The translations under genes and the position numbers were made by a program. The notes beneath the pieces were generated by a model. The model saw nothing but the letters and a program-made list of their open reading frames with translations. It had not been told where the DNA came from and searched no databases. From the IMG/VR virus record IMGVR_UViG_3300048998_000068, positions 1 through 46,220 of that record: a stretch of 46,220 bases of DNA; one strand, written 5' to 3'. Each line of letters opens with the position of its first letter. Within the stretch, counting starts at the first letter, position 1. Shown here piece by piece: positions 1 through 46,220 of the stretch. Source of the stretch: a virus. Lineage: Duplodnaviria; Caudoviricetes.

Positions 1-26
1 TCGCTTCAAACTTCACATTCCAAACT
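1..26. repeat. Terminal direct repeat, left copy (circular assembly overlap)
   Basis: tcgcttcaaacttcacattccaaact at 1-26 is identical to 46195-46220, and a reading frame is continuous across the join. Confidence 0.95.
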
Positions 27-1195
27 GAATTGTTTAGAAATTCCCACTTCGTCGATCCCATAATCGTACACGGACGAGCGTGCTTGATTATCACCCCGGC
101 GCCGGTCTTTGTTACGGTCGACGGATCCGCGACGTTCCAGAGCGTGTTGTTTCTAACAATCCCGTACCCCTCAAAAATTCCAATCTGCCGACTATTTTCC
201 GTAGCATTACCACCGGTATCAGCATTCGTTCGGTCAAAATTATTTGAAACATAATTCCGATCGAGTAAAATCGCGTCAGGATCGGCCCCAACGTAAATGC
301 CAGAACAATTCGAATTATCCGTACAATCAACGTCATGGACATACGAATTTTGTATTGTGTCGCCGCTAGCATTTATAAAAATTCCTGCGCGCTCCGCTTC
401 GCCAAAAACATTTCCCACTTCGATTCCGTCAAGGGTTACGTACGGAGCATCGAGAATGTAAACCGGTGAGAGCGGCGCGGAGCTATTGCTTGAGTTAGAA
501 AATTTTGGATGATGGCCCGGATAAGCCTTGATAACGATCGGATCTGTCGACGTACCCGTAACAGCCCGGAGCCAAAATTGATGAACGGTAGTTCCGCCCC
601 CATCGCCCGGTGTGTACGTCGTGGTATACGTACCGTCCTTGAACCAAAAATGATCACCGGCAATCGGAAAATGCCAATTAGCCGGTTTTTCGGAATCGAC
701 CGGATTATAAAAATACGCAAATGGTAGATAATCTTTGCAGGGATTTGCTGGATCTAAACACGTTCGACCATTAACGCCGACTGTCCAATCGAAATAATAA
801 TCGTGCCCGCTACCAGTTGCTTCCGTTGGCGGTGTTGCCGTACACGCGGTATATGTTCCGTTTGCTTGGCATTTCCTATATTGCCCGGCGCTGCAGCCTG
901 TGGTGACATAGGCTAACGGAATATCCTTTCGATCGTGATCGTTACAATCGGTTCCACCGTCCGGAACGCTCGCAAATCCGTCGCCGTCAGCATCCGGCGT
1001 CGGGCGTAATTTATCACACCCGAGCGTTCCGCCAGCCGTGTAAGGAACAACGGCATCAATATATCCAGTCGGACAGCTGCCAGCGGTATATGCGGAAGCA
1101 TTATCAACGCCGTCGCCGGGAAGTTCAACCGGAGTTATTGCGCCCGCGAACGCAGGCCAAAGAAGGAAAAGAAAAGCCGGAATAAAGCGCCGCAA
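1..1195 (-). CDS. 5' part of a ~623-aa secreted right-handed beta-helix (pectate-lyase-like) protein spanning the circular junction and continuing at 46194-45518
   Basis: Hand translation from TTG at 1195 gives MRRFIPAFLFLLWPAFAGA (signal peptide), then DADGDGF..DCND (MopE-like metal-binding motif), AGDHFWFKDGTY, GTSTDPIVIKAYPG and YVTLDGIEV..IQNSYVHD. The frame is open to base 1 and in frame with ORF 45518..46210. Confidence 0.85.
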   Translation of the reverse strand, partial: MRRFIPAFLFLLWPAFAGAITPVELPGDGVDNASAYTAGSCPTGYIDAVVPYTAGGTLGCDKLRPTPDADGDGFASVPDGGTDCNDHDRKDIPLAYVTTGCSAGQYRKCQANGTYTACTATPPTEATGSGHDYYFDWTVGVNGRTCLDPANPCKDYLPFAYFYNPVDSEKPANWHFPIAGDHFWFKDGTYTTTYTPGDGGGTTVHQFWLRAVTGTSTDPIVIKAYPGHHPKFSNSSNSSAPLSPVYILDAPYVTLDGIEVGNVFGEAERAGIFINASGDTIQNSYVHDVDCTDNSNCSGIYVGADPDAILLDRNYVSNNFDRTNADTGGNATENSRQIGIFEGYGIVRNNTLWNVADPSTVTKTGAGVIIKHARPCTIMGSTKWEFLNNSVWNVKFEA

Positions 1196-1196
1196 A

Positions 1197-1454
1197 TTAC
1201 GCACCATCGGTTTTTGGTAACGTCGGCGCAGCAACCGTTTTAGTTGCTTTTACCCGACCATATAAGGCCATTAGATTAGCGCCGACCGTCACGACGACCA
1301 AAAGATTGTCGACCGTATTTTGAATGTCTTCCGGGCCAATCTCGTAATGCCAATGCAACTTAACGTAACTTGCGAGCGCGCCCAAAAGCGAAATGAGGAT
1401 CGCCCGAACGGTAAAACTTTGAGAAAAAGGTTTTTCGCCGGACGATAACGACAT
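1197..1454 (-). CDS. Holin-like membrane protein
   Basis: 85 aa with two hydrophobic segments and a KPFSQSFTV...ALYGRVKA pattern typical of small phage holin-like proteins; lies in the lysis region. Confidence 0.6.
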   Translation of the reverse strand: MSLSSGEKPFSQSFTVRAILISLLGALASYVKLHWHYEIGPEDIQNTVDNLLVVVTVGANLMALYGRVKATKTVAAPTLPKTDGA

Positions 1455-1456
1455 AA

Positions 1457-1666
1457 TTATTTCTTCGCTTCTGCAACAATTGCGTTTAACAAAGCACTCG
1501 ATCGAAGGTAATTAGCCTTCGCGTCCGCCGTCAACGTTGTGTCGGCGGTAACATATTGGTCATGCCGTGCGGTCACGTCAGCAATCGAACCTTCAATGGC
1601 CGAGACATTGATTTGTCCTTTTGCGCAACCGCTGAAAACCAACACTGTAAATAGTAATTTTTTCAA
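1457..1666 (-). CDS. Small lipoprotein, possible o-spanin-like lysis protein
   Basis: MKKLLFTVLVFSG-C lipobox, 69 aa, lies in the lysis region. Confidence 0.55.
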   Translation of the reverse strand: MKKLLFTVLVFSGCAKGQINVSAIEGSIADVTARHDQYVTADTTLTADAKANYLRSSALLNAIVAEAKK

Positions 1667-2037
1667 GTTAATGCCCCTTTTGCTGCGTTAATTCCCAACT
1701 GCAACAATGCGTTTGCAACCTTCGTCGCCACTGTTACAATTTCTTTAGTTGCCCGATCGAAAATCTCACGTTCGTTATTCGTAACACTCAATCGGCCGAG
1801 CTCCGCCAGCGCCTTGATTTGGTGAAGCAATTCGTTCCGTGAATCAGTATCACCGTTTTCGATCGCCTTTAAAAGCGCTTCGCTAATATCAACGCCATAA
1901 ACGTTGAGCTCGTCAGTAGCAACCCCGGCGAGCGAGGCGATCCCCTCATTTATAATCCCATGCAGCTGCGCGGTAATGTCAGCAAGATCGACCGTTGTTA
2001 ACGCAGCTTTGATTTCGTCAATTGACAATGATGACAT
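1663..2037 (-). CDS. Hypothetical alpha-helical protein
   Basis: 124-aa ORF tightly coupled to its neighbours; amphipathic helices and no clear TM segment. Confidence 0.6.
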   Translation of the reverse strand: MSSLSIDEIKAALTTVDLADITAQLHGIINEGIASLAGVATDELNVYGVDISEALLKAIENGDTDSRNELLHQIKALAELGRLSVTNNEREIFDRATKEIVTVATKVANALLQLGINAAKGALT

Positions 2038-2039
2038 GG

Positions 2040-2996
2040 CTATGACCTTAAAAATTCTTTATAAAAATTAACGTGCGAATCGTCCAGAATTTTATACGGA
2101 CGTTTGTTTGCCGGAACCGGTCCAATATTCGACCGCCCCTGATTTCCCGCCTGCCAAGCAATAAATGTGCTTCCAAGCGTTTCGGCTTTTAACTCCATTT
2201 GCTTGGCGAGCTCCGCCGAGATATCGCCGCTAGATGCATTCTCGCCCGGAAAGGTAAATCCGCATCCGTCGTTCGTAATAACCCCACCTCGAGTCGATAC
2301 GGCGCCAATGGAGCATGGATGCGTTTCCGTATAAAGTCCGGCCGGAGTTCCGCCGGAGCCACCGTTTCGACCCAAAACAACACCGGGTAAATTTGCGCCC
2401 TTTGTCCATGAGACGAGCACGTTAAACGCACCTAAGTCCATATTGTCTTCCAGCTGTGCCACGACGCGCCCTTTTCCACCTCGCGATGCAATCAGCTGCA
2501 GGATCGGCCGGAGCGCTTCCAGCTTGCTAAGATAAAGCGTCTTCAGCCCGAAGTCGCCTTTCTTAAGTTTCGCGATCATGTCCTTTGCGGAAATATGCAC
2601 GTCCGCGCTCGTATCTACTCCGCTATTCCGCTGCCCGGGCCCATTGAGCACGTAAAAAGTAAAATCACCCTTCCGGCCATTCGCCGTTAATGCCATAACG
2701 TCAGCGGTAATTGCTGCAGCGTCAAAACCAAATGTTCCATTGACTAGGTAATTTGCCGCAGGCTTATCAATACAACTTTCGACCATCGCCCGGACGAGTT
2801 GCGCACAGTTTGCGCGCGCTGCCGGTTCGCCAGAGCAATGAAGCATCGCCAACCCTCGCGTTGGCTTGGAAACCAAAGATTGGCACACCTCGCCCGCAGG
2901 CGCGCTTGGAGTCGGCACCGGTTCCGGCGTAGGCTGATCCGAATTCTTGCTCGAGCATCCAGCGAGAATAAGCGCAGCAAGAATATATTTTTTCAT
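2040..2996 (-). CDS. Lipoprotein of unknown function (318 aa)
   Basis: MKKYILAALILAG-C lipobox, Pro/Thr linker and six further Cys; ATGA overlap with the upstream gene. Confidence 0.75.
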   Translation of the reverse strand: MKKYILAALILAGCSSKNSDQPTPEPVPTPSAPAGEVCQSLVSKPTRGLAMLHCSGEPAARANCAQLVRAMVESCIDKPAANYLVNGTFGFDAAAITADVMALTANGRKGDFTFYVLNGPGQRNSGVDTSADVHISAKDMIAKLKKGDFGLKTLYLSKLEALRPILQLIASRGGKGRVVAQLEDNMDLGAFNVLVSWTKGANLPGVVLGRNGGSGGTPAGLYTETHPCSIGAVSTRGGVITNDGCGFTFPGENASSGDISAELAKQMELKAETLGSTFIAWQAGNQGRSNIGPVPANKRPYKILDDSHVNFYKEFLRS

Positions 2997-3223
2997 TTAC
3001 CTACCAATTTTAGAAAAAATGCCCCAATGGCGACAAGCACGGAAAGAGAAGCGCCAAGAAACTGGATGCGATTAACGATCCGTTCCGTATCCCGTAATCG
3101 CTTTTCCACGTCATCACGCCAACGATCGAGTATTTTCGTTTCCGTGTCGGTAACTAAAACCCAATCTTCTAGTTTGCGGACACGTTCGATCAATTCGTTA
3201 CTGGTTGTTGGCGCGTTGTTCAC
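2993..3223 (-). CDS. Coiled-coil protein with C-terminal TM helix (XhlA/holin-like)
   Basis: 76 aa; charged coiled coil followed by FLGASLSVLVAIGAFFL. Confidence 0.55.
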   Translation of the reverse strand: MNNAPTTSNELIERVRKLEDWVLVTDTETKILDRWRDDVEKRLRDTERIVNRIQFLGASLSVLVAIGAFFLKLVGK

Positions 3224-3746
3224 GGATTGAATTTGCTATCTCCCGTCGTTTCGCCCGGCATTCAAGTATTTTTGCCAGCAAATCCGATCGCGTTGTTAGA
3301 TCCAGTCCAACAAGCAACGATGGAGCCAAATTTCGTCTAACACGAAGCAACGTTACTTCTAGTGCGTTAATAATTCGGTTTCGGGATATTTCGCCCTTAA
3401 CAATAAAATCGTCGGCGCCGCGCTTAACCGCTTCGTTCGACATTTCGCGATCGCCAACGCCAGTCAGGACAATAACCGGCGTTTCGGGCCAGTAGCTTTT
3501 GATTGCTTCCAAACCTTGGAATCCTTCAGCGTCGGGCAACCCTAAGTCTAGTAAGACAATATCACAGTTGCCGCCCCGGTTTAATATCTGTAACGCTTCT
3601 TTTAATGTTGCAGCTTTTTCGAGTAAAAAAGAAAACGGTTCACTTTCAACATGATCGATCGCGAGAAGCGAACTAAGCAAAACAAAGTCCGCGTGATTAT
3701 CTTCGATAACGAGGACATACAGCGGATCTTTCAGCGTGTTAGTCAT
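3198..3746 (-). CDS. Response-regulator receiver (REC/CheY-like) domain protein
   Basis: VLVIED (E15,D16), DIVLLDLGLPD (D67 phospho-acceptor), VIVLT (T95) and GADDFIVK (K117), plus a ~50-aa helical C-terminal tail. Confidence 0.9.
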   Translation of the reverse strand: MTNTLKDPLYVLVIEDNHADFVLLSSLLAIDHVESEPFSFLLEKAATLKEALQILNRGGNCDIVLLDLGLPDAEGFQGLEAIKSYWPETPVIVLTGVGDREMSNEAVKRGADDFIVKGEISRNRIINALEVTLLRVRRNLAPSLLVGLDLTTRSDLLAKILECRAKRREIANSIREQRANNQ

Positions 3747-4284
3747 TTATAACGTTTCGATAAGCGCCTGTCGTAATATGACCAATGACCCGATCGACGT
3801 AATGATGGTCTGCCCCGCCGTTGTAAAACTCGAGAGCCTTTCGAATAGTTCCGGCTTTCTTTAAGTATTTTTCAAGGATAACACAGCCGATTTCGATATT
3901 GAAAAATGGCAATATTAGTTCCGATAAGTATCTTTCCTCAAAACCATTTTCACGGGCAGTCGCACCCATAATCTGCATTAAGCCCCAGGACGTTGCCCGA
4001 TTTCGCCTTTCTGTGTCGTCAGTCGGCGGAACTTGACTTGGAATGTATCCGGTCAAAGTAAGCTTGGCGATGTATTTTAGGAAAAACCGATCTTCGTAGC
4101 GATTGGAGAAAATCGCATTCATTAACGAAGTTCCTGAAACGCTTTCTTCGTAAACGACCGCCGCAACCGTTTTTGCGTCCAGACCATGGCGCGCGGCTAT
4201 CGACCCAATGGTTCCGGTTAAATAGCTTTTAATTCCCCGATCGGACGAAAGGGAGATTATCAATTCAGTCATTGGATCAATCAT
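3739..4284 (-). CDS. Endolysin, soluble lytic transglycosylase (SLT/lysozyme-like fold)
   Basis: AVVYEES (catalytic Glu), SWGLMQIMGATARE and ALEFYNGG motifs. Confidence 0.85.
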   Translation of the reverse strand: MIDPMTELIISLSSDRGIKSYLTGTIGSIAARHGLDAKTVAAVVYEESVSGTSLMNAIFSNRYEDRFFLKYIAKLTLTGYIPSQVPPTDDTERRNRATSWGLMQIMGATARENGFEERYLSELILPFFNIEIGCVILEKYLKKAGTIRKALEFYNGGADHHYVDRVIGHITTGAYRNVIND

Positions 4285-4597
4285 TCGAGAGCTCTAGTTT
4301 CTCGAGATACTGAATAATAAAAACGTTCGATTCCACCGGGTATTCGACGGTCGAAAAAGCATTCTGCAAGAACCGAAATTCAGGCCCCGTAAGTGCTAAT
4401 ATTCGATTTTTATCCTTCAACATTTCATCCAAAACGCTTGTTATGTTTCTTAAAAGCGTTTGTCCGTAATAATTGAGCCCGGCCGGATTTGCCCGGCGAA
4501 CCGTATCAAGCATGACACGGCGAAACGTCGCAAGATGGTCCTCGCCTTCCGGCAAAGTAAAACCGTCAAGCTTAACGGTTAAGTCGATATCCTTCAT
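4277..4597 (-). CDS. Hypothetical protein, possible fibre assembly chaperone
   Basis: 106 aa, coupled ORF downstream of the tail fibre gene. Confidence 0.5.
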   Translation of the reverse strand: MKDIDLTVKLDGFTLPEGEDHLATFRRVMLDTVRRANPAGLNYYGQTLLRNITSVLDEMLKDKNRILALTGPEFRFLQNAFSTVEYPVESNVFIIQYLEKLELSND

Positions 4598-4809
4598 ACT
4601 TTCCCTAAAACAGTGTTAATATTCGGAACGGCATTTGCTGCAGCACCGCGAACACAGGCATCTAGCTTATGTCGAAAAACGCTTTCTTCGTGCAGCTGCA
4701 TCCATTGGATATTCGTTCCGTTCCAATTATTTGGCCGCGGATTAAACATCACGTAGGCTTCCGCCAGCGATTCGGCGTGATCGTCGGGAATCGAAAATTT
4801 AATTTCCAT
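4594..4809 (-). CDS. Hypothetical protein
   Basis: 71 aa, immediately after the tail fibre gene; ATGA overlap with the next gene. Confidence 0.5.
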   Translation of the reverse strand: MEIKFSIPDDHAESLAEAYVMFNPRPNNWNGTNIQWMQLHEESVFRHKLDACVRGAAANAVPNINTVLGKV

Positions 4810-4811
4810 AA

Positions 4812-6284
4812 CTAGCCTGTGTATATTATCCCGTAAACAATCGCCATTCCACTATCGTCGAATTCTGCAACGTCAAAAGCTTTTCCTAGAGTCGGCTGAT
4901 CTTCGTCGTGCTGCGCTTCCCTCGCCTTAACCTTTCCCGGCACGACGGAAGCAACAAGGCGAGTTCCAATTAGAATTGGCCCACCATGATTAACGCACGG
5001 CCAGCCTAGCACCGGATCCGCTTCCGTATCGCCTAGCGCCGCAACCAAATGTTGGTTATCGCTCCGCCCATGATAAATCCCGAAACATGCCGCTGAATTC
5101 TCGCGCGTTGTTTTAACTGCAATCCGACCGGCAATGAGCGACACGACATCACCGATTTGAACATCCGGCGCAACGTCCGCAACCGGATGGCAACCGGTGA
5201 AAGTCGAATATACAGTTGCCCACATGCCCGAAAATTTACTGCCGGAGCTCCCGACGTAAGTTGCTCCCACACCGGGTTTCATACCCGGCACGCCAACCGA
5301 GTTAAATTTACAAAGCGCGCCTGTCGTATTATTGCTTACATCAACTTCCAGATCGCCAAGTAAATTTAACGGCACACCCGGATATCCGAGCATCCCTACA
5401 GTGTAAATACTAGACCAATAATTAGTCGGACTTCCAAAACTCTGCAGGTTATTCAAGTAAGGAACAACGTTTCCGGTCGGCGACTGGATAATCATTCCAC
5501 GCGTGTTATTGTTGACATAAAACGATATCGGCGAACTTGTCGACGTGCCGAAAGTCATTGCCGTTCCAACACTGAACGACGAACATCCGCCCATGCTAGT
5601 AATATCAAAATTCGTTCCCGCCGCAGCCGCTAAAAGCTGCGCTCGCGCCGTATTTTGATAAAGCAATCCGAGCGCAGCAATTTCGGTCAAGTAATTTGCT
5701 ATTTTCAAAGCGCCGATTTGTTCCGGCGTTGTCGCGTGTGGATTCGAAGTATTGGTAACATGCGCGGAAAGAGTTGCAGCGGAGGCCGCTGCGATATTAT
5801 TTCGCGCGGCCGGAGCGTCGGATAAATCAGAAAGATTTAAAGTCTTAGCGAGCGCGCCCGCCTGCGCAGCCGTCACATTATGCGGATTGCTTAAATTCGC
5901 CGTATGCGCATTAAACGCCGCAACGGTCGGAGCGCCAACTTGCGTCGCTGTCGTATTGTGCGGGTTATCTGTCCGGCCGGTATGACCATTAAACATAATC
6001 AGGTCAGGAGCTCCGACTTGCACCGCCGTCGTATTGTGCGGGTTTAAAGTCGAATTGACGTGGCCCGTTATATGCGGCATCGCATCGACCCAAGCCATAC
6101 CATTCCAAGTCTGAATCGTTTCCGGCGTCGTGCCGGTATTTAAACGCTTAGTTCCGACAACGTGATTAGTATCTCCGACATCATAGGACATCGTTTTTAT
6201 AGCGTTAAACCGCGTAACAACCGCTGCCGGAAAATCGAGAACCAACGTTAAAACCGTTGGATCTAACCAATTTATTGCACTCAT
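4812..6284 (-). CDS. Tail fibre / receptor-binding protein with probable C-terminal intramolecular chaperone
   Basis: Four HxxxxxNPHxxTxxQxGA repeats, a LNLSDLSDAPAARNNI fibre motif and a C-terminal domain starting STFTGCH; follows the tail hub gene. Confidence 0.75.
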   Translation of the reverse strand: MSAINWLDPTVLTLVLDFPAAVVTRFNAIKTMSYDVGDTNHVVGTKRLNTGTTPETIQTWNGMAWVDAMPHITGHVNSTLNPHNTTAVQVGAPDLIMFNGHTGRTDNPHNTTATQVGAPTVAAFNAHTANLSNPHNVTAAQAGALAKTLNLSDLSDAPAARNNIAAASAATLSAHVTNTSNPHATTPEQIGALKIANYLTEIAALGLLYQNTARAQLLAAAAGTNFDITSMGGCSSFSVGTAMTFGTSTSSPISFYVNNNTRGMIIQSPTGNVVPYLNNLQSFGSPTNYWSSIYTVGMLGYPGVPLNLLGDLEVDVSNNTTGALCKFNSVGVPGMKPGVGATYVGSSGSKFSGMWATVYSTFTGCHPVADVAPDVQIGDVVSLIAGRIAVKTTRENSAACFGIYHGRSDNQHLVAALGDTEADPVLGWPCVNHGGPILIGTRLVASVVPGKVKAREAQHDEDQPTLGKAFDVAEFDDSGMAIVYGIIYTG

Positions 6285-9200
6285 CTAGCGATTCCCCTGG
6301 CTAACCAACCCACTTTTAAATCAATCCGTTGACCGTTTGTCGGACTAGTCGGATCCGCATCGTAAACCAACACCTTAAAATCTACCGGATAAGGTCCATC
6401 TAGGAAATTGGTAATTGCAACAGCTATTTTGTAGGCACTTCCGTTGACGTTTGGTGTAACCGTCGGCGGTCCATCAACATCAATAAATGAAATATTAAAT
6501 GGAATTGTTGTTCCGCCCACATCCGAAGCAACTGCGTTAGCGGTTCCCGAATCAGTCCGAAGCTTAACAGCAAGCTTTAATCTCAAATGCTCGAGGAAAG
6601 TTAAATCGGAATTAACAAGCGCATTAATTTCGATTCGAATTTTCAAATAACGAAGATCGGGAATAAGCGCGGAAGGTCCAGAAATTCCCGACGTATAGGT
6701 AACACCGTCAGTTGACGCAAAAAAACGAATAACAACAACTGGATTCCCGAATTGATCCGTCCGCGTCATTTGCAACGTCGCGATCGTTGCCGGAAGCACA
6801 GCGCCAAAATCAATTACTTTCTCAACAAACGCCACTGTCGGATTTGACGGCTGAACATATATTGGAAACCCTGCATTGGCTTGATCTCGCAACGTGTTCC
6901 AACCGTTGTCCGCAAAATGTTCCGCCCATGTTCGACCAAGTATGACCGGCGCAACAATACCGCCCCGCACGACAACGGCATTTGTTAGCGTCACCGTCGA
7001 TAAATCAATTTCCTGATCGTACTGAAGTTTATAATCCGGCGGTTGATTAACAAGCGCCATAATTTTGGATGCCGGACCGATATTCCCGGCCGTATCGATC
7101 GGCTGCACATAGTAAGAATATGTGCCGGAAGCTTGTTCAAAAACAGTTGTGAAAGTTCCGGCCGATTCTCCGACTAAATCGGCGCTCGCAAATACATCAC
7201 CTTTAAAAATCTTATAGACCTTAATTGGAACCGTCAGCGCATCCGGCGCCAACCAACGAAGCAACACATTATTATCGACAACCTCCGCCGAGAGACTTCG
7301 AACCGCCGTTGGCACTTGAACCACAACGTCGATCGGCGCAGGCATTCCTAGATTCAGCGCCACGTCGCGCGCGGAAATCCAGAACCGACGAGAACCGCCC
7401 CACGCAATCATAAGCGTGTAAGTCGTGCCTGCAACATTGGCTGCGACCAAAATTGAATCGGCATAAATATCGCCATATCTGATTTCGTAATCGCGAACCG
7501 CAAACTGCCCGGCTGCGACCTGCGGCCACGTTAAAAGCAAATCACCGCCAATAATTCGAAAGGCCGGTTCGACCATTCCTGGCGCTTGGATTTCAACGGT
7601 CGCGTAACAATCCCCCGATTCATTACCCGACCGGTCAACAGCACGCATGATAAAATTATACGTGCCAGCGGCTTTTATGTTCCAAGTGTAATTCGACTTC
7701 GGATGTGCTTCGATTGTAACAATCGTTGCCGGATCCTCGCTCCATGTTGTTCCAAGTCGAATAATATAGGCGTCCGCGTCCACGTCAGTGATCGGAGTCC
7801 AAGAAAAATAAATTCCATACGCCTGCGCGACTGCCGAAAAGTTTGTTGGCGTTGTCGGATTCGCAGTTTGTCCGATAACGAAATATCCGTTTATCGTTAC
7901 CCAGGAACTTGGATTCCCGATTCCGTTTCGCGAACGGATCCGAACATTGATAAACACGCCGTCCGGCGCATCCGAAATGTAGGCAAGACTATTGCTTCCC
8001 GGAATCGGCGTTGTATCGGTCCATTCCGTTGAGCCAATCACTTGCCACTGGATTTGATAATTTCCGTCATTCTTAACGTATGGATCCGCCGTCGGCGTCC
8101 AGGTAATTTTAACCCGCGTTATAATGGATCCGTCTGTGCGCTTAAGCAGTTGCGCCGTGCTGGAATCGAGAACAACGTTAGTCGGAGGAAGAACGTAATT
8201 TGGATCCGGTAAGTTGGTATTAGGCGCAACGTCAACGGTCGTTTGCTCGCCGTTATTCCAAAGATACACGCCCGGCGCAGTTTCCTGGCAACCAAGTTTT
8301 ACCAAGATTTCCGGCACACTTCCGGCCGACTGCGTTTGCAATTCCCAGGTTACAACCTTAAACGCTTTCGCTATCCAACCAAAATCAGGATCGTTAATAT
8401 AAACATTATCGGCGAGCTCGAGTTGATACGCTTTCAGCGAAAAAACGCGCTCGAAATAAATTCCTTGGCGCGCTTGTTCCAAATAAATTTTCGCGATGCG
8501 CTGGCAAAGCACAACGTCATTGGTAAACGGTAACGTAATGTCCTGCGTTATTTCCTCGCCATCTTCGGCGAGATAAAGCGCATTCGTTACAGCCGGGTAA
8601 TTCGTTTCTTGCCAGTTGCCCCATGGCCCTACAAATTTGCCCGTCACGGTATTAAAGGCGTCCGTGCGGTCAAGGTGCGTCGTTAGAGACATCGACCCAC
8701 GAATATCGTCAGCAGTCAGCGTTATGGCCGGTTCCCGCCACGCGCCCGGAAAGACTTTCCACCGGCCGGAGGTAAATACAACGTCGCCACCAATAGCCGA
8801 AGCCATTTTGCGAAGAATATCGATTGGATTCGTTGCTGAAGAAAGAGAAAAAACACCGTCGATTTTATATTGCGGAACACCATTAATTGTAATGTCGCAA
8901 ACGTCCGCAGCATATTTGATATTTTCCCAATCAACTTCGTTTGTGAAGTCGGCCGAACATCCCCAATCGGCTTGTGTTATGTAATCGGCAATGCACAATG
9001 CGCCGTTATTCGTGTAGCCGGTAATACCGTTTCGCGGATCGAAAATATCCGCTTTCATGTCACCTTCGATTTGAATCGTCGGGTTTCCGTTCGGGTAACG
9101 AATCGGATCGTAGTACATGATAAAATACACACTGGCGTTGCCCGCCTGCCGATGTGCTTCAGTCCAGAGACTTGGAAAGAGAATTGCGCTTTGACCAACA

Positions 9201-9736
9201 AGGTTCGGATTTGCCGGTTGATTAACGGCGCCGTTGTTCACACAGCTGGCAAACAAATAGGACGTTTGATCCGGTATCGGTAGATCCCAAACTCCGCGCG
9301 CCCATCCATAAACGGAACCGTCAATATCGTGTTCCCGAAAATCGACCGACGCATAGTCGATAAAAATTTGGTCAACCTTTCGAATTTTGTGCGCGGCGAA
9401 CGTCACGACTAAATGCATCCATTGACCGGCCGCAGGTTGATCCGTCGTTACAAAGGAATAAATCCCCCCAACGCGCATGTGCCCATATATTACTTGTCGC
9501 GCTTCGTCGCTCGAGCGAATAGAAACGGAAATTCCCTCCGTTTTAGCGCCAGCTAAAAACGCATCCTGCGGAGAAATAATTGTTGACGTGGAAGGCGCAA
9601 CCCATGGTCCAGGCAGTAAGTCATGCGAGCCGAGAGAATAAAAGTTATTCGCCAAAGTGACCCGAACCTTTGTTTGCTTCCGGCTTTCCCCAAAATCCAG
9701 ACCATTGCGCGACTTGCGGTATATATTCGAAACCAC
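6281..9736 (-). CDS. Central tail tip/hub protein (lambda J-like) with fibronectin type III repeats; true start may be TTG at 9655
   Basis: 1151 aa; RQVIYGHMRVGG, NGALCIADY and CQRIAKIYLEQAR tail-hub motifs, plus several FN3-like repeats (VRIRSRNGIGNPSSW, IMRAVDRSGNES, VQPIDTAGNIG). Confidence 0.85.
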   Translation of the reverse strand: MVSNIYRKSRNGLDFGESRKQTKVRVTLANNFYSLGSHDLLPGPWVAPSTSTIISPQDAFLAGAKTEGISVSIRSSDEARQVIYGHMRVGGIYSFVTTDQPAAGQWMHLVVTFAAHKIRKVDQIFIDYASVDFREHDIDGSVYGWARGVWDLPIPDQTSYLFASCVNNGAVNQPANPNLVGQSAILFPSLWTEAHRQAGNASVYFIMYYDPIRYPNGNPTIQIEGDMKADIFDPRNGITGYTNNGALCIADYITQADWGCSADFTNEVDWENIKYAADVCDITINGVPQYKIDGVFSLSSATNPIDILRKMASAIGGDVVFTSGRWKVFPGAWREPAITLTADDIRGSMSLTTHLDRTDAFNTVTGKFVGPWGNWQETNYPAVTNALYLAEDGEEITQDITLPFTNDVVLCQRIAKIYLEQARQGIYFERVFSLKAYQLELADNVYINDPDFGWIAKAFKVVTWELQTQSAGSVPEILVKLGCQETAPGVYLWNNGEQTTVDVAPNTNLPDPNYVLPPTNVVLDSSTAQLLKRTDGSIITRVKITWTPTADPYVKNDGNYQIQWQVIGSTEWTDTTPIPGSNSLAYISDAPDGVFINVRIRSRNGIGNPSSWVTINGYFVIGQTANPTTPTNFSAVAQAYGIYFSWTPITDVDADAYIIRLGTTWSEDPATIVTIEAHPKSNYTWNIKAAGTYNFIMRAVDRSGNESGDCYATVEIQAPGMVEPAFRIIGGDLLLTWPQVAAGQFAVRDYEIRYGDIYADSILVAANVAGTTYTLMIAWGGSRRFWISARDVALNLGMPAPIDVVVQVPTAVRSLSAEVVDNNVLLRWLAPDALTVPIKVYKIFKGDVFASADLVGESAGTFTTVFEQASGTYSYYVQPIDTAGNIGPASKIMALVNQPPDYKLQYDQEIDLSTVTLTNAVVVRGGIVAPVILGRTWAEHFADNGWNTLRDQANAGFPIYVQPSNPTVAFVEKVIDFGAVLPATIATLQMTRTDQFGNPVVVIRFFASTDGVTYTSGISGPSALIPDLRYLKIRIEINALVNSDLTFLEHLRLKLAVKLRTDSGTANAVASDVGGTTIPFNISFIDVDGPPTVTPNVNGSAYKIAVAITNFLDGPYPVDFKVLVYDADPTSPTNGQRIDLKVGWLARGIAR

Positions 9737-10232
9737 GATCGTCGGGATATTTTCGCTTTTGCTCCGCGTCGGTCCAACGCCTTTCGCGCGGACGTTGAAG
9801 CGTCAATAAAATGTTGTCGTAGTTTAAATCCACTTCAACACTTTTTTCGTCGCGGGTAATGTTCGACGTGTTGAACTTTCCGATAAAAGGCGTGTCTGCC
9901 TCAAGTATCGCACCGGAGGAAGACATAAAGCCGAGACTGTAACGACACGTATCCTTTCGCGTTGCGTCCCGCAAAAGCAGCGCCGTGAGCTCGAGCGGCA
10001 CGCCAGTTAGTCGAACCGTTAATCCGCCGGTTCCAAAACTGCTTTCAGAGATTGCCGAATGGCTTTGTAACCAACTATTCCCCAAATAGGTATCTCCGCC
10101 GTAGTCCGCATTTCGATTATGAGACGAAAGCGCAAGAACCGTTGGACCAAACGTTGCGCGGAGCAACCAAACCGGCCGGATTTTTCCGGCGGTCAATTCA
10201 GTAATAAATCCCGGTGAAAGCGTGCGCGACAT
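9645..10232 (-). CDS. Minor tail / tail tip protein (gpL-like)
   Basis: Start MSRTLSPG overlaps the upstream stop (TAATG); TYLGNSWL and RWTDAEQKRKYPDDRGFEYI motifs; synteny. Confidence 0.75.
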   Translation of the reverse strand: MSRTLSPGFITELTAGKIRPVWLLRATFGPTVLALSSHNRNADYGGDTYLGNSWLQSHSAISESSFGTGGLTVRLTGVPLELTALLLRDATRKDTCRYSLGFMSSSGAILEADTPFIGKFNTSNITRDEKSVEVDLNYDNILLTLQRPRERRWTDAEQKRKYPDDRGFEYIPQVAQWSGFWGKPEANKGSGHFGE

Positions 10233-10951
10233 TAAAGAGCTTCCACGGCTGCAAAACTGATTTGATAAATCGGCGTCGATTTGCTTCCAACGATTGTCCA
10301 AAGCTTATTATTGGTCGCAGCAAGTCGAAAGGTTCCACGCGTATTCTGCGTGATAATGGTTTCATTCGTTGCAACATTCGGCCGAATTGACGGCCAAACC
10401 TGCAGCACCGCGAGACCCGCGCTATCGGACGGTGAATTATTAATTGCCTTGTATAACTGACCGGCAATTTCCAACCAATCGCCCACCGCGATAATCGTTG
10501 GAACGTTCGGAACCCAACCAGCGGTATGAATCAAATTTCCATTTTGATTCGTTCCGAAAACTACCGGCGAACCTAAAGCACTTCCGCGCGGATTCGTACC
10601 TAACGGATCGCCTAGTCGAAAAGTATTTTCCGGGCCATTCAGCGCAGAAAGAAACGCGATCCAAGTTTCCGCCCAAATCCTGTCACCTATCGGCGCCAAT
10701 TCCACATCGACAAGCCACCTTTGGCCCGAATAAACCTGTAATTGCTGAACACCGGTATATGGCGATTCGGAAACCGCAGTCCGCACGTCCTGTGAAAATG
10801 TAATTTGGCGCGGCTTCGGAAACGGAGACAAAAAAACGTCAGACGGCAAATCGAGCGGAAACACTAACGGAACAAAGTTTGCCGGAGCTGTCGACGGCGC
10901 CGCGACGCCGCCCTGAAGCAACGAAAGTAAATCTATTATTCCATTGCTCAT
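10232..10951 (-). CDS. Distal tail (Dit)-like minor tail protein with N-terminal extension
   Basis: Directly after the tape measure gene; SESPYTGVQQ, WIAFLSALNG and ISFAAVEAL motifs. Confidence 0.7.
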   Translation of the reverse strand: MSNGIIDLLSLLQGGVAAPSTAPANFVPLVFPLDLPSDVFLSPFPKPRQITFSQDVRTAVSESPYTGVQQLQVYSGQRWLVDVELAPIGDRIWAETWIAFLSALNGPENTFRLGDPLGTNPRGSALGSPVVFGTNQNGNLIHTAGWVPNVPTIIAVGDWLEIAGQLYKAINNSPSDSAGLAVLQVWPSIRPNVATNETIITQNTRGTFRLAATNNKLWTIVGSKSTPIYQISFAAVEAL

Positions 10952-13900
10952 TTATCTACGCTTCGCAGCACCATGAATAATTTTCACCGTCTTAAGTGCA
11001 ATTTGGTCCTGCATTGATGCCAAAGATTGACGGATCATACCTTCCACACCGGGCGTTGCGTTTCTCGCATCAACTTCAATATACACGTTTCCGCCACCGC
11101 CGGAGCTCTTACCGGCGCCCCCTCCGACTAAACCCAATCGACCATCGGATCCACGTTCTAACGGCAAGACGGCTTCCGGTCCATTCTCGCCAAGTACGCC
11201 CGCATAGGCGCGCCCACTGTCCGCATAGTTAAATCCGGTTTCGGCGCCAAATACGCCCCCCTTCGCGTTTTTCTTAGCAGTCGGCGGAACAACGGAAGGA
11301 ACCTCGTCAGGCTTGCCGTGTTCCTGATAGTTAATATCGATCGTAATGCTTTTTTTACTCGGAAGCTGATCGAGATTCTGACTAAGTTGCTTGGTCGATT
11401 CCGTTGCCGCGTCGATATTATCCCCAACATCCTTATTAAAAGACACGCCAAGCGCTTGGAGCTCGCCAACGATCGCACCTAGATTTTGAGTCGTTGCGCC
11501 CTTCAGATCCTCAATACTATTGATCCCATGGTCACGAAGCGCCTGCATTAACGTTTGGATTTCGGTACTTGTAAATTTCCCGCTAGCCCTCAACTTTGTT
11601 TCTAACCCCTCGAGCGTCGTTGCGCCTGCCTCGAGCGCTTCAATGGCCAAATCCTTAAGCGCCTGAATAGCCGTCATGCCGCGACCGCCGGATTGAATCA
11701 ACAAGTCATAGGCACCGCGCAAATCACCAACCGCAACCAACCCTTCCCCGGCGAGCGCAGACAGACCGAATAAGCTAGTATCAATTTCGAGCCACGTTTT
11801 GTTTTGAGCGAGTCCAGCTTTGATTATCGAATCGGCAAGTTGATCCGTAGTCAAACCGAGCGATTGCATGAGCAATCGCGCCTGATCAATATTACCGCTA
11901 AACTGCGTCGCTAGAATCGCGCCGATTTGCGGACCAACTGCCGAAGTCAAACCGAGAAAATCTGTGAGCCCTTGACCAAGTGCAATAAAAGACGATCCGC
12001 CCTTATCGCCAAAATCATTCCAAAATTGATCCGCCCAACCGTCAGTAAACTGATCCTTAAACGAGGTTAAATCGATATTCGTTAACGGGTTTCCGCCTGC
12101 GCCAGTAAGCTGGTTAGTCCCGTTTTTCGCGGCTTCCGATAAAGCCTGATTTAAGTAGTTTTGAACGGACTTGATAGCTTCGGAGTTTTCGTTTCCACCT
12201 CCGCCAAAGAGCCCACCAAATATTTTATTGATGCCGGTTCCAATCCCCGGCGCAACCGTATCGATTCCCGCAGTCCCAACGTCAAACGCGGTTTTATCCC
12301 TCGAACCTCCGCCCTTGAAATCGGACGATAAGTTTTTGAAATTTTCGCCTGCGATATAAAGCCCCGCAGCTGCAGCGGCGAGCAGCGGAACCGCAGTTGA
12401 CAACGAAGCCAATCCGCCGGTCGACGCCCCGGCGCCTGCGGCTGCGGAACCTCCGCCAAAAATACTACTTCCAGCGCTATACGCACCGGAGACGGCGGAT
12501 CCTTGGCTAGTGATAGATGCTACATCACCGCCGCCGAGCAAACTGGAAAAACCGGGCAAGTTTTTTTCAATAATCGAGCCAAGCGCCGATTGGAGCGACC
12601 CCGCGATCGTTTTGTTGCCGTCAAGCATATTGGCGACAAACTGCACGCCGAATTCTTCAGCGGCTTTTTCCATTTCTTCTTTCCAGTTAACGGAACTGGA
12701 ATGATTGACGAGAGCCAACGCGCCCTCGAGAAACTTAACGTGATCGGCGTGCGCTTTTTTATATTCTTCGTCTAAATTCTTTGCTGCATCTTCGTTACCC
12801 TTTTTTCGAATATCAGCGATGGCGCCTTGCTCAACCGTCCGGCGCTCCGCAACTTCCGCGTCGGCCATCTTTGCCGCGAGCGCCTGCGCTGCCGGAGTAT
12901 CACGAATCGATTCATCCAGACCTTTCAACACGCCGTCGTAAGTGTGGTCACGAAGCGCCTGCAACCAATTTTCGAGTCCAACGGAATCTTGCGCTTGAAC
13001 CGCCGCGCGGATCGCGTCTTCAATCTTCCCGCCTTGGATCTGACTTAAAGTGCTTTCATATTGATCCTGCAGGCGCTTAAAAGCAGTTGCGGTTTCGGCC
13101 GTTTCTTTTTCAGCAACCGCCGTCATAATCTTCGGAAGCTTCGCAAATTCGGAAGCAATCCCATCAATCAAGTCAGGCACAAACGAATGCTTGTAAACCT
13201 TGTCTAAAAGGCCACTGAAGAAATTAGAAACACGATCGACTTGATTTCCAACAGCGTCGACGATCCCGGATAACTTATCGACTAAATAACTTTGTAGAGC
13301 GGCGCCAAGTTTCTCGAGATTCCCGATAATTTCGCCAATCTTAGTCGAAAACGCAGAACCTAGTTTTTCAGCGAAATCAGCAACGGCGTTTCCAATAATC
13401 GCCAGCGTATCGCCTAAATCGTCCAGAACAATGCCGGTTCCTTTGACCGCATCCTGAAATGTCGTCCAGACAAAATTCAGCGCCGCTTGGTGAAGCGCTT
13501 CCATTTTTTCGGCAATAATTTCAAGCCCGTTGACAAAATTATCCCAAGTAACATTGCTAAGAAGACGAACTAACCCCACACCCGCCGCGGTTCCGAGAAT
13601 TAGCGCCGCAGTAAACGCAGCAACCGCAATAATAACTTCGCCGCCAAGTAGCGTCGCTAATGTTCCGACAACAAAAATAAGCGGCCCAAGAATGGAGAGC
13701 AGCCCGGTAACTGAAATCACCGCAATTTTACTATCAGGATCTAATCCTTGCAGACTTTGAGATAGAACCTTTAAACCTTCCGTGATCACTTTCAGCACGG
13801 GCAAAAACACATCGCCCATTTCAATGGCGACATCTTTTAAATTATTTGTGAAAATTGCCCATTGCGCAGAAAGGGTTTCGTTTCTTTTTCTTACTTCTTC

Positions 13901-14899
13901 GGTTAGCGCATTATTTTGAGCTAGCGCGTCATTGGCGATTTGCTGCCCTTTGGCCATTTGCTCAAAACCAGTTGCCGCCCCGGTCAACGTTCGGGTTAGC
14001 TGCGCCGTTTTGAACTTCATTCCATCAAGTAGATCTGAAATTAGCTCGCCGTTTTGCTTCGCCTGTCCTAATCCCTGCAGGAATTTCAACACGGCGCCAG
14101 CTGCGTCTTTTTCGAAAAGATCCTTAAAATCGGTTATCGACATCCGCGCGACGTGCGCGAACTTTTCTAGTTCCTCGCCGCCGTGTTCCGCGGCTTGTTG
14201 CAATTTAGTTAAGAATTTAGAAAATGCCGTTCCGCCGACTTCGGATGTAATGCCAAGCGCAGTCAGAGAGGAAGCGAAACCCATTATTTGCGTTTCGCTT
14301 AAGCCCGCAACGTGACCCGCCTGCGCGAGTCGAAGCGACATATCAATGATCTCGTCTTCATTCCCGGCCATCCCGTTTCCGAGGCCAACAAGAACGTTTC
14401 CGAGTTTTTCGAAATTTTCGTTGGTTTGTGCAAGACCGGTTATATTCGTAAACCGGGCAAACAAATCAGCAGCACGATCGGACGTCAGGTTAGTGGCAAC
14501 ACCGAGTCCGGCCATCGTTTTCACGAAGCCCGCAATAGCATCGTTCGAGATACCAAGCGCGCCCGCTTCCTCCGCAATCTTCGCCATTTCAACGGCGGTT
14601 TGCGGCATGTCCTTCGACATCGCCAAAATGCTTTGGCGAATTTTCTCGAGCTGCGGAGGTGTTGCATCGAGCGTTTTTCTAACGCCAGCAAAGGCCGTTT
14701 CGAATTCAACGGCCGTTTTAATAGCGAGCCCGCCGAGAATGGCAAGCGGAGCGCTAACATACGTCGAAATAGTTTTTCCGATCGCGGTCGCTTCTTTCCC
14801 AAACGTCTTTAAAGCCGTTTGAGCTTGCGCCATGTCGGTACGTAGGCTAGCAATATTAGCCCGGAAAATGAATTCCAATATGCCGAGCGGATTTGCCAT
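10952..14899 (-). CDS. Tail tape measure protein
   Basis: 1315 aa, helical and Ala/Gly-rich; FETAFAGVRKT (TP901-type) core, central hydrophobic segments and C-terminal NAKGG...GENGPEAVLPL. Confidence 0.93.
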   Translation of the reverse strand: MANPLGILEFIFRANIASLRTDMAQAQTALKTFGKEATAIGKTISTYVSAPLAILGGLAIKTAVEFETAFAGVRKTLDATPPQLEKIRQSILAMSKDMPQTAVEMAKIAEEAGALGISNDAIAGFVKTMAGLGVATNLTSDRAADLFARFTNITGLAQTNENFEKLGNVLVGLGNGMAGNEDEIIDMSLRLAQAGHVAGLSETQIMGFASSLTALGITSEVGGTAFSKFLTKLQQAAEHGGEELEKFAHVARMSITDFKDLFEKDAAGAVLKFLQGLGQAKQNGELISDLLDGMKFKTAQLTRTLTGAATGFEQMAKGQQIANDALAQNNALTEEVRKRNETLSAQWAIFTNNLKDVAIEMGDVFLPVLKVITEGLKVLSQSLQGLDPDSKIAVISVTGLLSILGPLIFVVGTLATLLGGEVIIAVAAFTAALILGTAAGVGLVRLLSNVTWDNFVNGLEIIAEKMEALHQAALNFVWTTFQDAVKGTGIVLDDLGDTLAIIGNAVADFAEKLGSAFSTKIGEIIGNLEKLGAALQSYLVDKLSGIVDAVGNQVDRVSNFFSGLLDKVYKHSFVPDLIDGIASEFAKLPKIMTAVAEKETAETATAFKRLQDQYESTLSQIQGGKIEDAIRAAVQAQDSVGLENWLQALRDHTYDGVLKGLDESIRDTPAAQALAAKMADAEVAERRTVEQGAIADIRKKGNEDAAKNLDEEYKKAHADHVKFLEGALALVNHSSSVNWKEEMEKAAEEFGVQFVANMLDGNKTIAGSLQSALGSIIEKNLPGFSSLLGGGDVASITSQGSAVSGAYSAGSSIFGGGSAAAGAGASTGGLASLSTAVPLLAAAAAGLYIAGENFKNLSSDFKGGGSRDKTAFDVGTAGIDTVAPGIGTGINKIFGGLFGGGGNENSEAIKSVQNYLNQALSEAAKNGTNQLTGAGGNPLTNIDLTSFKDQFTDGWADQFWNDFGDKGGSSFIALGQGLTDFLGLTSAVGPQIGAILATQFSGNIDQARLLMQSLGLTTDQLADSIIKAGLAQNKTWLEIDTSLFGLSALAGEGLVAVGDLRGAYDLLIQSGGRGMTAIQALKDLAIEALEAGATTLEGLETKLRASGKFTSTEIQTLMQALRDHGINSIEDLKGATTQNLGAIVGELQALGVSFNKDVGDNIDAATESTKQLSQNLDQLPSKKSITIDINYQEHGKPDEVPSVVPPTAKKNAKGGVFGAETGFNYADSGRAYAGVLGENGPEAVLPLERGSDGRLGLVGGGAGKSSGGGGNVYIEVDARNATPGVEGMIRQSLASMQDQIALKTVKIIHGAAKRR

Positions 14900-14911
14900 T
14901 GCGCGCTTTTT

Positions 14912-15478
14912 TTAGTGTTGTTCGAGCGATATTCTAACGTGACTATCCCAAGCGCGCATCATTGCTTCTTGGTCCTGCACTTGCGAAATATCATCACGTT
15001 CCGCGGCACCACGCATGATCTGATATTCTTTACCTATCGCGGCAAATTGACCCGGCGTTAAACTCCAAAACGTTTCCGGTGAAAGACCGTAACGAAGCAC
15101 GCCAGCGGCGAATATCTCAAGTAAATCTAGATCATCATTGACCCGTTCCGCCGGAAGCGCTGAAGCATCGGCCGGAAGGAATGCCGCCGAAATAGTTTGG
15201 CGGATTGCCGCCTGTATCTCGAGCGTTTTGTTTTGATTTTTCAATAGCGCGGCTTTTACTTCAACCAACGTCGCCTTGCTATCAAACAAAAGAGAGTGAA
15301 AAAGGATCGCCGTGTTATCAAACGTGCTTTCGTGATTTTGCCAGAAATCTTGACTTAACGAACTTTTGCCAAAATGTTTTTCTAATTCACACGCTGCAGC
15401 GAGTGTAAATTTCAAACGATAGGCGGTTCCTGCCAAATCAAAATTAACGTCAGGACGAGCGCGAAAAGCATTTGCCAC
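14912..15478 (-). CDS. Tail assembly chaperone (G-like and T-like parts in one ORF)
   Basis: N-terminal YRLKFTLAAACELE and C-terminal GLSPETFWSLTP; lies between the tube and tape measure genes. Confidence 0.75.
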   Translation of the reverse strand: MANAFRARPDVNFDLAGTAYRLKFTLAAACELEKHFGKSSLSQDFWQNHESTFDNTAILFHSLLFDSKATLVEVKAALLKNQNKTLEIQAAIRQTISAAFLPADASALPAERVNDDLDLLEIFAAGVLRYGLSPETFWSLTPGQFAAIGKEYQIMRGAAERDDISQVQDQEAMMRAWDSHVRISLEQH

Positions 15479-15495
15479 ACGACGACCCCCGAAAT

Positions 15496-16299
15496 TTAAG
15501 GTGCTAAGTTCGGAGCTACAACGTTAATGCTAATAGGCCCACTACGTTGCAACGTGCAATCAGCCGTAAGGATCGAACCCGAATCCGCTTTAGGCGAAAA
15601 ATTCTTAACGTACGCTTGAAAAGCGTCATATCGAATAATCGATCCGCCTATTCCCGGAAACCCGATAAACCAGTTAGCAAGCGCGGCGCTTTCTTGGAGC
15701 GTTTCCAATCTTTGGTGCGTGCTGGTATCTTCAGGAATCCATTGCAGCGTCATACCGATTTCGCCGGAACTATTGAAATGCGGTATCATTTCTTCGTAGC
15801 CGCCCGGTGAGCCTAGATTGGTTCCGTCAAGGAATTGACGTTCCCGCTTTGGTCCATCAATGCTTTTTACGTCAACAATTGCTTTGAACAATTCCCCACT
15901 ATTGGTTCCGCCAGTCAATACTGCGGCCGCGCCTGCGAGCAAAACACCCGATCCGTTTCCGGTTCCGAGATTTGCGTTAAAATTCGCACGGAACACGGCA
16001 TCCGCATACAAATTTGCGATCGCCTGTAATGGCGTAGTCGTGGCAACCCCGCCCGAATCCGTTGCGGAATTAATCAAAACGGAAGTCGGCGTAATGACCT
16101 GCGAATAAGCCGTGCTATTTCCCGCAACGATAATTCCGAACGTTTTCGAATTGCCGGAAGTGCCGGGAACTAGCGCAACAACTTTTAATTGCTGGTTAAC
16201 CGTTCCAATCGTTTTTGACGCAGCCACCGCCGCGCCTAATCCGCCATCCCCAACAAAAAGGGTAGTGCCCTTCCCCGATCGACCTTGCGTTTGTGGCAT
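15496..16299 (-). CDS. Major tail tube protein with inserted accessory domain
   Basis: GKGTTLFVGDG...ELFKAIVDVKSIDGP...DGTNLGSPGGYEE...SGEI tube motifs; synteny. Confidence 0.85.
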   Translation of the reverse strand: MPQTQGRSGKGTTLFVGDGGLGAAVAASKTIGTVNQQLKVVALVPGTSGNSKTFGIIVAGNSTAYSQVITPTSVLINSATDSGGVATTTPLQAIANLYADAVFRANFNANLGTGNGSGVLLAGAAAVLTGGTNSGELFKAIVDVKSIDGPKRERQFLDGTNLGSPGGYEEMIPHFNSSGEIGMTLQWIPEDTSTHQRLETLQESAALANWFIGFPGIGGSIIRYDAFQAYVKNFSPKADSGSILTADCTLQRSGPISINVVAPNLAP

Positions 16300-16314
16300 T
16301 TTCTTAGGCTCCTT

Positions 16315-16725
16315 TTATATGTCTTCAGTGTGAGTTATTTTAAAATCAATTGCCGTCGTAAAAGTTTGATCAACATCCCAATATATATCAACTTCGCTGG
16401 CTATTTCGACGCCACTTATCGCGTTTGAACCAAAGCCCGGCACGGTCCAAATCCCGTAAAAATTTCGAAGCGCATCCTTTACCGCCTTAGTCAGCGCCGA
16501 AAGACCCTCAACATTTTTTACGCAGCATGTAATCTGAATGCGCGCATCCGGGGAGATATTCCCACCAATCAGCATTTCATCCCGAACGATGGAAACGCCC
16601 TGATAAACAAGCGCCGGAAAAACAGGATTTTGCGGAAGCGTCATCCGGTAAATCCTATCGCCGACTAAAGGCGAAACGCCCGAATCGGTTTTTAAAAAAT
16701 TGACCAATCCATGTTCAAGCGCCAT
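16315..16725 (-). CDS. Tail terminator / tail completion protein (DUF3168-like)
   Basis: LVGDRIY...LPQNPVFPALVY...RIQITC motif; synteny. Confidence 0.8.
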   Translation of the reverse strand: MALEHGLVNFLKTDSGVSPLVGDRIYRMTLPQNPVFPALVYQGVSIVRDEMLIGGNISPDARIQITCCVKNVEGLSALTKAVKDALRNFYGIWTVPGFGSNAISGVEIASEVDIYWDVDQTFTTAIDFKITHTEDI

Positions 16726-17209
16726 ATTTTTTCAAAAGCTTTGGAACTCTTTTTCCGAGAGTAGAGCGGAACACCTCAATCATTCGAGAAACATTTTCTT
16801 CGAAAGCCGGTCGCATAAACGGATGCGGAGAATAATATCCCCATTCGGTGCGCTTTCGATTTCGGCCGGTTATCAAAATAATTTTATGTCCGAACTCAAT
16901 CATATGCGCATAAAAGGCGCCCGCCTTTCGCCCCTTAGAAACCATCACGTATTGGTCAACGGTCCATGGATTAGGATTTCCAGCCTTCCGCGAAACAATC
17001 GCATTTCGCAACTGTCCAGGACTGCGCGATCCTTGATGATATCCGGCAACCTTTCGTCCGACCGGCGCTTTGCTTTTTGCCGCTTCAACCATAATTTTAG
17101 TGCAATTCCGCAACGCTTCCTGAACCGCTTTGTCGCGAATATTGACCGGCAATTGCTCAAGCTGATCGTTAAGTTCCCTAAGCCCTTTAACCTCAATCGT
17201 GAATTCCAT
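16715..17209 (-). CDS. HK97 gp10-like tail component
   Basis: VKGLREL...KAPV...GQLRNAI...FYAHMIEFG...PFMRPAF. Confidence 0.88.
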   Translation of the reverse strand: MEFTIEVKGLRELNDQLEQLPVNIRDKAVQEALRNCTKIMVEAAKSKAPVGRKVAGYHQGSRSPGQLRNAIVSRKAGNPNPWTVDQYVMVSKGRKAGAFYAHMIEFGHKIILITGRNRKRTEWGYYSPHPFMRPAFEENVSRMIEVFRSTLGKRVPKLLKKYGA

Positions 17210-17532
17210 TATGTCAGCGAATCCATTACTTCGGCCGAAATTTCCAACGCGTCGTGTCGACCAATTTCTTTAATGCCAGTCACATCATATTTCTGACCGT
17301 CATATTCGATTTTATGTTTCAACGTAATGTCGTTTCGAAACCAAATCGTAAAACGAGCTCCGCGCGAACCAATTACCCGGTCGGACGCATAACGTTCGTA
17401 ACCCGAAATTTGAACGACCTTTGCCCAAAGATTCGCGATCACAACTTCCGTTCGAATTACTCCGCCAGATGGACCATGCGTTTCCGTGTAAGCCAATAGT
17501 TTGATTTCCCGGTCCAACTGGCCGATATTCAT
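17209..17532 (-). CDS. Head closure / head-tail adaptor (SPP1 gp16-like)
   Basis: MNIGQLDREI...LWAKV...FTIWFRNDI...IEYDGQKYDV. Confidence 0.85.
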   Translation of the reverse strand: MNIGQLDREIKLLAYTETHGPSGGVIRTEVVIANLWAKVVQISGYERYASDRVIGSRGARFTIWFRNDITLKHKIEYDGQKYDVTGIKEIGRHDALEISAEVMDSLT

Positions 17533-17535
17533 TTT

Positions 17536-18150
17536 TTACCAAACCCGGTCGGAATCAATCAGATAATTAAAAGTGTAAGGCACCTTCGCCGCGATCGCTG
17601 GCCCTGCCGTCGAAACAACGACCGCTTGGCGGTTAGTGTAGAAATGCGCAATTAACTGCAGCATGGTCAATTTTATTCGCCTTGGAACGGTTTCAAACGT
17701 CGGACCATAACCAACCACGAAATCAATATTCACCCGCGCATAGTCAAGCGCATAATCGTAGGGCCAATAAAAACCATAATTCAAACGAATAAAGCCGGGC
17801 TCGAAATCGAGAACCGATTTATAAACACGCGGATCCACAACCTGCGTAACGCCCACCCGATTCACATACGAAATCGAGCTTATTGATTGAACCGGCGAGC
17901 GCTTTAACGGAATGATGTCGCCAAATTCCCGATCGCACTTAATGAGCGATCGAAAATCTCCCGCACCAAGTCGATAAGTCTGGTTAATGTATCCGCGATT
18001 TTGCTGATCCTCGCATAGCCGGGTAACAGCTGGAATCAACATGTCTTCAATATAAAGCTGATCGGAGTCCGACGAGAGATGCAGATAAGCCTTTGCCGTA
18101 TCGTAAGTTATGGCGGGATTTACTGGCTCAATTATTCTCGTCAGACCCAT
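17536..18150 (-). CDS. Head-tail connector (gp6/gp15-like)
   Basis: AKAYLHL...VGYG...VPRRIKLTMLQLIAHFYTNR. Confidence 0.85.
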   Translation of the reverse strand: MGLTRIIEPVNPAITYDTAKAYLHLSSDSDQLYIEDMLIPAVTRLCEDQQNRGYINQTYRLGAGDFRSLIKCDREFGDIIPLKRSPVQSISSISYVNRVGVTQVVDPRVYKSVLDFEPGFIRLNYGFYWPYDYALDYARVNIDFVVGYGPTFETVPRRIKLTMLQLIAHFYTNRQAVVVSTAGPAIAAKVPYTFNYLIDSDRVW

Positions 18151-18154
18151 CAGT

Positions 18155-18592
18155 TTAAACCTCGCTCGCCTGAAGCGCCGTCACGAGCTCGTCACGATTG
18201 GAATTCTCCGCGTCTGGAATATCCCTTTCCTTGGCGAGCTCGCGCAATTCTTCTTCTGGCATGGCTTCGTAATTTTTCGCACCCTGGCCCGGAAGATCCG
18301 TTGTATCGGGCAAAATCGGAGGCCCCGACATAATCGTTTCCACGTTATTTTTTTTCGGCCGCCCTGGCGATTTCGGCTTATCGGTTTGAACTTCAGCCGT
18401 CCGCGCCGGAGGTGTGAACGGCTTGCCGCCAAATAACTTGGCTTCCGATTCCTCGCCGGGCATTACCAAACATTTGGCATTAACTAATCGCTCCGCTTCG
18501 TCTGCCGTTTCGGGCTCATAGAGCGAATCCTTTTCAACAAGCAAACCCGTTTCCCGATTGCGAAACGGCGCAATCACCTTGAACTGTGTCAT
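18155..18592 (-). CDS. Head-associated protein with C-terminal HeH/Rho-N-like motif
   Basis: C-terminal YEAMPEEELRELAKERDI...RDELVTAL; EAERLVNAK motif common in post-capsid genes. Confidence 0.55.
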   Translation of the reverse strand: MTQFKVIAPFRNRETGLLVEKDSLYEPETADEAERLVNAKCLVMPGEESEAKLFGGKPFTPPARTAEVQTDKPKSPGRPKKNNVETIMSGPPILPDTTDLPGQGAKNYEAMPEEELRELAKERDIPDAENSNRDELVTALQASEV

Positions 18593-18655
18593 TTTTCCTT
18601 TCCTTATGATTCCGCAAATAGCAACTTAGCTAATAACGTGTCCGCAGATTTCGTT

Positions 18656-19147
18656 TTAAGAAACAGCCGACGGTAGGTTTGTTCCTGCGCCCGCGAATCG
18701 GCCATGGTGAAGCAACCAAAGCGCCGAACCGATCACCGGAGCATTGACGCCCTCAGTCAATCTTGGTCGAACAAAATTTTTCCCCGCTGGCATTGCATCA
18801 CCGCGAACGGCCAATGCGTACACACTCGTTTTGCTAACAACCGTTGTAAAGCCAGCCGCAAGCACGTCGACCGGAGCCCCCATTGCATCAACCGGCGAAC
18901 CGCCTGTATCGAGCACTTGTTTTCGAAATGGAATCGCAACTGGATTAGTTCCGGCGGAATCGTCGCAAGCTTCCATCGTTATAATAGCGGTTCCGGTTGT
19001 CGCCACCGTATGAAGCAACAATACCGCATCCGAGTAGAGCGCCAAGTTAATGAGCTTTCCCGCTGGATTCGTATCGTTGATATCTACCGACGGCGCAAAT
19101 GCTTGAACGAGCTTCAGCCGTTCAAGCAACGTTGATTTTCCTGACAT
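18656..19147 (-). CDS. Probable capsid decoration/cement protein
   Basis: 163-aa beta-rich protein immediately downstream of the major capsid gene. Confidence 0.6.
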   Translation of the reverse strand: MSGKSTLLERLKLVQAFAPSVDINDTNPAGKLINLALYSDAVLLLHTVATTGTAIITMEACDDSAGTNPVAIPFRKQVLDTGGSPVDAMGAPVDVLAAGFTTVVSKTSVYALAVRGDAMPAGKNFVRPRLTEGVNAPVIGSALWLLHHGRFAGAGTNLPSAVS

Positions 19148-19207
19148 TTCTTAGCTTCCTTTAATGAAAAAGCCCTTTAAACTGACACTATTTTGGCGAA
19201 AAGTTCC

Positions 19208-20473
19208 TTATGGAACGTCAAGCACTACGCAAGGCGAAACCGAAAATCCATCTTCATCAACAATCGGAGCGTGCAACCACGAACCGCCATCAACGTTTTT
19301 GAAAATTTTAATGACGGTTTTATTCGACTCGAAATAAACGTGTTCCGACTTCGCAACAAATGGTCCACTTCCGTCTTTAATCATGTAGTAGGAAAAATCT
19401 TGTAACTTCAGATCCCCACGACTACCGAGTGAAGGCGATCGATGATCTTCCAGGAATGGATATCCAAGCAGCGTCGAAGGTTCACCAACGCGCGCATTTT
19501 CTTGCCAAATGTAATGTCCTTCAGGATCCACCATTTTTCGAAGCGCAACTTTGCAACGTGGATTTCCGACCCAAACTTTCCCGGTTCCGTAGGAATGCGA
19601 ATCCATCGCAATGATGTCGTTATAGGAAATGGAATTGGACACTTCCCGGTGAACATCGTAAGCCGCAAGCCCACGCACCGCAAAACCAAGCGGCTTTCCA
19701 ACACCATTACCGAAGTTGAAAGCAACATCTTCCGCCTTGATAATCGCTTGCCGCATTAGCTTTTCAGCGAGCGCAGCACCGGCCCCCCAATTACGCAAAA
19801 GCTTGTCGGTGAAAACGATCGTTGCCGCCATTTCTTTAGGCTCGAGCTTCGTTTCGTTAACCTTGAAATCAACCCGCGGTTTGATTCCACCTTCCTCAAT
19901 CCAAGTAACAGCAACACCGCCGAATAGATCCGCGCTTTGGTCAAGCCCTGGCATGGAAATCGCCGCGTCTGGCGGACTACCGGCCGGAATGACAGTTGCG
20001 CGCGGACGTATAATTGCTTCCTGCGGAGAGACTTGCAGAAAGGTATCCAAAAATTGTTCGGGAATCATAAATCCGCCGGTCGACCCCGAATCTGATCGCA
20101 TGTCACTAGCAGCTTGGAAATGTAGCCGCTGATCGGTCGGATTATGAACAACTGCGCCAAGAAATTCGCCGATATTCTCAAACGACTTTTTGGCTTCAGG
20201 CCCTCGAGCAGCATTGCCCAAACCGGTAGAGCTCGAGCCCGCCGATTGACGATTAGCCACGGTTCCAGTTGATTGCCGGAGCTCCGAACCTAGTGATTCG
20301 TGTTCCTCGAGCACAGCGATTTGCGCACGAATGCCTACAACTTCCGCTTTATATTCTTGGTAAAGTGCTTGATCTTCGGCGGTCAAACCGGCTTCATTAT
20401 CCTTGGCGCCGTCGACAATCGCCTGCATATCGGCGAATTTCGTGGCCAAAAGCTTGCGCAACTTTTCTAGCAT
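19208..20473 (-). CDS. Major capsid protein, HK97 fold with N-terminal delta (scaffold) domain
   Basis: Coiled-coil N-terminus, then GGFMIPEQF, WIEEG, GNGVGKPLG and TLLGYP motifs. Confidence 0.95.
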   Translation of the reverse strand: MLEKLRKLLATKFADMQAIVDGAKDNEAGLTAEDQALYQEYKAEVVGIRAQIAVLEEHESLGSELRQSTGTVANRQSAGSSSTGLGNAARGPEAKKSFENIGEFLGAVVHNPTDQRLHFQAASDMRSDSGSTGGFMIPEQFLDTFLQVSPQEAIIRPRATVIPAGSPPDAAISMPGLDQSADLFGGVAVTWIEEGGIKPRVDFKVNETKLEPKEMAATIVFTDKLLRNWGAGAALAEKLMRQAIIKAEDVAFNFGNGVGKPLGFAVRGLAAYDVHREVSNSISYNDIIAMDSHSYGTGKVWVGNPRCKVALRKMVDPEGHYIWQENARVGEPSTLLGYPFLEDHRSPSLGSRGDLKLQDFSYYMIKDGSGPFVAKSEHVYFESNKTVIKIFKNVDGGSWLHAPIVDEDGFSVSPCVVLDVP

Positions 20474-20490
20474 TTTTCTATCTCCTAAAT

Positions 20491-21387
20491 TTATAATTGC
20501 TTCAGTAATTCTAGATCACATTCGAAAACTACAGCTGCCGCTTTGCCGTTCCGGCTTGTAGCGACCCTTTGCCGGACAAGCGTTTCCGCAAAGGTTTCTA
20601 TCCCGTCAACAAGCCCCGCGTTGACGGCTTCCTTTGCGCCAAGCGCGCGCCCCTCGCCAAATCCGCTTTTCACTTCAGAAACGGAGACGCCGCGGTTTCT
20701 GGCAACCGCCTTAACGAAATTATCGTAAGAAATATTTACGTCGGCTTGCCTTGCGGCTAATGCTTCCTCGCTTAACGGTTCGTAAGGATTTCCCTCAACC
20801 TTGTATTTTCCGGCGCTAATTAGCGTGTTTTTAATACCCGCAGCTTCATAAGCTTTCGAATAATCCGTGTGTGTGGAAAATACACCAATTGACCCGGCTA
20901 TTCCGCCCGGCGTAATCATGACGCGATCCGCTGCGGAAGCCACCCAATAGGCTGCAGAGCAGGCCATACTATTCACGCTAGCCAAAATGGGTTTTATACC
21001 GCGCGCTTCGTAAATCTGCGTCGATAATTCTTCAACACCAAAGATAAATCCGCCCGGTGAAGACACGTCCAACACAATACGTTTAACGGTTTCGTCAGCC
21101 AGAGCCATGGCAAACGCTGCGGAATAAACTTCCGTGCTTATTCCGCCCCACCACGACGGCTTTTGAGTGACAATACCCTGAAACGGCAAAACAGCGGTCA
21201 CGGAAGCTTTCGGAGCGCTCGCCGTGCGCCCACTATAAGCAACGTTGAGCGTTTCGTTTGCAGCCTGCGGAACTTCCGTCAATGTTGCAGCGCGCTCGAG
21301 CGTCGCTTTAATGAACACTTCAAAATGACCTTCGATCATGCCGCATGGCGAGCGCAAAAGATGTTCAAGCATGAAATCGTAGATCAT
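20491..21387 (-). CDS. Prohead protease, peptidase S49 (SppA/ClpP-like)
   Basis: LDVSSPGG, ACSAAYWVAS, GSIGV and AGKYK motifs. Confidence 0.93.
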   Translation of the reverse strand: MIYDFMLEHLLRSPCGMIEGHFEVFIKATLERAATLTEVPQAANETLNVAYSGRTASAPKASVTAVLPFQGIVTQKPSWWGGISTEVYSAAFAMALADETVKRIVLDVSSPGGFIFGVEELSTQIYEARGIKPILASVNSMACSAAYWVASAADRVMITPGGIAGSIGVFSTHTDYSKAYEAAGIKNTLISAGKYKVEGNPYEPLSEEALAARQADVNISYDNFVKAVARNRGVSVSEVKSGFGEGRALGAKEAVNAGLVDGIETFAETLVRQRVATSRNGKAAAVVFECDLELLKQL

Positions 21388-22667
21388 TCGCCTAGCGCCT
21401 TCATTTCGTTGCCATACTTGACAAGGTTTTGCGTGATTTCCGCCAGCTTCGCGCCCGGCATCTTGTCGCCCGTTTGGCCCATGTTCATTGGCTGCAATGG
21501 TTCGTCCAAACCTTCGATCCGGTTCCAGTCCTCGAGCGCGCGAGCTTCGTTGCGCGTCATAATTCCGGTCAAAACCATGTTTTTATAGTAGTTGCTCCGC
21601 GATACGGAATCGCCGCGCTGCAGGCCATTTAAGTTAAATTTGGTGTAATATTTCTTCCGATCTTCGCCGTTAAATAACTTTCGATTTAATTCTTGTTCCC
21701 AACGCACGAAATACGGCGTCATTGTGTCCACTACAAATTCGATGGCCAATTGCTCAATGTTCGAAAACGTTGCGCGCTCGAGCTCCTGCAGCTTATGGAG
21801 CTGAACGCGGTAGAACCTCGCAATTTCAACAACCTGAAATTTCCGAGTTTCTAAAAACTGCGCTTCGTTTGGTGGAATTCCCAACTGCTTAAGCGTCATG
21901 CCTTCCCGGAGAATTTTAACCCGGTGAGCATTATCAAGCCCAGAATTCATGTCCTCAAACGACTTCCGAACGAGCGGAACCGCTTCGTCGGGCATCGCTA
22001 AATCGCCCACGCCCGGATGTTCCAACACCGTTCCGCCGGAAGCGCCATTGGCAAAGAACTTCGCGCCGAATTCCTCCGCGGCAATAGCCACACCCATCGC
22101 GTTGGCTGCATACTTAATCGGCGAATATCCCTGATATCCGTCGAAGCCGAGGCCCGGAATGTGCAGCATGTTCCGCGCTGGAATGCTGTAAGTTTTGCCG
22201 TCAACGTTCGTATTATAAAAGAGCGGTTGATCCGGTAATTTTACCGGCCAAGTACGGTCGGGCAGTAAAGGCCAGAGCGCAAGCACGTTTCCAAAACTAT
22301 CGCGATCGATCTCCGCGTACCCATTTCCCCATCCGACCACATGCCCCATAATCGTTTCGCGAAAAACGAAACTCGTCATGTGCGGATTTGCTTCGTCGTG
22401 CAGCAACCAAAACAGATTATTTTCGTAGGCCGGATTTTTCCCACCCTGCGGAGTCCGTTCCATTAGCATCAACGGAACCTGTGCGAGCGTTTCCGATAAC
22501 ACGCGAATCGATGCCCAAACCGCCGAAATACTCAGAGAACTGTTTTCAGTGACCGGTCGTCCGGCATGGCTATGCGTACCAAAACCATTGATCAACCAAT
22601 GATGCGGATCCGAAACGGATTGAGCAGGCCCGTAGGTAACTGCCTTTGATGGCCGAAACCAACCCAT
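21384..22667 (-). CDS. Portal protein, HK97 family
   Basis: WGNGYAEI, MLHIPG..GYSPI, AQFLETRKF..EIARFYRV and TRNEARALE motifs. Confidence 0.95.
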   Translation of the reverse strand: MGWFRPSKAVTYGPAQSVSDPHHWLINGFGTHSHAGRPVTENSSLSISAVWASIRVLSETLAQVPLMLMERTPQGGKNPAYENNLFWLLHDEANPHMTSFVFRETIMGHVVGWGNGYAEIDRDSFGNVLALWPLLPDRTWPVKLPDQPLFYNTNVDGKTYSIPARNMLHIPGLGFDGYQGYSPIKYAANAMGVAIAAEEFGAKFFANGASGGTVLEHPGVGDLAMPDEAVPLVRKSFEDMNSGLDNAHRVKILREGMTLKQLGIPPNEAQFLETRKFQVVEIARFYRVQLHKLQELERATFSNIEQLAIEFVVDTMTPYFVRWEQELNRKLFNGEDRKKYYTKFNLNGLQRGDSVSRSNYYKNMVLTGIMTRNEARALEDWNRIEGLDEPLQPMNMGQTGDKMPGAKLAEITQNLVKYGNEMKALGE

Positions 22668-22822
22668 TACTTATCGCCCAAAATTTTCAACAGACAAATA
22701 GTCATTAAAACGCTGCCAAAAATGATGTAATTATACGCAGACGGTAATTGCAACTGATACACCCCCCACGCAATAGATGCCAGAGCAATGATCACAGCTA
22801 TATCTAGTGGTTCCGGTTTCAT
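22667..22822 (-). CDS. Small two-TM membrane protein between terminase and portal (not in ORF track)
   Basis: Hand translation gives 51 aa, MKPEPLDIAVIIALASIAWGVYQLQLPSAYNYIIFGSVLMTICLLKILGDK; ATGA and TAATG overlaps with both neighbours. Confidence 0.7.
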   Translation of the reverse strand: MKPEPLDIAVIIALASIAWGVYQLQLPSAYNYIIFGSVLMTICLLKILGDK

Positions 22823-24513
22823 GTTACCGCCTTATCTTTGCTGTAATTCGACTTATGAGATTTAACGGTAATTGCTTGAGCAATTGCCATAATTCCACCG
22901 ATGATGCCATCAATTTTTTTATTTCGTCCGGTCTTACCGGTCGGTTTAATCGGCTTGATATTTTGATTTGCATCTTCGATCACCTGAACATTCCCGGCCA
23001 TCCAATTCATAACCGGATTATTCGTATGGTGAACCCGCTTTGACAAAATCAGGTCCATAAACTCTTTCGCATGCGGAGAAATGGATACAATATTTTGCGG
23101 AAACTCGAGAACTTTGGCGCCGGAGTCCTGCAGCATGGTCATCATTTGCGTTGCGCCATAACGGTCATATGCAATTTGCTTAACGTCAAATTTCTTCCGA
23201 TCCTGATTAATGTTGTCCATAACGAACGTATAATCGATTTTCGGACCCGGTGTTGCGGTCATATATCCAGCCGCAACCCAATCGGCGTAATTCGCAATTG
23301 ATTTTTCAGTAATTTCCTTCACTTTGTCTTCAGGACACCAAAAGCGCGGAAGCAAATAGATATGAAGCTTTCCGGCTATCCACTTAGGAAAGGCATAAAC
23401 GCACGCAGCAACGTCAACAGTCGACGCCAAGTCCAGTCCGGCAAAGCATTTTTGACCCTTGAAATCGTCTTCATTGAAAATCTCAGCTGCGCATTCGCCC
23501 CATTCCTTCATGGGTATCCACGGAGATTCGGCGCCGACCCAAATATTGAATCGATAGCGCTTGAACGACGAAATATCCGACTGCGTTTTTTCAGCCTTGT
23601 TTAGTTGCTCCGCAAAAGTTTCCTCAGTCAGAACGATCCCCAATCCAGGATTCGCCCGGCGCCAATACTTCGGATCTTGTAAGTCGATCGGAGTCATCAC
23701 ACCGTCGATTTCTTCCAATTCTTCGTTCCCATAAATAATTCCAAGGAACGACATATCGAAAAATTCAGCCTTGTTTATTCGCTTGGCGTATTCGTGAAAG
23801 TCGTAACAAATAGTTTCCTTGTTATCACCTGCGGTTGTCACGATTAACGTAATTGGTTCCCGGCGAGCGGACATACCAAATTGCAGAGCGTTCCAGAAAA
23901 CGCGATCCTTCCACGCATGGAGCTCGTCAACGATGAGGTAATAAATGTTGAGCCCTTCGGCGCTCGCGCCCTCCGCAGCAAGCGCACGAATCCACGACGA
24001 ACCATCCTTGGCGATCGTTTTCGTATGGTCGATCGGCTTTCCGAACTGCTTTAGAAGATCCGGCGATTGCCGAACCATGTTTGCGGCTTCTTTAAAGACA
24101 ATTCCAGCTTGGTCTTTAGTGGTCGCAGCACAATAGATTTCTGCGCCGGGCTCGTCTTCCCCGCCTAAACCGTAACAGGCGAGCGCGGAAGCAATAGTGG
24201 ATTTGCCATTTTTCTTAGCAATTTCGACATAGGCCGTTCGAAATCGGCGTATGTTCCCCGGCCGCTGCCAGCCGTAAAGCGGCATGATTAGATCATTCCG
24301 CTGCCATGGCATTAGAATGACAGGTTTACCGCCCCATTCGCCTTTCGATTGTCGACAATGGGTTTCAATATACTCAATCGGCAATTCGCCTAGAGCTTTC
24401 GAGAAATAACAACCCTGCAAAACTGCGTGTTCGTCAGCCGCAGAGCGGATCCATTGATCCCACCCTGCGCGCTGTGCTTGTCGCTTTAGTCCAATTAACC
24501 GGGAAACTTCCAA
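22819..24513 (-). CDS. terL: Terminase large subunit
   Basis: AKKNGKST Walker A, IVDELH Walker B, VTTAG, GLDLAST and KIDG nuclease motifs. Confidence 0.96.
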   Translation of the reverse strand: MEVSRLIGLKRQAQRAGWDQWIRSAADEHAVLQGCYFSKALGELPIEYIETHCRQSKGEWGGKPVILMPWQRNDLIMPLYGWQRPGNIRRFRTAYVEIAKKNGKSTIASALACYGLGGEDEPGAEIYCAATTKDQAGIVFKEAANMVRQSPDLLKQFGKPIDHTKTIAKDGSSWIRALAAEGASAEGLNIYYLIVDELHAWKDRVFWNALQFGMSARREPITLIVTTAGDNKETICYDFHEYAKRINKAEFFDMSFLGIIYGNEELEEIDGVMTPIDLQDPKYWRRANPGLGIVLTEETFAEQLNKAEKTQSDISSFKRYRFNIWVGAESPWIPMKEWGECAAEIFNEDDFKGQKCFAGLDLASTVDVAACVYAFPKWIAGKLHIYLLPRFWCPEDKVKEITEKSIANYADWVAAGYMTATPGPKIDYTFVMDNINQDRKKFDVKQIAYDRYGATQMMTMLQDSGAKVLEFPQNIVSISPHAKEFMDLILSKRVHHTNNPVMNWMAGNVQVIEDANQNIKPIKPTGKTGRNKKIDGIIGGIMAIAQAITVKSHKSNYSKDKAVT

Positions 24514-24524
24514 CAGAACCTAAA

Positions 24525-24992
24525 TCAGTTTTGGACCCGATTGCAGCCGTTCGGAATAACTTTCGATTCAGCGCCAGCTTTCGTTTTGATTGGCTTGTTG
24601 CCTTGTGTCATGTCGAAAAATTCAACTTGCACATTGGATCCGTAATAACAGCCCGGTTGATTCCCGCGAGAAATCGCCCCCCACCCAATGGGTTTTCCAC
24701 TGTAGGGTTTGTCCATCATTTCCAAAACTTTCGCGCTTTTAATTCGAACCTGCACATCTTCCAGATCGACAAGCACAACGACTTTCCCCGTATGTTCGCC
24801 AAGCGGCTTCCAAAGGAACTTTCCGATCGTCCGTGTCGAATATTGGCCGACTTCGACCGGCGTTGCGATCGGAGTCGGCGCCAATGTTGGCGTCGGAGTT
24901 GCCTTTGGCACATCGTTCGTTTGGTTAACTTTATTGCAGGCGATAATCGCCAAGAAGAAAAACACGAAAAGAGCGAACAGAAAGTTTTTCAT
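24525..24992 (-). CDS. Lipoprotein of unknown function
   Basis: MKNFLFALFVFFFLAIIA-C lipobox followed by a PTPT linker and two more Cys. Confidence 0.7.
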   Translation of the reverse strand: MKNFLFALFVFFFLAIIACNKVNQTNDVPKATPTPTLAPTPIATPVEVGQYSTRTIGKFLWKPLGEHTGKVVVLVDLEDVQVRIKSAKVLEMMDKPYSGKPIGWGAISRGNQPGCYYGSNVQVEFFDMTQGNKPIKTKAGAESKVIPNGCNRVQN

Positions 24993-25456
24993 ATCGTTAC
25001 CGTCATTGTAATTTTATCTTCGAATTTCGATCCGTTCGAGCCAAAAGCCAAAATGGTAATCGAATAAGTTTTTCCACTCGTTCCAGCGACAACACGACAA
25101 ACCGAACGTGAGTTTTCGAGAATAAAGCAAGTATCGCTTTCGAGAACATCATTTGTTGCGTCCGCAGAATCGGTTTCATTATAGGCAGAGGCCGACGCGG
25201 AAGATATCTTTTCGCCGAACGGCAATCGTCCGTAATACGAAATTCCGATTGGATATTCTTCAATCGTAGTTTTATCAAACGCGCCGCTTATCGGACTGTC
25301 AGTTGCCACGAATGAATATACCCTGCTTTTAGTGTTAAACACATACAACCGATCGCGAGTCGGAAACGTAATTTTCGGCTTGAACTTCCACGGTGAAGGC
25401 CCGGCAACGCCCCCTTCCAGCAACGAAAGTAAGTCAACGATTCCGCTAGTCGTCAT
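24989..25456 (-). CDS. Probable fibre-adaptor-like beta-sandwich protein
   Basis: C-terminal DK...EEYPIGISY..RL..GEKISSAS...VAGTSGKTYSIT pattern resembles phage fibre-tail adaptor domains (recognition only); N-terminus shared with the Dit-like protein. Confidence 0.5.
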   Translation of the reverse strand: MTTSGIVDLLSLLEGGVAGPSPWKFKPKITFPTRDRLYVFNTKSRVYSFVATDSPISGAFDKTTIEEYPIGISYYGRLPFGEKISSASASAYNETDSADATNDVLESDTCFILENSRSVCRVVAGTSGKTYSITILAFGSNGSKFEDKITMTVTI

Positions 25457-26019
25457 CAGTGTGTGATATCCGTTTCCGCCGTTTCCAAATCAATAGGCAT
25501 CGGATCATCTTCCTCCGCAGATTGCTGGCGCTTTGCTTCCTCCGCCGCCGAAGCTGCTTTTGCTGCGTCCCGGCGTTTGTTGAATTCTGCAATCGGATCT
25601 TCCTGTCCAAGTCCGACCGGTTTGCCCATTCGAGCCCGCCCCATAGGATTAAACCCAAAAAGCGATGACATTCCAGCAATATCTTTCGTCGCCTGCGCGA
25701 GCGAAGCAACTGCCGGGTTAACTCGCCAAGCGTCGCGCGTCAAAACTTTGTAACCTTCCTTATCGATTATGTCCTGCAAATCGCCGACCCGCTGATAAGT
25801 GAGGCAATAAGACTCGAGCAAACCCAGATCGCACGTTCCGAGAATGCCCATCTTTTCCATATTCGTGACCGCCAGATCCCACATTTCAGTGGCTCGCACC
25901 TTTCTAATAGTCTTTGGCTTTTTCGGCCGACCTAATATTGGCTGCAAATCCTCCTTTTTTGGTCGGTGACTAAGATCGCCTTCCGCCTTTCGCTGCGCCG
26001 AGGTTTTGATATGGCTCAT
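25456..26019 (-). CDS. terS: Terminase small subunit, P27 family
   Basis: Likely start MSHIKT at 26019; DLGLLESYC..Y, NPAV and FGFNPMGRAR motifs. Confidence 0.88.
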   Translation of the reverse strand: MSHIKTSAQRKAEGDLSHRPKKEDLQPILGRPKKPKTIRKVRATEMWDLAVTNMEKMGILGTCDLGLLESYCLTYQRVGDLQDIIDKEGYKVLTRDAWRVNPAVASLAQATKDIAGMSSLFGFNPMGRARMGKPVGLGQEDPIAEFNKRRDAAKAASAAEEAKRQQSAEEDDPMPIDLETAETDITH

Positions 26020-26159
26020 AAAATTATTTTCTTGACAATTTAATTGAAATCTGCTGTCGGCGTGTAACTGCCTGAAATTATTATAGATTTTTTCGACTTG
26101 ACATTTTGATTCTAGTCTTTTTCTATGTGCAAATTCTGCCAAAACATACTAAAACACTG

Positions 26160-26240
26160 CGGGTGCTTTTTTCGAGGGGCGCCAACGACCAATACGGAAC
26201 GGAGCGCAGCGATTTGATGGGGTATGCCCCCGCACCGAAC
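26160..26240. other. Putative cos packaging region
   Basis: Non-coding interval with G/C runs between HNH and terS, the usual cos position in HK97-like phages; exact cut site not identifiable. Confidence 0.35.
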
Positions 26241-26320
26241 GACTCGGAAATTCAAAAGCTTACCAAATTAATGTGCGAACTAAACGAAAAAAAAGATTCA
26301 AGATTAAAAGACTGAATCAA

Positions 26321-26662
26321 TTAATTTTTTCTTTCTTGACCTCGCTTGACGGCATGGCACCGCTTGCATAGGTGTTGTGTATTACTGAAGGCGTATGGTT
26401 CACCACCATCCGACATCGCGACAACGTGATCCACTTCCTCGCCGATGTGAACACGGCACACCTCGCACATCGGCGAGTGCATACGGCGTTGGTCCCTAAC
26501 GTACTTCCACTTAGGCGAATCGTAAAAGCGATTGCGTCTACCGTCCTGCGCTTGGTCGACTCGCCAGAGCTTTCGCTTGCACACATCACAAAGTCCTGAC
26601 CGATCCGTTGTCGCTACCATGCAGCGAGCTCCGCGACACTTCTTTGGGAGAGCCAGAGCCAA
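26321..26662 (-). CDS. HNH endonuclease (HK97 gp74-like terminase cofactor)
   Basis: FYDSPKWK...CEVC...EVDHVV...NTQHLCKRCH; upstream of terS. Confidence 0.9.
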   Translation of the reverse strand: MALALPKKCRGARCMVATTDRSGLCDVCKRKLWRVDQAQDGRRNRFYDSPKWKYVRDQRRMHSPMCEVCRVHIGEEVDHVVAMSDGGEPYAFSNTQHLCKRCHAVKRGQERKN

Positions 26663-26688
26663 GCGACTGAACCTTTGTTGCTTCGTCC

Positions 26689-26952
26689 TTACTTAAGATG
26701 AGCCCGATCTAACAGACGTATCGTACCGTCTTTCAACCCTTCACGCAGCGCAGGCAGAGCGCTGAAGGAGAGGACATTACAAACCCAACGCACGCTCGAG
26801 ATGTCCATTGAACTATCGTCATGTAACCATGCTAGGTCACAGGCGTTGCCCTTAATAGCACCATGGACAGCATGCCAGAGGACTGCAGACCATAGTTTCT
26901 TGCATGGTATGCATGGGAAAACATCCTGATCTTCCGATACAGGCAAAGGCAT
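26689..26952 (-). CDS. Hypothetical protein
   Basis: 87 aa; LWSAVL..A...WL.......WVC pattern reminiscent of small phage proteins in late-control position. Confidence 0.5.
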   Translation of the reverse strand: MPLPVSEDQDVFPCIPCKKLWSAVLWHAVHGAIKGNACDLAWLHDDSSMDISSVRWVCNVLSFSALPALREGLKDGTIRLLDRAHLK

Positions 26953-26955
26953 ATA

Positions 26956-27366
26956 TCAATTTTCCGCTGGTATTTTCCCATTGCTTCCCCCATCACGAAG
27001 CGTGCGGATAAAGTCCGCTAATTCGGCATCGGTCAGTTGACCAGCGAGGCCCCTATCAACACCTGGTAAATCTACGTTAACCACGGTCGGCTTAGTTGCT
27101 CGAGCTCCAAACATTGCCCGCGTACAGAAGACCACAATACCGATCACCATCCAGGCGAGCGCATTGCAGACTGCAAAGAATATTAGTCCTACCGCCATAA
27201 ACTGATATGTGCCTACCGAATGAAGACCGGCGAGGTATTCACCCAAGAAACGCTGCGCAATATGATTCCAAAGAAACGCACACCAAGCGCCGTCCGCGTA
27301 TAGCATTCCAACGGCTAGAGCAATCAGTAAAATAGTGTGAAAAAAAAGCATACTAATTCGTTTCAT
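26956..27366 (-). CDS. Membrane protein
   Basis: Two or more long hydrophobic segments; start probably ATG 27366 or 27351 rather than 27438. Confidence 0.55.
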   Translation of the reverse strand: MKRISMLFFHTILLIALAVGMLYADGAWCAFLWNHIAQRFLGEYLAGLHSVGTYQFMAVGLIFFAVCNALAWMVIGIVVFCTRAMFGARATKPTVVNVDLPGVDRGLAGQLTDAELADFIRTLRDGGSNGKIPAEN

Positions 27367-27736
27367 AAGACACCACGATTTGCCCAAATTCCGCCCATAG
27401 CTTCGACGCGCGCACATCCCATATGTGAGCATCGCCACCAGTTGCTTTTGTGTATAGCGAGTCTAACACCGCCTTTAATAGATTATCTACGTCCGGCGAG
27501 ATGCGATGCGGTTGACCTAATAGCCGCAGGCGCTCGCGCTTCGACCAACTACGCGGCATAGGCATGTAGAACTTCCAATGCACGCCAGAGAACGGAAGGA
27601 TAATTCCGTCCATTTTTGCGCGCAAATCGTCCGCATATTTCCGATAGGTCATTACCGCAGGCCGTTCGCGCCATCTATCCGATTGCGTCATTCGCGGTTT
27701 GGCCACCGGTTTAATGTCGATATAGTATATTGGCAA
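27353..27736 (-). CDS. rusA: RusA-family Holliday junction resolvase
   Basis: PVAKPR, MPRSWSK and PDVDNLLKAVLDSL...DAHI motifs. Confidence 0.88.
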   Translation of the reverse strand: MPIYYIDIKPVAKPRMTQSDRWRERPAVMTYRKYADDLRAKMDGIILPFSGVHWKFYMPMPRSWSKRERLRLLGQPHRISPDVDNLLKAVLDSLYTKATGGDAHIWDVRASKLWAEFGQIVVSYETN

Positions 27737-27779
27737 GTAAATTAATGCTTAAATTGGCAAATTGGCTGATAATAACGGA

Positions 27780-28062
27780 AATACCCGTCAAGGCTGTCAA
27801 TACCTGTCAAGGTTAAATTTTGACGGGTATTAAGGATATAACTCTATAATATATATATATATATTTTATAAAATAAATACCCGTCAAGGTGTCAAGGTGT
27901 CATGCCCACCCCCCTGTGGATAACTTCCGGTGTGCCTGTCACACCTTGACACCTTGACGGGTATTTATTTTTCAGATTTTCCCGATTAATTCCGCGCAAT
28001 TAGCAGCGCAATACCCGTCAAAAAGCACCCTTGACGGGTATTGACAGGTATTGACGGGTATT
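27780..28062. repeat. Replication origin: nine AATACC(C/T)GTCAA iterons, a 31-bp perfect inverted repeat, a (TA)n tract and a central DnaA box
   Basis: Iterons forward at 27780, 27799, 27876, 28010 and reverse at 27820, 27954, 28031, 28041, 28051; inverted repeat 27870-27900/27941-27971; TGTGGATAA at 27915-27923; directly downstream of the primase-helicase gene. Confidence 0.8.
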
Positions 28063-28071
28063 AATGGAAAA

Positions 28072-30285
28072 TTAAATTGAAACATAAGATACCTTAGAAA
28101 CTTCTCCGCGCGTTCCGCGGGTAACTCCGCCTGCAGCTCGAGCGATATTTGCAGCTACAACTTTGATTTGTTCCGTACGAATAAGCTGCATAATAACTTC
28201 CTCGCGCTCTTTCAATTTGAGATATTGAGTTCGGCGAGTTAGATCCCTTTGATTGATTCCGTCCGATCCACAATCGCGAATTATTTTATGGACACGCTTT
28301 ACGCTCTTTTCGTGGTCATTCTCGGAAATCCGTTCGTTAACGGCTTCCGCAAGAACTTCGGATTGCTGATACACGACTTCAAGCGCCCATTGCATTGCCT
28401 TTAAATCAATCGCAGGCCCATCGCTAACAACTAACGCGAGTTTCGCCGCGTGTTCCGCTGCCCGGGCCCAAATTGCTGCCCCCGGGTTTCCTTCCTCGCG
28501 CGCTGCGTCGCAGTAGTCTCGAAAGTCTTTCCTTGCCGACCACCACATATCGGAAGCACCTGTGGTGAATGGAATTTCAGTTGGCTGGATATCTGCGAGC
28601 GATCGCGGGTTTCTGGTAGGGAGTTCACAAATAGATCGAACGGAATCGATGATATATTCATGCGGTTTTGTGAGCTTGGCTTTTTGATTTTCGTCAATTC
28701 TTCCATCGGGAACTTCGAACATTAACCAACGCGGCAACCAACCGTCTAACGCGTCCATACTAGTGAGCGATTGAAAAAATCGCTCAGGAACCGTTGTTCC
28801 GTAAACCGATAAACATGGTTGTATGATATCGCTCCGCGACCCGTCAGCCAACACTTTACCGGCATGATACCCGTCAGCTTCCGAGAATAGTTTGGTCATG
28901 GTGTGGAGAATCGCCGCGTAATGCGGATTTCCGCGCTTTCCGTCGGCCATTGAACTGACCGCATGTCCGATTTCATCCCACAATAGCAACGTCCGCCCGT
29001 TGGTTTCATTTAAGATGCGAAGCAATCCAGGTTCGGATCCAGGTTCCCCGCCTAAGACCTGCGCCGCGTTTGCCGTGCGGAGAAGTAATTGGCAAGCTTT
29101 GATTATATGACCCTTTCCGCGCCCGGTTCCGGCGAGGCCCAAACAATACAAATTTGTGCGCAAATCCGATTCGGTTTTGACCCGGTGAGCCTTTAGCGCC
29201 GCAACGGTCGCCAGAGCTCCGCCGAGAGCCAAGATTGGAAGCGGTTCGCGAGATGTTTCGACTATCCACCGCACGATATCTCCGACTAAGCCCGGCGTTT
29301 GTTCGATTAGCTCCGCTGGAATAGATAACGTCGGTTTTGGAATACTTAACGGCGGAAGCGGAATACTTTCGGCCGAATCTGCCCACCTCGAGTTAATTGT
29401 TTCTGAAACGCCCTCGAGCAACTTGTTTTCGTCAAAACTCCATTCCTCAAACCCATTTAGCTTGGCATGGTTAAAGAGCGTTGCGATCGTCACCTCGAGC
29501 GCCGGGTTAAACGTTCCCCACTTCCGGGAAGGTTCGCCCGGCTTATACTTCATTCCGCCGGAGCTCCATGCGTCAAAGAGCGCGAGCCCATCGGCGCCCG
29601 GGTAAACCGTATTGATGGCAAAACCGATTTCGATCCAATCCAGATAAGTTAAATCAGGATTAATAAACTGCAATGCTGCCCGAACCATTTCGAGCGATGG
29701 CACGCCGTCAGCGTTTGGAACTTTTTCAGAGTAAACAACAGGCCCGTATATTAATTCGCGGACTTGGTTTGGAAATTCCGCAGGCAGAACCGGCAATTTA
29801 TCCAACACGTTAAGGAGTAATTCACCTTCCCAAATATATGGCCTGTGCGTAACCGGATGAAGCGACGGCGGAATAACAGTTTGCTTTCCGTTGGAAAGAA
29901 TCTCGAGAACGATTTTTTCTTCAAAAACGAATCGCGTGCTTTTCTCGCCGGAATAGCGAAAGAATGCGGTAAATCCTTTTTTGCCGACTTTCCGGCAAAT
30001 GATAGGCGGAAGCATGTCCAGAATAGCGGGCCAAAATTGGTCGCCTTCGTCAAAATCGAGCGCGACTAGACCGGAAGCCGGTCCAAGTGCAATTCCAATC
30101 CCAACGTCGGGAAACTCCGCCCATTTGGTTTGTCGCTCCGCATCCGGCAACACTTCACAAAAGTGCTGCCAGCCTATTAAGCCGGTAATTAAGCCCGGCG
30201 CCTTGCCGTTTGGAATGATTGGAATGACCGACACGCCCGCCCGGGCATAGTCCTGATAGTGAGCAGCAAACGGCGATAAAGGCAT
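28072..30285 (-). CDS. Bifunctional primase-polymerase with PriCT-2 and DUF3987-like helicase domain (replication initiator)
   Basis: VIPI..NGKAP, GIGIALG..SGLVALDFD, VIPPSLHP, YLDWIEIGFA..FDAWS..KY, AGTGRGKG P-loop and LLLWDE; likely start ATG 30285. Confidence 0.88.
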   Translation of the reverse strand: MPLSPFAAHYQDYARAGVSVIPIIPNGKAPGLITGLIGWQHFCEVLPDAERQTKWAEFPDVGIGIALGPASGLVALDFDEGDQFWPAILDMLPPIICRKVGKKGFTAFFRYSGEKSTRFVFEEKIVLEILSNGKQTVIPPSLHPVTHRPYIWEGELLLNVLDKLPVLPAEFPNQVRELIYGPVVYSEKVPNADGVPSLEMVRAALQFINPDLTYLDWIEIGFAINTVYPGADGLALFDAWSSGGMKYKPGEPSRKWGTFNPALEVTIATLFNHAKLNGFEEWSFDENKLLEGVSETINSRWADSAESIPLPPLSIPKPTLSIPAELIEQTPGLVGDIVRWIVETSREPLPILALGGALATVAALKAHRVKTESDLRTNLYCLGLAGTGRGKGHIIKACQLLLRTANAAQVLGGEPGSEPGLLRILNETNGRTLLLWDEIGHAVSSMADGKRGNPHYAAILHTMTKLFSEADGYHAGKVLADGSRSDIIQPCLSVYGTTVPERFFQSLTSMDALDGWLPRWLMFEVPDGRIDENQKAKLTKPHEYIIDSVRSICELPTRNPRSLADIQPTEIPFTTGASDMWWSARKDFRDYCDAAREEGNPGAAIWARAAEHAAKLALVVSDGPAIDLKAMQWALEVVYQQSEVLAEAVNERISENDHEKSVKRVHKIIRDCGSDGINQRDLTRRTQYLKLKEREEVIMQLIRTEQIKVVAANIARAAGGVTRGTRGEVSKVSYVSI

Positions 30286-30373
30286 ATATTGATTTTTGGT
30301 CGTACGTGTTTCAGCATGATCCGCCTCGGACCCGATCGAAAACAACCGCACAACTAAAAACCTACGGCAAAAA

Positions 30374-30826
30374 TTAATTGCCTAAAAGCAACCGCGGCAT
30401 TTTGCCACTCATATTCTCGAGCTGCGGAAGGATATGATCCGCCAGTGACCTGTTATCCGGCATTATGAAGTGTGCGAGGAATTCTTTTTCGAACGTCGTA
30501 ATTTCCGATTCTACAGCTTCTAATTTCGCTTTGATACAGAGCGCCAGAGCTCGCCAGCGTTGTCGAACGGCTTGTTCGTATGCCGCTTCAGAAGCGTTGT
30601 CGTTTTTCCGTGTTCGTCCCGTTGGCGTTAAATTGAATTCCGGCGATTTCGGATCCGGCATGGGCAAGGTAAAACGAACCGTTCGACCTCGCACGGTAAA
30701 ACCGAGATTGGCACAGTCCGGCGAGCTCGCATAAAAGAAGTGCGAAGCGCCATACCGCTGCAGAATTTTTTCGATTTCACCTCGAGAACGCTCGGACGAA
30801 ACGTCCGTTGTCGCTGCGTATTTCAT
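30374..30826 (-). CDS. Phage hypothetical protein
   Basis: MKYAATTDVSSERSRGEIE..L.RYGA...RQRWRAL.L.IKAKLEAV..FEKEFLAH recalled as a widespread phage family; ATGA overlap at 30826. Confidence 0.75.
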   Translation of the reverse strand: MKYAATTDVSSERSRGEIEKILQRYGASHFFYASSPDCANLGFTVRGRTVRFTLPMPDPKSPEFNLTPTGRTRKNDNASEAAYEQAVRQRWRALALCIKAKLEAVESEITTFEKEFLAHFIMPDNRSLADHILPQLENMSGKMPRLLLGN

Positions 30827-31113
30827 CCTTTGACCTTGGTTAAGTGCGGTTTTGGTTTTTTCTGTGCTGCAGCATATCGAGAATGCAGCGACCAATCTGC
30901 ATTCATCATTGGACTGATATATTGACCAATCATTGTTAAGCGCGCGTGCAGCGTTGCCCCATTGTTGATTATCTTAGTGGCCACGGTTTTAAAGGTGTGT
31001 TCGCCCTCGCCCACGGACATAATGTCGTCCATAGCTTCACCCACAACATTGTGCGCGAGCTCCAACAATTCTTCGAAGGTTAAGGCCGGAAGTTTCTCCG
31101 CGTTAAAATCCAT
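30823..31113 (-). CDS. Hypothetical protein
   Basis: 96 aa, coupled to both neighbours. Confidence 0.55.
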   Translation of the reverse strand: MDFNAEKLPALTFEELLELAHNVVGEAMDDIMSVGEGEHTFKTVATKIINNGATLHARLTMIGQYISPMMNADWSLHSRYAAAQKKPKPHLTKVKG

Positions 31114-31328
31114 TATTTGCCCTTTTTAGTCAGTAAGTTTGCCTGATAACAATCTTCGACCGTCAGATCCTCCGCGCGCTTTCCGGCAAGCTTGATAAGC
31201 GCATCCCAGTACTTCCAAGGTATCCCGCGGTCGCTCCATTGCGATACGGACGACGTGTCCAGCTGGCCTAGCCTGTAGGCGACTTCTTTTCGTCCGCCGC
31301 ATATATCTACTATCTCCCGCACTTTCAT
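31113..31328 (-). CDS. Cro-like HTH transcriptional regulator
   Basis: EIVDICGGRKEVAYRLG..TSSVSQW..RGIP.KYW; first gene of the leftward unit. Confidence 0.8.
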   Translation of the reverse strand: MKVREIVDICGGRKEVAYRLGQLDTSSVSQWSDRGIPWKYWDALIKLAGKRAEDLTVEDCYQANLLTKKGK

Positions 31329-31359
31329 AGTTTTTGTCCATAGATAAAAGTTATTGGTT

Positions 31360-31406
31360 TTTGTGTTGACACAAATCAGACTAAAGATTTACACTCGTTG
31401 AGTCAA
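31360..31406. promoter_or_regulatory. Overlapping divergent sigma70-type promoters with operator-like palindrome
   Basis: Plus strand TTGACA(31366)-18-TACACT(31390); minus strand TTGACT(31406)-17-TAGTCT(31383); palindrome TTTGTGT-TG-ACACAAA at 31360-31375. Confidence 0.6.
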
Positions 31407-31781
31407 GGAAAGAAAAAAGAAGACAGGCCCAAGATTTTGAGCGAGCCAAAGAAATTCGAAAATATTGGCGAGTTTTTACGCACAATAATAAACAACCCCG
31501 AGGATCCGCGTTTGGTAAAAGCACCGCCACTACCGCAACCGGAGGATTTCAGCTTCGTGCAGCTTAGACCGAGAAGGATGCTAATCGAACTGTCGACCTA
31601 CAGAAGACACGAAAAGGATACCGACGAATATTTATATATCGTTTCCCATTTCGGCTATGAATACGAACAACTCATGTCGGGCAAGGCTTATCGCCAAAAT
31701 CCAAATCGAGTCGACCGAATAGCGAAGGAAAAAATCGTTGAAAAGATTAAGCGTGCGGCACGAAGTTGGGAATCAGACTGA
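31398..31781 (+). CDS. Early protein carrying a capsid delta-domain-like segment
   Basis: FENIGEFLRTIINNPEDPRL matches major capsid aa 98-117 (13/20 identical); start may be TTG 31398 or 31437. Confidence 0.7.
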   Translation: MSQGKKKEDRPKILSEPKKFENIGEFLRTIINNPEDPRLVKAPPLPQPEDFSFVQLRPRRMLIELSTYRRHEKDTDEYLYIVSHFGYEYEQLMSGKAYRQNPNRVDRIAKEKIVEKIKRAARSWESD

Positions 31782-32016
31782 ACGATTGCCGGACGAAGAA
31801 TATGACGGACACAATGACGTTTGGACCCTTCGAAGATACTTGGACACGACCATCCACGAAGTCGACGCCGATATTCTTGATATTTATGTCCAGGTTGAAG
31901 CTACCGGCAAAGCGCTTCGCGACAAACCTTCGTTAAAAGATTGGCTAGTTAACCAGCTGAACGAGCAGCTGGAAAAAATCGCAGCGAGAATAAAAGCAGA
32001 AAAATATGACGCATAA
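31738..32016 (+). CDS. Hypothetical protein (start possibly TTG 31786)
   Basis: Coupled ORF in the early operon. Confidence 0.5.
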   Translation: MKRLSVRHEVGNQTERLPDEEYDGHNDVWTLRRYLDTTIHEVDADILDIYVQVEATGKALRDKPSLKDWLVNQLNEQLEKIAARIKAEKYDA

Positions 32017-32242
32017 GCACCATCCGCCCGACGGTTTTGCGCAGAAGTATGAAAGTATCGAAACCTCCCGGAAAGCCAAGTTGATAAAGGAATATCAAGA
32101 GCTAATCGAAATCGATTTGCTGGAAAACTTAGCAAACGAATCACGCAACCGGCGCGACTTTTTAATATTGGAGCTCATCCAGCGGATTTTTGCCGAACTG
32201 GAATCGCTGAAGGCTTGGACAATGCCAAGAGACCCGGATTAA
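32006..32242 (+). CDS. Hypothetical protein
   Basis: 78-aa helical ORF overlapping the upstream stop. Confidence 0.5.
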   Translation: MTHKHHPPDGFAQKYESIETSRKAKLIKEYQELIEIDLLENLANESRNRRDFLILELIQRIFAELESLKAWTMPRDPD

Positions 32243-32244
32243 CG

Positions 32245-32556
32245 ATGACCACCACAACTTTCGATCCGCCGATTCCGCTGGATGAATTTGTCCGCCTCGC
32301 CAAGAAAGGCCCGATCGGCGAAACAATCGACGAATGCATTGCGAGGATTAAAACCACGCCGTTTCCGATGAAGGAGCTCGAGGACGCCACAAACGCATTA
32401 GCCGCAGAGCGATTAAAACTCGAAATCCGCGAAGCATTTACGCAAGCAGGCGCCCTTATCGCTTCAGCTTTTACAGACAAATCCATTAGCGCGGACGAGC
32501 TCCGCGGCATGATAAAAATGCAAACCATTTTCCATAAACAACTTAGATGCAAATGA
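32245..32556 (+). CDS. Hypothetical protein
   Basis: ATG 32245 directly after the upstream stop. Confidence 0.5.
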   Translation: MTTTTFDPPIPLDEFVRLAKKGPIGETIDECIARIKTTPFPMKELEDATNALAAERLKLEIREAFTQAGALIASAFTDKSISADELRGMIKMQTIFHKQLRCK

Positions 32557-32909
32557 AAGAAATAGTTAATACTTGGATCGCAATCGTCGACGGAAAACCA
32601 GAGCTCGAATTAACGTCAGAGTGTTGCGCACATTGCGTTGGCGCAGAACTGCTTATATTCGCCAATAAGATGAAAATCCGGCGAGTTTCTAACGGCATGT
32701 CGCGAGAAAAAGCGAATGCCGAGGTTAGCGAATGGCTTTCGAAAGTCCGCGTATCACCTTGCACCTTAACGATCGACGTTCAAGTTGATCAAACTTTGTC
32801 GTTAACCGTTGAAGACCTAACGAAAAGTGCGCTTGACCACGTTGCGAAGTCACCAAACGATAACCGAGTTAACTACGACGCGCTAAGACGAAATGCCAAA
32901 AACAACTAA
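32547..32909 (+). CDS. Hypothetical protein
   Basis: 120 aa with a CCAHC motif; coupled ORF. Confidence 0.5.
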   Translation: MQMKEIVNTWIAIVDGKPELELTSECCAHCVGAELLIFANKMKIRRVSNGMSREKANAEVSEWLSKVRVSPCTLTIDVQVDQTLSLTVEDLTKSALDHVAKSPNDNRVNYDALRRNAKNN

Positions 32910-33198
32910 ACGTCCGCCGGACGAGATTTGGATCGCGGTCGAAAATAAGGTTCCGTTGTCCGCCTCGATCCACAGAAGCCGATTAGATGTTTTTTGGTGG
33001 ATCCGCACTGTCAGCATTGAGCGGTTGAGAGCACAGCGGAAAAACGCGACTCGAACCAATCTACTGAAGGCTTACGCCGCTTATGAGATTTGGCCGATTA
33101 TCGCATTAGCGGTCGACGTGACCGACAAAAACAAAATTTGGAACCTTGCCCGCCTACAAACGTTGGATCCGAAACCCGGAGATGATTTCGATGAATGA
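32893..33198 (+). CDS. Hypothetical protein
   Basis: 101 aa, overlapping both neighbours. Confidence 0.5.
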   Translation: MPKTTKRPPDEIWIAVENKVPLSASIHRSRLDVFWWIRTVSIERLRAQRKNATRTNLLKAYAAYEIWPIIALAVDVTDKNKIWNLARLQTLDPKPGDDFDE

Positions 33199-33676
33199 TT
33201 TTTCCAATTACTTTGACGACACGAACGCAGCGGACTTTTCAGAGAACGAGCGGAAGATCCTTAACTCCAATCTGAAATTTGTTCTTGAGACTGCCCTAGC
33301 AACGGACCTTCCGGCAAAAGACATCAAGGCAGTCGCGGAAGCAGTTTTGCGAACCTATCAAAGCTATGCATACCTGAAATGGAAAGTCGCCCGGCCAGAG
33401 AATGTCGACCCGGATTTCGACGTGCTATTTACACCGCAAATCTTGGCGGAGATAAACGCTGAACTAGGCTATCAATATTGCCAACAAGCTGAAGCGCTCC
33501 ATTTAGTCAATATCCATTTACCCGAAAGACTTTCGTTAGCGGGATTAGTTCCGAAGTCGCGTTGGCCAAACTTTCAGGTCCAACCGGACACAAACGACAT
33601 ACTAACCGTTGCGCGCCTAAATGCAGTTAAGGAAAAAGCGCGCCTCAATGTAGTTAAGGAAAGATCCAGTGAGTGA
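33191..33676 (+). CDS. Hypothetical protein
   Basis: ATG 33191 with GGAG upstream; C-terminal 9-aa tandem duplication. Confidence 0.55.
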   Translation: MNDFSNYFDDTNAADFSENERKILNSNLKFVLETALATDLPAKDIKAVAEAVLRTYQSYAYLKWKVARPENVDPDFDVLFTPQILAEINAELGYQYCQQAEALHLVNIHLPERLSLAGLVPKSRWPNFQVQPDTNDILTVARLNAVKEKARLNVVKERSSE

Positions 33677-34034
33677 TAAAACCCAAGCCAAAATCCGCAA
33701 CATGACGATTAGCCAGCTAAACGCCGCCATGACCTTCCAGGCCGTCGCCAGCGCGCAGCTGATCGCAAAAACCATAAGCGCAGGCGCCGGGCAAGACTTC
33801 ATCCAAATGGAATTCGGCAACGTCGCACGCCTATATGTCAGCATGGAAAATTTAGTCAACGCGGAGAAAGAACGCCGAAAAATGCGCAACAGCTCGCAGA
33901 TGGAAGCATTGAAAGAACTCGCCGACAAAGCAGGAACGACAGTAGAGGAATTCGCGCAACGCTTCAGAGAAGCGGAAGCAATGAACCGCGGCGGAACCTG
34001 GCCAGTTGTTAAGGAAGATCCTTCCGATGGATAA
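33669..34034 (+). CDS. Hypothetical protein
   Basis: GTG start with AAGGA RBS. Confidence 0.55.
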   Translation: MSDKTQAKIRNMTISQLNAAMTFQAVASAQLIAKTISAGAGQDFIQMEFGNVARLYVSMENLVNAEKERRKMRNSSQMEALKELADKAGTTVEEFAQRFREAEAMNRGGTWPVVKEDPSDG

Positions 34035-34536
34035 CGATACATGGATCCGACTCTATGCCTGTATAATTGGCTGTGTTATCGCCGGATTTTGTTTTCAGTG
34101 GGGGTACTGTCGTGGCTGGAGCATCGCCAAAAAACAGGCGCGCGAAGGTGTATTTCCAGCGAGTAAATCAACGATAAGACCACCAAACAGTGTTCCGCCA
34201 CCAAAGCCCAAAGAGAAAAGTGGCAAAACGCGATTTGATGCAGTCGACACCATGGCGATAGTTTTAAAACATAGCGGACACAAATTTATGACAGAGGAAG
34301 AATTCACCATACTTGAGACGAAATATACGGAAGTACGCCGCCTGCGCCAAAATCTCAAACACATGACGGTCGCGATCGAGATAGCAAGGGAGCGAAAAAA
34401 CCCATCGGGCGCATGGCATGAAATCTTAGACAGCTTCGCTCGCACAGGCGGTTTGTTGGATGAAATTTTCGATCACGTCCTAGCTTTCTTAGAACGGGAA
34501 AAACAGAAGATAATTACCGAACTTACAAATTTTTAA
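34027..34536 (+). CDS. Membrane-anchored hypothetical protein
   Basis: N-terminal TM (WIRLYACIIGCVIAGFCFQWG), Pro-rich linker and helical C-terminus. Confidence 0.55.
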   Translation: MDNDTWIRLYACIIGCVIAGFCFQWGYCRGWSIAKKQAREGVFPASKSTIRPPNSVPPPKPKEKSGKTRFDAVDTMAIVLKHSGHKFMTEEEFTILETKYTEVRRLRQNLKHMTVAIEIARERKNPSGAWHEILDSFARTGGLLDEIFDHVLAFLEREKQKIITELTNF

Positions 34537-34546
34537 CCGAGGACAC

Positions 34547-34861
34547 ATGACGAATCGAAAACCGACCAAACCATTACAGCTAGCAAGCTTTATCGAAGTT
34601 GCTCCGCCAGCGAACATCGACGAATTCCGAACCCGAATGGTTAACGAGCTCCAACAGAAAATCGAAGAACACGAAAAAACGATTTTCCAGAAGGACCGCA
34701 CCATTCGAAACCTGAAACGCGACCTCCGCGCGGCTGCATTAGTTTCCGACAAAACCAAATTTAACGCATGGCGCGACAATTTCTTAAGGCGCTTTAAAGA
34801 CGATATCGACGATAAATTAGAAAATTACATTGACTGTGGAACGTTTGATATTTCGTCGTGA
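34547..34861 (+). CDS. Coiled-coil hypothetical protein
   Basis: GAGGA RBS, 104 aa. Confidence 0.55.
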   Translation: MTNRKPTKPLQLASFIEVAPPANIDEFRTRMVNELQQKIEEHEKTIFQKDRTIRNLKRDLRAAALVSDKTKFNAWRDNFLRRFKDDIDDKLENYIDCGTFDISS

Positions 34862-34942
34862 CAATTAACCGATACTTTTTTCTTGCGTGCGCATCCGAAT
34901 ATTGCGATAAATAACCACGCAATAAAAAAGGACGACACGACC

Positions 34943-35089
34943 ATGTATCAAATTATTTTAGCTGCGGTTTTCACAGGATATTTATTGATGGTTAGCGGAT
35001 GTCAGGTTGATTCCCGGCACTTCGACCACTTAACAAGACAGGACCGCAACCACATTGCGGACGCGTTGTTAGGCGGAGCCGGATACTAA
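34943..35089 (+). CDS. Small lipoprotein-like protein (48 aa)
   Basis: AAGGA RBS; MYQIILAAVFTGYLLMVSG-C lipobox-like sequence. Confidence 0.5.
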   Translation: MYQIILAAVFTGYLLMVSGCQVDSRHFDHLTRQDRNHIADALLGGAGY

Positions 35090-35145
35090 CAGAACGACCA
35101 AAGCCCGGTTCGCCGGGCCAACTTAGAATACGGAGAAAAGGATTT

Positions 35146-35559
35146 ATGTTTGCCCAAGAATTTTCACCACTAAACAACCTGTCCGCTTGCACTTCCGCGC
35201 AACTTTTCCAGATGTTGCAGGCCGCGAACGTTTTTCGCGAGTTTTACAGTCGCTTTGGAGCCGGATCCGACGAATCCGCGTTGCCGCCGTGGTTTTACAT
35301 CGTACAGCAAGAAATCGCGAAACGAACGAAACAACAAAATGTTGACCTCGCTTCGTTCGAAACATGGACATTTAACGACCTCGCCACGTTTTACGCGAAG
35401 CTTCGAACGGACTTGATCCGAAACCAAGAACCCGGATCCGAAAATTGGCAAGAAACGCTGCAAACGATTGAAGCGCTCCGCCGAGAGCTCCGATCGCGAA
35501 AATCTGCCAATCTGCAATCGAGCCTTGCGGCCACACTGGCGCACGCAACGAGCGTTTAA
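35146..35559 (+). CDS. Hypothetical protein
   Basis: AAGGA RBS, 137 aa. Confidence 0.6.
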   Translation: MFAQEFSPLNNLSACTSAQLFQMLQAANVFREFYSRFGAGSDESALPPWFYIVQQEIAKRTKQQNVDLASFETWTFNDLATFYAKLRTDLIRNQEPGSENWQETLQTIEALRRELRSRKSANLQSSLAATLAHATSV

Positions 35560-35569
35560 AAGGATAGTT

Positions 35570-35833
35570 ATGAAACTAGCTCGAGAAGGATATGTTGTCG
35601 TGAACGACGAAGGAAGACCGGACACAAGGACACTAGGCGACACGGCAAAAGATGCGTGTAGCTTGTACGTTGAAAACCAAATTCCCTTCGACAGCTATAT
35701 TTTCATGCAGGAAAAAGACGTTTTAAAGGAATGGGAAGGCTTCCGAAGAAATCATGACTTGCATGTTGCTCGCGCCATTCTGCTAGTTGAAGAAGAACCC
35801 GTAAAATATCCGGTGAAAGGCAAGGACGAGTAA
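35570..35833 (+). CDS. Hypothetical protein
   Basis: AAGGA RBS before ATG 35570. Confidence 0.55.
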   Translation: MKLAREGYVVVNDEGRPDTRTLGDTAKDACSLYVENQIPFDSYIFMQEKDVLKEWEGFRRNHDLHVARAILLVEEEPVKYPVKGKDE

Positions 35834-35858
35834 ACGAATAACACAAAGGAAAATCACG

Positions 35859-35966
35859 ATGCCGCATTGGTTAATCGAAATACTATGGATAGCCGGATTT
35901 GTAATCGTCATAGTGGCATTTGCCCTAATGATTGAAGACACGATCAAAAATATCAAACGCTGGTAA
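35859..35966 (+). CDS. 35-aa single-TM peptide (not in ORF track)
   Basis: AAGGA RBS; MPHWLIEILWIAGFVIVIVAFALMIEDTIKNIKRW. Confidence 0.55.
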   Translation: MPHWLIEILWIAGFVIVIVAFALMIEDTIKNIKRW

Positions 35967-35999
35967 ACGACCAAAACGAAGAAAAGGAAAACACGACCA

Positions 36000-36245
36000 A
36001 TGAACACGACCGAACCAATAAACGAAACTATTCTAGGCGCGAAGTTTTGGTGGAGCCACGACGTAATGGTTTGCATTCGCGTCGCCACTGTCATTTTTGC
36101 GATCATCGGCATATTCCACGTTCGGAACTTATTCCGGGAAGTCGGATGGATTTCCGCGGAAGAATCGAGCGCCTACGCCAGCGAGATTGACAAGGAACCT
36201 CGCTTTAAGCTTCCACCGCTGCAGAGCTCCAAAGCCAAGCGCTAG
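36000..36245 (+). CDS. Small membrane protein
   Basis: AAGGA RBS and one TM segment. Confidence 0.5.
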   Translation: MNTTEPINETILGAKFWWSHDVMVCIRVATVIFAIIGIFHVRNLFREVGWISAEESSAYASEIDKEPRFKLPPLQSSKAKR

Positions 36246-36290
36246 CACTTTTTCAGGACAAGTTTTTTCAACACATAGCAGAGAATCGAA

Positions 36291-37100
36291 ATGTCATTTT
36301 CAATGGACGACATCACCACCGGCCAAAATATCGAACCGCCCCGGATTATCCTTTACGGCGTGCCCGGTATCGGGAAAACGACGTTCGCGAGCGAATCACC
36401 TTCGCCAATCTTCGTTCCGACGGAGAAAGGCCAAGGCCGGTTATCCCTCGCAACCTTCCCGCTGTGCCAGTCATTCGACGACGTGGAAAATGCGTTAACG
36501 CTCCTTTACCACGAATCGCATGAATTCCAGACGGTCGTTATTGATGCGCTTGACGGGCTCGAGCGACTGATTTTCGAAGCCGTTTGCGAAGGCCAGCACA
36601 AAAAGAGCATCGGCGATTTCGACTATGGAAAGGGTTATGTTTTGGCGCTTGATACTTGGCAAAGATGCCTAGCGCTAATCGAACGCCTGCGCGACGAAAA
36701 AGGCATGTTAACGATTATGATCGGCCATTCGACCGAAAAAACGTTTAACAACCCGGAAGGCGAGAACTACGATCGCTTTCAACTGCAGGTCCATAAGCAC
36801 GCCGCGCAACTTTTGCTTTCATGGTGCGACGCACTCTTATTCACTAACTATAAAATTCAGGTCAAAGCGCCCATGGCGAAGCTTGGTAAAGAGCTCGCGC
36901 CGGGCAAGGTGAAAGCCAAACCAACAGCCGGAGTCGAAGCGCCGCGCACGCTGTACACAACGGAGCATCCCGCATTTTGGGCAAAGAACCGTTACAATCT
37001 CCCGGAATCGCTTCCGCTGGAATGGCAAGCTTTCGACGAAGCCATGTCCGTCGGTATCGAGACATTTGCTGAAACAATCGAAGAAAAGAAAAAAGGATAG
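36291..37100 (+). CDS. Sak4-like AAA ATPase (single-strand annealing/recombination)
   Basis: LYGVPGIGKTTFA, TVVIDALD, YGKGY, IGH and AKNRY motifs. Confidence 0.88.
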   Translation: MSFSMDDITTGQNIEPPRIILYGVPGIGKTTFASESPSPIFVPTEKGQGRLSLATFPLCQSFDDVENALTLLYHESHEFQTVVIDALDGLERLIFEAVCEGQHKKSIGDFDYGKGYVLALDTWQRCLALIERLRDEKGMLTIMIGHSTEKTFNNPEGENYDRFQLQVHKHAAQLLLSWCDALLFTNYKIQVKAPMAKLGKELAPGKVKAKPTAGVEAPRTLYTTEHPAFWAKNRYNLPESLPLEWQAFDEAMSVGIETFAETIEEKKKG

Positions 37101-37102
37101 TT

Positions 37103-37726
37103 ATGACGTTTTTACCCGATACTACCGGCGAAGAACTTGGCGCCGATTATGAAATAATTCCGCCGGGCAAATATCCGGTGAAGATCGTACAGAGCGAAAT
37201 CACAACCACGAAGTCCGGCCATTTGTGGTTCAAAGTTGAATTGCTGATTTGGAAAGGCGAGCTCGCCGGAAGGAAACTTTTCGACGGATTTTTGCTTAGT
37301 CACGACAACGAAAAAGCAGCGCAAATCGGCTTGCGCAAACTGCGGTCAATCAAAGTCGCGGTCGGCAAGCCGGAAGCGGAAGACGACGTGGAATTGTGGG
37401 ACATTCCGATTATTGCCGACGTTGGTTTTCAAAAAGACACGACCGGCGAATATAGCGACAAGAACACGATCCGAAAGTATCTGTCCGTTGAAAAAGCAGG
37501 CGCCGAAACCACGAAAAACGCGACCGTGACCAAAAAGCAAACGAAGCTAGCGGATGAGAAGCCGACCGCGCGGCAAGCTAAAGAGTCAAACGAATCGCCT
37601 AATCTGCCAGTCGCGCCAACGCAGAAAGGCAAGATTCCTAGCTGGCGCCCGCAGGCGTCGACGCAAAAGGAAGTTGCGCCAGTTGTTGCCGAAACAGAAA
37701 CCGCTGAAACCGAAACCGCAGAATAG
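37103..37726 (+). CDS. DUF669-like single-stranded DNA-binding protein
   Basis: IPPGKYPVKIV..E..TTKSG...GRKLFD...KNTIR; follows the Sak4-like gene; acidic tail. Confidence 0.75.
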   Translation: MTFLPDTTGEELGADYEIIPPGKYPVKIVQSEITTTKSGHLWFKVELLIWKGELAGRKLFDGFLLSHDNEKAAQIGLRKLRSIKVAVGKPEAEDDVELWDIPIIADVGFQKDTTGEYSDKNTIRKYLSVEKAGAETTKNATVTKKQTKLADEKPTARQAKESNESPNLPVAPTQKGKIPSWRPQASTQKEVAPVVAETETAETETAE

Positions 37727-37739
37727 GACTAATTCAATC

Positions 37740-38678
37740 ATGGCCAAATTGCCTTCCGCTGATATCGCCCGCCAAACGCTGAAGGCAATTTGGACCGCTT
37801 GGGAAGCCGAAGCCGAAGAACATCAACGCGCATATTTAGGCGCTTCGATTCTCGGAAAAAAATGCTGGCGCGAATTATGGTACGGGTTTCGTTGGGCCCT
37901 AGATGCCGAGAAACACGAAGGCCGAATGCTTCGCCTTTTTGATACCGGCCATAAAGAGGAAGCGCGCTTTATATCGGAGCTCCGCAAAGCCGGTATTACT
38001 GTTTTTGAATACGACGAGGATACCGGCGAGCAATTTGCGGTTCAAGCGCTTGGCGGTCACTTCGGCGGACACCTTGACGGAATTGTTGTTGGTTTGCCGG
38101 AATCGAAAGAACCGCACGAAGCCGAGTTTAAAACGCACTCGCTCAAGTCCTTTGAAAAGCTTCTGGCGGAAGGACTTCGCCGGAGCAAGCTGGAACACTT
38201 CGTTCAAATGCAAATGTATATGGGTTTAATGGGGCTCGAGCGCGGCTTTTATCTAGCAAAGTGCAAAAACACGGATGACCTATACGCAGAACGGATCCGC
38301 TTCGAACAAAAGGTTTTTGACGAGAACATGGTGAAGGCAGAAACGATTGTATTCTCGCCCGTTCCACTTCCTCGAGCGAGCGAGAATATAGATTATCCGC
38401 CGTGCGCATGGTGTCACTTTAAACACCTTTGCTTAACGAAAACCGTATTACCGATTTTAAATTGCCGGACGTGTATTCACTCTGAACCATCGCCAGATGG
38501 CGGATGGCAATGCACGAAGTTTAACGCCGTGCTTGACCTCGAGACACAGCGCGCAGGCTGTCCGGCGCACCTTTGGATCCCGGAGCTCCTACCGTTCGGA
38601 AAACCTGTCGACCAAGGCCCGGATTTTATCGTTTACCCTAATTTAAAAATGAACGTGCAAGGAGGAATCATTAAATGA
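37740..38678 (+). CDS. Cas4-like PD-(D/E)XK exonuclease
   Basis: YLGAS..GKKC.RELWY, GHLDG, EFKT, QMQMYM, CAWCHF..LC and CRTC motifs; start ATG 37740. Confidence 0.85.
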   Translation: MAKLPSADIARQTLKAIWTAWEAEAEEHQRAYLGASILGKKCWRELWYGFRWALDAEKHEGRMLRLFDTGHKEEARFISELRKAGITVFEYDEDTGEQFAVQALGGHFGGHLDGIVVGLPESKEPHEAEFKTHSLKSFEKLLAEGLRRSKLEHFVQMQMYMGLMGLERGFYLAKCKNTDDLYAERIRFEQKVFDENMVKAETIVFSPVPLPRASENIDYPPCAWCHFKHLCLTKTVLPILNCRTCIHSEPSPDGGWQCTKFNAVLDLETQRAGCPAHLWIPELLPFGKPVDQGPDFIVYPNLKMNVQGGIIK

Positions 38679-38956
38679 TCGCAGAACTGAAAGTTGAAGT
38701 TGAGGATGACTATTATTTGGTATTTCAGGACGAGCCAGACGAGCTAGGCGTTATAGCCTATGGTCAAACGCTGCAAATTCAAGCGACACATACAGAGCCC
38801 GGTGAGGATCGATTTGTGGCGGTAAATCTAAGTCATGAACAACTGCCGTCTTTAATTGCTTCGTTGTTTAACTACTATAAATCCGGTGTATGGCAACCGA
38901 TTCTTATCAACGGAGACGAAGCGTTTCGGAAAGAACTTTCACGGATTTTCCGCTAA
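38675..38956 (+). CDS. Hypothetical protein
   Basis: AGGAGG RBS and ATGA overlap. Confidence 0.6.
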   Translation: MIAELKVEVEDDYYLVFQDEPDELGVIAYGQTLQIQATHTEPGEDRFVAVNLSHEQLPSLIASLFNYYKSGVWQPILINGDEAFRKELSRIFR

Positions 38957-38996
38957 CCGCCTTTCCGACCAAACCGCAGAGAAGGAAAAATCAAAA

Positions 38997-39422
38997 ATGA
39001 ACTTAGAAGCTTTTTACACGACCAAAAAAAAGAAAGTCCAACACACCGAAACGACCCGCACAACAACGTGCAAAATCTGCGGCGCAAATGTTCCCCTCGA
39101 GCATATTCACGGCCATGTGCTTTCCCACTGTAACCACGACGGCCAGTTATTCGAGCGTAACGAAGAACGCCTTTTCCGCTTCGAGCAACTGAAAAACGAC
39201 GCCAACATTTCATTGCTCGAGTCCTGCGCCGCCTGCAACAAAGTCGTCAACAAGACAGAGCTTCCACCACTTAATTACTATTTCACAGATTTTCGCCTCG
39301 AGCTGATAGAGCTCGTCAACAAGCATAAAGAGAAAGCTGCAGAGCTCCGCCGCCTAGAAAAAACAAAGAGCGAGCAGAACCAAGCACGCCAACGAGAAGC
39401 GATTTTGAACGGAAAGGTATAA
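38997..39422 (+). CDS. Zinc-finger-containing hypothetical protein
   Basis: CKIC...H..H and CAAC motifs; AAGGA RBS before ATG 38997. Confidence 0.55.
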   Translation: MNLEAFYTTKKKKVQHTETTRTTTCKICGANVPLEHIHGHVLSHCNHDGQLFERNEERLFRFEQLKNDANISLLESCAACNKVVNKTELPPLNYYFTDFRLELIELVNKHKEKAAELRRLEKTKSEQNQARQREAILNGKV

Positions 39423-39423
39423 A

Positions 39424-39609
39424 ATGCAGCGAACCACAACTACAATCTACTTTAAAGAACATCCCGGCCGACCATTAGATCACAACTGCGTTGCAAAAAT
39501 TAAACAACTATTGTCCTCGAAATCAGACGCAGAAATCGCAAAGGAAGTCAGCGTTAGACCCAAAACAATCACTAACATTCGAAGCGGCAAAACCTACAAA
39601 AACGTATGA
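39424..39609 (+). CDS. Small HTH protein
   Basis: SDAEIAKEVSVRPKTITNIRSGKTY resembles the HTH tail of HNH/NUMOD proteins. Confidence 0.6.
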   Translation: MQRTTTTIYFKEHPGRPLDHNCVAKIKQLLSSKSDAEIAKEVSVRPKTITNIRSGKTYKNV

Positions 39610-41261
39610 CTCTTAGACCCTACCAGCGGGAAGCCGTCGATTCACTTTTTGAATGGTTCGGCGAGCATCCGACCGGGAACCCGCTGGTTGTTCTTCCGAC
39701 CGGATCCGGGAAGTCGCACGTAATTGCGGAATTCGTGCGTGAGGCGCTTTTAGTCTGCCCGGAAGAATGGATTTTAATCATTAGCCACCGGAAGGAAATT
39801 TTACAGCAAAACGCGCAAAAGTTAATGCAGGCATGGCCCGGCGTACCACTTGCGATTTTCTCCGCCGGACTTGGATCGAAGCGCTTTGCCAAAGTCACGG
39901 TCGCAGGCGTACAGAGCGTTGCCAATGCGGCAATGCTTCCGCCGTTTGGATTAATGATTATCGACGAATGCCACCTATTACCGAAAACCGGAATGGGCAG
40001 ATATCAAACGCTGATAAAGGTGTTACTCGGAATCAATCCACACATGCGAATTATTGGTTTTACCGCCACGCCGTTTCGACTTGATTCCGGCATGTTATGC
40101 GAAGGCGAGGACCGGATTTTTGAGGAAGTTTGCTACGAAGCACCGATAAAAGAGCTTATCGAAGACGGCTATCTTTCCCCGTTGATTAGTAAATACGATC
40201 CGAAAAAGCAGGCCGATTTATCCGCCGTTCGAATTCGTGGCGGAGAGTTCAAGGCATCGGACGCCGAAGCCGTCATGGACACGGATATCGTTACCCGCGG
40301 CGCTATCGACGAAATGTTGGAACTTGGCGCGGAGCGAAAATCGTGGCTGGTATTCTGCGCAGGCGTTGACCACGCCCAGCACTTCGCCGCGGAGCTCGAG
40401 ATAGCCGGAATATCGACCCGCTGCGTTTTCGGCGAGACTGACCAAGCGGAGCGCGATCGCACGTTGAAGGATTTCAAGGAAGGAAGGTTTCAAGCACTTT
40501 GCAACTGCGACGTTCTAACAACCGGCTTTGACGCACCGAACATTGATTTGGTCGCCTTAGTTCGCCCAACCAAATCCGCCAGCTTGTATATTCAGATGGT
40601 CGGCCGCGGTTCCCGCCTATCTCCGCAAACTGGCAAGCTTGACTGCCTGATTTTAGACTACGGCGGAAACATCAAGTTGCACGGAGCAATTGACGAAATC
40701 GTTATCCGGGCAAAGGCGAGCTCGAGCGGCGACGGGGAATCAGCGGAAGCCGTATTGCCAACGAAAATTTGCCCGCGCTGCAAAGCGGAAGTCGCGATTG
40801 CGATCCGGTCCTGCCCCGATTGCGGATATTTATTTCCCGCCCCGCTAAAAACCGAAGGCAAGGCCAGCAACCTGTCAATTCTTTCCGGTCCTCGCGAGGC
40901 TATTATCTCGAGCGTTGAATATTCCCGGCACGACAAAAAAGGAGGACAAGACAGCTTCAAAGCGACTTACTACGAAGGCTTATACGACTTCGTGGCGTCC
41001 GAATGGATTTGTCTCGAGCACGAAGGCTTCGCGCGCCAGAAAGCTGCAGAATGGTGGATCCTCCGCGGCTTAAAGCCCATTCCAAAAACTATCGACGAAG
41101 CGCTGCGCCGGATTTGGGAACTGCGTCCGCCAAAGTCGATAATTGTTCGAATGGAAGGGAAATTTAAGAAAGTTGCTCGAGTAAGATTTGATGAAACTTG
41201 GCATCGCGGCGAGGCGCCCGAAGCAAATAAGTTTCTCACAGATGAGGATATACCGTTTTGA
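39606..41261 (+). CDS. SF2 DExH helicase (RadD/YejH-like) with zinc finger
   Basis: LRPYQ, PTGSGKS, DECH, TATP, TGFD, QMVGRG and CPRC..CPDC motifs. Confidence 0.92.
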   Translation: MTLRPYQREAVDSLFEWFGEHPTGNPLVVLPTGSGKSHVIAEFVREALLVCPEEWILIISHRKEILQQNAQKLMQAWPGVPLAIFSAGLGSKRFAKVTVAGVQSVANAAMLPPFGLMIIDECHLLPKTGMGRYQTLIKVLLGINPHMRIIGFTATPFRLDSGMLCEGEDRIFEEVCYEAPIKELIEDGYLSPLISKYDPKKQADLSAVRIRGGEFKASDAEAVMDTDIVTRGAIDEMLELGAERKSWLVFCAGVDHAQHFAAELEIAGISTRCVFGETDQAERDRTLKDFKEGRFQALCNCDVLTTGFDAPNIDLVALVRPTKSASLYIQMVGRGSRLSPQTGKLDCLILDYGGNIKLHGAIDEIVIRAKASSSGDGESAEAVLPTKICPRCKAEVAIAIRSCPDCGYLFPAPLKTEGKASNLSILSGPREAIISSVEYSRHDKKGGQDSFKATYYEGLYDFVASEWICLEHEGFARQKAAEWWILRGLKPIPKTIDEALRRIWELRPPKSIIVRMEGKFKKVARVRFDETWHRGEAPEANKFLTDEDIPF

Positions 41262-41506
41262 GCTCCGAAAAGAAAAACGACGATTGGTTAGAGGTTCGGA
41301 TCCTTACCTGCAACAAGAACGCCGACCACGCGGAACCGGTCGAAACGGTATCGTTTATTTATCGACGAGTAGAGAAAGATATCATCCACTGTAAGGCGTG
41401 CGGCGCTTCTTACATATGGGAATGGCAAAAGAATTTATTAATGACACCGACCGGTAAAGTGTTGCCGGCCGATTTGTATCGACTAGGCGAAGGTTATGAT
41501 GACTGA
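41258..41506 (+). CDS. Hypothetical protein, possible zinc ribbon
   Basis: C..H and CKAC motifs; overlapping start. Confidence 0.5.
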   Translation: MSSEKKNDDWLEVRILTCNKNADHAEPVETVSFIYRRVEKDIIHCKACGASYIWEWQKNLLMTPTGKVLPADLYRLGEGYDD

Positions 41507-41765
41507 AGAAATCCGTAAGGACAGCGAACTTAAATGGCTTCAATGCTCAGTTGAATCGGAACTTATTCGCGCACGAAAGGCCCACCCTAAGCGGCTAAAT
41601 AGTCCACACGAAGCATACGCAATAATAAAGGAGGAATTAGAAGAATTTTGGGACATCGTCAAACTAAAGTCCAACGATCCAAGTTATGATAAAACTTTCA
41701 TGCGCGACGAACTAATACAAATTGCAGCAATGGCGATAAGAACCATTTTAGATCTAAAATTATGA
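41496..41765 (+). CDS. MazG-like nucleotide pyrophosphohydrolase-fold protein
   Basis: SPHEAYAIIKEELEEFW...RDELIQIAAMAIR. Confidence 0.65.
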   Translation: MMTEEIRKDSELKWLQCSVESELIRARKAHPKRLNSPHEAYAIIKEELEEFWDIVKLKSNDPSYDKTFMRDELIQIAAMAIRTILDLKL

Positions 41766-42028
41766 AACATCACCTTTTCGGAATAGCTGGAATCGGAATT
41801 GGCGTATTGATCACTATTGCCGCGATCGCCGCAAGTCGGCCAGTCGAAGAACCGCCAAAAGACTTGAAACTTTGCCTGAAGCAAAGCGATGTTTTGCGGC
41901 AAGGCGTCGACTACTACCATGAGCAAGCCGGAAATATGTTCAAACGATTTGAAGCTTGCGAGCAAGAACGAATTGCCGCAAAACCTACCGCAATGCCAAC
42001 CGCCGGAGAACCTACCATTGGACGATAA
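41762..42028 (+). CDS. Membrane-anchored small protein
   Basis: N-terminal TM and a Cys pair; ATGA overlap. Confidence 0.5.
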   Translation: MKHHLFGIAGIGIGVLITIAAIAASRPVEEPPKDLKLCLKQSDVLRQGVDYYHEQAGNMFKRFEACEQERIAAKPTAMPTAGEPTIGR

Positions 42029-42335
42029 GGAGCTAATCGAAAACCTCAGAAATCGAACGTTTCTAAAATGGAATCCCTACGTTGAACGGGAAGCATTGGC
42101 GCGCATTCTCGAGTTGCTAACGGGCCCCGGCGAGGCCGAAAGAATCGATAATTGGTTGATTGATTGGCATTGGAGCAGAGAGCCCGAAGCGACCTACCAC
42201 AACACAGTATCAGCGGATACCGCCGCAGAAGCCGAAAGCGTTTTTCTTGCTAGCGTGTCAGAATTCATAACGCTGGATAATTATGTAGTGTGCGATCGTG
42301 TAATCGACCTTTCCACAGGACTAGTCGAAAAATAA
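42018..42335 (+). CDS. Hypothetical protein
   Basis: GGAG RBS before TTG 42018; last gene of the rightward unit. Confidence 0.5.
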   Translation: MDDKELIENLRNRTFLKWNPYVEREALARILELLTGPGEAERIDNWLIDWHWSREPEATYHNTVSADTAAEAESVFLASVSEFITLDNYVVCDRVIDLSTGLVEK

Positions 42336-42373
42336 AAAAGCGGTATGTTTCCCGACCAAAAGAAACATACCGC
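42328..42373 (-). terminator. Rho-independent terminator at the convergence of the two transcription units
   Basis: 12-bp stem GCGGTATGTTTC/GAAACATACCGC (42340-42351/42362-42373), followed by a U-tract on the minus strand. Confidence 0.8.
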
Positions 42374-42409
42374 CACCAGCCTACACCGGAAGAAAAGGAC
42401 GAATCCTTT

Positions 42410-42790
42410 TTAACTTACCGCCGAACCGGAACCAACGTCAACACCGGTTCCGGTATCCGTTCCGGCATCCGGCGAGGACGAAGAAGCCGTCGCAACGTCC
42501 GTTTGTGCCTGTGTGAGCTCCGCTTTTGCTTGCGCTAACGCTTCTAGGCTTGCGGTCAACGTCCGATCTACATCGCTGAAATCAGGATTGCCAGCCGCAA
42601 CTTGAGCTTTTAGCGCTTCGATTTGTGTTTGAAGGTTAGTCACCTGTCCTTCAGTTTCACCAACAACGCGAACAACCGTATCCATTGCGGTGTTTAGCGT
42701 TTGGCTTGTCGCGAGAATGTCCAGCGCCGCAGTTTTCAATTCTTCAGACTTCGAAACAATTTCTTCTGCCGTAACCATAAATTTATCCAT
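42410..42790 (-). CDS. Acidic coiled-coil protein, last late gene
   Basis: Heptad-rich Ala/Thr/Glu sequence with a low-complexity tail; start probably 42790 or 42778. Confidence 0.6.
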   Translation of the reverse strand: MDKFMVTAEEIVSKSEELKTAALDILATSQTLNTAMDTVVRVVGETEGQVTNLQTQIEALKAQVAAGNPDFSDVDRTLTASLEALAQAKAELTQAQTDVATASSSSPDAGTDTGTGVDVGSGSAVS

Positions 42791-42879
42791 CCTTTGTGTA
42801 TTTTTTTCGAATTCCCGGGCCATGGCCACAATCAGCCCGGGAAGCGTTGTCCACTTTTCAACCCAACACGGTATGCGCA

Positions 42880-44328
42880 TTAATCGAGCCCTATAATCGG
42901 CGACGCGGATGCATCGGAAGTAATCGGTTGAGTGTAAAAAGTCGTTGAATTGTCCGCCTTTTTACAAATCAGATTTCCGCCCGATACTTGCAACTTGTTG
43001 GTTTGTTTCGCAACCATACCGTACGGCGATTGCTTGATCACTACGTCGCCCCAAGTACTTGCCTCAATTGCAGCATTTCCACGCCGCCAAACTACATCCG
43101 CCAGCCGATTTAACAGGTTCCCGGTAACGGTTAACGTGTCAAACGCCCCGGTCGCAAAAGTCGAAACGGTAAACGCCCCCGTTGCAAATTTTGCCGCGGT
43201 AAACGCACCGTCAGCAATTTCAGCGCTTCCGATCGCATTGGCCGCGAGCTGCGAAGCGCCAATGCTGTCCGCAGCGAGTTTTGCCGCCGTAATGAAGCCG
43301 TCAGCAACTTGAGCACTACCAATAGCACTTGCGGCAATCTTCGCTGCAGTAACCGCCCCGTCGGCAATCTCCGAGCTCCCAATGGCGCCTGCGGCTATGG
43401 CACTTGCTCCGATTGCATCCGTAGCAATTTTCGCGGATGTAATGGCACCGTTTGCCAGCACAACACCGGAAGTTTCAACGTCGGTCTTAACCGCTGAAAC
43501 GTTCGTTGCCAACGTGTCGATAATTCCGCCAGCCGTTGCGGCTTTTGTTCCGGTGACACCGAGAGCATAACGAATATTTTGCTTTTCGGAGTCCGTCCAG
43601 CTGGAACCACTTCCGCCCGCGCCAGCAAGTCCGCAATCCGGCGAGTCACGAAGAATATACGACTGCGCGCCAATATCGGTCGTTGGAGCTGCGGTTGTCC
43701 AATTCGGACGAATCGCCAATTGCCGCGTAGATCCGGTGTAGTCATAACCACATCGGCATTCGCCCGCACTCGCGCCGGTCGTAATGCACACTTCGATCGC
43801 GTGTTCGCTTCCCGACGTTGCGGAAGCATAGAACCCGTTAACGCTAGATGCCGTCGAAGCCAGATTAATCGAACCCGCCGCGCCAGCTTGTGACACACCA
43901 TCCGCCGCCGTCAACGTGTCCAAACTCGTTAAAGTTAGTGGCCAAGTTTCCTGATAATGGAATGACGCCGTGCCGGAGCAATCAAGCGTCACTAGATCAC
44001 CACCTCCGCAGGCCCACATCGTATCAGGCGCATCAAAGCGATAAAGTCCGGGTGCAGAAGTCGACGACATTTCGATCATGCCGCCAGACGTATAGGCGGT
44101 CGTAACCAAGGCCAACGCCGAATCGGTCACGGTTGAAATGGCGCCGCCAGCTTGAAACCAGCTACAGGATATTCCGGTATTAGTTAGGCCGGTTGTTTCG
44201 GTGTTATCAGCCGTTTTATGGAACGCTATCGTCAGCTTTTTTGACGTACTGCCGCACTTAATACCGGACCCGGCAAACGCAACCGACGGACACAACAAAA
44301 GAACTAATATTAATCTGATAAATTTCAT
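42880..44328 (-). CDS. Secreted fibre-like protein with 10-residue repeats
   Basis: ATG 44328 (ATGA overlap) gives signal peptide MKFIRLILVLLLCPSVAFA; ~11 repeats of IAxGAITxAK type; Cys-rich N-terminal half. Confidence 0.75.
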   Translation of the reverse strand: MKFIRLILVLLLCPSVAFAGSGIKCGSTSKKLTIAFHKTADNTETTGLTNTGISCSWFQAGGAISTVTDSALALVTTAYTSGGMIEMSSTSAPGLYRFDAPDTMWACGGGDLVTLDCSGTASFHYQETWPLTLTSLDTLTAADGVSQAGAAGSINLASTASSVNGFYASATSGSEHAIEVCITTGASAGECRCGYDYTGSTRQLAIRPNWTTAAPTTDIGAQSYILRDSPDCGLAGAGGSGSSWTDSEKQNIRYALGVTGTKAATAGGIIDTLATNVSAVKTDVETSGVVLANGAITSAKIATDAIGASAIAAGAIGSSEIADGAVTAAKIAASAIGSAQVADGFITAAKLAADSIGASQLAANAIGSAEIADGAFTAAKFATGAFTVSTFATGAFDTLTVTGNLLNRLADVVWRRGNAAIEASTWGDVVIKQSPYGMVAKQTNKLQVSGGNLICKKADNSTTFYTQPITSDASASPIIGLD

Positions 44329-45521
44329 TGTGTTCCTAAACCTGATAACGGTTGTAAAGTTCTTTGCCACGGTAATATCGGCTTATAGCCACTTCCACTA
44401 GGCACTCGCTCATCCGCGCCCAGATCCCACGACGTTCCTTGCGGCCGCGTATCGCCCTCAAAATCGGAAGAAAACGCAGCGGATGGATCCGCCGCTAGCG
44501 ACGTTCCTTTTTCAACTGCCCCCGTGTCAGCACCGGCTAAATGGTAATCAGCCGTTGCGAAGGTTTCAGAGACAAACGTTGGCGAAATATTCCATAACGC
44601 CGCATTTGGGCCACTGGTATCCGTCGTTGAATTGGTGCTAAAAGTATCTGTGGCCGATGATTCGCGGTAGTAGCTACCCATGATGTTATTTTTCCACTGG
44701 AAAATATCAGAAGTGCCATAGCTAAAAATTCCGACATCGCCGCCCGAGCCGTTATTTTTAATTGTATTATTGAAACCGTAAACTTCTTCGCCGACATCGC
44801 CGCCCGCACTATTCCAATAAAAACCTGCGGCATGAAAACCATAAATGACATTATTGATCGCAAATATTTTACGCGTTCCGGTACTACCATGCGATTGGAT
44901 CATGATACCGGAATTCTGCCCGTTCGTTGTCGGCGTGCTTGACGGATTATATCGGATAAGCATTTGTCTGACATAAAACACGCCCTGCGTTGCGCCAGCA
45001 TCCCCAAAAAATATGCCGCGCGCCGGATCCGATCCGGTTCCTTTATTTTCGACTTGAAAATTCTCAAACCGGAGATAGCAGGTATTACTAGCGCATCCGG
45101 TGGGAACGATCGCGCCCCCGTAGTTTGAATTCGAAACCCTAAATTTACCCGTTGACCAGACACCTAAATGTTTCCCGGTTGTCGCGTTGTCGCCCTTCAC
45201 TCTGACAAAAGTTGACGAGCCAGTGGTCATGCCGTGCAAATCGCCAAGCCAAACCGTATCCGCAGCCGCCCCGCGACACAAAATATCCATTTGGTTTCCG
45301 GCGGAAACTAAATTTTGTGTGCGAGCCGTTATCGCCTGATCAACATTCTGGTAGGCACCGACACCGCCGCCGGACGTTGCGCAGGCGCTCGAGGTTCCAT
45401 CACCGGCAAAACTAGTGCAATCGGTATTAACATAATAGGTAATGACCGCCGCGAGCACCGACGAAGGCAGAAGCAGAACAGCAACGCAAAAATAAACGAC
45501 TAGGTATCGAAACTTTTTCAT
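44325..45521 (-). CDS. Secreted beta-helix protein with choice-of-anchor-Q-like C-terminus
   Basis: Signal peptide MKKFRYLVVYFCVAVLLLPSSVLA; NNVIY/NNTI/KNNI repeats; DYHL...DFEGDTRP..WDLGADE. Confidence 0.8.
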   Translation of the reverse strand: MKKFRYLVVYFCVAVLLLPSSVLAAVITYYVNTDCTSFAGDGTSSACATSGGGVGAYQNVDQAITARTQNLVSAGNQMDILCRGAAADTVWLGDLHGMTTGSSTFVRVKGDNATTGKHLGVWSTGKFRVSNSNYGGAIVPTGCASNTCYLRFENFQVENKGTGSDPARGIFFGDAGATQGVFYVRQMLIRYNPSSTPTTNGQNSGIMIQSHGSTGTRKIFAINNVIYGFHAAGFYWNSAGGDVGEEVYGFNNTIKNNGSGGDVGIFSYGTSDIFQWKNNIMGSYYRESSATDTFSTNSTTDTSGPNAALWNISPTFVSETFATADYHLAGADTGAVEKGTSLAADPSAAFSSDFEGDTRPQGTSWDLGADERVPSGSGYKPILPWQRTLQPLSGLGTQ

Positions 45522-46220
45522 TTAAAAACCCGTCGACCTTTTAGGACTTTCGCAATTCGTTGAGAGTAAATGTGATTTGAAGTTGCCGGAGCCGCGGCCG
45601 GATTGCTTTCGTCGGAAAGTTTTAACCATCCTTTGTCTGCGCAAAAAGTATCAGTGGCGCGGAGATAAGAATCGAATTGCGGATCGCGGTTGTAAGATCC
45701 AGCATCTTTCCCGAAAGCGACCCACGCCGCAAAATTATAGACCGCCCCAAGCGTTCCGTAGGCTCCGCCATTCGCGCCGAAATAGTTAAAGCTGATCGCC
45801 GCGTTTGGATTAAAAAAGCAATTATTTACACTAGAAAAATCGGGATTAGCGTCGTTATAATCGGTGTCGCTGCCGTAAACCGCCGCAACGTAAAACCCTT
45901 CCTCCGCATTCCCGGCGGGATTGTAGGAACTTTTTGTGTCCTTAAAAACATTCTTCTGTACCACGAGCGTTCCAATCGTACCGGGTTTCCCCACGTCGTC
46001 ATAAGCCCCGGTAGAATCGTTCCAATTTCTGTTTGGTGTATAACCAAAAGGCGAGCCGCTTAATGTCGTATTATATTCGATCACCGTGCCGTCAAAACAG
46101 GAAGTCCCGCCATAGTCTTTAATCAAAAAAGCAGTATCGAGGCCGGTTCCGGTAATATTTTTATGGATCCAGGTATTTTTTGAATCAGATCCGATCGCTT
46201 CAAACTTCACATTCCAAACT
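45518..46220 (-). CDS. 3' part of the junction-spanning secreted beta-helix protein (starts at 1195)
   Basis: In frame with 1..1195 once the 26-bp overlap is collapsed; NNCF..and GSYNRDPQF beta-helix C-terminal motifs. Confidence 0.85.
   Translation of the reverse strand, partial: VWNVKFEAIGSDSKNTWIHKNITGTGLDTAFLIKDYGGTSCFDGTVIEYNTTLSGSPFGYTPNRNWNDSTGAYDDVGKPGTIGTLVVQKNVFKDTKSSYNPAGNAEEGFYVAAVYGSDTDYNDANPDFSSVNNCFFNPNAAISFNYFGANGGAYGTLGAVYNFAAWVAFGKDAGSYNRDPQFDSYLRATDTFCADKGWLKLSDESNPAAAPATSNHIYSQRIAKVLKGRRVFK
46195..46220. repeat. Terminal direct repeat, right copy
   Basis: Identical to 1-26. Confidence 0.95.

Follow-up and report, generated by a model that had tools for sequence, protein, structure and literature searches.

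The locus examined here raises a simple question: why would an apparently early gene of a phage contain a short piece of that phage's own capsid scaffold, joined to a body unlike capsid? The window that was analysed is a stretch of 46,220 bases that constitutes a complete phage genome with direct terminal repeats, and the gene in question is an open reading frame whose longest reading, 127 aa from a TTG codon, occupies 31398..31781 (+), hereafter the orphan. The answer that we consider a serious possibility, if short of probable, is that the orphan is an early weapon made from the phage's own scaffold helix, which would either jam the head assembly of rivals or blind a host sensor of that helix.

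On its head and tail side, the genome encodes a terminase, a gene in the portal position, an S49-family head maturation protease (20491..21387, −; PF01343 E 8e-38, phrog_53), an HK97-fold major capsid protein with a fused delta domain (421 aa; 19208..20473, −; PF05065 E 6e-33, TIGR01554 E 9e-51, together with fold matches) and tail genes, and on its replication side a primase-polymerase, a Sak4-like annealase, a Cas4-domain exonuclease and a helicase. The orphan ORF lies far away from the head operon, where it opens the rightward unit and diverges from a Cro-like DNA-binding gene (31113..31328, −; NF046037 carph-isopro, 37.5 bits against a cut-off of 38; phrog_8008, E 5e-7). The earlier note on this DNA had described this position as the one where a CI repressor would normally sit. 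The position is as described, first rightward gene opposite the Cro-like gene, but the equivalence with CI holds only as a positional analogy, because no CI repressor was found among the 65 ORFs scanned and no tyrosine integrase in the genome; on the same two grounds, the phage is likely lytic. The sole DNA dataset listed with the genome is a soil metagenome, maybe its own source, in which the region 30800-32300 is free of differences, and no RNA dataset is listed as holding the sequence. In a synteny search, none of the 13 loci of a 150-aa neighbour had another gene of the orphan's region in common.

Other parts of the genome deserve brief mention. Past the capsid gene, a 145-aa gene (18155-18592, −) ends in a Rho-N-like helix pair (PF07498, below cut-off). 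The segment 42880-45521 (−) holds a tail-fibre-like gene (496 aa) with internal repeats and a 398-aa orphan, which are separate from the main tail block in the linear order and come after a run of small genes on the circular map. Between the terminase subunits, a 155-aa gene (24989-25456, −) with a weak Gp77-like C-terminus matches, over its N-terminal ~20-30 residues, the N-terminus of the distal tail protein (10232-10951, −). This match comprises 19 identical residues out of 32 (E 4e-5; score 79 against a shuffle maximum of 52), its codons have diverged, and the two N-termini are possibly a common assembly tag.

The segment at issue in the orphan reproduces, over 20 codons, the 'spoke' helix of the capsid scaffold with its D-[PQ]-R-L cap; it was recognised by identity with the phage's own capsid and by a family profile. 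The coordinates and sequences given for it previously were correct: 31455-31514 (+), residues 20-39 of the orphan when numbered from TTG31398, aligns without gaps to capsid residues 98-117, at the end of the delta scaffold domain (20182-20123, −), with 13 of 20 residues identical. It had also been proposed that conservation concerns the peptide and not the DNA, and our codon comparison bears this out, since the two segments share only 37 of 60 nucleotides and nine of the 13 identical residues are encoded by different codons. Over the 22 codons compared, silent sites are saturated (pS = 1.01), pN is 0.22 and second codon positions are identical in 19 cases. Saturated silent sites with so low a pN exclude a recent DNA duplication, and these values fit either an ancient copy preserved by selection on the protein or mere coincidence, because selecting a match on its protein sequence in itself lowers pN. 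The hydrophobic face of the helix is retained in the copy (I101, F104 and L105 identical, V108 and V109 replaced by I), and three of its four polar-face positions are changed. Both the phage's own capsid and the orphan deviate from the family 'VRF' by an aliphatic and then a non-aromatic residue, a deviation that is rare among family motifs (2/52 and 4/92). The profile match ends just past D-P-R-L and the copy stops at L117, about 8-17 residues ahead of a conserved family junction (an M..GG[FY] stretch) which has no match in the orphan and which, by analogy with HK97 K103/S104, may be the cleavage region.

Farther downstream, the word RPRRMLI of the orphan (31566..31586, +) is collinear with the conserved RPRATVI of the capsid (20008-19988, −), a suggestive resemblance only. 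The pattern RPRxx[VLI]I is present in 59 of 60 family regions and in none of the 11,844 residues of 42 other phage proteins; nevertheless, windows scoring as high as this word were obtained in 73 of 1500 controls with one block and in 131 of 1500 with two, so that the word is not significant when the free choice of blocks is taken into account; a longer, 60-residue homology to the capsid was likewise rejected for lack of significance. The earlier statement that the rest of the ORF is unrelated to capsid thus holds statistically.

What the source segment does in the capsid was approached through an AlphaFold2 model (28 sequences, mean pLDDT 81.7). The model contains helices at 2-25, 32-73 and 101-110, with a coiled coil over 2-73 and disorder at 68-92 and again at 122-132, and between these disordered stretches lie ordered helices at 101-110 and 115-119 (pLDDT 88 and 78). 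Residues 99-421 superpose on residues 79-382 of HK97 Prohead I (Z 16.3, rmsd 3.5, 249 aligned), and the model from residue 98 on residues 81-394 of the D3 prohead (Z 16.5), where the ranges denote the first and last aligned residues only. The model therefore has the N-terminal coiled coil and the third, docked helix of a delta domain, the latter matched in 8fqk and 9osb from residue 98-99. In HK97, S76-S88 is described as a rigid helix of the scaffold; it lies along the inside of the capsomer, packs against the spine helix and keeps the prohead locked until proteolysis at K103/S104 (PMC10275583). Capsid residues 98-110 are accordingly predicted to be a docked scaffold helix. The segment had been assigned to the end of the delta scaffold domain, near the protease cleavage; the first part stands, and the second is refined, in that comparison of the model with HK97 points to the capsid-docking 'spoke' helix and away from the cleavage site itself.

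The match itself is strong within this genome. Self-BLASTP with shuffled controls, the check suggested earlier, gave 14 identities over 22 residues with E 2e-7 pairwise, and E 1e-5 when the genome's 620 stop-to-stop frames were all compared; the Smith-Waterman score of 78 was reached by none of 3000 shuffles, whose maximum was 54. A family profile was built, without the orphan and without the phage's own capsid, from 64 unique upstream regions of 80 capsid loci that had been chosen by mature-domain patterns only. It scored the orphan at 24.8 bits (E 8.4e-7 for 620 frames), with the next non-capsid frame at 5.6 bits, and matched residues 9-41 of the orphan only. Within the genome, only the capsid and the orphan ORF match the motif profile. 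Two other family motifs equal the own capsid's match to the copy (13/20), and a test of whether the identities fall on the better conserved family columns was negative, identical columns not being significantly more conserved than mismatched ones (p = 0.41; 52 unique 20-mers, with 8 of the 64 unique regions dropped for want of the core pattern). From these comparisons, homology between the orphan segment and the capsid is very probably real.

The orphan has a very restricted distribution. In a search of 5.8 billion proteins, the one match among four candidates was the orphan itself, and phmmer against 1.84 billion representatives likewise retrieved nothing else; homologues were confirmed in none of 44 candidate stretches from viral contigs and none of 596 from metagenome contigs, and none was found in the ESM Atlas with the whole protein or residues 55-127 as query. 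Pfam, PHROGs, NCBIfam and PADLOC gave no family at a meaningful E, PF05065 and TIGR01554 did not match, and no HTH or S24 domain was matched at E up to 10, the fold model being poor. That single-chain model (mean pLDDT 50) has a helical C-terminal half and, at low confidence, a helix at 23-32; a fold search with it returned no match at E <= 0.001. At no more than 127 aa, the orphan does not contain the spine helix, P-domain and A-domain of an HK97 fold.

The motif, in turn, is found mostly in capsids. Searching for short proteins with capsid residues 90-160 yielded no candidate, and a motif-profile search retained four of 2399 candidates, namely the orphan and three capsid N-terminal fragments. 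With a DNA pattern in viral sequences, 119 of the 120 matches listed, out of about 150 in all, were capsids and one was not; as this pattern was designed from the match itself, its invariant columns are circular. A lineage-specific pattern in metagenomes gave three matches, all capsids, and in bacterial genomes 36 of 60 pattern matches were capsid-like and 24 were not. No second copy of the motif was found in the 47 family genomes with a match, nor in 21 further ones (those with a match out of 36), in a search that overlooked two of 16 records in which a family capsid is known, so that weak second copies could escape detection.

Because the capsid core is the one known partner of this helix, we chose a reading in which the orphan mimics its docking. 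An old piece of the lineage's capsid gene would have been fused to an unrelated tail of 70-90 residues and kept under protein-level selection. Translation would start at TTG31437, placing the helix at the N-terminus, and the protein would be made early, ahead of the phage's own capsid. The free helix would then compete with the tethered scaffold helix for the groove formed by spine helix and P-domain, as SaPI CpmB does against the 80alpha scaffold. The target would be a co-infecting relative or a resident prophage; timing and numbers would let the phage's own capsid, which is made late, escape. Such rival targets exist, since family capsids are common in bacterial genomes, as the 36 capsid-like matches indicate. 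Among the options raised by the earlier note, competition at the capsid is the one most in keeping with the anatomy. Nevertheless, a tethered helix should have the advantage over a free one, which is the weak point of this reading, and the best-matching groove should be that of the phage's own capsid, which also counts against it. A predicted complex of orphan residues 14-46 with capsid residues 148-421 scored 0.01, in a run whose controls did not fold, and weighs neither for nor against this reading. We propose only tentatively that a free scaffold-helix mimic binds capsid protein and, acting in the manner of CpmB, disturbs the head assembly of rivals.

A host target for the same peptide is somewhat unlikely. 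The orphan would here be a decoy, an early protein that presents the scaffold's most conserved peptide to a host sensor of capsid, blocking this sensor before capsid is made. The position of the gene suits such a role, as the first rightward gene of a phage without tyrosine integrase; such a position is a usual one for host-takeover genes. The motif is, moreover, a conserved family pattern, and capsid sensors exist, CapRel reportedly being one of them. Thoeris is described as sensing capsid (10.1101/2024.07.29.605636), Avs7/Dsr1 are listed among capsid-sensing defences (10.64898/2026.01.04.697583), and DSAD1 provides a precedent for sensor inhibition. In contrast, Avs7 is described as enveloping the folded A-, P- and E-loop regions, with variable extensions left unbound by Avs sensors (10.64898/2026.01.04.697583), and a 20-mer would not imitate the folded core that Avs7 reads. 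Also, the literature on capsid sensing, in the portions available to us, names no sensor of the scaffold helix.

Whether the motif is translated depends on the choice of start codon. Upstream of the motif, 31366-31406 contains two divergent, overlapping sigma-70-like promoters, and their −35 boxes make up an inverted repeat with a short gap at its centre. The rightward one (TTGACA-18-TACACT, 31366..31395, +; 10/12) is the sole site in 30700-32300, where shuffles give 1.6 on average, so that only its position supports it; the leftward one (TTGACT-17-TAGTCT, 31378..31406, −) was recognised by eye and falls below the scan threshold. No operator-like repeat is prominent in 30800-32300. The start at 31398 given earlier is doubtful, because this TTG lies in promoter-like DNA, 3 nt past the −10 box and inside the spacer of the leftward site, and has no ribosome-binding signal (-0.9). 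The most plausible motif-bearing reading would start instead at TTG31437 (31437..31781, +; 114 aa, with the motif at residues 7-26). This codon has a weak ribosome-binding signal of -3.0 kcal/mol (the 35 reference genes span +1.6 to -9.8), comes after an A-rich stretch about 35 nt past the inferred transcription start, and has the least local structure of the four candidate starts (-2.7 versus -9.3 to -11.5). If the homology is real, translation of the motif is probable.

Two candidate starts with stronger ribosome-binding signals, one at the end of the motif and one past it, would omit it. The motif could then be a relic, a once-translated capsid fragment lying in a 5' leader or in a dispensable extension, with the real protein, of 74 or 67 aa, starting farther downstream. 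The earlier note had named a true start downstream of the motif as a refuting condition, and these signals leave some room for it. GTG31557 has the strongest signal of all candidates (GGAGG, -9.5, 11 nt from the start) and gives a rival reading of 74 aa (31557..31781, +); TTG31512 has a GAGG signal of -5.9. The lower coding score of the motif region points in the same direction (-0.09, against +0.12 for the 3' part of the ORF and 0.07-0.21 for other genes), as does the singleton status of the orphan. Indeed, capsid genes clipped at the motif do occur: a bacterial genome (L286 / G047:C13, about 16350-17374, −) holds a decayed family capsid gene without coiled coil, in which an ATG stands five codons before the same motif and is followed by an in-frame stop after 42 codons and by a later break. 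Nevertheless, the saturated silent sites, the low pN and the identity of second positions argue against an unselected relic of the same age, even if part of this signal is the effect of selecting on the protein match. In addition, the frame runs without interruption from 31344 up to its stop codon, the two strong signals both overlap the P-E-D codons and sit in more structured RNA, and the relic would require about 110-175 nt of leader. An untranslated or dispensable remnant is therefore unlikely.

That an unrelated orphan came to resemble the capsid motif by chance, out of very many windows, must also be weighed. Capsid-versus-rest matches this strong are expected about 2e-5 times per genome, and up to about 4-5 times in 250,000 genome-sized windows, both figures being rough upper bounds. 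The 24 bacterial pattern matches that are not capsids favour chance as well, and a raw score of much the same size, 81, was obtained for an unrelated RecE exonuclease from a large database; random silent sites are expected under chance too. In contrast, the family profile score is far beyond expectation for a single genome, the match shares the reading frame of a long ORF, near its beginning, and stops at the same point as the family motif, the rare residue types of the phage's own lineage are common to orphan and capsid, and a weak collinear second word follows downstream. A coincidental resemblance is thus decidedly unlikely. As a separate observation, two Hymenobacter genes (L273 and L303, 601-659) match the capsid motif pattern within long non-capsid frames, so the pattern can arise in unrelated proteins; the context of these genes may be SusD/RagB-like.

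It is very improbable that the helix is a cargo tag, loading the protein into the procapsid, where the S49 protease would free it for delivery to the next host. The motif would be N-terminal if the start is 31437, the docking groove of HK97 faces the capsid interior, and the T4 proteins Ip1-3 offer a precedent (PMC12373910). However, the orphan gene is remote from the head operon, and protease release, as the earlier note had envisaged it, loses support because the copy breaks off at L117, short of the conserved junction. Finally, it is extremely improbable that the orphan is a fragment of a dead RecE-like exonuclease (DUF3799) on which the capsid likeness is overlaid: residues 10-100 are 24% identical to a Shewanella phage exonuclease VIII (E 0.9), with E 5e-4 pairwise to a close relative of that protein, but this origin is largely refuted because a 14-sequence profile gives 2.6 bits, within the shuffle range (13/1000 as high), and 0.8 bits without its two seed proteins (40/1000), neither a 53%-identical relative nor PF12684 matches, and the aligned positions read RPRR and IELST instead of RPDR and VDLKK.

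The value of this one instance is limited by its being a singleton with an uncertain start. We found no paper in the open-access literature on a phage early gene containing the phage's own scaffold helix. If the orphan is an early weapon, against rivals or against a host sensor, it would be one case of a wider, so far unpublished habit in which conserved capsid peptides are grafted onto early accessory proteins. A mimic of the scaffold helix would also supply a natural probe, 20 residues long, for the checkpoint at Prohead I, where the helix locks the spine helix until proteolysis. If the target is instead in the host, the orphan would point to a sensor of the scaffold helix.

Several known systems help to place these possibilities. 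The first is the source of the peptide. In HK97 gp5, the 'spoke' helix-turn-strand (S76-G97; PDB 8fqk), to which the source segment aligns in our model, is described as the lock on the spine helix and the P-domain of Prohead I (PMC10275583). There, however, the element belongs to the capsid chain itself and undergoes digestion, whereas the orphan's copy is carried by a distinct protein that has neither a coiled coil nor the junction nor an HK97 fold. The T4 proteins Ip1-3, described as injected anti-restriction proteins with an N-terminal packaging signal (PMC12373910), resemble the orphan in being products of small accessory genes with a short N-terminal head-related signal and an unrelated body. 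In contrast, the T4 signal is common to many genes, with packaging and injection shown, while here a single motif-bearing gene is known from its sequence. For the decoy, the model is DSAD1, an accessory protein of a phage that fills the site on a sensor used by a virion protein and is described as inhibiting DSR2 by competing with the tail tube protein (PMC11087589). That case concerns the tail tube, a known sensor and a solved complex, whereas any sensor for the orphan is hypothetical.

The closest parallels come from satellites that rob helper phages, in which scaffold mimicry is known from CpmB and Rcm. SaPI1 CpmB is described as having the RIIK helix-and-hook of the scaffold and competing for the scaffold's site on the capsid (PMC5644958), and Rcm of SaPIpT1028 as likewise a scaffold-mimicking protein that redirects capsid (PMC12409344). 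The orphan is not a member of the CpmB-type proteins: no sequence similarity to CpmB was found, and it has no RIIK, with RIAK at residues 107-110. Furthermore, CpmB is satellite-encoded, shrinks the helper's capsid and copies the C-terminal RIIK hook of a separate scaffold, whereas the orphan belongs to a complete 46-kb phage with its own capsid gene and copies, at its N-terminus, a helix of a fused delta domain. Nevertheless, both are small non-capsid proteins with a copy of the scaffold's capsid-binding helix in the setting of an HK97-fold capsid. As in CpmB, a motif is common to the protein and the scaffold helix, with a structural role that is predicted in the present case and a competition that would follow from it. 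If this is true, the orphan would be a phage-encoded counterpart of satellite CpmB in a lytic phage, and a self-sufficient phage mimicking its own scaffold helix would extend the tactic of satellites to conflict between phages.
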